From: Zootoca vivipara
Taxonomy: Eukaryota
Assembly (NCBI RefSeq): GCF_963506605.1
Contig: NC_083288.1
Coordinates: forward strand, 27,776,001 to 27,840,000
Direction: 5' to 3'
Length of the DNA stretch: 64,000 nucleotides
In this document: positions 1 to 64,000 of the stretch, piece by piece
How positions within the stretch are numbered: position 1 is the first letter of the stretch
Layout: the number at the start of each line of letters is the position of its first letter
Made by a program: the position numbers and the translations under genes
Notes under the pieces: model-generated
What the model saw: the letters and a program-made list of their open reading frames with translations, nothing else
Databases searched by the model: none
What the model was told of the DNA's origin: nothing

Positions 1-10419: not shown

Positions 10420-10995
10420 TCATTTTATTATTTATACCCCACCCATCTGGCTGGGTTTTCCCAGCCACTCTGAGCGGCTACAGGGGCGGAGGAAGGGGGT
10501 TCGGTGGGGGCGGTCCACCTTGGGTGTCACCACTGAGGGAGATGGCAAAATGCCAGGCAGCACTCACTGCAGGGCCTGCATCGCACCCGAGCCACGCATC
10601 TCTCCTGGGAGTGACACAGTGGCTTGGGTGCCTTCAGGCTCCACGCTGCCCTAAATGGTCCGCCCGCCGCCTCCCCCTCAGCTGTAGGGCGGCTGAGTGG
10701 GAGGAGGCAGGCAGACTCCAGAGGCCCTGCAGAGTGTCCTGCCCTGGCTCATCCAGCCCCTCAGGTGGCTGGCACCACCCCCATGGGTGGCTGGCCCACC
10801 CCTGGGTGCAGGGCAAACGCATTGCCCCATGGCACCTGATTGGCTTGCTCTGCCGCAGGGCGGCTTACAGCATATATAAAACATAGTAAAACATCAAACA
10901 TTAAAAACTTCCCGATATAGGGCTGCCCTCATATGTCTTCTAAATGTTATGCAATCATCTCCTTGACATCTGAAGGGAGGGTACCACTACCGAGA
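10420..10995 (-). mobile_element. L2-like LINE 3' fragment, interrupted by a MITE
   Basis: TTATTATTTATACCCCACCCATCTGGCTGGG..GCGGCT tail resumes after 10858 (..AGGGCTGCC..ATGTCTTCTAAA); family recognised from memory. Confidence 0.6.
10481..10858. mobile_element. GC-rich MITE, probably hAT
   Basis: Imperfect TIR CAGGGGCGGAG / CTCTGCCGCAG; degenerate 8-bp TSD AGCGGCTA / GGCGGCTT. Confidence 0.6.
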
Positions 10996-12655
10996 TGTAT
11001 TACTGCCCGAATCATGGAGGTTTCTGTTGTCAAGGGAACATGGATTTCCTCTTCTCTGTAACTTTTGATTCCTTTTGTTCCTTTGCTTTATCCATGCATT
11101 AATATCACTTGTTATCAGAACTGCCAAGGGACTTTTTCTACCTTGCTGGGTAGATTATAAATAATAATTCTATAGAGATCATCTCATTATGGACTGATGA
11201 ATTTGCAAGCAACAAGGCAGGAGTCTTTGAAAGAAGCAGCAGGGTAAGAAGGTTTCTATTAGAGGAATAGAGGCAGGACATAGAGGAAGTGATTCAAAAT
11301 TTTTGTGCAATCCCAGAATGCAATAGCTGTTTTCCAGGACGGTCATCATGCCATATACCAGTAAGATCTTATAACTAAGTAAGTCAGAGGAATCAATTGA
11401 AAAGTGGATATTAAGCGGATCTTCTTCTTTCCACCCATTCAACCACCATCCTGGCACAGACCTTTGCTCTGAATGCTTTTTGCCTTAGTTATCTGCAGCA
11501 AAAAATGGGGAAATTACAATAATACATTGTACGTCAATAGCTTAATAAATTACTTTGCAATGTGCATTGTTTAGAGAGGCATTGATGTGTAATTCCCAGT
11601 GTTCTGATGGGCGCCTCATGGCTTTGCTTTTTTTTCTAAAGTGTCTGTTGATTTCGTTTAGGTTTTTGTGGCTAGATGCCACCTGCATGCAATAAGGCTG
11701 CAATTCTAACCATGTTAACTCTAAAGTATATGGGGCTTACGTTCAGGTACGTGGGTGTGGATTGTGGCCTTAATTTTCTTTCTACTTTCCATTAAAAACT
11801 AATAGAACGCATCATTAATTATCATTGTTTTCAATCACTTTTGTTACCTATAGACTTTATCTTGGCTCCTCGGTTAGAGCCCATCACCCCCTCAAAACAC
11901 AAAAACTGGAAACTGCTTGTCAAGGGTGCTGGGAATTGTAGTGTAGCTGTGTTCCAAGGATTCTTCTGAGTGTTTGTGCTTCAAAAATACTGTATTTTTT
12001 CTCTCAACATGTAATAAACATAATTTAAAATGCGGTAAGCAACAATAGCAGGTAGCCTGTCATTTCTTGGGGAAAGGTACAACAGCAACTTAAAGTTGGA
12101 AATAATACTTAGAACAAGTTCATGATGCATATTAAAGTATCTAGTCCAATAAGTCTCTCCAGATGTTTCCATGGGTCTGTGTGTACGTTAAATATATGCA
12201 ATGTATGCAGCCCACACACTTTCTCCATGTTGCAACCAAGAAATTAACACAATAAGTCAAAACACAAATTTGTCACACTCATTATGCAGAGAAGTAGAGA
12301 TTAACTCAAAGCCAGTAGGAGAACAGCCAAACATTTTCTACTCAACCCTAAGAAAGGTGGCTGCATATGAAAGGTGAGCTGGGAGGGATGCTGTGGTAGC
12401 CTGAAATAAGCTATGTGGTGACAGACATTTTAAAGGCATTCATCCTGGCCTCCCCTAAAGTTCCCAGAGCATCAGGAGGCTAGCTTAACCTGTTCCCATC
12501 TTCCTTTGTCCAAAATGAGGCAAGGAAGTGCAAAACCACTTCCACCAAAATGGTGAGTGAAGAGTGTTGTGGAGAGTTTCCTCTGGTTTAAAATGTTGAT
12601 TTGCAAGACAACACACCAACTTGCAGTTGTAAGTGGTGCATTCTGTTTTCTCCAG

Positions 12656-13621
12656 ATGCAGCCCGTGGCAAGCAGAGAGGGACAAAATCAAACAACTGTT
12701 TCTGAATTCATACTCTTGGGATTTGGATATCTCCTCAATCTGCAGGTTGTTCTCTTCATGCTCTTCTTAACAATCTACTTGGCCACCATGGCTGGGAATC
12801 TCCTCATTGTTTTTTTGGTTATGGCTGTCCAACATCTCCATACTCCCATGTACTTCTTCCTAGGGAACCTCTCCTTTCTTGAATCCTGCTACAGCTCAAC
12901 AATTCTGCCCAAGATGTTGACTGTACTTCTGACCGGTGAAAGAACTATATCTATAAAAGCCTGCTTCACACAATTTTTTATATTTTCTTGCTTGGGAGGT
13001 TCTGAATGCTACCTCTTGTCTGTGATGTCTTATGACAGGTACTTAGCAGTATGCAGACCATTACATTATGCCACTCTAATGAACAGTAGGCTCTGCCTGC
13101 AGTTGGCAGCTGGATCTTGGGTTAGTGGACTCCTGGTTGGCACAGGCATAACTGTTAGGGTATCACAGTTATCTTTCTGTGGTCCCAACATCATTGATCA
13201 TTACTTCTGTGATGTCATACCAGACATAAAAGAGATTTCTTGCACCGACACATACTTAGTAGAATTGTCTGCCTTCATATTTGTTTGCATTTTCACCCTG
13301 CCACCCTTTGTTCTCACAATGGCCTCCTATGCTTACATCATCACTACAATCCTCAAAATCCCATCTACCACTGGAAGACAAAAGGCCTTCTCTACCTGCT
13401 CATCTCACCTCACAGTGGTGGCCCTCTTTTATGGAACGCTGATGCTAGTTTATATGCTCCCAGGATCAAGGAAACTCAGATACACGAAGAAAATATTTTC
13501 TCTCTTCTATACTGTCCTAACTCCCATGGTCAATCCCTTGATATACAGCTTGAGAAACAAAGAGGTGAAGGAGGCGTTGCAAAGAGTTATTAGGAAGTTC
13601 ATAGCCTATTCAACGTTTTAG
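12656..13621 (+). CDS. Class II olfactory receptor (OR-2, 321 aa), paralog of OR-1 and OR-3
   Basis: All OR motifs intact; ATG directly after acceptor TTTTCTCCAG (12655). Confidence 0.95.
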   Translation: MQPVASREGQNQTTVSEFILLGFGYLLNLQVVLFMLFLTIYLATMAGNLLIVFLVMAVQHLHTPMYFFLGNLSFLESCYSSTILPKMLTVLLTGERTISIKACFTQFFIFSCLGGSECYLLSVMSYDRYLAVCRPLHYATLMNSRLCLQLAAGSWVSGLLVGTGITVRVSQLSFCGPNIIDHYFCDVIPDIKEISCTDTYLVELSAFIFVCIFTLPPFVLTMASYAYIITTILKIPSTTGRQKAFSTCSSHLTVVALFYGTLMLVYMLPGSRKLRYTKKIFSLFYTVLTPMVNPLIYSLRNKEVKEALQRVIRKFIAYSTF

Positions 13622-14272
13622 AACACCATGTTTTAAGTTGTAATGGAACTGAAGAATCAATTACGGTGTGAATAAATTGTATCCGTTGGATAGATGTTTC
13701 CACTTTTTCATATTTGATATCCCTGCAATTGATTTCTGCAACATGCAGGCACATTTATTTCCTGCTTGTCTTCCCCGAACTGCAATCACCTATTAAAATT
13801 TATGACTAAAATGAAAACCTTATTTGCTCTTTTATTGATGGATTTGTTTACGGGGAAGTGGTCCAAAAGTTTGTATTTCTCTTCATTATCATCATAGTTT
13901 AACATAGACAGAGTGCTGCAGGGTGAGATACTCTCTTCACTGCAGGTCAAAGGTGATTTTGTAGTTCAAAAACGGGCACCTTGAACTGTTCTTAGAATCA
14001 TTTGGTAACCTGTGTGGCTACATACATTTAGTTGTATATGTTCCCACATTTCATGCCACCTAAGAGGTGGGCCACAGCATCCACTTGGAGATGGAGGTTA
14101 TAAATGTAGGTGCATGCCCCCCCCTTTAAAAAGGATTCTAGCTCATGTATCAAACAAAACTGATAAATAATACACAAGGTTAGCTTTGATGCCAAAGGTA
14201 ACACCAGATCCATGAGGACAGAATCCTCAGTTTCACTCTAAATTCCACGTTAGCTGCTCTCTTGACTCAATA

Positions 14273-14518
14273 TCCCGTGTTTCCCTGAAGATAAGACACT
14301 GTCTTATATTTATTTTTCCTCAAGAAGACAACTATGGCTAATTTTCAGGGGATGTCTTATTTTTTTATTACGCATCCAGCCTCGCCTCTTCCTTGGCGCC
14401 CTCCAGAATTGCGCCTATCACTATGTCTTATTTTCGGGGTATGGCTTATATTGCGCAAATGCTTAGAAATCCTGCTATGGCTTATTTTATGGGTATGTCT
14501 TATTTTGGGGGGAAAGGG
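14273..14518. mobile_element. Tigger/pogo-like MITE
   Basis: TA..CCGTGTTTCCCTGAAGATAAGACA start and TGTCTTATTTTGGGGGGAAAGGG-TA end; a paralogous empty site exists at about 9540-9600. Confidence 0.8.
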
Positions 14519-16957
14519 TAGGTGGGTAGACCAATGAACTGAAGTCTTTCTTCACAGTTAGATTCATTATTTAAATTAAGCAAGCATTCAAAGGGCCCTG
14601 TCTCAAACCACTGACAACTACCGAAGCAGGTCACACACATCAGCTGAGAATAATTATATAATGGAAAATGGGGGGAATAAAAGATTCCATTTTTCCCCAA
14701 ACATCTCTTTATGGATTTTCTTTTCTTTTTCTTTTGTTTTGTTTACAGCTGTTGGGTCCCCATTTGTTTCTACAGTGTTTTGGAGTATCACATATATTAC
14801 ACATGAATCTCTGTCTCAGATAATGCAAAATTTCATTCTGAAAAAAATATCCTCTGTAGACTGATATACCTATTAGCAGAATAGTCAAGGGATATTCTTT
14901 TGCTGTGCGGTCCATAAATAACCACCCAATGGAGACATTCAACATATTGTGACACTACATACCGGTAGACATCACAGCTACCAAAGCAAAACTCTGCAGA
15001 ATAGTGTGGGAAGACGGAAGGGGGAAGGAGTGTTAAGTACTATATCAGAATCAATTTATATATTATTGGGCTCATATACTGGGGTGATATGAAAGATAAT
15101 GACTGCAGTCCTGGAAGTAAGTTCTGCTGAATCAATGAAGATTAATTTCGAGCAAGATCAACCAAGTCATGAGCATTTCTATAGAGAACAGAAGAATACA
15201 ATGCAGCCTTGAGATACAGAATAAATCCATCTGTCATGATATAAATTCAACATTAAGGTAAAAAAAAATGTTTTCATATGTGGGCACTTCTCTTACACTT
15301 TCCCTGACTAACTATCTCAGTAGGGGAACCTCAAACCTGGAGGATAAATGCAGCCCTCCAGAGATTTCCATCTAGCCCTTAGCCTTGCTTCAGGCCATAC
15401 CATCTCTCTCTAGGCTGTACATAGCTTAGAATAAAACCAGTTGTAGAAAGAAAAAAGACACATCTGCTGTGCTCCCCACTTTTCCCATTTGTATGTGACA
15501 CTTGGAGAAAATGTGACCAGGGTGAAAGAGGTTCCCCTCCCTTGTTCTATAAGACTTTGCTTGATGTCTTTTTAAAGCTGCCTAAGTAAGTGGCCATCAA
15601 CATATATTGTAGCAGCAGAATTTACTATTTCAGTAATTGTTTTCTACACATTTCTATGATGTCCCTTATGTGATAAGATAACTTAACCAGAACTTTGCAG
15701 TTTTTCTTACAATGGCTGTACAATAGATTTATACATTATTATTCTAGCTGTTGTGGTGTTACACACCACAATATAGTGATTTCTGAGTTCAGGTCCTTAT
15801 TTAGCCAGCCTGATTTCACTTATGGAGAGGGAGGGATCAGCAGGCTTGTAAGAGTCTGAAGATTCGTGGAAATACAAAACAACACTGTAGGAAGGGAGTG
15901 GAGACCCTTAATGAGAAGACCTTAAACAGACCAAAAAACAAAAACAAAAAGCCCGAGGATGGTTAGTGATCCTGAAATAGGACACCATGGGGGGACGAGC
16001 ATGGAAGAGTGCAGCATTCCAACCAACCATCCAACTATATTCGAAAACAGCACTGCAGCATTTTGTTTCATAGTCACTTTGATTCCTAATAATTTCCCCA
16101 AACTGAACGGACCATTCACAACACCACAACACTGAGTTAATGTTGTATTGGGGGCTTCTTGGACTGGAAGCCTACAAAGGGAAATTTGTTGGCAGAACTG
16201 CACATGCAACAGCCATTGCTTTCTGTGTTTCTAGTAGCAGTAGGGATATAGCTGGATAAATCAGTCTACATTTGGTCTCTGTCAGTTTTACACGTGCTCT
16301 CCTATATTAATAGCCACATGAAAATTGCATTTAGTATGTATTTTCAAATGTGTTTTCTCTATAAATACATATTTAAAATAGATGTCGGCACACTTTTCAA
16401 ATGGGTTGAACATTCAGGAAGTATGAAACCAAGTGGATTACTAAACTCTAGCAAATACAGTAAATTAGTCTGGGCTGTGTGGATCTGCTTAGTTTTTTTA
16501 TCAGAATTCACAAAAAATTGCATTTGTCAAGCATCCCCAGGCAGCAGTTCCCTGTGCTCTCGAAGAAATAATCTATTTGATGATAAAGACTGATATAATG
16601 AAAACAAAGAGCCTGGTTCTCTTCTATATTCATACTTCCCACTGTAAGATCCCTGCTAATATCAGCAAAGTTGGATTTTCTTGCATCTGTAATGAGGTTT
16701 CACAGGACATGTCAAAGGCCAGCAGATAGCAGAAGACAACCAATCAGTCAATCAATCAATCAATCAATCAAAACTTAAGTTTGCAAAATACTGAAAGCTC
16801 ACAGTGACTTGTCATTAACATTTTACTACTGAGTAAAGAAAAGGTCTTGATGTTCAACCTTTGGAGAAATAATAGCTTCAGAGTTTAAGGATATGAGAAT
16901 GAATCCGGTATAATGATATACTGTAATGCTAAATATTTTGTGTTTGATTTTCTCCAG

Positions 16958-17932
16958 ATGATGCCATTGGCAAAGAGAGAGAAGCAAAATCAAACAACTA
17001 TTACTGAGTTCATCCTCTTAGGATTTGGAGACCTTAATAAATTGGAATTTCTTCTTTTCCTACTCTTCCTAGTGATCTTCTTGGTGACCATGGCTGGGAA
17101 CCTTCTCATTGTTTTGTTGGTTGTGACTGATCGGCATCTTCACACCCCCATGTATTTCTTTCTAGGGAACCTCTCTTTCTTGGAATGTTGCTACAGCTCG
17201 GCAATCCTGCCTAGAATACTATCAAGTCTCTTGACTGGGGAGAAAAGTATATCCATAAAAGCTTGCTTTGTGCAGTTTTATATATTTGCTTGCCTCGGAG
17301 GTGCTGAATGCTACTTCCTCTCTGTAATGTCTTACGATAGGTACCTAGCTGTATGTAAACCATTGCACTATGCCAATCTCATGAATGGTAGGTTATGTCT
17401 ACAGTTGGTAGCCGTGTCTTGGGCAAGTGGAGTTTTGGTGAGCACAAGTACAACCCTTTCAGTGTCTTCATTGTCCTTCTGTGGCCCTAATGAAATTGAT
17501 CATTACCTCTGTGATTTGTCCCCAGTCATCAAAGAAATTTCATGCAGCGACACATATGTTGTAGAAATGACTGCATTCATCTTTGCCTGTGCCTTCACAC
17601 TGCCTCCATTTCTACTCACATTAACATCTTACATTTTCATCATTGTCACAATCCTACGAATCCCTTCCACTACTGGGAGGCAAAAGGCCTTCTCCACCTG
17701 TTCATCTCACCTCACTGTGGTGGCTCTCTTTTATGGAACGCTGATGCTAGTCTATATGCTCCCACGGTCCAGGGATCTGAGATATGTGAAGAAAATCTTC
17801 TCTCTTTTCTATACAGTCCTGACCCCTATGGTCAATCCCCTCATATACAGCCTTAGAAACAAGGAAGTGAAGGAAGCCATGTCGAAAGGTTTGAGGAAGT
17901 TCACCAGCTTCATGACAGATCCACTTTTTTAA
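16958..17932 (+). CDS. Class II olfactory receptor (OR-3, 324 aa)
   Basis: All OR motifs intact; ATG directly after acceptor TTTTCTCCAG (16957). Confidence 0.95.
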   Translation: MMPLAKREKQNQTTITEFILLGFGDLNKLEFLLFLLFLVIFLVTMAGNLLIVLLVVTDRHLHTPMYFFLGNLSFLECCYSSAILPRILSSLLTGEKSISIKACFVQFYIFACLGGAECYFLSVMSYDRYLAVCKPLHYANLMNGRLCLQLVAVSWASGVLVSTSTTLSVSSLSFCGPNEIDHYLCDLSPVIKEISCSDTYVVEMTAFIFACAFTLPPFLLTLTSYIFIIVTILRIPSTTGRQKAFSTCSSHLTVVALFYGTLMLVYMLPRSRDLRYVKKIFSLFYTVLTPMVNPLIYSLRNKEVKEAMSKGLRKFTSFMTDPLF

Positions 17933-17996
17933 TGATCAGAATCAATGAAAATAGTTGCCAACTGAATGTGCAAGTCATCATTTTGAATGTGTAAGC

Positions 17997-18122
17997 CAGG
18001 CACAGGCAAACTCGGCCCTCCAGATGTTTGGGGATTACAACTCCCATCATCCCTGACCACTAGTCCTGTTAGCTAGGAATGGTGGGAGTTGTAGTACCAA
18101 AACATCAGTTTTCCTATGCCTG
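17997..18122. mobile_element. hAT MITE
   Basis: CAGGCA..TGCCTG termini; TSD GTGTAAGC / GCGTAAGC; same family as 57847-57982. Confidence 0.85.
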
Positions 18123-18914
18123 GCGTAAGCCATCATTTTGTTCTACTTAAAAATCCATCTCAAATTTTGATACAGTTTGTATATTTAAAATGCTTATAGA
18201 TGTCAAATAAAAAAGGAAGATAAAGGAACATCAACTTCGCTTTAATTGTACAATGTTAAATTGCTGATATGTGATTGAAATGCACTCACAGCATAGGGAC
18301 AGTGTAAGTAACCTCCCCCGTGTGTAGCGCTCATGGGACCACTAAGTATGCAGGAATTCCAAGAATGCTTAGGAATTCTTAGCTTTAATAATGTGACCTA
18401 AAACTTTTTACACAATGGGAACAGTTTAAGAGAAGAATCATAACTTGAACATGCACCTTGCATGCTAAAGTTCCCATCCATGTGCTATCCCTGGCATATC
18501 CACTTAAAAGACTTTCAGGAATTGTATATGTGAAATTAAGATATATTTTTGTACCATTTTACATTTGTTTACAATGAACACCCTAAACAATTGGAATTTG
18601 CTTTAGAATCTATATAAAATGTTTCTTCAGTTCTAAAATTGAGAGTGATTGAGCAAAAAAAGGAAAAGGAAAATATTTTGGGTATACAGACAACTCCCAA
18701 TTTGTGTGAGGGTTGTTTTCCAGGTAATTGTGTGCATGTGTGAAATTGTATGCAATTGAAACACCCAGCTCTATGCCACCCTTGCTCCACATCTACTCTA
18801 GCAACCTAAAACAGGGGTTGTCTGTACTGGACTCCACAATGCCCCTACAAGAAGGCATTGTCTAATTCAGATAGATGCTGGAGTTGCAATGCTGGAAATA
18901 CCTCATTGAGGCTT

Positions 18915-19090
18915 ATGACCTGGGAAAACAAGATTTGAATCCCCACTTAGCCATAAAGCTCATTGGGTGACCTTGGGCCAATCCCTGTCTCTCAGCATAG
19001 CCTATCTCACAGGGTTTTTGTGGGTACTAAATGAGGAGTTGGGAAATGATGTGTGCCACTTCGAGCTCTTTGGAGAAAAAATTAATAATA
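18915..19090 (+). mobile_element. MIR/CORE-like SINE, degenerate
   Basis: B-box-like TTTGAATCCC followed by CORE-like GGGTGACCTTGGGCCAATCCCTGTCTCTCAGC. Confidence 0.55.
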
Positions 19091-20228
19091 ATAATTCATT
19101 TGTTATTGCTGTCCATATCAGTTTTTTATTGGTGAAATCATCAGTATTTGCAGATGTTAATGAATTTTTGAATTATATTCCTATAGTACCCTTAGTACCT
19201 CAGGTTTATATTCGGAACCCAGAATGATAAATACTCACCCTCTATTATGCAATGGTCTGAAGAACTGAACACCCTTACTATATTTGAATGTACTTTGTTT
19301 AAACACCAACTTTGTTTGGATTCCTGTTGAGATATTTGGATGGCATGCATCAATCTGTATGTGTAAATTAAGATGGATGACTTGATGCTTCTTGTATTGT
19401 TAATGTAAGTTGACAACCCCCCCCCCCGTTTATTCCTTGCATTTTTTTTTCTTTTGCTGTGCTTTTCTTTCTTTAATAAATTTGCAACTGAAACCGCCAT
19501 TTAACAACACGTGTAATATTTTTCTATCTCTATAATTGGCAGTGATCATTACAGTGCTTCTGCTAATTACACTGTAGAAGTATTGTAAAGGGAGTTTCTT
19601 CATTCTGCTTGTTGTAGATCGGAATGGGCTCATTTATTTAAGTACTGGTAGTTTCCTCCCAACATTAGAGCGTATTGTAGTACAGCCAGAGACAGTGTGA
19701 GTCGTAAATTGCTTGGTTTCAGTGGGAACTGCAGGCAGCAGATTGAGTAGATTAAGGGTGATTTAAAAGAGAACATCCTACAGGAAAACCAAACTGCATG
19801 TCAACCACTAGTTTTCCAGAAAACTGCAGTACAGGGATTTTGACAGCATAACAGCTTTTATTAAACACTCGTAAGTGCTTTTCTGTTCTTTTTTTAGTGA
19901 ACGGGTTCTTTTTTTAGTGACTGGGTCCCACACTGATATGAAGCCACTGAAAGGTTGGTCATAAAGCCCACAGGAAAGGCCCACCATCCCTGGTTAAGGG
20001 GACAGATATGGGGACTGGGACTGTGTTTAAAAACAAAGCAAAACAAAAACATTGCTGGGCAGAGACATATCCCACTGTGAGGCAAATCTCTCTATGCACT
20101 TTCTGCAGCAGTTGAAGGAGACTGATAAAATTGAGCTTCCATTGTCTTAGCTTTGTTGACTAAATTGCTGCTCCTCTTCAAAGAGATCTGATGGTTTATT
20201 TTATCCCCCCCCCCACAGAAAGAAACCT

Positions 20229-21218
20229 ATGGGAAGAGCAGGATGGAGAAATCAAACAACTGTCACAGAATTTATCCTGCTAGGTTTTGAGGATCTCCCT
20301 AAACTGCAAGGTCTTTTTTTCCTGGTATTTCTGATTATTTACTTGGTGACCCTGTGTGGGAACCTTCTCATCACCGTGCTCATTGTGACTGACCGACGCC
20401 TTCACACTCCAATGTACTTCTTCTTGGGGAATCTGTCTTGCTTGGAGATCTGCTATAGTTCAGCTGTTCTCCCAAGAATGCTGGCTAGTTTCTTGACAGG
20501 CTTGAAAGAGATTTCATTTGCAGGCTGTTTTGTGCAGTATTACGTATTTGCTTGCCTGGCAGGAACTGAATGTTATCTCCTTTCTGCAATGTCTTATGAC
20601 AGGTACTTAGCAATTTGTAAACCACTGCATTATGGAGCCCTCATGAATGGCCAGTTGTGCTTCCATCTCTCAGCTGGGTCTTGGGTATGTGGGGTTTTGG
20701 TCAGCACTATTACAACCATTTCAATGTCATGGTTATTCTTCTGTGGCCCCAATGAAATAGATCATTACATATGTGACTTAAAAGCCATGCTAAAGCTCTC
20801 CTGCAGTGACACCTATTGGATGAAGCTCACAAATTTTGTTTTTGCCTGCACATTCACTTTGCCTCCTTTCCTGCTCACCATGACCTCATACATTTATATC
20901 ATAGCCACAATCCTAAGAATCTCATCCACTACTGGAAGGAAAAAGGCATTTTCTACCTGCTCCTCTCACCTGTCAGTGGTCAGCCTGTTCTATGGAACAC
21001 TCATAATGGTCTATATGGTCCCGAGAGTCAGCATCCTAAGGCATCTTGACAAAGTGTTTTCTCTCTTTTACACTGTCCTCACTCCAATGGTCAACCCCCT
21101 CATATACAGCCTAAGGAACAAAGATGTAAATGAAGCCTTGGGGAAAATCCTTGCAAGATGCCCACCTTGCACAATGCCTTTGAGAATCCAGTTTGGAAAA
21201 CTGCAACCATTTAGTTGA
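20229..21218 (+). CDS. Class II olfactory receptor (OR-4, 329 aa)
   Basis: Intact OR motifs; pyrimidine tract ending CACAG just upstream. Confidence 0.95.
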   Translation: MGRAGWRNQTTVTEFILLGFEDLPKLQGLFFLVFLIIYLVTLCGNLLITVLIVTDRRLHTPMYFFLGNLSCLEICYSSAVLPRMLASFLTGLKEISFAGCFVQYYVFACLAGTECYLLSAMSYDRYLAICKPLHYGALMNGQLCFHLSAGSWVCGVLVSTITTISMSWLFFCGPNEIDHYICDLKAMLKLSCSDTYWMKLTNFVFACTFTLPPFLLTMTSYIYIIATILRISSTTGRKKAFSTCSSHLSVVSLFYGTLIMVYMVPRVSILRHLDKVFSLFYTVLTPMVNPLIYSLRNKDVNEALGKILARCPPCTMPLRIQFGKLQPFS

Positions 21219-22045
21219 TAAATTAGATGTGGCTGCGATGACCTCTCGTATTTAATGTTTTGCTTTTGTTTCTTGGGATAAATGTTCTGCTGTGAGATTT
21301 GGAAAGGATGTATCAATGGAATCTGTATGTGTTCTTATGAGACTAATGAGGTGCATTAGAATTATGTGGGGGACCACCCATAGATACGGGGACAGTGCTG
21401 ATCTATATAGGAACATTTGCAGCTGGTTGTTATGTGTGTTTTCAACATTAAACAACCAGGTATATCAAGCAGAACCATGGAATTCAGCCCAGCATTTTTC
21501 CCCCAGCGATTTCAGGAATATGGGTGTGAAGGAAGCCTTTTTTTGTGGAGGCAAATACAGTACATTTTGAAGCTTAACATGTTAATATAATACATTTCAC
21601 CAGTGAATGATACCATTTTGTCTTTACATTAAAAATCATTTTCCTGTTATTGGTGTAAAGTTAATAAAGAAGAGGCAAATTCCAAACCTTTTTCTATATA
21701 ATTGATTGCCTGCTTTCTCCATTTCCTTGGCCCATTTAATTACTTATGAAGATTGCTTAATGCTTATCCCAGTGGCATGAAACCAGAGAATGGCTGTAAA
21801 CTAATTGAAAAACCAATAAAGATGTCAATAAAAAATAATACTGATTGGGGCAACTGTGCCCCTGAAGGACCAGGTGCGCAGCCTGGGAGTCATTTTTGTA
21901 TCCTGGATAGCTGTCCAGGAATGCACAGGTCAATTCTGTGAGAGAGCTGATAAGATGTGGGACTTTCTATTTTTAAAGTATTAATTCATCAATTGCTTTT
22001 GTTTCATGACATTTTGATCCTTTCTTATTTGCAGTTTGCACCTAA

Positions 22046-23121
22046 ATGCATCCAGAAAACTACAGCACATTTGATGAGTTTGTTATTCTGGGCATCCCAG
22101 TTCCCAATCACCTAGTGATCATCTTCTTCTATCTGCTTTGACTGATTTCTGCTTTGTCATTGTTGGGGAACTTGACCATTACGCAGGGCTGGCCCTACGG
22201 CAAGGCTGGGTGGCGCAGGCTGCCAGGGCGCTGGGCCGTCGGGGGGCGGGCGCCGGAGGGATCTTCGCACCAGGGCGCCAGATATGCTTAAGACGGCCCT
22301 GCCATTATGGTTCTGGTGTTAGTTGATTCTCGTCTTCATAGGCCAATGTACTTCATCCTTTTAAACTTGTCCATCCTTGAGATAGCATTTACATTATCCA
22401 TTACCCCAGTCACACTTTCTAACCTCCTCTCAAGAACAAAAACAATATCATTTTATGGCTGCATAACTCAGTGCTTCCTCTATTTCCTCCTCGAAGTGGC
22501 AGAGTTCGTACTCCTGGCTGTCTTGTCCTTTGATCACTATGTAGCAATATGTGATCCACTACTCTATGCTTCTATCAAGAGCTTCAGGCTCTGCTCATGG
22601 CTTGTCGTTTTTTGTTGGTTGGCAGGATTCATTTTTGTGATTTGGCCTGTTTCCGCTATATCAAAACTAATATTCTGTGGCTCTAACATCATCAATCATT
22701 TCTTTTGTGATATTGAACCACTCCTTGCTCTCTCTTGCTCCAGTACACACTATACTGAGTTTCTAGATTTCATAATTGTTATAATTGTACTTCTGGGATC
22801 TTTGATATTAACAACAGTGTCCTACATTTCTATCATCACTGAGGTGCTAAGAATCCCATCAGCTACTGGGAAGAAGAAGGCCTTCTCCACTTGTGGTGCC
22901 CACATCACATCTACTACGGAAGTGCCATATTCATGTATCTGAGGCTATCAAAGGGACCATCCCTGGATCTCAAGAAAGTGGCAATCATCTTGACAGCGGT
23001 GATAACCCCTGTCCTCAACCCTATTATCTACACCCTGAGAAATGAAAAGGTGAAAGATGCCCTGGGAGACTTAATCAAAGGAAGGTTGCATTCAAATGTG
23101 CACATGAAAATAAATAAATGA
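22046..23121 (+). pseudogene. Olfactory receptor pseudogene (OR-5psi)
   Basis: ATG 22046 (MHPENYSTFDEFVILG); premature TGA 22139-22141; MITE insertion after TM1 GNL; DHY in place of DRY; frameshifting deletion at about 22908 in TM6. Confidence 0.93.
22184..22301. mobile_element. 118-bp hAT-type MITE inside OR-5psi
   Basis: CAGGGCTGGCCCTACG..TTAAGACGGCCCTG; TSD CCATTACG / CCATTATG. Confidence 0.9.
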
Positions 23122-25880
23122 TGGAAGGAATACATGTTTTCCATATCTTTTTCAAGATGTGGCTGAAACAATCTCATGAATCCATAACATGGGGCGGGCA
23201 AGACAGAGTGGTGGTGCTACTGGTTTCTCCAGGATGGGGATGGAGTTGTGTGGTGGAGAAATTAGGGGAACTCCAGCTTTGCAGTAACATCCAATAAGTA
23301 TGTGCATATATGTGGGATGTCACCAATCTAGAGTTGCCCAGCCTTTGCCCCTGCCTCACCTAATCCCAATACCATGCTGACATAAAAAAAGGTGTAACTC
23401 CACTTCTCACTCACTGGTTATGAGTTCACATGAAGCATTGCCAAAAACTGTAGGACTTCACTGCACATCCTTTTTTACTTTCCAAAATGAAGTTTTATAA
23501 CAACTTTAGAAAATAATAAAGCAAAAACAAACTGATTCAGAAATGTAGAGAAATGAAGACTGGCAAATGGGAAACTGAACAAACATGAAATATATTCCCT
23601 AACCCATACTGGATTATTGATGATGATGATGATGATGATGATGACATTAGATTCCCCCATCTTTTCTCAAATTTGACACAGCTTGACATTTTGCAAATTT
23701 TCAGCTGGTCTTAATACAATGATTTCCTAATTTTTTAAATGTGATTTTATTTAACAAGACTTGTATACTGCTTGGCCAAAAACCAACAATCTCAAGCCTA
23801 TTTACATAAAATGCTATCAAAAGGTCTAACATGGCTGGAAACATTTTGGGTTGTATCCAAACTTAGTCATGCTTACAAAAGATCCACTAAACTTAAGGAT
23901 ATTTAAGGATTATTTCTTTGGGTCTGTTCTAAGCACAGCTACATCTGGACCTAACACTTTACAAATATAGACCAATGGCGTAATCCTATGGCAATATTTG
24001 AAGAACTGGACAAGAAATACATAGATAAATAAGTTCCCATAAATATCAAGCATAATATGCAATATTGATTCTTTTTCTTTCTTTCATAGTAATGGGATTG
24101 AAACCTGGATTGCCCCACACCCTGGATATCTGGGTCGCAATAAAATGTGTCCGCCTTACACACAAACTTTGGCCATGTTTTATGAGGAATGAGTATATGT
24201 ATTGGGGCCTATAACTCTAGGACTTCATTAACTATGCCTTTGAGCAATCTGCTATTAGTCCCTTTAATTAGCTGATGTTTGCAATTGGGAAGTTGGCGTA
24301 GATGTTTATTAAAGACTGAGAATTGGAATTACAGTTTCTTTACAATTAAAATGAACATTGGAGAACTGTTACAGCAATATATGCTTTCATAAAGTAAGAG
24401 GACAATATTTGGTAGTTATTTGGAAAAAGTTTACACAAGAAACAAATGTTTGTAAGATTAGCTGCAACTTCTAATTATAGGACGAATCCTCATCATACTG
24501 AGTAATTGGCAAACCTCCCTTTAATTGTAAACCCTCCCAATTGTATTCCACTCTTCAAATTCAGTTGTTTATTATGAGTCCAGTGTAGCCTGTTGAAATT
24601 GGTGTCTTGGGGCTTTATTTGACAAAGTCTCTGAGGTTACGGGCCTTGTGTGTTTGTGGCAACATAAAGTTGTTACCTTCTGACTTAATTAATCCTTAAT
24701 TGCTCTCTTCTTATTTAATTGGCTGATTAGGACATAGGTTGTGCCGCCTGCACAAAGGTAGTAGATTTCTTATTACGTTTACATGGAACAGAATTGTTTG
24801 TTTTTCATTTAAACATATTAAAATGCTATGAACAAATGTATTCTGAATGAAACTGGAAGAAACGATAAAATTATTTTCCAGGTCATCCATCCATCCATTC
24901 ATCCACACATAAGAAAGAAGTTGATTTCATCAGTGGTTTAATCATAAATCTTTGAAGCACAGAATCTTGACATAACAGTCCCCCATCCACATCCCCAAGG
25001 GGAATTTAAAATGCAGGCAACTATGATGATCCAGATGCTTGTGGTGTGTGTGTGCCTGTCTCTCTGTGTGTGTCTGTGTCTATCCTAAAGAACAGCTGTA
25101 CATCACACAATGTGTCCAGCTGTTAGGGTCAGCTAACAGACACAGAACAGTGATCTGGAAAATGATTGTTATGTCTTTGTCCATTGGACTTTGGCTACAG
25201 AAAAACCTGGATTCCTATCCTCAATTGGCCATAAAGTTCACTGGCCTGACTTTGTCAGTGTCTAGATGTAGCCTGTCACAGAGGGTTATTATGAGAAATC
25301 CACTATGTTGACCACTTCTGTGGTCAAGGTGCTTTGGATGTCCTGTGTGGTTAGACCCCGGTAGTCAAAGGCCTCATGGGATTATCTGGAAGTCTCCACA
25401 GTATCACTGGACTTCTGAGAAATGTGGGGCTGCCTGGCGTATAAAAGGTGGTCCAATTCACAACAGTAGCCCTACTCGAATCAAGAATTCCATATTCACC
25501 CTCCCTTGGCGTTAGGTCTTTTGCTGGTAATATGTCTGGTGACTGGTTGTCAGAGATGGATTTTTTTTATTCACACCTGATTGGCCTTGGGAGCTGAAGA
25601 TTTTGTAAAATAGGTGTATAAATTGGTTGCCTTTGACACTTATGCAACTTCACTGGTCACTGTTAGAATTTTGCTTTGCAGTCCCTGTACGTGCATATGC
25701 AGACCATCCCAGTGACCAGTTTACGTGGTTGAGCTGGTAATTAGTTGTGCCCCTTGAGCTGCCATTTTGCACTTAGCTCCTGAAGGTAACCTAAAAGTTG
25801 CTTAGCTCTTATATAGTACACATGTTGCCATCTGACAGGCTGAGAGGGCTCATTTTGAATGGTTCATATTAAACTGTAGG

Positions 25881-26018
25881 CAGTGCTATTTTTCTAGTAA
25901 ACCAGGTGCCAGAACTCACCATGAACACCTTCCTCATTCTCTGAGAATGGCAATGGCACCCACCTGAGAGGTGCCGGAACTGAGTCCCAGTGAGTTCTGG
26001 CTAATGAAAGCCAGCCTG
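25881..26018. mobile_element. hAT-like MITE, degenerate
   Basis: CAGTGCTATTTTTCTAG start, internal AGGTGCC(A/G)GAACT repeats; TSD not clear. Confidence 0.45.
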
Positions 26019-26300
26019 CTGCTTTCTAACACATATTTAATGTAAAGAACAGATAAATGCAGGCCCGTTAAAACAGTGAAGAACCATGGCCACAAGATTG
26101 AGTTTGACAGGTAGGTTAGTGTAGGGAGTTGAATGAGCTTTGATGGGATGGGGATTGAAGGGGCTGGGGGATCGAAGGAAGGGGGGTTGAAGGAGCTGGA
26201 GAGGTGGAGGGTATGTGAGGGGTGGAGGAGCTGAAGGAGCTGCAAGAGCTGGGGATTGACGGAACTGCAAGGGTATCAGAGGGTTGACAGAGTTGTGAGG

Positions 26301-27092
26301 GAAGGGAGAACGTTTTAAAAATGCAATATAGGTGGCATCTTACCCCGGCGAAACTGGCGAAAATATACAAAGGAAATGATAATACATGCTGGAGGTGTCA
26401 TGAGGAGGTGGGCTCGTATATACATATATGGTGGCAATGCAAAATGATCAGGGAATTTTGGGATAAGATCTATATAGAAATGAAAAAAATATTGAAATAT
26501 TCTTTTAAAAAAGTTCCCAAATTATTTTTGCTAGGAATGTTAAGTGAAGACATAAAGAAAAAAGACAGGTGCCTAACAATGTATGCTACTGCATCAGCCA
26601 GACTTCTGACTGCTAAAAATTGGAAAAGTGATTTAATTCCGAAAATAGAAGATTGGCAAATTAAATTGATAAGATATCAAAACATGGCAAGGAAAATAGG
26701 AGAAAGCAAAGGGATATCAAAGCAGAAAATTTATCAAGATTGGAAGAAATTTGATGAATACAAAGCAAAAATTGTGGAAAATGCTGATGTTTTAGCAAAC
26801 AGGTGAAGGGCTCAGGAAAAACAAACAGAATGAAGTTAATATGCAAAAAGGCATACAAAAGAAATTTGGATACATAAACCGAAATAGAGAATAGGCTTTA
26901 AGTTAGCACAGGGTGGAGGGGGGTGGAGGGTGAGTAAGGGGTATCTTTCTTTTTGTTAGCAAATATCATTTTTATCTGAATTTGTATTTTTGAGTTTGTA
27001 CTTTGTAAATGAATTTGATTTGAGTTTGTATTTGACTTTTGTAAAATTATTGAAGAATTTAAAAAAATAAGAAAAAAATATTTTTTTAAAAA
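26301..27092 (+). mobile_element. 5'-truncated L1-clade LINE
   Basis: ORF2 C-terminus (26321-26806, CWRC..HIWWQC); G-rich 3' UTR; perfect 15-bp TSD GACAGAGTTGTGAGG (26286-26300, 27093-27107). Confidence 0.93.
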
Positions 27093-27120
27093 GACAGAGT
27101 TGTGAGGAGATGGCGGTTGA

Positions 27121-27726
27121 AGGTAAAAAAAGGTAAAGGTAAAGGATCCCTGGACAATTAAGTCCAGTCAAAGGCAACTATGGGGTGCAGCACTCATCTT
27201 GCTTTCAGGCTGAGGGAGCCGGTGTTTGTCCACAGGCAGCTTTCCGGGTCATGTGGCCAGCATGACTAAACTACTTCTGGAGCAACAGAATATTGTGACG
27301 GAAACCAGAGCGTACAGAAACTCTGTTCACCTTCCTGCCGCAGCAGTACCTATTTATCTTCGTGCACTGGCATGCTTTCAAACTGCTAGGTTGGCAGAAG
27401 CTGGGACAGAGCAATGGGATCAGGGCCGGCCCTACGTGCAGGCTGGGTGGCGCAGGGCACCATGGCGCCGGCCCGCCAGGAGGGTGCCGCGAGCTGCGCC
27501 CACCCGCTGGCCGGCCGGTCCGCCGCGCAGCAGCGCCTGCGGCGCCCACCCGCCCACTGCGCTGGGAAACGGGGCGGGAGGGCACCGGAGGGATCCAGCG
27601 CACCACGCAGCCAGGGGCGCTTAAGACGGCCCTGAATGGGAGCTCAATCCGTTGCGGGGATAGGAACTGCCAACCTTCTGATCGGCAAGCCCAATAGGCT
27701 CAGTGATTTAGGCCACAGCGCCACCT
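27121..27726 (-). mobile_element. Sauria SINE, interrupted by a MITE
   Basis: (AAAGGT)n tail, CCGGGTCATGTGGCCAGCATGACT core, ends CACAGCGCCACC. Confidence 0.85.
27421..27634. mobile_element. 214-bp hAT-type MITE, same termini as 22184-22301
   Basis: CAGGGCCGGCCCTACG..TTAAGACGGCCCTG; TSD AATGGGAT / AATGGGAG. Confidence 0.9.
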
Positions 27727-28180
27727 GATCAGAGAGGGGATGGTGTATTTTGGCAAGGTGTAAAGAAAAGGGCTTTGATTATGGTGGGGGCAGGCCAGGT
27801 TGGCAAGCAATGCGAGCAAGGGTGGTAGCCCCAGTAGTGTCTATATCAACAATGCACACATTTCTTCACATAGTAATCTTGAATATAGCTGGAGGATCAT
27901 ATGGTGGAAAGATTGAACAGAACAAGCAACTGTTTGATCCTAGATGAATAAATATTAAGTAGTATCTGCTGTAAACAGTACCAATAATACTTAATAACAA
28001 TTATGGTGAATAGTAGTAAGCAACTAAAAGAACAGGATGGAGCCTCTAGTGTCCATTGTAGCCATTTGAAGATTTGAATGTGGCAGAGGATCAATGATTT
28101 TTTTCAACCCATCAAAGGAATATATATGTATGATTTTTCTTGGAGATCCTAAACAATTAATCACAGTTATCTCTCTAGAG

Positions 28181-29032
28181 CACGGGTGTCAAACACAAGG
28201 CCCGGGGGCCAAATCCGGCCCGCCAGACCTCATCATGTGGCCCGCCAAGCGCCCCAGCCAGCGGGACCCAGCAGCGGGACCTTGCTGCTGAAGCGCCGCA
28301 CCGACAAAGCGCCGACAAACAGCTGGGGCCGGGGGGGGGTAGAAAGGCGGCCGGAGCAGCGCTGCGTGGAGCGCCCCGAGCCACAGCAGGAGAAGGAGGA
28401 GGCAGCTTGCCGGGTCAGCGCCCGGCAGTGCCGCACAGAGAGTCCCGAGCTTCTGCGACGCAGCAGTGCTCTGTAGCACTTTGAATCCTCCTCCTCCTGC
28501 CACGGCTCGGCGCCTGGAAACGGCTGCTGCTGCTGCTGCTGCTGAAGCACAGACAAAGCACCCAGCAGCGCCATGTGGAGGAGGAGGATTCAAAGTGCTA
28601 CAGAGCACTGCTGCGTCCTAGAGGCTTGGCACTCTCCGCACGGTGCTGCCGGGCACCGACCCGGGAAGCCGCCTCCTCCTCCTTCTCTTGCCTCACGTGA
28701 GCTCAGCAGCGGCTCAGCCTCACGAACGTGCAACTCTGAGGCTTTACACACTTCTCCTAAAACGGACACCCGCTGTCTCACGCTGCACGGGAAATGCTTT
28801 TTGCCCGTGGGTCCCTTCGCGCTCTTTTCTGGCGCTGAATCAAGGCGGCGACCGCCCCCCCTTCCCTTTCTTTCTTCCTCTCTCTCGTTCTTATTCTTTC
28901 TTTCCCTCTCCTTCCTTCCTTCTTTATCTCTGTCTTCTCTCCCTCTTTCTTTTTCTTTCCTTCTTTATTCCTTCTTTCCTACTCTTCTTTCTCTCACCTC
29001 TTTCCTTCCTCTCTCCCTCCTGCTCCCTCTTT

Positions 29033-29094
<62 letters not shown>

Positions 29095-29818
29095 TTCCTT
29101 TCTTCCTTCCGTCCTTCCCATCTTTCTTCCTCTCCCTCATTCTTATTCTTTCTTTCCCTCTACTTCCTTCCTTCTTTCTCCCTTTCCGTCTTCTCTCCCT
29201 CTTTCTTTTTCTTTCCTTCTTTATTCCCTTCCTTATTTCCTACTCTTCTTTCTCTCCCTCTTTCCTTCCTTCCTTTGTCTCTCCCTCCCACTCCCTCTTT
29301 TCTTCCTCCCTTCCTCCCTTCCCTCCCTCTCCCTCTCCTCAGAAACATAGGATGCTGCTTTATACTTAAACCCTGACCCTTAAACCCTGGAACCAGGAGA
29401 GCAGCTCCAGTGAGTCAACCTCAGCCAGTCCCTTTGGTGAAGGGTGGTGGCTCACTGGCAGAACATCTGTCCTGCATGCAGAAGGACCCCAGCATCTCCA
29501 GGTACTAGTAGCTCTGCAAAGGTCCTGCATGAAATCCTAGCAAGCCTCCACCACCCAGTGCAGTTACCAAAAATCATTTTTCAATAAATTGTACAATAAT
29601 TGTACATTTGAATATCTACTTGCCATTACTCTGACTATGTTTCTGCTTTCAGAGCTAGTTATTACTTACATTATTACAAAAAACAGTAATAATTGAATGC
29701 AGTGACAATAATTTATGATAATAAAGAGTGGACACATAGTCCTACAGATACAACCGGCCCTTTGAGGGTGACCAAACTGCTGATGCGGCCCCCGATGAAT
29801 TTGAGTTTGACACCCCTG
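28181..29818 (-). mobile_element. Non-autonomous hAT DNA transposon, copy 2 (same family as 7918-9285)
   Basis: CACGGGTGTCAAAC / GTTTGACACCCCTG termini; perfect TSD CTCTAGAG (28173-28180, 29819-29826). Confidence 0.93.
28860..29340. repeat. CT-rich low-complexity tract with (TTTC)n microsatellite
   Basis: Direct sequence; inside hAT copy 2. Confidence 0.9.
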
Positions 29819-30834
29819 CTCTAGAGGGTCAATCTCAACAGATGCAAGAAAGGTTGAAAAGCGACTATGGGAAAGGATATGGTGATGATTCTTCCAAACA
29901 GCCTGCATTCCCTGATAAAGGAAAGGTAGAAATCCTCACACTAGGGTGCATTTTAATAACCCTACCCTTCTAGCTTATTAGTAGTAGGTTTCCTGACCAC
30001 ATTTGCCTTGGTGTACCATAGATATCATCAATTTTTGAATAGCGAGGAACAGATGGAGCACAGAAAGCTCTGTGCATTTATAAAGGTGTTATTTTGTAGA
30101 CAACATGGGGTATTAATTTTGGGTTGTATATGACATAGGATATTCTACTGCAATGATTTCAGTTGTGTAGCATAGACTTTTCAGAAAATGTAGATGTTTG
30201 TACTGGTACTGATAGATTATTTTAGTGTCCTACCCAACTATCTGTTTAGAATGGAAAATACACCATTTGTCTCATTCTTCATATGTCACTAAGCCCAAAA
30301 TAATTAAGTCAAGTATCTTAGTATTTGTGTTTCTCCCACAGCTCATCTTGGAACATCCACTTGGAACATCCACTAGCATACTAGTGGGAGAAGGTAACAC
30401 AGGAGTACTGCAGGAGACTGTATGGCTTGGACATAGGCTAATGCTGTAGTCTGATACCCTCTTACCTGTGAGCATAGATAAGCATAGGATTTCAGTGTTA
30501 GTGAGTCCCTCAAGCCTTGATATAAATTATATCAATTATGTGTTTCTGAGGTGGAATGCACATCTACATAGTTCCTGGAAATAGCCAGCATTTCTGACGC
30601 TAGAATACATAGTGGTTTCTGCTTCGGAACACATTTGACTGAACTGTGACCGTTTTGTCCTTCACTCCTCTGCCTAATCACTCTTGGTGGATGTACACTG
30701 TGGTAAGTATTTTCTAGTCATCATGATGTCAGGTAGTGAAACAACTAATATTGGTTATTTATGTATTTATTTATTATTATTTATCAAAATTCTTTTTCCG
30801 TCCTTCATCTTAGGATCACAGGGTGATTTACAAT

Positions 30835-31246
30835 TGTTGTTGTTTAGTCGTTTAGTTGTGTCCGACTCTTCGTGACCCCATGGACCATAGCACGCCAGGC
30901 ACTCCTGTCTTGCACTGCCTCCCACAGTTTGGTCAAACTCATGTTAGTAGCTTCAAGAACACTGTCCAACCATCTCGTCCTCTGTCATCCCCTTCTCTTA
31001 GTGCCCTCAATCTTTCCCAACATCAGGGTCTTTTCCAGGGAGTCTTCTCTTCTCATGAGGTGGCCAAAGTATTAGAGCCTCAGCTTCACGATCTGTCCTT
31101 CCAGTGAGCACTCAGGGCTGATTTCCTTCAGACTGGATAGCTTTGATCTTCTTGCAGTCCACGGGACTCTCAAGAGTCTCCTCCAGCACCATAATTCAAA
31201 AGCATCAATTCTTCGGCGATCAGCCTTCTTTATGGTCCAGCTCTCA
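30835..31246 (-). mobile_element. Bov-B (RTE) LINE 3' fragment
   Basis: Minus-strand ESWTIKKADRRRIDAFELWCWRRLLRVPWTARRS; (CAA)n tail. Confidence 0.9.
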
Positions 31247-31564
31247 ATATAATACAATATAAGAACACACAATATATACCATAGTATCAAACAAAAAATT
31301 ACCCCTCATTTAAAATGCCATAGATTATTTAAATAGCCAGGTGAGCCTTCCTGGGAGAGTTATGGACATGAGGCATATGACACATGCTGGTTTTAATGTA
31401 TGTATTGTTGTGAACTTGGAGGGTTAGCCTGCATGGTGCCTGAGTCCCTTCTAGTTTCTGGGGTTCTGGGTCCTGCAAGTGTTAAAAAATTTAATGGAGA
31501 ATTGCACTGTTCAATCAGCCATGCAAGATTCTTGTTGAGTTATTGGCCATGAGTATGGTCATTA

Positions 31565-31758
31565 GTATTTGTCCATGGAGTTTTCTTGGCAGGGATACTG
31601 GAGTGGCTTGCCAGGTCCTTCTCCAGGTGGATCACGTTTAGTCAAAACTCTCCACTATGACCTATCCATCTTGGGTGGCCCTGCATGGCATAGCTCATAG
31701 CTTCTCTGAGTTATTCAAGCCCCTTCGCCACGACAAGGCATTGATCCATGAAGGGGAT
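31565..31758 (-). mobile_element. Bov-B 5'-region fragment
   Basis: GATACTGGAGTGGCTTGCCA..CCTTCTCCAG..TCTTGGGTGGCCCTGCATGGCATAGCTCATAGCTTC, recognised from memory. Confidence 0.7.
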
Positions 31759-31995
31759 AACAAATGAGTATAACAAATGAAGTGGCTCTGTGCTAGAGAG
31801 TACATGGGGGGACCCCCCATGGGCCTCCCTCTCACCTCAGCTGGTAGTGAGGAAAAACAAAGACCAGGGCAGTTGATTGTGTATGAGCTGGGCTAGATGC
31901 AGACAAAAGCCAGAGAGTGAGAGCCATGTTTGTTTGCCGTTTGATCCCAAGGCTGTGAATATGGGAGAAGGGTGCTTAGGCTCAGGTTGTATATA

Positions 31996-32421
31996 CAGTG
32001 GAACCTCGGTTTATGAACACCTCGGTTTATAAATTTTCAGTTTACCAACACCGCGGACCCATCTGGAACGGATTAATTCACTTTCCATTACTTTCAATGG
32101 GGAAGTTTGCTTCAGTTTATGAACGCTTCAGTTTATGAACAGACTTCCGGAACCAATTACACCCATGCTTCGGGTTAAGTACGCTTCAGATTGAGTACTC
32201 CGCAGACCCGTCTGGATCGGATTAATCCACTTTCCATTACTTTCAATGGGAAAGTTCGCTTCAGTTTATGAACGCTTCAGTTTAAGTACTCCGCGGACCG
32301 TCTGGAACAGATTAATCCACTTTCCATTACTTTCAATGGGAAAGTTCGCTTCAGTTTATGATGCTTCAGTTTATGAACAGACTTCCGGAACCAATTGTGT
32401 TCATAAACCGAGGTACCACTG
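31996..32421. mobile_element. Tigger/pogo-like MITE with three internal ~80-bp repeats
   Basis: TA-CAGTGGAACCTCGGTTTATGAAC / GTTCATAAACCGAGGTACCACTG-TA. Confidence 0.92.
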
Positions 32422-33071
32422 TATGTGAAAATAAACCCACCATCGTCTCTGCTGTCCCTCATTCCAAGGAAACCAAATCCTGGGTAAGTGCCTCGAACTC
32501 CTGGAATCTCGCACCTTTCAGAGATTGGGGTACCATGTCGCAGTATGCATTGAGGGGTTCCCCCCCTAAAATACTGTAAATTGTTTTGAGTTGTCATGGC
32601 AAAAAGCAACTAATAAATGTAAATAATGACGATTCAATTGAAACTCCAAAAATCACATTACTTTCATATTTTCTAAATGGGGAGCAGGGTTTGTATCTTA
32701 TTCCTCTTAGCTTAAAATCATTAGGAAGTGCCAAGTGGTATGTATTTTTGCTTGCGCATTTCTAAAACATTAGCTGCTTCACGTGACCAGCTTAGATTTC
32801 TTGTTCTTGTCTGTGTCTGGAGTGAAGGAAAGTCTTCCGCTAGGACTGGTAAGGTGAGCTTACACCGAATATTGCCTGTGCTGCAAAGCGCTTGAGAATT
32901 CCTACACCTAGCTCCTTCAAACAGAGGAATGGGCTCTTTTTATATATATTATTCTTAAAAATGAAGCATTTTGCTTTTTAATAAAATCCTGCTGTTCTGC
33001 TTTAACAACAATATCATCCAGAACTGTTTGGTGCTCTGCAGGCAACGTTTTGGACAGCTTTGTTTTTTGTG

Positions 33072-34130
33072 TGTCAAGGCTTACCAGAAATTACCCTTAA
33101 AATAACTCACAACAGACATGAAAATTTTGGTTTGGTTTTTGGCATTAATTTAGGCCACAACTTTATTTAAATACAATTTTAATCCGAGTGTTGGCTTAGG
33201 CTTTTGGTTAACCATTCGTCCTTCCCTAAGAAGGACCATCTCCATCTGTCCATTGTGGACAGGACTCAACTCATCTGTCCACTTGGGACAGGACTCAATC
33301 ATCTGTCCCCTTTTGGACAGGACTCACATCATCTGCCCCCCTCTTGGGGCAGGACTCACTTCATCTGTCCACTTGGGACAGGACTCACCACTGTCCGCTT
33401 GGACAGTACCAGCTCCGACTTCCTGAAGGGAAGTCAAGTGAACACCCCTGGGAGAGGAGGTAGCTGAGGCCAGGCATTCTCTCCTCTCCTTTTCCAAGAA
33501 TGTTCCCCAAGGCTCTTACTCTAATAATTGGCCCCTCCATCCCGCCTATGGCGGGGATGTAAGGACAAGAGCGTAAGCCCCCGGATTCCTTTAACGGAAT
33601 ACTTCTATGTGGAGCAACAAAGGTGGGGGGGGGGGTAGGCATCTGGATGCCACACCCCTCTTCCAACCGATTCACCAACCAAAAGCCTAACCACCAACCT
33701 AACAAGTTCTGACAATTTGCTAAGCGGTAGGCGAAAACCAAGAGGCAAAGCCAATCAGCCAATTGGAAAAATTCCTACTGGGCCCCTGAATACAGGCGAC
33801 CCCTAGAGAGGCAAAACAATGCCAGGCTAAAACCTGCAAAAGAAAGCGGCGGGTGGGAGGGAGATTGAACGCCAATGCAAAAGTGTTCAGAAAATGGAGG
33901 ACACAATCTTAAATGGGGGCCCCCTCCACCAATCCCAATACATGCATTTAAATAACCACGCCCCCATTACTCAGCATGACCTGTGGCCTAGGCCCCAGCC
34001 CAAACCCTATATTAAATTTCTTAACAGCCCTACCACAGCCCGCTTTATATTAGATGATATAAAGCGCTTTGCCAAAGCCCACAGACATAGGGGGAAAGAG
34101 CTAAAAGGTGCAAAATAAAGCCTAAACTAC
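33072..34130 (-). mobile_element. LTR-like (solo LTR or DIRS/Ngaro-type) remnant, boundaries approximate
   Basis: Minus-strand AATAAAGTTGTGGCCTAA shared with 56586-57333; contains a hairpin minisatellite; no clear TSD. Confidence 0.45.
33243..33406. repeat. Six-unit ~29-bp palindromic minisatellite (CTGTCC-loop-GGACAG-GACTCA)
   Basis: Direct sequence. Confidence 0.9.
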
Positions 34131-34468
34131 AGTGATGAGAGACTTTGTGGGAGACCTGATCTGACTCAGGACACTGTATTGGCATCAGACTTCAATTTGA
34201 AGAGGCTTGAATTTGAGGCTTCAATTTGAAGTGCTCTCAAACACCCAACTTTGCTTCATTTTTCAGCCCCCTCCCAAGTGCTGCTGCATACCCCTACCAG
34301 GTGCAAAGTTTACTGTCATTATTCATTATCAACATGCATTTGGGTACCGTTTATTTACATTTTCTTTTCTTATTTAAATTATCTAGATGCAACCTGCTGT
34401 GGGGGAAAAAGATAGTTTTTCTGCATTGAGGGAAAAAGATCTTGATGATAATGCTTTGAACTATCAAC

Positions 34469-35413
34469 ATGGATGGTAGGAACCAGTCGTCTGTGTCTCA
34501 ATTCATTTTTGAGCCGTTAACTGATGTACATTCTATAAAGATCCTCCTATTCCTGCTGGTGCTGACTTTGTACCTTGTGATCTTGATGGGAAACACTTTC
34601 ATCATCGTTGCTACTTTAACCAATTCTGCTCTTCATTCCCCCATGTACTTCTTCCTTCGGAATTTATCTTTCTTGGAGATTGGTTACACCTCGACAATAA
34701 TCCCCAAATTGCTCTCAAATCTTGTGTCGGAAGACATGAGCATCTCATTCATTGGCTGTGCCACACAAATGTATTTCTTTAGTTCCCTTGGAATAGCAGA
34801 ATGTTGCTTGTTGGCCGCCATGGCATATGATCGCTACGTGGCGATATGTCACCCTTTGCATTACACAGTCATTATGAACAAGACCATTTGTCTGAAGATT
34901 TCTGTGGCCTGCTGGCTCATTGGAGTGCTGGTGGTTTTGGTACCAGTAACATTCATATTCACCCTACCTTTCTGTGGGCCCAACAGGATCAACCACTTCT
35001 TCTGTGACCTTCCACCACTTCTGAGTCTTGCCTGTTCAGACACTTTTAAGAATGAGATCATAATGTTCACTGTTACTGTAGTTTTCATAATGCTACCCTT
35101 TATGCTTATTCTCATCTCCTACACCCATATCCTCCTTACTATCATGAAGATGTCCTCTGCCACCAGCAGAAGCAAAGCCTTCTCCACTTGTTCTTCTCAC
35201 ATCACAGTGGTAACTCTGTTCTATGGAGCTGGAGTTTTAACATATTTAAGACCTAAGTCTGATTATTCAATGGAAACTGGCAGAGTGCTCTCATTTTTTT
35301 ACACTGTTGTGTGCCCTATGATGAACCCTTTAATCTATAGCCTCAGGAACAAAGAAGTGAAAGATTATCTGAAGAGGCTGATGGTCAGGAAAAAGCTTTT
35401 TTCTAGATTGTAA
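34469..35413 (+). CDS. Class II olfactory receptor (OR-6, 314 aa; OR10-like)
   Basis: LHSPMYFFL, MAYDRYVAIC, HFFCD, KAFSTCSSH, PMMNPLIYSLRN. Confidence 0.95.
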   Translation: MDGRNQSSVSQFIFEPLTDVHSIKILLFLLVLTLYLVILMGNTFIIVATLTNSALHSPMYFFLRNLSFLEIGYTSTIIPKLLSNLVSEDMSISFIGCATQMYFFSSLGIAECCLLAAMAYDRYVAICHPLHYTVIMNKTICLKISVACWLIGVLVVLVPVTFIFTLPFCGPNRINHFFCDLPPLLSLACSDTFKNEIIMFTVTVVFIMLPFMLILISYTHILLTIMKMSSATSRSKAFSTCSSHITVVTLFYGAGVLTYLRPKSDYSMETGRVLSFFYTVVCPMMNPLIYSLRNKEVKDYLKRLMVRKKLFSRL

Positions 35414-35689
35414 AGTTAATTCTACCTTTTCTTTACTATTCTAAGTCATACCTAAGTATTGTAGGTCCTTAGTATCTGTATGTATACAGAATTATACACA
35501 TTGTAAAAGGAAAGAAAAGGAGGAAACAAACAAAACAACACTGAAAGCAATGATAGAATCAAGGTGGAGAAAGTTTTTAAAATATAAAAATTGATTTCAG
35601 CCAGAGAGTTACGCAGGTGCTTGGTTTTTTGTTTTGTTTTGTTACGTCATTTAAACAAATGAGACATAAACTTGATTTGGTTTACCTGC

Positions 35690-36300
35690 AGTGTGCTCTA
35701 AATGAAATATACAACTCTCTCGCTACAACAACTCCACTGGTCTGTTTCTGAGGATGGTATGGGAACTTCAGTTGGTGCAGGCGACCAGGTTGCTCGCTGG
35801 AGCAACATGGTTTGAGCATAGTACACCAATCCTGCCCTAACTGCAGTGGCTGCCATTTAGTTTCAGGGTCCATAAAGCCTCAAATGGCTCAGAACGGCAA
35901 ATCCTCAAAGACCGTCTCTCATGTAAACCAACCCAGTCATCGTCTGATGCCCTTCTCTATGTGCCTTCTCCATTTGAGGTCCAGATGATGGCAACATGAG
36001 AGTGGACCTTTTCTGTGATGGTTCCCCATTTACAGAATACTCTCCCCAGGGAGGTTCAGCTGGCACCTTTATTATGCATCTTTCAGCACCAAGCAAAAAT
36101 GTTTCTCTTCCATCAGGTCTTTGGCTGACTAACAGTCTATATCCTTTTAAATGTGTTTGGGAAAGGGGGCATTATTTTGCTTTGTTTTTGCTCTTGTTTT
36201 TATTATGTACTTTGTAGTTTTAGTCTGCATTTTTATGCTGTGAACCACCCTGAGATCTTTGGATGAAGGGCAGTATACAAATTTAATAAATAAAATAAAA
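35690..36300 (+). mobile_element. L2 LINE 3' fragment
   Basis: Decayed ..TPIL..LQWLP..FR.. coding end; TGTGAACCACCCTGAG..GGGCAGTATACAAAT then (TAAA)n tail. Confidence 0.65.
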
Positions 36301-37007
36301 AAGTAAGCATGTATTTATTTCATAAAGTTTACATTCTGCTCGATTGTAAAAATAGCAACACTCAAATGCATGTGTAACACCGTATCTTTGACGTATCCAG
36401 AATAACCTATGCCTCTCAATATGGTGTTTTTGTTTTGCTGCTCTCTCTCTGTTCACATCTCTGAATTTTTGCATCCAGTTCCCATGTGGAATTTAGGTAC
36501 TTAAACAACGAAGTGTGCAGGGATTTGGAACTAAACAAATGAATCTCCAGTGACAGCAAATAATAAGGGATACAAAAACACACCTTATTTCATTTTTTCC
36601 TGGTAGAAGCTATAGAATAGTAATATTCACTTTGCAGTATACTTCTTTTCTTCCCACCTTAATCTCATATCTTCATATGACTCAAGGGCTGAAGATGGGG
36701 AGAAAATTGGAATCTGACATTTCTGCATAATTCAGTCAAATTCAATGTGATTTGATGATTTGAATCCTCCAATTTCTCAGTCTACTTCATGAGCTGTAAG
36801 TAATTAAGAGCACAATGGGAGACGTCAATGAAATATTGTTTTCTATTTCTGATTGGTAGAGAGAACATTTCGGAAAGTATTCCTGAAACAATAGTGGTCA
36901 GCTTTTTATCCCTTCTAAAGCTGAGCTTATGTCAGATTTAAGAAAGATTTTTTGGTGTGTGTGTTATATGCTATGGATGTTTGCCTCCCATTTATCTTAG
37001 TTAATTT

Positions 37008-37184
37008 AGGGGAAGGGGCACAGTTCAGTGGTAGAGCATCTGCTTTGAATGAGATATTCCCAGATTCAATTGTTGGCATCTCTAGATAGGACTGGGAAAA
37101 GCTTCTGCCTAAAATCCTAGTCAGTGTGGACAATACTTAGCTAGATGGACAATACAGCCAAATGAACAAATGTTCTATGTTCCT
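37008..37184 (+). mobile_element. tRNA-derived SINE
   Basis: A-box-like TCAGTGGTAGAGC, B-box-like GATTCAAT, tail CTATGTTCCT; related copies at 42560 and 60985. Confidence 0.6.
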
Positions 37185-37771
37185 GATATCATGATCCATG
37201 TTCTCTTTAGTATTCAAGTGAAACTGGTTTGTTAATATGGTCAATGTTAGGAATGCTGAAAGGGTAAAGACTCTATAAATCAGGGGTACATAGGGAAGTT
37301 GTGGCTCCCCGTATGTTGTTGGACTCCACATCCCATCAACCCCATACTGTGAAATCATTGGTCATACTGACTGGGTCTGATGGATTGTGAAGTCCATCAA
37401 TATCTATAAATCCTACTGTAAACTTAGGGATTCTTGAGGATTTTTGCAAATTCTGATCTGAACTGACATTAAACCACAAGTCCAGAACTAATATGAAGCT
37501 CAGAACCTTGTTAGTAACGGGCTTTTACCCTTGCAAAAAGTTCTAATGCAGCTCTTGACACAAAAAATATTATTATTATTTTATTAAGCATATTTTGAGA
37601 GCATTTTTTTTTAGAATGGGCATTTTGAGTTAAACAAACAAACAAACATTGTGCAGAATTTTTTTCATTGCACAGATTAGTGGAGAAATGGAATATCACA
37701 AAAAAGTAACCCAGTGCTTCAAATCAGTGCATCCAAGTATTTCTCTTTTTTTGTGATTGCTTCTTTTAGAT

Positions 37772-38746
37772 ATGGAGGATGCTGAAGAATTTCAATGGGA
37801 AAATTACACAGAGATGAATGAATTTATACTTCAAGGATTTTCAGATTTCCAAGAACTTCAGGCTTTGCTCATTGCTGCAATATTTGCCTTCTACTTAGTA
37901 TCTATCATAGGAAATGGTCTTATATTTACTCTAATAGGAGCCTGTCCGACATTACACACCCCTATGTATTTTCTTCTCAGAAACCTGTCCTTCCTAGAGG
38001 TCTGCTACACTTCAGTCACTGTGCCCAAGATGTTGGCTAACTTCATGTTGGACACCAGAAGCATCTCCTACCCTGGATGCCTTCTACAGATGTACTGCTT
38101 TGCTCTTTCAGGAACTGCTGAGTCCTTCCTTTTGACAGCCATGGCATATGATCGCTATGTAGCAATATGTCACCCTTTGCGTTACTTCCTAACGATGAGC
38201 CAGAGTGTGTGTATAGGACTAGTAGCTGGTTCATGGCTTGGTGGGACCATTGTAGCTTTCATACACGCCATGTTGATGCTCAGGTTAACTTTCTGTCACT
38301 CCAACACAATTGACCACTTTTTCTGTGACGTTGTGCCATTAATCAAACTGGCCTGTGGGGACACCTCTGTGAATGAGATTACACTTTTAGTGATTGCTAC
38401 TTTTGTAGTGATGACCCTTTTCTTGCTGATCCTTATTTCATATATTTATATAATTTCCACTGTTCTTGCAATGCCTTCTGCCGAGGGCAGGCGCAAAGCG
38501 TTCTCCACTTGCTCGTCCCACCTGATGGTGGTCTCTCTGTTCTATGGAACATGTAGTGCAATGTATTTAGGGAACACTTCTTCCTCATCAGAAATGGGAA
38601 GTAGGAATAATAAATTAATTACCCTTCTCTATACAGTGGTGACCCCAATGTTAAACCCTATTATCTATAGTCTGAGAAATAAGGAAGTGAAAGGAGCCCT
38701 TAAAACGATAATAGACAGGCTAAGAAATATCAAGCATGAACGTTGA
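37772..38746 (+). CDS. Class II olfactory receptor (OR-7, 324 aa)
   Basis: Intact OR motifs; acceptor TTCTTTTAG ending 37769; NYT sequon. Confidence 0.93.
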   Translation: MEDAEEFQWENYTEMNEFILQGFSDFQELQALLIAAIFAFYLVSIIGNGLIFTLIGACPTLHTPMYFLLRNLSFLEVCYTSVTVPKMLANFMLDTRSISYPGCLLQMYCFALSGTAESFLLTAMAYDRYVAICHPLRYFLTMSQSVCIGLVAGSWLGGTIVAFIHAMLMLRLTFCHSNTIDHFFCDVVPLIKLACGDTSVNEITLLVIATFVVMTLFLLILISYIYIISTVLAMPSAEGRRKAFSTCSSHLMVVSLFYGTCSAMYLGNTSSSSEMGSRNNKLITLLYTVVTPMLNPIIYSLRNKEVKGALKTIIDRLRNIKHER

Positions 38747-39279
38747 TGAGGTTGTTTGTATTTCTGTTCCTTCTAACAGTTAGACATTGTAAATGCAAGG
38801 TTTGTTTTAATGATTTCTATTATTTCCTTAGACATTTGTTAAGAAACTATCACCCTTCAGATGTTGAATAACTGCCACCATCTGTGAGCGGAGCAGGTGG
38901 ATGAATGACTAGACAAAATAAATAAGTGTGCTCTGTCATGGCTTCCATAAAGAATCACAGGAACTGCAGTTTGGTGCGAAAGCCACAGAGAACTTTTCTA
39001 CTAGAAATTTCATTTCTTCTCACTGAACTAGAAATTCCCATGGTTCTCTGGAAGAGGGAATGGCCTGTCTATCATTAGCACAATTCTGATGCGTCTGCCC
39101 CCCCCCCTTACCATTCTCCATCAATTAAGGAGAACAGAAATTGCATTCAGACACAAACAAAACTCAAACCTATGACTAGCTGGAATTAATTGCTTGCTGT
39201 AAATGTCTAGTGGGCTCACTCTTTGTCATCACTGTCTTGCCTGCCCTTTCCACCTGCACAGTGCCTGGACTTTCTTGGG

Positions 39280-40767
39280 TAGGGTTGCCAGACTCAATAG
39301 TGGACAGGACTTCTGTGCCTTTAATTGCCCTGCTCTCTTTTGAATCTGGAAACCTTAAAGAGAAACCAGCAGACCCTTTGTTTAATTTCCAAGCAAAGGG
39401 TCTGCTGGTTTCTCTTTAAGGTTTCCAGACTCAAAAGAGAGCAGGGCAAGGAGTTCCGCTTCCGCCTGCAGGAATGGCTGACCCTTGTTCCATCCCTCCG
39501 ACCTTCATGAGGAATTCGGCGGTTGCCAGGGGAGTTAAAGGCAACCCCCTTACCTCTCCGGGGGTTACAGAGAGGGCCCGCGGGCCCGCGATGCCCCCAA
39601 ACCCACTCCGACTGTTCAAGGAGTGGGGGGGGGGGCCTGGGCTGAGAGCACTCATGAAATGTCGGATCTCCCGGACGCCAACTTGCAGAGCGGGATCTCC
39701 ATGATTAAAGAAGATAATTAGGCGTATTCATGGACATGCTTCGGAAGGAGGGGAAGAAGCTCTGTTTACTGCCAAGGAATTTGTGCTGCTGAGGGTGAGA
39801 AGTCAAAGCTGTATTTTATCTGGAAGAAAGATTGATGGGGACGTAACGAGAAGGGAAGCGAACTTTTTTATTTTTTTTTTCATATACTCTACGAGTTACT
39901 CCATACCTTCCCGGATGGGACGTCCTTGTTTGTTTGGAACAAATGAGAGATAAAGAATACCTGAGTGAGTAATGAATTATAAACTATTCTATTGAGCATA
40001 TCCTTTGAAGTTGTAAAACTACTGAAGAGAGAGGCCCCCCTTTAACTGGACGGTCGGAGTCCCTGGAATGCGTTCGGTGGATTTATGGTTGTGACACACT
40101 TTGAATTTGAACAGCGATCTGAAGCTAAGTTCAGCTACAGGGCAAGGAGAGCCACAAACTTATCAAGAGTCTATGCATAATGTGACTGCTGTTTCTTTGC
40201 CTGGAAAAGCTGTAAATTTTACAAATATCGTTGGTTTAAAAAATAAAAAGCTTAAGAAAGCGAAAGTGATCTAAGCTTTTTAAGATGGCGCTGCTCCGTG
40301 TTGAAATGCTGACACAACAGGACATTCCAGACAGAAGATATATGGGGGGGGGGCAGGACGATTAAAACTCACACAGGAGAAGAATATATGTGAACTCTCG
40401 TTTGATACTTATTTCAGCAGCTGTGAAAAAATCGGATGAAAGAAGAAAATATTTTAGTGACTGGTGGGGAAAGATCGGGATTATTTTGGATTTTGAGTGA
40501 AGATTTGGACTTTAGAAAAAGACGGCAGTAGACGGGTGCGAGGAATCCCCAAATTTTTGAAGCATGGGAACTCCAGAAAATATTATATGATTTGGCATAA
40601 TATTCGGTTTAATTGATATGTATTCGTATAATTTGAAATAATGAATGTGATATAATCGTGTTTTAATTGGAAAATTAATAAAAATAGATTATTTTAAAAA
40701 AAGAAAAAAGAGAGCAGGGCAATTAAAGGCACAGAAGTCCTGTCCACTATTGAGTCTGGCAACCCTA
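39280..40767. mobile_element. Fully palindromic hAT MITE (~215 bp) split by a retroposed insertion
   Basis: TAGGGTTGCCAGACTCAATAG.. / ..CTATTGAGTCTGGCAACCCTA; perfect TSD TTCTTGGG (39272-39279, 40768-40775). Confidence 0.93.
39450..40705 (+). mobile_element. 1.26-kb non-coding element with L1 retrotransposition hallmarks
   Basis: 17-bp TSD AAAAGAGAGCAGGGCAA (39433-39449, 40706-40722); AATAAA and A-tail; GC/CpG-rich 5' end; no long ORF. Confidence 0.85.
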
Positions 40768-41503
40768 TTCTTGGGATGGAGGAATGTCAAAGATTGGAAC
40801 AATTTCCAAGGGGGGAGTTGCACTCCCTCTCACACAAATGAACATAAAGTGGCAAGCAGCTATAGAAAAGGCAAGCACTCAAAAAGGGAGGGAGGGGAAG
40901 AAAAAAATACAACAATTTATGTTTCAGCTACTCTTACTTAAAAGCAAGGAGCATTCCTTAGAAATCCAGAAGCCCACTCAACGTGGAAGTCAACTCAATC
41001 CATTTATATTGCCTTTCCACATCCTTAATAACTCTCATTTCCCCTCTGCATTCATTTCCTCTAACACTGATCCTCAATTATATCACAGAGAACATGGCTC
41101 AATACTAAGTCCATTTCAATTTTAATGTAAAAGCTGGTGTCACCTGCAGGATACAATGTGTTGGTTTGTCCCAAGAACACTCCAATGATGCATAATGCAT
41201 TTGGTAGCTCATGTTTAAATTCACCTCTCTTTGACAGCTGAAGCATCATGCCTAACTATCGAGCTGTGTTAGTGGCTGAAGACAAACAATAAGAGTTCAC
41301 AAAGGGCAATGGGAGGCCTTTGAACATGAAAATAAACAGTGTCATTGAGGGTCATGCACGCTGATTTTGGAGGGAAATAACCCAAAGGATCTTGGGCGAA
41401 ATCACCCCCAAATAGCAGCAAGACACTCAAGGGTTATTGGAAACAATGTGGAAGTTAAAAACAGCAAGGCTTGTTTTGCAAAAGCTGCTTGACCTGCTGC
41501 TGT

Positions 41504-41679
41504 CAATGGTGGATTTTGGTCTTTCAAATTCAGTGGCACCCTGTGTGTGGTTAAAATTTGGTCCTGCTCCCCTTGCACCTCTCGTCTTCTGTTCATCATA
41601 GCTACAAGAGCCTATGGCGCCCCCTAGGCTTGGTGCACAGTGCAGTGGAACTGGTCCCACTTCCCCAAATCCACCACTG
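41504..41679. mobile_element. MITE, degenerate
   Basis: CAATGGTGGATTT / AAATCCACCACTG TIRs; flanks CTGCTGT / CTGCTTT. Confidence 0.55.
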
Positions 41680-42380
41680 CTGCTTTAGTGGCTGCTGTAA
41701 AGTATCCAGTTTTTTGGGGGGGAGGGAGGTTTAGTCTCTGTGGGTCATGAAAACCTCCTGGTGGCCAAATATGGGCCACAGGATAGCCATACCTGTTTTA
41801 CATACAGATTACTAGCCCACAAGGGCAGCTTGCAATAATTTTAAATCACAATGTGAATAAATATGTATAATAAAGAATTAAGAGTTTTTTCTTTGTTTAC
41901 ATGAGGGGATGGGATATCACAGTTTGGGATGGATGCATCACTGTGTATACAGTGTCCTTGTATGGGAAAAAAGATGCCTTGGTACAGCAGCCATCCCCCA
42001 ACCCCCCGTCCCATACAAATCCTCAGGAAGTCATTGTACATTATGACCACTTTCAGGTGGTCACAGAGCTGTTCTTAATTATACACTGGTTGATTGTGAG
42101 AATGGAGACCAGGGAAGACCTTAGAGTGCCATACCACACAATTCTTTGTAAATGACAACACTTTGGGGACCACTTCCTTTTCTATGATTCTATAGCCCAG
42201 AGGTTGTAATGCACATTTGGGGTGCTCAAACATTATTATTTTTAATGTCTCCCAAGACTCCACCAATTTGGTGGTGGTGGTAAAATCATTTGATGAGTGG
42301 AGTGCGGGCAATAGATCTTCCTTCTCAGTTGATTTGCATGGATCATCTTGTGAAGCAGAGACGACTATGTCCATGTATGC

Positions 42381-42386
<6 letters not shown>

Positions 42387-42448
<62 letters not shown>
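42387..42448. repeat. (CT)n(GT)n compound microsatellite
   Basis: Direct sequence. Confidence 0.9.
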
Positions 42449-42559
42449 CACATGCATGTGTGTGCATACAGGTGCAGGTGTGTGTGAGAGAGTGAGTAGG
42501 ATTGGCTATGTACCCACAATAGAACCTAGTCTGCAATATTAGACTATGCTAGTGAAGGA

Positions 42560-42741
42560 CTGTTTCTCAGTGTGCCCATGCTATGCAGGCAAAAGCTCCT
42601 AGCTTCAAACCACAGCATCTCCAGGTAGGGCTGGGGAAAGACTCCTATCTGAGACCCTGGACAGCCAGTCTGTGTTGACTGTGGTGAGCTAAAGTGCCCA
42701 ATGTTCCAACTTGGTGTGATGCAGCTTCATATGTTCCTATG
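42560..42741 (+). mobile_element. tRNA-derived SINE, same family as 37008
   Basis: GCATCTCCAGGTAGGGCTGGGGAAAGACTCC..CATATGTTCCTATG. Confidence 0.6.
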
Positions 42742-44175
42742 TAAGTGAATCATATAGTAACTAGCATTCTAGAAGGAATGTCATTGAGTTTTTGACTAGG
42801 TAGACATTGGTGCATGGTGTGGTGATTGCATAGCACAGAAAGAGGTGATGTAACCAACAGAGATATACTCCCTCCTACTTCTAAATGGCACCTCCCATTT
42901 GATCAAGTAAACATGAATATAATGAGAACAAGGATAAATTGATTCTCTGTTTGCTCTCTTGCCTCCCTTCCACTCTCTGACAAACTTTCTGCTCCCTTCA
43001 ATTTGAGCAGAGCTAGTTTTGATCCTTCCTGGGTAGTCTGTAACAGGAAATGCTTGCGGTGAGACGGGCCAGTGGAGATTGGAGACTCAAGAGAGACGGA
43101 ACAAGTAAGCTTTGAACAAAACATCCATGTAGTTTAACAAGTTTAAAGTAATTTCACTAGATCACTTTTGGGGGAGGAAAATAGCTTTTTACAAAGTATA
43201 TATGTAAGTGCTTATGTTCCTGGGATATGATGCGAAGCCACATGAGTCCACCACCTTGCTAAAGCAAGGCAGGTCTGGCCAGCAACTTTGTGAGTGGCCA
43301 CCTGAACATTTTGGCCAGTACACTTGCATTGGCCAGTACACGTGAAGGGAGGACTAAGTTAATTTCTTAAGGAGTAATTGCCTGTCCACATGCTTTCCCT
43401 TAAATCTCCAAAAGTAAAAGGGCCAGAGACATGATTTTACAAATTAAAGCTAAACATTCAGGGAGAGGGTCTGGAATATTTCTAAAAGGGTCAAGGCTGT
43501 TCTTGTAGCTACAACAACATTTCCTTCCCTGCTCCATTTACAATACTTGATTGGACTTTGCCTCTCCAGACTCTCAGGTATAAGAACTGGGATGTGGGTC
43601 CTGGTGCCCCTCATCTCCCAGACTGCATTATTGGGTCTTTGCTCATTTACTTCATTTTCATCTAGCTTTGTCATCATTTTAAGCAGAGTCTGGGCAACCA
43701 TCTCTCAGGGATTCTGCACTTGTATCCTTCATTGTGCATTCTACATTCTACCTCCTGCACTCAGCAGAAGGTTGAAACAAATGACCTCCAAGGTGATTTC
43801 CAAGGTCGCTCCCGACTCTATGATAATTCTATAGTTCTGTGATATTTTGATTTTGCACACACACCGGGCCTGCGCCCTTGGCAGTGGCCAGCCTAGCCAA
43901 CCCCTAGGTATGCCCCTGACTCAGAGAATATGACCACTAACAGATAAAAGCATAATGTTTCCAACATTCATTATTGGGCTACAGAAAAGCCTCTTACCAC
44001 CATGGCGATCAAAGTCGGTAACTAAATTCGCACATACAGTAAAACAATCATAAATGGATCAGTTAAATTCCCCAAAACATAAACAGCCAAGCAGATAACT
44101 AAAAAAGAATCAGCATAAAATACCAAACTTAATGAAAAGTCCACCTGAACTGCATTCTCTTCACTTAGCTGGGTA

Positions 44176-44527
44176 GTAAAGGTAAAGGGACTCCTGACTA
44201 TTAGGTCCAGTCGTGACTGACTCTGGGGTTGCGGCGCTCATCTTGTGTTATTGGCCGAGGGAGCCGGCGTACAGCTTCCAGGTCATGTGGCCAGCATGAA
44301 AAAGCTGTTTCTGGCGACACAGAGCAGCACACGGAAACGCTGTTTTCCTTCCCACTGTATTTATCTATTTATCTATTTATCTACTTGCACTTTGATGTGC
44401 TTTCAAACTTGCTAGGTTGGCAGGAGCTGGGATCGAGCAATGGGAACTCACCCCGTTTCAGGGATTCGAACCGCCAACCTTCTGATCGGCAAGCCCTAGG
44501 CTCAGTGGTTTAACCCACAGTGCCAGC
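44176..44527 (-). mobile_element. Sauria SINE
   Basis: GTAAAGGTAAAGGG tail, GGTCATGTGGCCAGCATG core, GGGATTCGAACC B-box, ends TAACCCACAGTGCCA. Confidence 0.85.
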
Positions 44528-44689
44528 CGGGTACTAGAAGGTAAAATAAAAAATAAAAAATAGGGCAGTGGGGAGGAGGAGATGAAAAACCAGGGAGTAG
44601 CTACAGAAAAGTCCTTCTCATGACTCGAAAACAATCCAGAACCCACTTACATTAGGATGAGAAGAGCCTCTAGCAAAGGAATGGGAAAG

Positions 44690-44692
<3 letters not shown>

Positions 44693-44739
<47 letters not shown>
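44693..44739. repeat. (CA)n microsatellite
   Basis: Direct sequence. Confidence 0.9.
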
Positions 44740-44742
<3 letters not shown>

Positions 44743-44895
44743 ATGCTGTTGGACTCCAGTTCCCATCTCCCTTGACATTTGCTCATAGTGGTTCGTGCTG
44801 ATAGGAGTAGGGGAAGTATATAGAAATTTTGCTTGCACTGGTTAATGTGTCTTCTCTGTCATGACTATCTCTCTTCAGACTAAAGGGATCCAAAC

Positions 44896-45825
44896 ATGGC
44901 ACGAGATAATCACACTGCATTTTCTGACTTCATTCTCCTTGGATACTCCGATCTCCCAGATCTCCAAGGTTTGCTCTTTCTGGTGTTCCTATTCATCTAT
45001 ACAGAAATCCTGATAGGAAATGGACTAATCATTTGCATTACTGTAACAGACCTTGCCCTTCACACCCCCATGTATTTCTTCTTGAAGAACCTGTCTTTTC
45101 TGGAGATCTGCTACACCTCAGTCACCCTTCCAAAGATGCTGGTCAATTTCATTGTGGAAAACAAGAGCATTTCATTCATTGGCTGTGCTGCCCAGATCTA
45201 TTTCTTGCTTTTACTAGGAGGCACTGAGTGCTTGCTTCTTGCTGCCATGGCTTATGACCGATATGTGGCCATCTGTAACCCTTTACATTATAAACTCATC
45301 ATGAGCAAGCAATTCTGTTTAGGGCTCATCGCTGGAGCATTGACTGTCAATATGCCAATACATGTAGTGCAGACCTATCTAGTGTTCATTTTGCCCTTTT
45401 GTGACTCTCGTGAAATCAACAGTTTATTCTGCGATATCCCCCCATTGCTTGAGTTGGCCTGTGCTGGCACCAACATTAATAAAGTGAGTGTGTTTGTAGC
45501 TGGCATGCTTTTGATTGTCATGCCCTTTTTCCTTATCCTTGCCTCTTATGTCAAAATAATCTCTGCTATTCTGAAGATGCCTTCAGCGGAAAGTCGGATG
45601 AAAGTGTTTTCTACTTGCTCCTCACACATCATTGTGGTATCTCTCTTCTATGGCTCAGCTACTATTGTATATTTGAGTCCTAGGTCAAAGGAGACAGAAG
45701 ACATTAATAAGTTGCTTTCCTTGTTTTATACCATTTTAGTTCCTATGTTTAACCCAATCATATATAGCCTGAGAAACAGGGAAGTGAAGACTTCCCTGGT
45801 GAAATTGCTGTGCAAAAAAATGTGA
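44896..45825 (+). CDS. Class II olfactory receptor (OR-8, 309 aa; OR10-like)
   Basis: Intact OR motifs; acceptor CTCTTCAG 17 nt upstream; close paralog of OR-9. Confidence 0.95.
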   Translation: MARDNHTAFSDFILLGYSDLPDLQGLLFLVFLFIYTEILIGNGLIICITVTDLALHTPMYFFLKNLSFLEICYTSVTLPKMLVNFIVENKSISFIGCAAQIYFLLLLGGTECLLLAAMAYDRYVAICNPLHYKLIMSKQFCLGLIAGALTVNMPIHVVQTYLVFILPFCDSREINSLFCDIPPLLELACAGTNINKVSVFVAGMLLIVMPFFLILASYVKIISAILKMPSAESRMKVFSTCSSHIIVVSLFYGSATIVYLSPRSKETEDINKLLSLFYTILVPMFNPIIYSLRNREVKTSLVKLLCKKM

Positions 45826-45980
45826 TACAATGCTTTGAATGTACTTGAAATATTTTGTTGTTGCCAAAACAGTTTCGGAAAATAGAATTTCCATCATCTT
45901 GGGAAGATGCATCCTAAGAGCATCCTAAATTTAAAAAAGCAATAATGGTATATTTTTTCCAGAATGATAATAAGGAAGAT

Positions 45981-46117
45981 TAGGGTTGCCATATGTCCTC
46001 TTTTTTCCAGGCCACATCCTCTTTTTTTATGGGTAGAGTCATCATAGCTATCCATAGTTAAAACTAGAAGTCTGCCAATGTGTCCTCTTTCTTGCTCTTC
46101 AAAATATGGCAGCCCTA
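45981..46117. mobile_element. hAT-type MITE
   Basis: TAGGGTTGCCATAT / ATATGGCAGCCCTA TIRs; TSD not evident. Confidence 0.6.
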
Positions 46118-47604
46118 CCTGAAATTTATACTTCTTCTCCCCCCCCACCCTTTAGCAACTGTTTTTCACTCCCCTATCCCTTGCATTCAATGCCTCTACC
46201 ACTTCCCTGCTTCTGGCAATATGATTTGTGACCTTTCCATACCCATTGTTTTTCAGTAAGCTTTCCACCAAAGGTTCCTAAGGCAGCAAAGAACAATAGC
46301 AAATAAAATTGTTGCTGATTAAAATATAAAGAGGAATCGCAATAAAACAGTGTTTGATGTGGACAGAAAGGGCCCTTTCAGTTTTCTCATTCATCTCCTT
46401 CATGGAGACATTTGGGAGAGGTTGATGGATGGATTTACTCAGTGCTTTTTATATTAAAAATAGTTTAGGGGTACTCTCATTTTGACTCAAGGAAATTAAC
46501 ATTTTATAGAAATAGACCTGTGGTGGGGGAGAGAAGGAAGTTCCACCGAAGCAGTTTCTGGGGTGGCCTTCTGCCTCCTGGAATAATTCTCACTGGACAG
46601 TTGGTGGTAAATGGTCCTGTGTGTTGTTGAGGAAAGGCAGTTTAGCTGGAAGCTCTGAGGCGGTCATTGCCTGCCTCTCTCTCCTGAAATTATTCCCATG
46701 GGAAGTTGATGGGAGGGTGTTTGAATAGGTGAAGCACATTTCTTTTAAGCCTATTTAATTTGCTTCAGAAATTGACATGATAACAAACGTATGTGTACCC
46801 TTACTTCTGGGTAACCTATATCAATGCTCCTAGATCTCTCACATCAGAGTAAGCTTCTTCAGGAAAAGTTGCCTAAAGGAACCGCTTCCTGTTGCCAAAA
46901 TTTAATTAGACATTTTCTAATGAAAGTCCATTACAGTTGAGACAATTTCCCTAGATAACACCCACAATTGCACTTCTAAATATGTGTATGTATACAAATA
47001 TATAATTGCATATCATTTTTAAGTGGCTTTCTTAAACTTATCCCTTTGGATTAACATAACTGTCAAATGTATTTAAAATATCTAAATGGTTGGTTTGTAA
47101 CATGTAAATTTAGAACGAGTTGCTTTTCTCTTTGAGCGAAATGATGCATTCTTATGGACCCTCAAGGAAATAAAATGTTGAAATGAAACTCTTTATTCAC
47201 AACACAGGTAAGATGATGCTTTTGTTCTGCTTAACTGTATATTCGCATCAGGGTTTCAGGAGTGTTTTCAATCACTCTGTCTTTTTCTTTTCTTTTCCCT
47301 TTCGCATACCTTATAGACAAGTAGATTCCTCCTGTTGTGTTCTTCAAGCTTCCAAACCTATGCATATTTGTCTGGGTGTAGAGCTCACAGAACTAAATAT
47401 TTATTTATCTATATATTTAAAACATTTATATGCTGCCCTTAAGTGAAAAGACTCTCTTAAGGCATCATCCATAGAACACCAATATGCCATACAATAAGAA
47501 ACAAATTAATGAAACAGTCTTCCAGCAAATATTAAAAGAAAGAAATATCCAATCCAGAATTAAACCAGAACTATAATTAAGACTGAACATAGCCAAAAGC
47601 ATGG

Positions 47605-48021
47605 TGTGAGGGACAAGGGATACAGGGAAGTCCCTCCCATCTTAAGTTCCAGCCCATCCCCAAGCGCTGGAGAGAGTAAGGAGAGCTCTGCCTCCAGCGG
47701 AGAGTCAGGAAGTGGTGTCCGAGGCTCAGGCAGGGTTGCGGAGCCCATGCCTCAGGTGGGACAGGAAGTTGGACGCACGGGGGGGAGGCCAATCCCCCCA
47801 ACTCCCGAATTGCGACGCAAACGTAGGGGGAAGAGGTTGGGTCTGCCAAAGCTGTGGTGCTGGAAGAAAACGCGCCAATCGCCATTCGGGAGTTCAGACA
47901 CCTCACCTTAAGGATGCATTTTTATTGCTCTGAACACTGTAAATAATCAGCACTTAATAAAAGCCTTAAAAGACCATGCTGGAGTCGTTACTCTAGAGTA
48001 GCCATACCAGGCCCTCTGACA
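47605..48021 (+). repeat. 5' LTR
   Basis: TG..CA; AATAAA at about 47956; 6 substitutions versus the 3' LTR by manual comparison. Confidence 0.97.
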
Positions 48022-48023
48022 GC

Positions 48024-48034
48024 AACTCCCGAAT
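48024..48034 (+). promoter_or_regulatory. Self-priming primer-binding site
   Basis: AACTCCCGAAT is the exact reverse complement of LTR 47884-47894; no TGG tRNA-type PBS is present. Confidence 0.8.
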
Positions 48035-48062
48035 CTTTTTTTGGCTACTTTGGAGTGCAGCG

Positions 48063-49304
48063 ATGAGCGCTCAAGAGGCTGAGCATTGGAGGCTGGAGGC
48101 CGAAGCAGCGAAGCAGGAGCTACAGAACCTCACAGCGCACGCACAGCAGCAATTGCATGCCGCTCAGGAGGAGGCGCGAGGGGCGCAGGAGGAGCTGAAC
48201 AAGCTGGTGGACCAGGTGAGGACAAAAGAGGAGACTGAGAAACAGCTAAGGGTGATGGTATTAGACCTGCAGAAAAAGTTGGAAGAGGAGAAAGCCGCTA
48301 GAGGTGGGGGGGCACCCCAGCCGCAGCTAGTCCAAGTGAGAAGGGGACAGAGCCTAGTCACCAAGTTCAGCGGAGACCCGAGGGAGTACCTCGGATTCGA
48401 GACAGAAATAAATTATGCGCTGGAATTGCATGCAGCAGAATTCCCAGATGACGCGCACAGAGTCTACTTTATCATAGAGCATTTGACGGGGGCCGCCCGG
48501 GAATGGGTAAGACCGCTCATCGCGCAAAAAAATCCTTGCATGAAGAACGCAACTTTATTTCTAGAAGCTTTAAAATTAATGTACGCTAGCGACAGTGAAA
48601 TGGAGGCCACTAAACAGGAGCTTCATGACTTAACACAAGGAAAATCGACAGTTAGGGACTACTGGGCGAAATTCACCATGCTGGTGCACAAACTGGGGTG
48701 GGATCTGAACAGTGAGCCAGTGAAATCAGCCTTCTACCTGGGTTTGCATGCAGACGTTAAGGATGAGCTGGCAAGAGGTCCTAGACCGCAGACTATGGAT
48801 CAGCTCAGCAAAGCGGCGCTAGCGGTGGGGGTGAGACAGGAATCCAGATGGTATGACAAACAAGCGACGCGCGCAGCAAAACCTTGGTTCCCACGCTCTC
48901 AGGACAGACCACATCACCAAACCCCACCCCAGGGACCGCCCCCAGACCCGCCCAGACCAAGCCCAGAGCCGGAACCGATGGAGATCGGGGGAGCGCGCGC
49001 GCGGGCTTTTCAAACCCCGGCGGCACCAAGACGCAAGGAGGGAAGAGGCGGGAATTGCTTTCTCTGCAACTCCCCCCGGCATCGCGTCAGAGACTGCCCT
49101 CATCGCAGAGAGTGGCAAGGAAAGGCGGGAACGGTTGTACCTTCCCCCACTGACGTAGCACCACAGCAGGGAAACGAGACAGCCTGGCTGCAGGAGACAA
49201 GGGGCAGCAGCCAGGCACAGTCAGCAGTGAACAGCCCCAGCCCGCCCACCCGCACAGAGAGGAGCAGAGCCAGCCCACCCCTCCCAGAGCAGGAGTGGTT
49301 CTAG
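48063..49304 (+). CDS. Gag (PEG10/RTL-like capsid, coiled-coil N-terminus, CCHC knuckle)
   Basis: KFSGDP, LTQGKSTVRDY, PEPMEIG, CFLCNSPRHRVRDC. Confidence 0.93.
   Translation: MSAQEAEHWRLEAEAAKQELQNLTAHAQQQLHAAQEEARGAQEELNKLVDQVRTKEETEKQLRVMVLDLQKKLEEEKAARGGGAPQPQLVQVRRGQSLVTKFSGDPREYLGFETEINYALELHAAEFPDDAHRVYFIIEHLTGAAREWVRPLIAQKNPCMKNATLFLEALKLMYASDSEMEATKQELHDLTQGKSTVRDYWAKFTMLVHKLGWDLNSEPVKSAFYLGLHADVKDELARGPRPQTMDQLSKAALAVGVRQESRWYDKQATRAAKPWFPRSQDRPHHQTPPQGPPPDPPRPSPEPEPMEIGGARARAFQTPAAPRRKEGRGGNCFLCNSPRHRVRDCPHRREWQGKAGTVVPSPTDVAPQQGNETAWLQETRGSSQAQSAVNSPSPPTRTERSRASPPLPEQEWF
49169..49216 (+). promoter_or_regulatory. -1 ribosomal frameshift signal
   Basis: G GGA AAC in the gag frame, 6-nt spacer, 10-bp stem GCCTGGCTGC / GCAGCCAGGC; the -1 frame is open into pol. 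Confidence 0.88.
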
Positions 49305-52300
49305 AAGTCACGCTGACGCTCCCAAATGGCTATCCCCTGACAGTCCTCGCCTTAATTGACAGTGGTGCCTCCGCCAACTTCTTCTCGAGAAACTTTGCAG
49401 AAGAGCACCAGATCCAACTTCTGCAGCTGGATTTTCCCCTGCACGTGGCCACCATTGATGGCAGAGAGTTGCTGGGAGGGGCCATCACTCATCAAACCCC
49501 CCCCATGAGAATGACAGTGGGAAGGCACTCAGAGACACTGGCTTTCAACGTCACGACCATCTCAGACCCCCCCATCGTTTTGGGAATGAGCTGGCTGGCG
49601 CGCCACGACCCCTCCATAAGTTGGCACCAGAGATGCATCACGTTTGGGTCGGACTTTTGTCTGGAACATTGCATGCAGCACCAACCAGGGGAGGGGCCTC
49701 CGATAGCCACGGTGGCCACCATGCACGTCAAAGGGGGTGAGGCGATACCCAAGCCGTACTGGGACCTGCAGGAGGTCTTCAGCGAAGCGGAGTCCGACCA
49801 CCTACCTCCACACAGGCCTTTTGACTGCCAGATCAACCTGGTGCCAGGGGCAACTATACCCCCAGCCAAGCTGTACGCCATGTCAGACCAGGAACTGGAG
49901 GATCTGCGCGCTTTCATCGACAAGAACCTCAAGCGGGGGTTCATCAGAGAAAGCAAGGCAGCAGGGGGCAGCCCGGTCTTCTGGGTGGACAAGAAAGACA
50001 CGCAACAGCGCCGTCTGGTGGTGGATTTTAGACGGCTGAATTCAGTGACAGAGCCAGTGGCTTTCCCCATGCCCAGAGTGGATGATCTTCTGACAGCGGC
50101 ACGCAGGGGCAAGATTTTCACCAAGCTAGACCTAAGAGGGGCGTACAACTTGATCAGGATCCGGGAGGGCGATGAATGGAAAACCACGATGTTCACGCCT
50201 CTGGGCTCTTTTGAATATCTGGTGATGCCCTTCGGGTTGCAAGGGGGCTCAGCCTGCTTCCAGGCCTTCATGCACCACGTCCTGGGGTCCCTCCTCTTCA
50301 AGAACTGCTTGGTCTTTCTGGATGACATCCTTATCTATTCCAATGACCCAGTGCAGCATGTGAAGGATGTCAGGGAGGTGTTGCAGCGCCTGAAGGACAA
50401 CCACCTGTATGTGAAGCTGGAGAAGTGCAAGTTTCACACCAAGGAGGTGGACTTCCTGGGCTACAAGCTGTCAGACAAGGGGCTGGCGATGGACAAGGAC
50501 AAGGTGCAGACCATCCTGGACTGGCACAGCCCCAGGACGCGCAAAGATGCCCAACGCCTACTAGGCTTCGCTAACTTCTACAGGAAGTTCATCAAGAACT
50601 TCTCTCGTGTCACGGCTCCCATCACCGACTGCCTGAGAGGCAAGCAGAAGTTCAGGTGGACACCAGAGGCACAAGCAGCGTTCGAAAGCCTCAAGAGGGT
50701 ATTCGCTTCAGACCAGCACCTGTTCCACGTGGTGCAGGATGCGCCCCTACGCCTGGAGACAGATGCTTCTGATAAAGCTGTGGGAGCGATTCTGTTGCAA
50801 CTGGACGCCAACAGAGAGTGGAGACCCTGTGCCTTCTTCTCCAGGAAGCTGACCCAGCCTGAACGCAACTACACAGTTTTTGATAGGGAACTTCTCGCGA
50901 TCCACGCTGCGTTCCAGCACTGGCGACACTTCCTGGTGGGCGCCAAGCACCCCATCCAGGTGTGCACAGACCACAAGAACCTGGAGTTCTGGAGAACGGC
51001 CAGGGTGCTCAACCAGCGGCAGATACGGTGGGCAGAGTTCTTCTCGAACTTCAACTTCTCCATCCACTACATCCCGGGGGAGCAGAACGTCAGGGCGGAT
51101 GCCCTCTCCCGCAAGCCAGAGTACATGGAGGAGGAGTTGCCACCAGCACCCAGGCACGTTTTCCCCCCATCTGCATGGTCATGCGGTGCAGCAGTGGTGA
51201 GCGAGGCAGAACTCACCGCACTGACGGCAGCGGATGAATTTGCCACCCGCATCTTCAGAGACCTGAGAGGGGGGAGGGAGCAGGCCAAAGACTTTGAGGA
51301 AAGGAGGGGTTTGCTTTTTTACAGGGGAGCCCTGTACCTCCCAACCAAACAGCTGAGAGGTAAGGTTCTCAAGCAGATGCACGACAACCCAACGGCGGGT
51401 CATTTCGGAAGGGACAAAACCACTCACCTAGTCATGAGACACTTCTGGTGGCCAGGGGTGCGGGAGGATGTTCGGGATTATTATGTCAGGGATGTGACAC
51501 CTGCCAGCGAGCAAAGGTGGTCAGAGCGCCACCAGCAGGTTTGCTGGAGCCATTAGCCACACCGCACAGGCCGTGGGAAGTAGTGTCCATGGACTTCATC
51601 ACAGACCTGCCGTCGTCCAGGGGCAAGACCGCAGTGTTGGTGGTGGTGGACCTCATGTCCAAAATGTGCCACTTTATACCGTGTGCCAGGGCGGTCTCGG
51701 CAGAAGAGACGGCCAAACTGTTTGTGGACCACGTATTCCGACTGCATGGATTGCCTTTAAGAGTTATTTCGGATCGTGGCCGCCAATTTGTTTCCAGGTT
51801 CTGGCGACGGCTAATGAACCTCCTGCAGGTGGAGGTCAGCTTGTCGACGGCTCGGCACCCGCAGACCAATGGACAGGCGGAGCGGGTCAACGCCATTCTG
51901 CAGCAGTACCTGAGATGTTACGTCAGCCAGAGGCAAACGGACTGGGTGGATCGCCTGCCACTAGCAGAATTTGCCTACAACAATGCGGTGCACGTCTCCA
52001 CAGGGGTGTCGCCCTTTAAGGCCAATTACGGGCGCGACCTCAGATCTTTCCCGGAGAGGGAGGGGGAGGAGGAGGAAGAGGGCCCACAGGCAGAGGATTG
52101 GGCAGAGGACCTGGAGACGGTGCACCAGCAGCTCCGAGAACACTTGGAGAGGGCCAAGGAAGCGTACAAGAAGGGGGCAGATCGCCACAGGCGGCCGGGA
52201 GAGGTCATCAGGGTGGGGGACAAGGTTTGGTTATCCTCGGAAGGTCTTCCCACCAGGGGGCGATGCAAAAAGTTAGCACCCAGGAGGCTGGGCCCCTTCA

Positions 52301-53310
52301 CGGTCACGCAACAGGTCAACCCGGTAGCCTTCAGGCTAGCACTGCCGGAGGACATGAGAGTGCACCCAGTGTTTCATAGATCACTGCTGTCGCCGTACAG
52401 GGAAAGTACCAGGTTCAGGGACAGCGATCAACCTCCAGAGGGAGGGGGGGAGACGGGAAACGCCCGACAGCTCAATGAGGCAACTGAGATTTTAGACTCA
52501 AGGAGAGGGGTGAGAGGGCTGGAGTACCTGATAGCATGGGAGGACACTCCGCCATCCCACAATGAGTGGATACCGGCCACGGAAGTACCTGAGGAATTTT
52601 TAGTGGAAGAGTTCCACGCCCTGTTCCCCCACAGGCCCAAGCCCTGGCACATGGAAAGGGAGGGAGAGGGGGAGGAGCAGGAGGAAGGGATAGCAGGCAG
52701 CAGCTCCCCATGGAGATGGGAAGCGGAATTTGAGGACACGGAAGAAGAGGTGTGGGTTTCACCGAGGTCGACGACGTCAGAGGCAGGAGAGGACTGGCAG
52801 AACATTTTTACTCCCACCAGCTCTGATGCCACTGACTTCTTGGGATTTCCGTCTTCTCAGGGGGAAGGAGAGAGATCGCCGGATTGGGGGGAAATTTTCA
52901 CACCCACAGGCTCGGATGCCACTGACTTCTTGGGATTTCACTCGTCCCCAGCAAGCAGAGAGCCACTAGGGAGGGGGAGAGAGGAGCCTGGGAGGGGGGT
53001 GGATGTGAGGGACAAGGGATACAGGGAAGTCCCTCCCATCTTAAGTTCCAGCCCATCCCCAAGCGCTGGAGAGAGTAAGGAGAGCTCTGCCTCCAGCGGA
53101 GAGTCAGGAAGTAGTGTCCGAGGCTCAGGCAGGGTTGTGGAGCCCATGCCTCAGGTGGGACAGGAAGTTGGATGCACGGGGGGGAGGCCAATCCCCCCAG
53201 CTCCCGAATTGCGACGCAAACGTAGGGGGAAGAGGTTGGGTCTGCCAAAGTTGTGGTGCTGGAAGAAAACGCGCCAATCGCCATTCGGGAGTTCAGACAC
53301 CTCACCTTAA
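49169..53310 (+). CDS. Pol (protease, RT, RNase H, integrase, GPF motif, chromodomain, acidic tail); one frameshift at about 51490
   Basis: LIDSGA protease, FLDD RT, TDAS RNase H, H-H-C-C and D,D(35)E integrase, LGPF, EILDSR..EYLIAW..NEWI chromodomain; ORF-track segments 49295-51556 and 51448-53310. Confidence 0.93.
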
Positions 53311-53420
53311 GGATGCATTTTTATTGCTCTGAACACTGTAAATAATCAGCACTTAATAAAAGCCTTAAAAGACCATGCTGGAGTCGTTACTCTAGAGTAG
53401 CCATACCAGGGCCTCTGACA
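53004..53420 (+). repeat. 3' LTR
   Basis: Follows the polypurine tract GGGAGGGGGGTGGA; TG..CA. Confidence 0.97.
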
Positions 53421-54209
53421 CATGGTATTCCTTTTTAAAAAGTAGTTAAAACAATTGGGGTTTTGTAGCACCTGTAACAGTGCTAGATTGAAGCGATTGA
53501 TTCAAAACCTAGTTGTCATTATGGTTTATTTATTTTGACTTTATTATTATTTTTTCTAAAATACAGAAACTGGGGAAGAAAGAACAGCAGAATCAATAGA
53601 TACAAGAATAAGTAACACCCCACTGCTGTCCCCTCATGTTCTACAGACCCCCAGACACTGTTTTGGATGGCAAGTGACAGAATAGTAATGGATAATCAAA
53701 GGCATATATTCTGTTCATAGGTCAAATGCCAATTAAAATAAATATTTGCAATATTTAAATATATAAAGAGAAATGTAATATTAATAATGTTCATTTTGTA
53801 AACTCATAATTGAGTAATTTATCTTAGCACTGTCTATGTGAAATTTTGTTCTGTTCTGGAGAATGAAACTTTTTTCTGTGTTAGTTAGAATATGGATAAA
53901 CTAACTAAAACACAATCATAGCATGGGGATGCGAGCTAAAAATAGGGAGGATGGAATGAACAACTTACAGAAAGAAGCATTTTTACCACTGCAGGTTAAC
54001 CTAGCATGCACCTATGTCAGGATGAAGAGAATAGCTTCTTCAGCAAATATTTGGGTGTGGGCATGGATTTTGTTTCTGGGCTTACATGACACAACGATTG
54101 ATAAATATGGATTTTGTAGTAGCTGAGGTGTTGATAATGGGAACTATAAAACCATTCTGTTTGGGCTGACTGATTTCCCCCCCTGTCTTCAGACTAAAGG
54201 GATCCAAAT

Positions 54210-55139
54210 ATGGCACGAGATAATCACACGGCATTTTCTGACTTTATTCTCCTTGGATACTCAAATCTCCCAGATCTCCAAGGTTTGCTATTTTCTGTGT
54301 TCCTGATCACATATTCAGGCATTCTAATAGGAAATGGACTAATCATTTATGTTACAATATCTGACCCTGCCCTTCACACTCCTATGTATTTCTTTTTGAG
54401 GAACCTGTCTTTCCTGGAGATCTGCTATACTTCAGTCACTGTGCCGAATATGGCGGCCAATTTAGTGGCAGAAAAGAGCAACATTTCATTCCTTGGCTGT
54501 GCTGCCCAGATCTACTTCCTACTTATACTAGGAGGCACAGAGTGCTTCCTATTGACTGCCATGGCTTATGATCGATATGTGGCCATATGTAACCCCTTGT
54601 ATTATAAGCTCATCATGAACAAGCAATTCTGTTTGGTACTCATCACTGGATCATTGGTTGTCAACATGTCCATACATGCGGGGCAAATATATCTAGTGTT
54701 CACCTTGCCCTTTTGTGACTCTCATGAAATCAATAACTTATTCTGTGATATACCCCCACTGCTTGATCTGGCCTGCGCTGACACCAATGTTAACCAGTTA
54801 ATTGTGTTTGCAGCTGCCGTAGTTTTCTTGATCATCCCTTTTTTCCTTATCTTTGCTTCTTATGTGAAAATAATTTCTGCTATTCTGAAGATGCCTTCAG
54901 CAGACGGTCGGAAGAAAGTGTTCTCCACTTGCTCCTCACACCTTATTGTTGTATCTCTATTTTATGGCTCAGCAACTATTGTATATCTGAGTCCTAGGTC
55001 AAAGGAGACAGAAGACATTAATAAGTTGCTTTCCTTGTTCTATACCATTTTAGTTCCTATGTTTAACCCCATCATATATAGCCTGAGAAACAGGGAAGTG
55101 AAAGTATCCCTGAGAAAATTGTTGGGTAGGAAAATGTGA
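54210..55139 (+). CDS. Class II olfactory receptor (OR-9, 309 aa; OR10-like)
   Basis: Intact OR motifs; same acceptor and leader as OR-8. Confidence 0.95.
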   Translation: MARDNHTAFSDFILLGYSNLPDLQGLLFSVFLITYSGILIGNGLIIYVTISDPALHTPMYFFLRNLSFLEICYTSVTVPNMAANLVAEKSNISFLGCAAQIYFLLILGGTECFLLTAMAYDRYVAICNPLYYKLIMNKQFCLVLITGSLVVNMSIHAGQIYLVFTLPFCDSHEINNLFCDIPPLLDLACADTNVNQLIVFAAAVVFLIIPFFLIFASYVKIISAILKMPSADGRKKVFSTCSSHLIVVSLFYGSATIVYLSPRSKETEDINKLLSLFYTILVPMFNPIIYSLRNREVKVSLRKLLGRKM

Positions 55140-55502
55140 TACTACAAAATAATAGTATTGCCTTCTCCCACCAAACACATTCCAATGGCAAGGAGAGATT
55201 ACAGATACTGAAGGAGAAGATTCCGGAAACAAGTGGGGGCTCCAACATAGGTGTGGGGGCCATGACAGATTACCCCTGAAGAAATGTCACTCTTGACAGA
55301 GAAAGCGATTCCCACCTCTAAGGTGAATCAAATTATAATGTATTAAGTTCATTGTGCTTAAATTTTCAGTGTCACTGTAAAACAGCAATGTTCTGCGTTT
55401 TCCATGCAGCCATTTTTCAGCTGTAATCCTTTGCAATTTTACCATACAATGCATATCTGCTTAGAAGTAGAACTCATTAGGGTCAACAGACTTTAGAGAT
55501 CT

Positions 55503-55655
55503 GTGCATAGTTATGTTGGTAGAGCATGAGACTCTTAATCTCAGGATTGTGGCAGGTTCAAGTCCCACACTGGGCAAAAGATTCCTTCATTGCAAGGGGC
55601 TGGAATGGATGACCCTCATGGTCCTTTTGAACTCTGTAGTTCTTTGAGTCTATGA
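55503..55655 (+). mobile_element. tRNA-Lys(CTT)-derived SINE with CR1-type tail
   Basis: GGTAGAGCATGAGACTCTTAATCTCAGG matches tRNA-Lys; followed by GGATGACCCTCATGGTCC..TCTATGA. Confidence 0.75.
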
Positions 55656-56266
55656 CTTATTCTCATATGTTTTTTTTAAAAAAAATAGGATTTCAGTCTA
55701 AATAAATAAATGTTTTGTCTTTTCATTAAAAAAATACATGAAACTCCCTTGGCTGAAACCTGCAAGCACTCCCTTCAGTATTGAAAGCCACAGCAACTGT
55801 TACACATTAATCAAACCAACCTAAGGGTTGACTGAAAGATGGACACACATGCACACTTTACATTCAGATACAAAATCTGAGGAATTCTGGATCTTCAATA
55901 TCTTCTGAAAGAACAAGGACAGCACAACAATATTTGGGATGAAAGCCCTAACCTAATAATTCTCAAAAATAAAGCAAGTCATGCACCTGTACACATCACT
56001 TGATAACACACTATTATGCAACAAGTCATGGCTTGCAGTAAAATAACTTCTTTAGAAAGTATTGTGTTTGAGGTCATGCAAAAATTGCATCTCTGATCGT
56101 CAAAGTAGGGTTGAGGGGAAAAGGGTATCTTGAAGTTATTCATACTATTTGTGAGTAGTGAAGGGGAAGGGGAGCATTTCACCAAATACAATTAGCGGGC
56201 TTGACATTCTACAATGATTTGTGTGGGGTGAAAGAAAACATTAGCAGCAAACTCTTTTGAAAATGT

Positions 56267-56363
56267 GTGTATCTGACGAAGTGTGCATGCACACGAAAGC
56301 TCATACCAAAATAAAAACTTAGTTGGTCTTTGAGGTGCTACTGAAGGAATTTTTTATTTCTTC
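56267..56363. mobile_element. Penelope-like fragment
   Basis: GAAAGCTCATACC..AACTTAGTTGGTCTTTGAGGTGCTACTG, shared with 58048-58386; flanked by TGAAAATGT duplication. Confidence 0.6.
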
Positions 56364-56585
56364 TGAAAATGTTGGCTTTCTTAGGTTGCAGTCCAAGTAT
56401 GAGGGGAAGGGTGGGGCCTGTCTACCTTCTCCAATATCCTTCTGGACTCTTGCTGCAAAGATGAAAACAAAAGCGCCTTTCCTGATATTTAGTGGAGGAT
56501 TTTAAAGGAAGCCTTCCTCCCATTGGATACAATGGGATGAAAATAAAAGGTAGCAAACTATGCCAGTTTATTGAATGGACATCAT

Positions 56586-57333
56586 TGCGTGACCAGGAGG
56601 CGACAGCCCCAGCCCCCAGGGATCATAAGGAAGGAATAAAGACTCTGGCAATGTTATATGGAATTAAAATTAGGCCACAACTTTATTAAACTTCCAAATG
56701 TAGGAAGACCTTGGCTTAGGCCTTTGGCATGGTGTATCCCTCCCCGCCCCCCAGCCAGGGGGAACTGGGGCTCATCAGGGTAAATGGGATATGGGGGTGT
56801 AGCAGGCAGCCCAGCCCATATCCCCCCCCCACACACAGTAGTGTATGGCCAGTGACACCTATATACATAAACCCTTTAAGAGTGGGACCTTGTGAGTCAC
56901 CACTTCATGCCCCCCCCCCATATAGGGAAGAAAAGACTAAAGGATTCCACCCAAGGCCTTGATCGCCAAAGTTGTGACGAATTGCTACAGGGAAGACAAA
57001 ACCTGCCAATGCAGGAAAATTTCTTCTCGGTCCTTCAGCAGCAACCAGTCAAAGACCATAGCAGCACCCGCTAAACAGGAAGAAAAAGTTAACCTGCAAA
57101 CAAGAAACATTAAACAAAGGGAGGGTGAATCTCCAGAGCCAACTGCCTGGCTATTGCCAGCTCCACCCCCTATTTATGAATGGGGCTGTCCCAACCTCTC
57201 AGCAAGAAGCCTCACTCCTGAGGCTGGGTGTAAGCCTCTGAATAATAACATTGAGAAGCAAGCCAGCCTCCTTTTACCACTAAGCTCCTTGGGAACTGTA
57301 GTCCCGCGCACGATCCTGCAAAGGGCACCCACA
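56586..57333 (-). mobile_element. LTR-like (solo LTR or DIRS/Ngaro-type) remnant, boundaries approximate
   Basis: ATTAGGCCACAACTTTATT and TTGGCTTAGGC motifs shared with 33072-34130. Confidence 0.45.
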
Positions 57334-57846
57334 TTCTGAAGTGTGAGTGCTCATTATAATTGTTTGGGAGGTTTTGTGCAATTCCCATAAAAGATTATAA
57401 TGCAATAAGGGAATTGATGGAGAATTGTGTGAAATGGCAGACATTTTGATGCAACATCAGCTACGCTCCCTGCAAACAAATCAGAATCACTGCTCATTAA
57501 ATAGCCAGTGTTGATTAAAGTTAAACTATTGGAGAGTTACAGTGCATGCTGTGACTGTAGAGATATGGGGGAGAGATGTTTTATTGCAGATGGACAAATT
57601 AAGGCGTCTGGTTTCGCTGCTGCAAGTGCACAATGCCACTTTTTCTTTCTGCGCTCCTCCCAGCCTTCATTCCTCCTCTGGTCACTGCTGTGGATCCATG
57701 ACCTGACTTTTCCCAGGCACTGTGACCATCTGCAAGGGATTCCCACATGGCAGGGTTAATGTTGCCATGTCATGTTTGCAGACATCTTTGTAATGCACAA
57801 TTGGTCTTCCAACAGGTCTAGTATCTGAAGCCAGCTCCCTGTAGAG

Positions 57847-57982
57847 CAGGCATCCCCAAACTGCGGCCCTCCAGATGTTTTGGCCTACAACTCCCATTAT
57901 CCCTAGCTAACAGGACCAGTGGTCAGGGAAGATGGGAACTGTAGTCCAAAACATCTGGAGGGCTGAAGTTTGGGGGTGCCTG
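57847..57982. mobile_element. hAT MITE
   Basis: CAGGCATCCCCAAACT / AGTTTGGGGGTGCCTG; perfect TSD CTGTAGAG. Confidence 0.92.
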
Positions 57983-58047
57983 CTGTAGAGCATGGCCTTG
58001 GGGATCATGTCATCTTCCATTCTGCGGACATGACCAATAGTGTAAAT

Positions 58048-58386
58048 TACAGGTAGGTAGCCGTGTTGGTCTGATGCAGTCAAAACAAAAATAAAAAAAG
58101 CCTTCCAGTAGCACCTTAGAGACCAACTAAGTTTGTCATGAGCACACAAAAGCTCATACCTATGACAAACTTACTGTATATTCCTGCGTATAAGACTACT
58201 TTTTAACCCAGGAAAATCTTCTCAAAAGTCGGGGGTCATCTTATACGCCAGGTTGTATTTCTTATACGGCGAGTATATCCCAAACTCTACATTTTAACTG
58301 GGAAAGTTGGGGGTCATCTTATACGCCCAGTTGTCTTATACTCCGGTCTCTAAGGTGCTACTGGAAGGATTTTTTTATTTTTGTTT
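58048..58386. mobile_element. Penelope-like element with inverted pseudo-LTR halves, carrying a truncated Tigger-like MITE (58174 to about 58346)
   Basis: 13-bp TSD CAATAGTGTAAAT; inverted CCTTCCAGTAGCACCTTAGAGACC / GGTCTCTAAGGTGCTACTGGAAGG. Confidence 0.7.
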
Positions 58387-59354
58387 CAATAGTGTAAATG
58401 TTACTGAGAAGTGCAAGCATGTTGGGAATGCTGGGTGAGGAGAGCATATCTTTGTTTAACACTCTCTCCTGCCATGTGATGCCCAAAATCTTCCTGACAC
58501 CATGTATATGGAAGACATTGAGGTGCCACTGTTGGTGGAAGTTGCCTATGATTCACTTCCATAAAGCAGTGTACTCAACATGCAGGCCTTTGTATTCACC
58601 TTTGTATTTCACCTTTGTATTGGACATTAGCATCATATTCTCCCATACCCTTTTGGAGAGGCGAGCTATTGCTGTCTTGCCAATACACTTGCCAATACAC
58701 AGCATCAATGGGAAAGTTGGTGGTTATTCTGGAGGCCAGGTAGACAAAATCGTCTACCATCTGCCTGGAGTACTGGTGACAGTGTCCTGACCTAGGGGAT
58801 TTCTTTTTGTCAGGTTGATAGAGAGGACAAACTCCATGCAGGCTTGGGCAAAATGGTCAAGGAGTCTCTGTAGAGCTTCTTTAGAGTTTGCCGGTCTTGG
58901 CGCAGAGACATGCCAGGTTGAACAGACCCCGTCGCTCCTTCAATGGGATGGAATGGAAATACACACTGTCTTCAGTTTCTCATTGCCGTATTTTATTAGG
59001 ATGGCTTTGCTTTCTTTGGGTATACCCTTGTGCTCACGGTCACAATCTAGGTTGCTGCCACCCATGCTTAAGCTCACTGAATACAAAGCAGCTGTGTGTA
59101 CCACCCCTTTCCCTAGGGTCTGGTATGGTTTCAGATTGGATGAGGACTACGTGTTGAGATTCCTGCACTGTGGGAGGGGTCAGACTAGATGCCCACCAGG
59201 TTCCCTTCCAAATCTACAATTCTATGCATCTATGACTTTCATTGCATGATATACCAATGTAATATATACAACAAAGGTCACAACTTTAAGAAGATATCAA
59301 ATTTAGGGTGATTAATAAGTACACAGCAGCCACTAAAAATAATAATAATAAAAA

Positions 59355-60281
59355 TTAGAACAATATTTTCCTCTTTGTCATTCTCTTCATTGCCTTTTTC
59401 ACCTCTGTGTTCCTCAAGGTATAAATGATGGGGTTTAGCATTGGTGTTATAACAGTGTAAAAAAGGGAGAGGAATTTATCTCGTTCTAAAGAATAATTGG
59501 ATTTGGGCTGCAAGTACATAAAGCTGGCTGTGCCATAGAAAAGTGTCACCATGATGAGGTGTGAAGAACAGGTGGAGAACAACTTCTGCCTACCTGTAGC
59601 TGAAGGCACCCTTAATATGGTGCCAAGGATACAGGCATAGGATATGAGTATGAAGACGAAAGGTATCAGAGTGATGATCAAACTGCTCACTAGCATCACT
59701 GCTTCATTCAGAGATGTATCAGCACAGGCTAGCTTCAAAACTGGTGGGAAGTCACAGAAGAAATGGTTGATCTTGTTAGAGCCACAGTATGGCAAGCTGA
59801 ATGCCCAGCTTGTATTGACCAGCGGAAGAAGAATGCCACACAGCCATGAAGCCAAAGTTAGGCGGACACAAACACCTTTGGACATCAAAACCATATAGTG
59901 CAAAGGGAGGCATATTGCAAGGTACCGGTCGTAAGACATCACAGCCAAGAGGAAGCACTCTACTGTTCCTAGGAATAAAAGAAAATACATCTGGAGAGCA
60001 CAGCCGCTGAACGAGATAGACTTGTCTCTTGAAACAAGGTCATGCAGCATCTTGGGGAGGGTGACTGTGGTATAGCAAATCTCCAGGAGTGATAGAACGC
60101 TGAGAAAGAAATACATCGGGGAATGAAGGTTTGTGTCTGCAAAAGTGATGGCAATGATGAAAGAGTTCCCAGTTACAGTGACCACGTAGACAGCAGAAAG
60201 TAGAAGAAGCATGGGAATCTGCACCTCCAAATGGCTGGGAAATCCAAGGAACATGAAATAGCTGGTGGAAGTTGCATTCAT
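59355..60281 (-). CDS. Class II olfactory receptor (OR-10, 308 aa; OR10-like)
   Basis: Intact OR motifs; NAT sequon; minus-strand acceptor CTCTCTCCAG ending at 60310. Confidence 0.95.
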   Translation of the reverse strand: MNATSTSYFMFLGFPSHLEVQIPMLLLLSAVYVVTVTGNSFIIAITFADTNLHSPMYFFLSVLSLLEICYTTVTLPKMLHDLVSRDKSISFSGCALQMYFLLFLGTVECFLLAVMSYDRYLAICLPLHYMVLMSKGVCVRLTLASWLCGILLPLVNTSWAFSLPYCGSNKINHFFCDFPPVLKLACADTSLNEAVMLVSSLIITLIPFVFILISYACILGTILRVPSATGRQKLFSTCSSHLIMVTLFYGTASFMYLQPKSNYSLERDKFLSLFYTVITPMLNPIIYTLRNTEVKKAMKRMTKRKILF

Positions 60282-61048
60282 TCTTACAGTATCACCAGAG
60301 TGATCTTATCTGGAGAGAGAAACAACAACATTTCTTGACATTTCTGTCCCTGTAAGGAGGGGCACTGCATTATGTAAATCAATAGTAAGAGAATGAAGGA
60401 ATTGGAGATTAATTACATCAGTGACATTTTACTGGGGCTTAAGTCTGTAGGCCTGTTCAGCCACCTTTCTCCAAGTCCATTTGTACTCAGTCAGTTCTGC
60501 ACACAAATAATTGCATGTACACAGTGCACACTCAAAACATACTAAAAAAGAAAACTCAAGTGAGCGTAATACAATTATTTTAGACTGTTCTTTTAACCTT
60601 TAACTTTAATAATACATTTTTAAAAACAATATTTAACTGTTGTGATTTGGCCCTATGACCTTGGAGTGAGGGGTGGTTACTAAATCAAAATAAAAACAAC
60701 AATCACAAGTTTGTTTTTAAATGCACACTTTAAAAAATATCATAAGGTTACTGGATGCTTCTCTGTCTCCCGTTCTCTCTGACGCGTGCACAAACACATT
60801 TTAGTTAAGTAGGTTGATCTTTGACAACTCTCCCATTTCCTACCTTGTGCAAATGTTTTTCAGGTCAGCCTATGCCTTCACTCTATAACTAAACCTATCC
60901 CTCTCATCTTCTTTCTTACACATCTGCTTTAAAATTCCAGGACCAGATCCCACTTCTTTAGATGTGCTCTTCCGTTATTTCTTTTTCCCAGCATCTCCAG
61001 TAAGGGCCACGAATGATCCCTGTTTGTAACACTGCCTGAAGCCACTGC

Positions 61049-61304
61049 TCTTCTTCTTTCTTTGGCGGTCACTCGTAGCTGAGTAAGATTGTCTTCCATA
61101 CACGGTTTTAACAATGAGTCCGTAAGTGACTGTGGAGGCCAATTCTGGATCCACACGTCCTTCCACAGTGGGGACGTAGGGGCAGGAGTTGATCACGGTG
61201 AGGGTTTGCCAAGAGTGCCTTCCTCTTAGCACATTTCTTCCTTGCGTCCTGAGTTCGAGTGTCTTCAAAACCCATAACACCTTTGGTAAAGGTTGTTCTC
61301 CAAC
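61049..61304 (-). mobile_element. RTE-clade LINE 3' end inserted in a tRNA-SINE (about 60985-61390)
   Basis: Minus-strand zinc finger PHCGRTCGSRIGLHSHLRTH, (AAG)n tail, 9-bp TSD AGCCACTGC (61040-61048, 61305-61313). Confidence 0.85.
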
Positions 61305-64000
61305 AGCCACTGCAAGTCAATATTGACAACACTGAGATAGATTGACTGCTGGTCTGACCCAGGATATGACAGCTGCCTATCTTCTTACATCCCAAGGTCA
61401 CCTCTTCATGCATCAGTCCTCATCCTTCTCCAATTATATTCAACATTTCCTCATTGGTGTTCCTTTAGATCTAACACCATTTACAAACTCTTCTCCAGTA
61501 ACATATCTGACACGTCTCTGGTTTCCCTTCATCCATCAGTGCAGATCTCTGCTCCACTTATCATTAGATCTTTTCTTATAGAAAAGTTTGATAATTAATA
61601 AGCTATATTAATGTACATTATTGTCTATGCACAAATATTTACAAACTGTTCATCACAGTAGCACCCAGGGTGGATGTGAGTTCTCAGAAAGGAATCACAC
61701 TTTGCTATCCTGAATGGTTGTGCACCTTTTTTTTATTAAAACACCCCTTTTTTGCCTTTGTACACTATTCCCCCCCCCAAGTCTCTAGAGGGACTGGAAA
61801 GAAAGGAATGATACAGAGACAAATAGCTTATAACTCTCAAACATCAAACAATTACAGTATTCTAACAGTATTCTATCTTAGGCTGCTACTCTCAGTACCA
61901 AAACCTCTGCCTTCCTGGCCACAAAGGGGGAGATTGTCTATTCACTCACCTTAGTTCCCCAGCAGTCTTCTTAAAATGGTTGCCAGTGCCAATAACTCCA
62001 CAACAAAAATGAAATTTAAAAGCCCCGCTTCAAGGAATTTCCGGGCTTGCTCTCAGTAAAATAACCCCCCTTTCTCACTACAGGCTCATAGCCCCTAATG
62101 GTGGTTGTTTGATGCTTCAACTCTGCTGAATATGTGCAAGAATATTATTCCACTGGAATTCTTAAAAGAACATACACCCTTGTGTTACAGTTTTACCTTG
62201 CAGAACATGGTTCATAAAATGGCTCTGATCCATCTTTAATAAACCCAACTTTCGCTTTTTTGAGGATGACTTTACTTTTCTATGCTGTCCTTAGACTAGT
62301 CAGATAACACCAGCTAAAAGCATAACATTGCAATGACACAAACGGCTTTTGTTCTGGTCCACCATAAAGGTTCAACCTAAATCTCCTACAGTTGTGCCAG
62401 AGGAATTCTAAGTGTAATTCTCCTAGGATTTATAAACAACTAGTTAATTGTTGTGGCTTTTGCAATTTAGCTCCACATTGAATTGTGGATACGAATGCAT
62501 GTGTTTTAATACCACATTCACACCATACATTTAAAGCACTCTTAGGTCCCATCAGCACTATACATGTAAATCACTTTAAGTAGGCATGATTTCACTGAAA
62601 GAATTCTGGCAACTATAATTGTTAAGAGTACTGAGCAGGGGCACCGACTTGGGCCCCAGATTGTGGGTCCCAGCGGCGTGCATGACATAATGTGATGGGA
62701 TGGCATTATGTTAAGGCATGCATGCCACATCAGTGCCTGGGAGTACTGGAATTCATGTCTGAGGCCCCGCATGGCCTTGGACTCCACCTCTGAGGCCTAG
62801 GACACCACCCCCAAGACCCCACAAGGCCTGAGATGTAACCTCTGGTGGTTCGTAAGGTCCCGAAAGTCACACTGGAGGCCCCATGAGACCACAGACACCA
62901 GCCCTGAGGCCCCGCGAGACCTCGGGACATGACTTCCAGTGCTTCACAAGGGCCTGGAAGCTGTGTCCAAGGTTCCATGAGGCAGAATGATTTAAAAATA
63001 TATCCTTCAAGTATTGCAGCTCTGTGGGAGAAAGGGGGTTTCCTAGTAACTCTCAGTGTCCTTGACAAAGTACAGTTTCCAGGAATTTTTAAGGGAAGCT
63101 ATGACTGTTCAAAGTGGTTGTAATTCTGAACTGTCTTCTTCTCTGGAAGGGTCAGGCTGGGGAGGTGGTCTCCACCATTCCTCCTCTGTCCAGTCCCTGA
63201 CAACACCCAAACCTACAAGTGTTCCTTAGGACACCTAAGAGAACACCATGCAAAATTGTTAACATGCAGGTAATAATTGGGAGAGACCCAATATTGATTG
63301 ATACTTCAGCATACATAAATGGATGGATGTGCAGATATTTTCTTGATATTTCCTCAGGACACACCAAAATAATTGTACTGTGATTTCCAAAGAAATTCAG
63401 GACAGAGTTGTATGTCTCATGTGAATCTCCTCCCAGCAAATCCTTACAAGTTATCCCTGTGTGTATTATTAATGTGTTAAACAAATCCCAAGCGAGGGAC
63501 ATTATTTTATATAAAACATTTCCTTTCTCTGTTTCACATGCATCAGAAAGCATTGCTGTTTGGCAGGGAAATCAGGTTAGAGAATACATTCGGTATTTGC
63601 TATTCTTGTTTTCAATCCTCAAATGATATGTAATTAATGACGCCTTCAGATTTGCATTGTATTTCCTTTGCATTTGAATGAATGGCCTTTGTATTGGTTA
63701 GAGAGAATATAAAGATTAGTACAGCTTTGGCTAAACAATCATATCCAGGCTATGTCCACAGCAGCACCCCTTTATTGCTATGTTTAGGCTGAAACCCTGT
63801 ATACCTACCTGCATGGGAGAGTAAGTCCCATTGAACTGAAAGAGGTTAACTTCTGAGCAGACATGTTTAAGATTGCATTGTTAATCACTCCTTTGTAATC
63901 CAAGGTGCACTGACATGGCTACAGCTTATCTGGTTGATGTTGGGGGCAAAGCAGGACAGCAGAAAAGTCAGGACTGGATGGACATATTGGTGTGGGATTT

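What the first reader, a model, noticed from the sequence alone, without database searches (positions are those of the whole stretch)
52795..52938. Gypsy integrase tail carries tandem LEDGF/TND-binding-like FxGF motifs: candidate host-tethering system for integration
Seen: after the chromodomain, pol continues through an acidic, Ser/Thr-rich tail with two repeats 30 aa apart, WQNIFTPTSSDATDFLGF (52795-52848) and WGEIFTPTGSDATDFLGF (52885-52938). Across the 15-codon IF..GF core they differ by four synonymous changes (TTT/TTC, ACT/ACA, ACC/ACA, TCT/TCG) and one replacement (S/G), which points to selection on the peptide, though the sample is small. Established: acidic FxGF motifs preceded by a hydrophobic/Phe anchor (IBM/TIM) bind the LEDGF/p75 integrase-binding domain and other TFIIS-N-terminal domains, as in JPO2/CDCA7L, MLL1, PogZ and IWS1, and nearby Ser phosphorylation strengthens binding. 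From memory, JPO2 also has two tandem IF-x(8-10)-FxGF motifs; spacing here is IF-x9-FLGF. Inference: this retrotransposon may mimic the motif to dock on LEDGF/HRP2 or elongation factors, convergent with lentiviral LEDGF tethering and paired with a chromodomain. I do not know of this being described for vertebrate chromoviruses, but I could not search the literature.
Basis: partly seen in the sequence, partly recalled or inferred. Interest (0 to 1): 0.9.

Follow-up and report, generated by a model that had tools for sequence, protein, structure and literature searches.

The report
Lizard retrotransposon integrase tail with LEDGF-type motifs
A young gypsy-type retrotransposon carries, in the floppy tail of its integrase, two copies of a short peptide that has been conserved by selection across a whole clade of lizard elements. 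The peptide matches the published signature that cellular proteins use to dock on the chromatin readers LEDGF/HRP2, so it is a strong but still unproven candidate for an integration-targeting handle.

Summary
The element is a full-length Ty3/gypsy chromovirus with 417-nt LTRs (98.3% alike) and a 5-bp target duplication. After the chromodomain, its pol encodes W-x3-F-x9-F-L-G-F twice, at 52795-52848 and 52885-52938.

The motif is selected, not a chance repeat:
- Between the two copies the 15-codon core has 4 synonymous and 1 replacement change (dN/dS 0.06). The flanks of the repeat unit are saturated.
- All 5 listed family variants inside the motifs are synonymous.
- The same motif, often doubled, stands after the chromodomain in every sampled member of one well-supported clade (SH-aLRT 100). 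The named members are all from the lizard Podarcis muralis. Folded domains in this clade are only 46-63% identical.
- The motif is absent from the 24 other chromovirus rows in the tree.
- AlphaFold2 predicts the tail to be disordered.

The motif fits the published definition of a TND-interacting motif: hydrophobic anchor, acidic/Ser-Thr linker of 8-16 residues, then (S/E)xFxGF.

A new point: the same clade has lost two or three of the aromatic-cage residues of its chromodomain. That suggests a switch of targeting device.

Binding to LEDGF/HRP2 could not be tested here, and no paper describing this was found.

The parts
47600..47604 (+). Target-site duplication, left copy (CATGG)
   Evidence: Same 5 bases at 53421-53425 directly outside the LTR ends
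47605..48021 (+). 5' LTR (TG...CA, 417 nt)
   Evidence: Alignment of the two ends; blastn gives 98.3% identity, 6 mismatches and 1 gap
48063..49304 (+). gag ORF (413 aa)
   Evidence: Pfam Retrotrans_gag 1.3e-13 and Ty3_capsid 3.4e-11
49295..51556 (+). pol part 1: protease, RT, RNase H, integrase zinc-binding domain. Frame -1 relative to gag.
   Evidence: Pfam RVP_2, RVT_1, RT_RNaseH, Integrase_H2C2; frames
51481..51484 (+). Place where this copy changes reading frame inside the integrase zinc-binding region. This is the only break seen in pol.
   Evidence: Frame A reads through EDVRDY (ends at 51481). Frame B reads on from CQGCDTC (starts at 51484). Relatives read straight through.
51448..53310 (+). 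pol part 2 (620-aa ORF): integrase core, SH3-like domain, chromodomain, disordered tail. It runs about 300 nt into the 3' LTR.
   Evidence: Pfam rve 1.2e-13, SH3_Tf2-1 1e-18, Chromo 3e-6
52480..52617 (+). Chromodomain. Cage positions are N (52474-76), W (52537-39) and T (52546-48), so two of the three aromatic residues are missing.
   Evidence: Pfam. AF2 pLDDT above 90. The cage triad is aromatic-W-aromatic in 69 of 70 other chromoviruses, but N/H/G - W/R/K/E - T/E/A (one F) in all 15 rows of this clade.
52714..52761 (+). Degenerate upstream motif A (RWEAEF-EDTEEE-VWVS). It has the anchor and acidic linker, but VWVS stands where FxGF would be.
   Evidence: By eye, not by a tool alignment, it corresponds to the intact first motif of P0001, P0162 and P0166
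52795..52848 (+). Motif B1: W-QN-IF / TPTSSDATD / FLGF
   Evidence: The family variants here, 52827 and 52848, are both synonymous.
52885..52938 (+). Motif B2: W-GE-IF / TPTGSDATD / FLGF
   Evidence: The family variants here, 52899, 52923 and 52935, are all synonymous.
52968..53003 (+). Polypurine tract region directly before the 3' LTR
   Evidence: Purine-rich run read
53004..53420 (+). 3' LTR. Its first 300 nt or so are also the end of the pol ORF.
53421..53425 (+). Target-site duplication, right copy (CATGG)

Best explanation
The two repeats are functional short linear motifs in the intrinsically disordered C-terminal tail of the integrase.

Each has the three-part build of an FxGF-type TND-interacting motif (TIM, also called LEDGF IBD-binding motif, IBM):
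- a short hydrophobic anchor, W-x-x-[I/V]-F;
- an acidic, phosphorylatable linker of 8-9 residues;
- F-x-G-F.

The proposed mechanism is inferred, not shown. After reverse transcription, the integrase in the intasome uses these motifs, two per chain and more per multimer, to dock on the TFIIS-N-terminal-type domain (IBD) of the H3K36me3 readers LEDGF/PSIP1 and HRP2/HDGFL2, or possibly another TND protein of the elongation machinery. This would tether integration to transcribed chromatin. Phosphorylation of the Ser/Thr linker would strengthen binding.

The clade that carries the motif has also lost the methyl-lysine cage of its chromodomain. The motif therefore probably replaced, rather than supplemented, chromodomain-based targeting.

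Shown here: the motif is real, old, selected at the peptide level, clade-wide, in a predicted disordered region, and fits the published consensus.
Inferred: the partner and the effect on integration.
For: (1) Selection between the two copies. Core dN/dS is 0.057 (4 synonymous, 1 replacement; Fisher p 0.0096). The rest of the 30-codon unit is saturated.

(2) Selection within the family. More than 3,000 contig pieces of a DNA run lie on the stretch. Of the best-supported variants:
- the tail has 10 synonymous and 3 non-synonymous (10 of 13 at third codon positions, p 0.0016);
- all 5 variants inside the motif cores are synonymous;
- the folded domains have 16 synonymous and 2 non-synonymous;
- the LTR-encoded end has 3 synonymous and 5 non-synonymous.
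A second species (organism B) has contigs spanning both motifs. Their listed differences are all synonymous apart from one linker P>Q.

(3) Deep conservation. Relatives with only 46-63% identity in the folded domains carry the same motif after the chromodomain, singly or doubled. These are P0001, P0002 and the Podarcis muralis proteins P0005, P0152, P0156-P0163 and P0166.
- In the tree all 14 such rows form one clade (SH-aLRT 100, stem length 0.99). One further row inside the clade, P0167, ends before the tail.
- The Anolis, Rhineura and Vipera sisters and the 20 more distant rows lack the motif.
- Within the Podarcis P0005 group, 14 of 16 motif columns are invariant, against 20% of the remaining tail.
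- The only variable FxGF position is x (L, V, R, E, K, Q, H).

(4) Chance is excluded. The full pattern appears in 0.015-0.3% of composition-preserving shuffles per tail.

(5) Disorder. In the AF2 model the SH3 and chromodomain have pLDDT above 90. The tail has pLDDT 43-55 and no secondary structure.

(6) Fit to published definitions.
- The IBM consensus is D/ExExFxGF (PMC8022399) or S/ExFxGF (PMC7337902).
- The DPF3a peptide LFGSTSESDTSTFHGFDEDD binds the HRP2 IBD, and more strongly when phosphorylated (PMC7337902). It has the same build: hydrophobic residue then F, a 10-residue Ser/Thr/acidic stretch, then FxGF.
- The TIM review defines an anchoring helix with F/V/L/I, an acidic/Ser/Thr/Gly linker of 8-16 residues and an FxGF. 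It states that every known LEDGF/HRP2 TND partner has the FxGF part and needs it for binding (PMC9987994).
- The relatives have E or S at position -2. The window copy and P0002 have T.

(7) Location. An integrase C-terminal tail is where other retroelements carry tethering peptides (established knowledge: MLV IN-BET, Ty5 IN-Sir4).

(8) Cage loss in exactly this clade (cage residues as defined in PMC3350952).
Against: - No binding test of any kind was possible.
- A short-motif match is not proof of partner.
- The window copy has Thr rather than the consensus Glu/Ser at -2.
- No helix is predicted for the anchor in isolation. Helices that form only on binding would not be expected to show, so this is weak evidence.
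- A phmmer search of the tail against PDB chains did not retrieve IBM peptides.
- The link between cage loss and motif gain rests on one branch, that is, one evolutionary event.
- No RNA reads covered the tail in the one RNA run laid, of which about 6% was read.
- Only 40 of 98 variant rows were displayed by read laying.
Confidence: 0.5

Rival explanations
1. The motif is a selected short linear motif, but its partner is not a TND. Candidates are a nuclear-import or other trafficking factor, an Atg8-type LIR (W-x-x-I/V), a PEX14-type W-x-x-x-F ligand, a cleavage site for the element's own protease (F|P after FxGF), or a contact with the element's own capsid or integrase multimer.
For: - Binding is untested.
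- W-x-x-x-F is present in 10 of 11 motif instances and W-x-x-[ILV] in 7 of 11.
- Pro follows FxGF in 5 of 11 instances.
- Conserved motifs in disordered tails can serve many partners.
Against: - The only invariant feature across all lineages is F-x-G-F with a preceding acidic/Ser/Thr run at fixed spacing. None of these alternatives explains that.
- The LIR core fails in 4 of 11 instances and W-x-x-x-F fails in the Podarcis P0005 group.
- Pro at +1 is not conserved. It is H in B2, and V, S and T elsewhere.
- Conservation spans about 18 residues, longer than a protease site.
- The complete three-part build is the published TIM definition.
Confidence: 0.38
2. The tail folds back on the element's own cage-less chromodomain or SH3-like domain, so the motif serves an intramolecular or structural role rather than a host contact.
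For: Motif gain and cage loss fall on the same branch. The nearest solved chromodomains by sequence are the peptide-binding cpSRP43 type.
Against: In the AF2 model the tail is uniformly low-confidence, has no secondary structure and shows no sign of docking. Tandem, variably spaced copies are typical of multivalent intermolecular motifs.
Confidence: 0.08
3. There is no peptide function. The repeat is a neutral tandem duplication, or the conservation reflects a nucleotide-level signal near the polypurine tract.
For: The repeat lies about 30-170 nt upstream of the PPT. The sample of changes between the two copies is small.
Against: - The nucleotides vary while the peptide stays: 4 of 5 core changes between the copies and 5 of 5 family variants in the cores are synonymous.
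- The flanks of the duplicated unit are saturated while the core is kept.
- The peptide is conserved in lineages whose folded domains are only 46-63% identical.
Confidence: 0.03

Closest known systems
IBD-binding motifs (IBM), or FxGF-type TND-interacting motifs (TIM), of cellular LEDGF/HRP2 partners: JPO2/CDCA7L, MLL1/KMT2A, PogZ, IWS1, ASK/DBF4, MED1, DPF3a and Drosophila JIL-1
   Same: The build is close to the DPF3a peptide shown to bind the HRP2 IBD (PMC7337902, PMC8022399, PMC9987994).
   Different: It is carried by a retrotransposon integrase, not a host transcription factor. The anchor has a conserved Trp. The window copy has Thr at -2. Binding is untested.
Lentiviral integrase-LEDGF/p75 (and HRP2) tethering
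   Same: An integrase would use the same host domain to direct integration into transcribed chromatin.
   Different: By established knowledge, lentiviral integrase binds the IBD through a folded interface of the catalytic-core-domain dimer. PMC10854676 contrasts its structurally prearranged binding site with the unstructured IBM of cellular partners. Here it would be true mimicry of the cellular linear motif, placed in the C-terminal tail.
Gammaretroviral (MLV) integrase C-terminal tail binding the BET ET domain, and the Ty5 integrase targeting domain binding Sir4 (established knowledge, not checked here)
   Same: A short peptide in the disordered C-terminal part of an integrase tethers the intasome to a chromatin protein. 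For Ty5 the contact is controlled by phosphorylation.
   Different: Different motif and different host partner. These are experimentally proven and this one is not.
Group II chromodomains of plant chromoviruses
   Same: A chromodomain that keeps its fold but lacks the Y24 and Y48 cage residues (PMC3350952).
   Different: That paper (2012) states that group II was known only from plant elements and that vertebrate elements carry classical group I. Here a squamate clade shows the same loss, independently of plants and together with a new tail motif.

Membership tests
FxGF-type TIM / LEDGF-HRP2 IBD-binding motif | F-x-G-F core | tested here: met
   FLGF occurs twice in the window. FxGF is present in 11 of 12 motif instances across the clade. 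The exception is FEEF in the first motif of P0163.
FxGF-type TIM / LEDGF-HRP2 IBD-binding motif | Acidic or phosphorylatable residue at -2 and -4 (D/E-x-E/S-x-F-x-G-F) | tested here: inconclusive
   The window copy reads D-A-T-D-FLGF, so -4 is D and -2 is T. Thr is phosphorylatable but is not the published E/S. The relatives have E or S at -2 (P0001, P0162, P0163, P0166 motif 1, P0005); P0002 has T. Consensus taken from PMC8022399 and PMC7337902.
FxGF-type TIM / LEDGF-HRP2 IBD-binding motif | Acidic/Ser/Thr/Gly-rich flexible linker of 8-16 residues between anchor and FxGF | tested here: met
   9 residues (TPTSSDATD and TPTGSDATD) in the window; 8-9 in the relatives. Range taken from PMC9987994.
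FxGF-type TIM / LEDGF-HRP2 IBD-binding motif | Upstream short helix that anchors through F/V/L/I side chains | tested here: inconclusive
   A conserved W-x-x-[I/V/Q]-F is in the right place. The AF2 model of the free protein shows no helix there, but such helices would be expected to form only on binding.
FxGF-type TIM / LEDGF-HRP2 IBD-binding motif | Lies in an intrinsically disordered region | tested here: met
   Tail pLDDT is 43-55 with no secondary structure, next to domains with pLDDT above 90.
FxGF-type TIM / LEDGF-HRP2 IBD-binding motif | Binds a TND/IBD, and the binding is lost on F-to-A change | not testable with these tools
   No TND sequence could be obtained. Complex prediction references cover bacteria, archaea and phages only.
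Chromovirus (Ty3/gypsy LTR retrotransposon with chromodomain) | LTRs, target duplication, gag, PR-RT-RH-IN order, chromodomain at the integrase C-terminus | tested here: met
Classical (group I) retrotransposon chromodomain | Aromatic cage of Y24, W45 and Y48 equivalents | tested here: not met
   The triad is N-W-T in the window. In the clade it is N/H/G - W/R/K/E - T/E/A (one F). In 69 of 70 other chromoviruses it is aromatic-W-aromatic. Cage residues as defined in PMC3350952.
Atg8-interacting LIR motif | [W/F/Y]-x-x-[L/I/V] conserved, with acidic context | tested here: not met
   Present in both window copies, but fails in 4 of 11 instances across the clade (WEEQ twice, WEAG, WLFT).

The most novel reading that the evidence does not exclude
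A clade of squamate chromoviruses gave up methyl-lysine reading by its chromodomain and evolved true linear-motif mimicry of host LEDGF/HRP2 partners in its integrase tail. It keeps two working copies by motif turnover: one copy decays and another is duplicated. This would be the first retrotransposon known to use the LEDGF/HRP2 (TND) tether, convergent with lentiviruses but by a different molecular route. It would also be the first TIM found outside cellular transcription factors.
Probability: 0.45. Interest if true: 0.9.

Novelty: new variant of a known kind. Interest (0 to 1): 0.75.

Why it matters
How retroelements choose where to integrate is a central question for genome evolution and for the safety of gene-therapy vectors. 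Only a few host tethers are known: LEDGF for lentiviruses, BET proteins for gammaretroviruses, Sir4, Pol III factors and Sap1 for yeast elements, and H3K9me for chromoviruses.

If confirmed, this would be a natural element that reaches the LEDGF/HRP2 tether by copying the cell's own docking peptide. That would have several consequences:
- The tether would have been found twice, independently.
- It would provide a portable peptide of about 20 residues for directing integrases to transcribed chromatin.
- It would add retroelements to the list of TIM users.
- It would be a documented case of a targeting device being swapped within one lineage.

Every part of this is directly testable with peptides and the host IBD.

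Tried and rejected
- **Protein search on the tail alone**: 504 candidates, none significant. The length window excludes full-length pol proteins, so this says little.
- **phmmer of the tail against PDB chains**: only chance hits (endothiapepsin, RexA). No IBM-carrying chain was retrieved, as expected for a short motif.
- **ESM Atlas look-alikes of the tail**: no usable hit.
- **Literature searches** joined retrotransposon or gypsy with LEDGF, TND, TIM or FxGF. None describes such a motif in a retrotransposon integrase. Tesina 2015, Sharma 2018 and Cermakova 2021 are not held, so the consensus was taken from papers that cite them.
The DNA and source organisms of P0001 (Logan) and P0002 (ENA) could not be obtained.
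- **RNA run X21**: its reads lie only on the chromodomain and LTR parts. They are under 90% alike and have loose ends, so they come from a related subfamily. There is no evidence for or against expression of this tail.
- **Rejected readings:**
  - A recent neutral duplication: dS is about 0.5 against LTR divergence of about 1.7%.
  - A nucleotide-level signal: the changes are synonymous.
  - The GPY/F module of gypsy integrases: that is LGPF in the SH3-like domain, upstream of the chromodomain.
  - The FLGF of the RT/RNase H connection (LQxFLGF), a structured-domain motif found in many hits.

Full report
**What is there**

The window holds one complete Ty3/gypsy chromovirus.
- The LTRs are 417 nt each, at 47605-48021 and 53004-53420, with TG...CA ends. 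They differ by 6 mismatches and 1 gap (98.3%). They are flanked by a 5-bp target-site duplication, CATGG.
- gag (48063-49304) has Retrotrans_gag and Ty3_capsid domains.
- pol follows in the -1 frame (49295-51556: protease, RT, RNase H, integrase zinc domain).
- After a single change of frame at about 51481-51484, pol continues as a 620-aa ORF (51448-53310). This ORF holds the integrase core, the Tf2-type SH3 domain and a chromodomain at aa 345-390.
- This copy is therefore young but has one break in pol.
- The ORF passes through the polypurine tract (about 52968-53003) and runs 300 nt into the 3' LTR.

**The observation**

- The repeat finder reports the 66-nt direct repeat at 80% identity. 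The 24-nt core occurs twice, against zero expected.
- The codon count is right. In the IF..GF core there are 4 synonymous changes and 1 replacement: 4/10.7 against 1/34.3 sites, dN/dS 0.057, Fisher p 0.0096.
- The remaining 12 codons of the 30-codon unit are diverged to saturation.
- With dS about 0.5 against LTR divergence of about 1.7%, the duplication is far older than this insertion. Only the motif has been kept in both halves.

**Selection within the family**

More than 3,000 contig pieces of one DNA run lie on 52200-53420, so the family is abundant. I classified the best-supported differences, 40 of 98 rows:

| Region | Synonymous | Non-synonymous |
|---|---|---|
| SH3 and chromodomain | 16 | 2 |
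| Tail | 10 | 3 |
| LTR-encoded end of the ORF | 3 | 5 |

- In the tail, 10 of 13 variants are at third codon positions (p 0.0016).
- All five variants inside the two motif cores are synonymous (52827, 52848, 52899, 52923, 52935).
- The three replacements lie in linker or acidic stretches (aa 408, 410, 478).
- The tail is therefore about as constrained as the folded domains.
- Contigs of a second species (organism B) span both motifs. Their listed differences are the same, synonymous apart from the linker P>Q.

**Conservation beyond the family**

An exhaustive HMMER search with SH3, chromodomain and tail found 8,869 relatives.
- Among the best 150, only the nearest ones (P0001, P0002, P0005) have F-x-G-F after the chromodomain. 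There it sits in the same build.
- Further searches added the Podarcis muralis proteins P0151, P0152, P0156-P0163 and P0166.
- Examples: FWEEQF-ATTDEEEED-FVGF and WEAVF-ESTDDDSSS-FRGF (P0001); WKTVF-ESDENEDTD-FLGF (P0002); WGNVF-EDTEDEDEI-FLGF (P0166); DWLF-TPTLSAST-FQGF (P0005 group).
- The clade-wide pattern is [W/F]-x1-3-F, then 8-9 acidic/Ser/Thr residues, then F-x-G-F. Only x is free (L, V, R, E, K, Q, H).
- Composition-preserving shuffles give the pattern in 0.015-0.3% of trials per tail.
- In the Podarcis P0005 group, 14 of 16 motif columns are invariant. That compares with 55% of the columns before the motif (mostly chromodomain) and 20% of the remaining tail.

A maximum-likelihood tree of the integrase-SH3-chromodomain part (39 rows) was built.
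- It puts all 14 motif-bearing rows in one clade (SH-aLRT 100, stem 0.99 changes per site). A fifteenth row in that clade, P0167, ends before the tail.
- Its sisters from Anolis, Rhineura and Vipera and the 20 more distant rows lack the motif.
- The motif therefore arose once and has been kept in every sampled descendant.
- Double motifs are common (P0001, P0162, P0166 and this element).
- In the window, a degenerate upstream copy (RWEAEF-EDTEEE-VWVS, 52714-52761) appears by eye to correspond to the intact first motif of P0001. This suggests turnover: one copy decayed and the second was duplicated.

**Context of the motif**

AlphaFold2 with an 85-row alignment folds the SH3 and chromodomain with pLDDT above 90. 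It leaves the tail at pLDDT 43-55 with no secondary structure. The motifs therefore lie in a predicted disordered region.

**Comparison with what is published**

- LEDGF's IBD binds a consensus D/ExExFxGF (PMC8022399).
- HRP2's IBD binds S/ExFxGF. The DPF3a peptide LFGSTSESDTSTFHGFDEDD binds it, more strongly with a phospho-serine, and binding is lost on F-to-A change (PMC7337902).
- The TND review defines a TIM as an anchoring helix (F/V/L/I), an acidic linker of 8-16 residues rich in Gly/Ser/Thr that is often phosphorylated, and an FxGF. It states that every known LEDGF/HRP2 TND partner has the FxGF part, where it is essential for the interaction.
- The review's section on viral mimicry names only lentiviral integrases (PMC9987994). 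By established knowledge these bind through a folded interface.
- The element's motif meets the FxGF, linker and disorder criteria. It has a conserved hydrophobic anchor in the right place. At -2 it has E/S in most relatives, and T in the window copy and P0002.
- I found no paper that joins FxGF, TIM or LEDGF with a retrotransposon integrase.

**A new supporting observation: loss of the chromodomain cage**

The chromodomain's aromatic cage consists of the Y24, W45 and Y48 equivalents (PMC3350952).
- It is aromatic-W-aromatic in 69 of 70 other chromoviruses in the alignment.
- In all 15 rows of the FxGF clade the first position is N, H or G. The third is T, E or A (one F). In the Podarcis P0005 group the W is lost too.
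- The cited paper (2012) says such group-II-type chromodomains were known only from plant elements.
- Cage loss and motif gain fall on the same long branch. This is a single event, so it is suggestive only. It fits a switch from histone-mark reading to a protein tether.

**Most likely mechanism** (confidence 0.5)

The tail motifs are TIM/IBM mimics. They would dock the integrase, multivalently, on the IBD of LEDGF/HRP2 or on another TND protein of the elongation machinery, and so bias integration to transcribed chromatin. Phosphorylation of the linker would tune the affinity.
- Shown: the reality, age, selection, clade-wide retention, disorder and consensus fit of the motif.
- Inferred: the partner and the consequence for integration.

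**Rivals**

- A selected motif with another partner (0.38). Neither the LIR-like W-x-x-I/V nor the PEX14-type W-x-x-x-F is conserved across the clade. A protease site does not explain 18 conserved residues.
- Fold-back on the element's own chromodomain (0.08). The model gives no hint of docking.
- No peptide function (0.03). This is contradicted by the synonymous pattern.

**Limits**

- No binding test could be run. No TND sequence was available and complex prediction does not offer eukaryotic references.
- All named relatives within the FxGF clade are from one species, Podarcis muralis. The sister chromoviruses are also squamate (Anolis, Rhineura, Vipera).
- Read laying shows only the best-supported variants.
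I did not check these.

**Verdict**

The LEDGF/TND reading is the best available and is specific enough to test in a week of biochemistry, but it is unproven. Novelty: a new variant of known kinds (tethering by an integrase tail, and TIM motifs), apparently undescribed. Interest 0.75.

Noticed in passing
53004-53310 (also 47606-47911 in the 5' LTR): The pol ORF does not stop at the polypurine tract. It reads about 300 nt into U3 of the 3' LTR. The peptide at the LTR start (VDVR[E/D]) and a basic end with LLCWK[K/R] recur in P0001 and P0002 (VDVTE in P0002). VDVRE alone also recurs in P0162 and P0166. So an LTR-encoded integrase C-terminus may be a clade feature. Against this, family variants in this part are 3 synonymous to 5 non-synonymous. 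One contig of organism B also has a 1-nt deletion at 52978 that would end the frame at 53006.
   Followed up: partly
52474-52548: The chromodomain lacks the Y24- and Y48-equivalent cage residues (N and T here). This state was described in 2012 as known only from plant chromoviruses (group II). The nearest solved chromodomains by sequence are the cpSRP43 type.
   Followed up: yes
48022-48062: The sequence just after the 5' LTR (GCAACTCCCGAATC...) does not start with the usual TGG of a tRNA primer-binding site. An earlier first-reader note (s1-853142) suggests self-priming. I did not examine this.
   Followed up: no
54210-55139: An intact 309-aa ORF that looks like an olfactory receptor lies about 790 nt downstream of the 3' LTR, on the same strand. 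So this young insertion sits next to a gene.
   Followed up: no
52591-52677 and 53004-53167: RNA-seq reads of run X21 match only the chromodomain and LTR parts, at under 90% identity and with consistent loose ends. They seem to come from a transcribed, diverged sister subfamily whose tail differs after 52677.
   Followed up: partly
P0174 (Anolis carolinensis), tail: The sister-clade Anolis element, which keeps its cage, has ...IVMPDEEENLGFLPS... in its tail. That is an acidic run followed by x-L-G-F without the first Phe. It may be a precursor or a relative of the FxGF motif.
   Followed up: no
P0005 group (Podarcis muralis), tail: A second conserved block, SYWW[D/E], lies about 30 residues after the FxGF motif in all eight Podarcis subfamily proteins. 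Its function is unknown.
   Followed up: no
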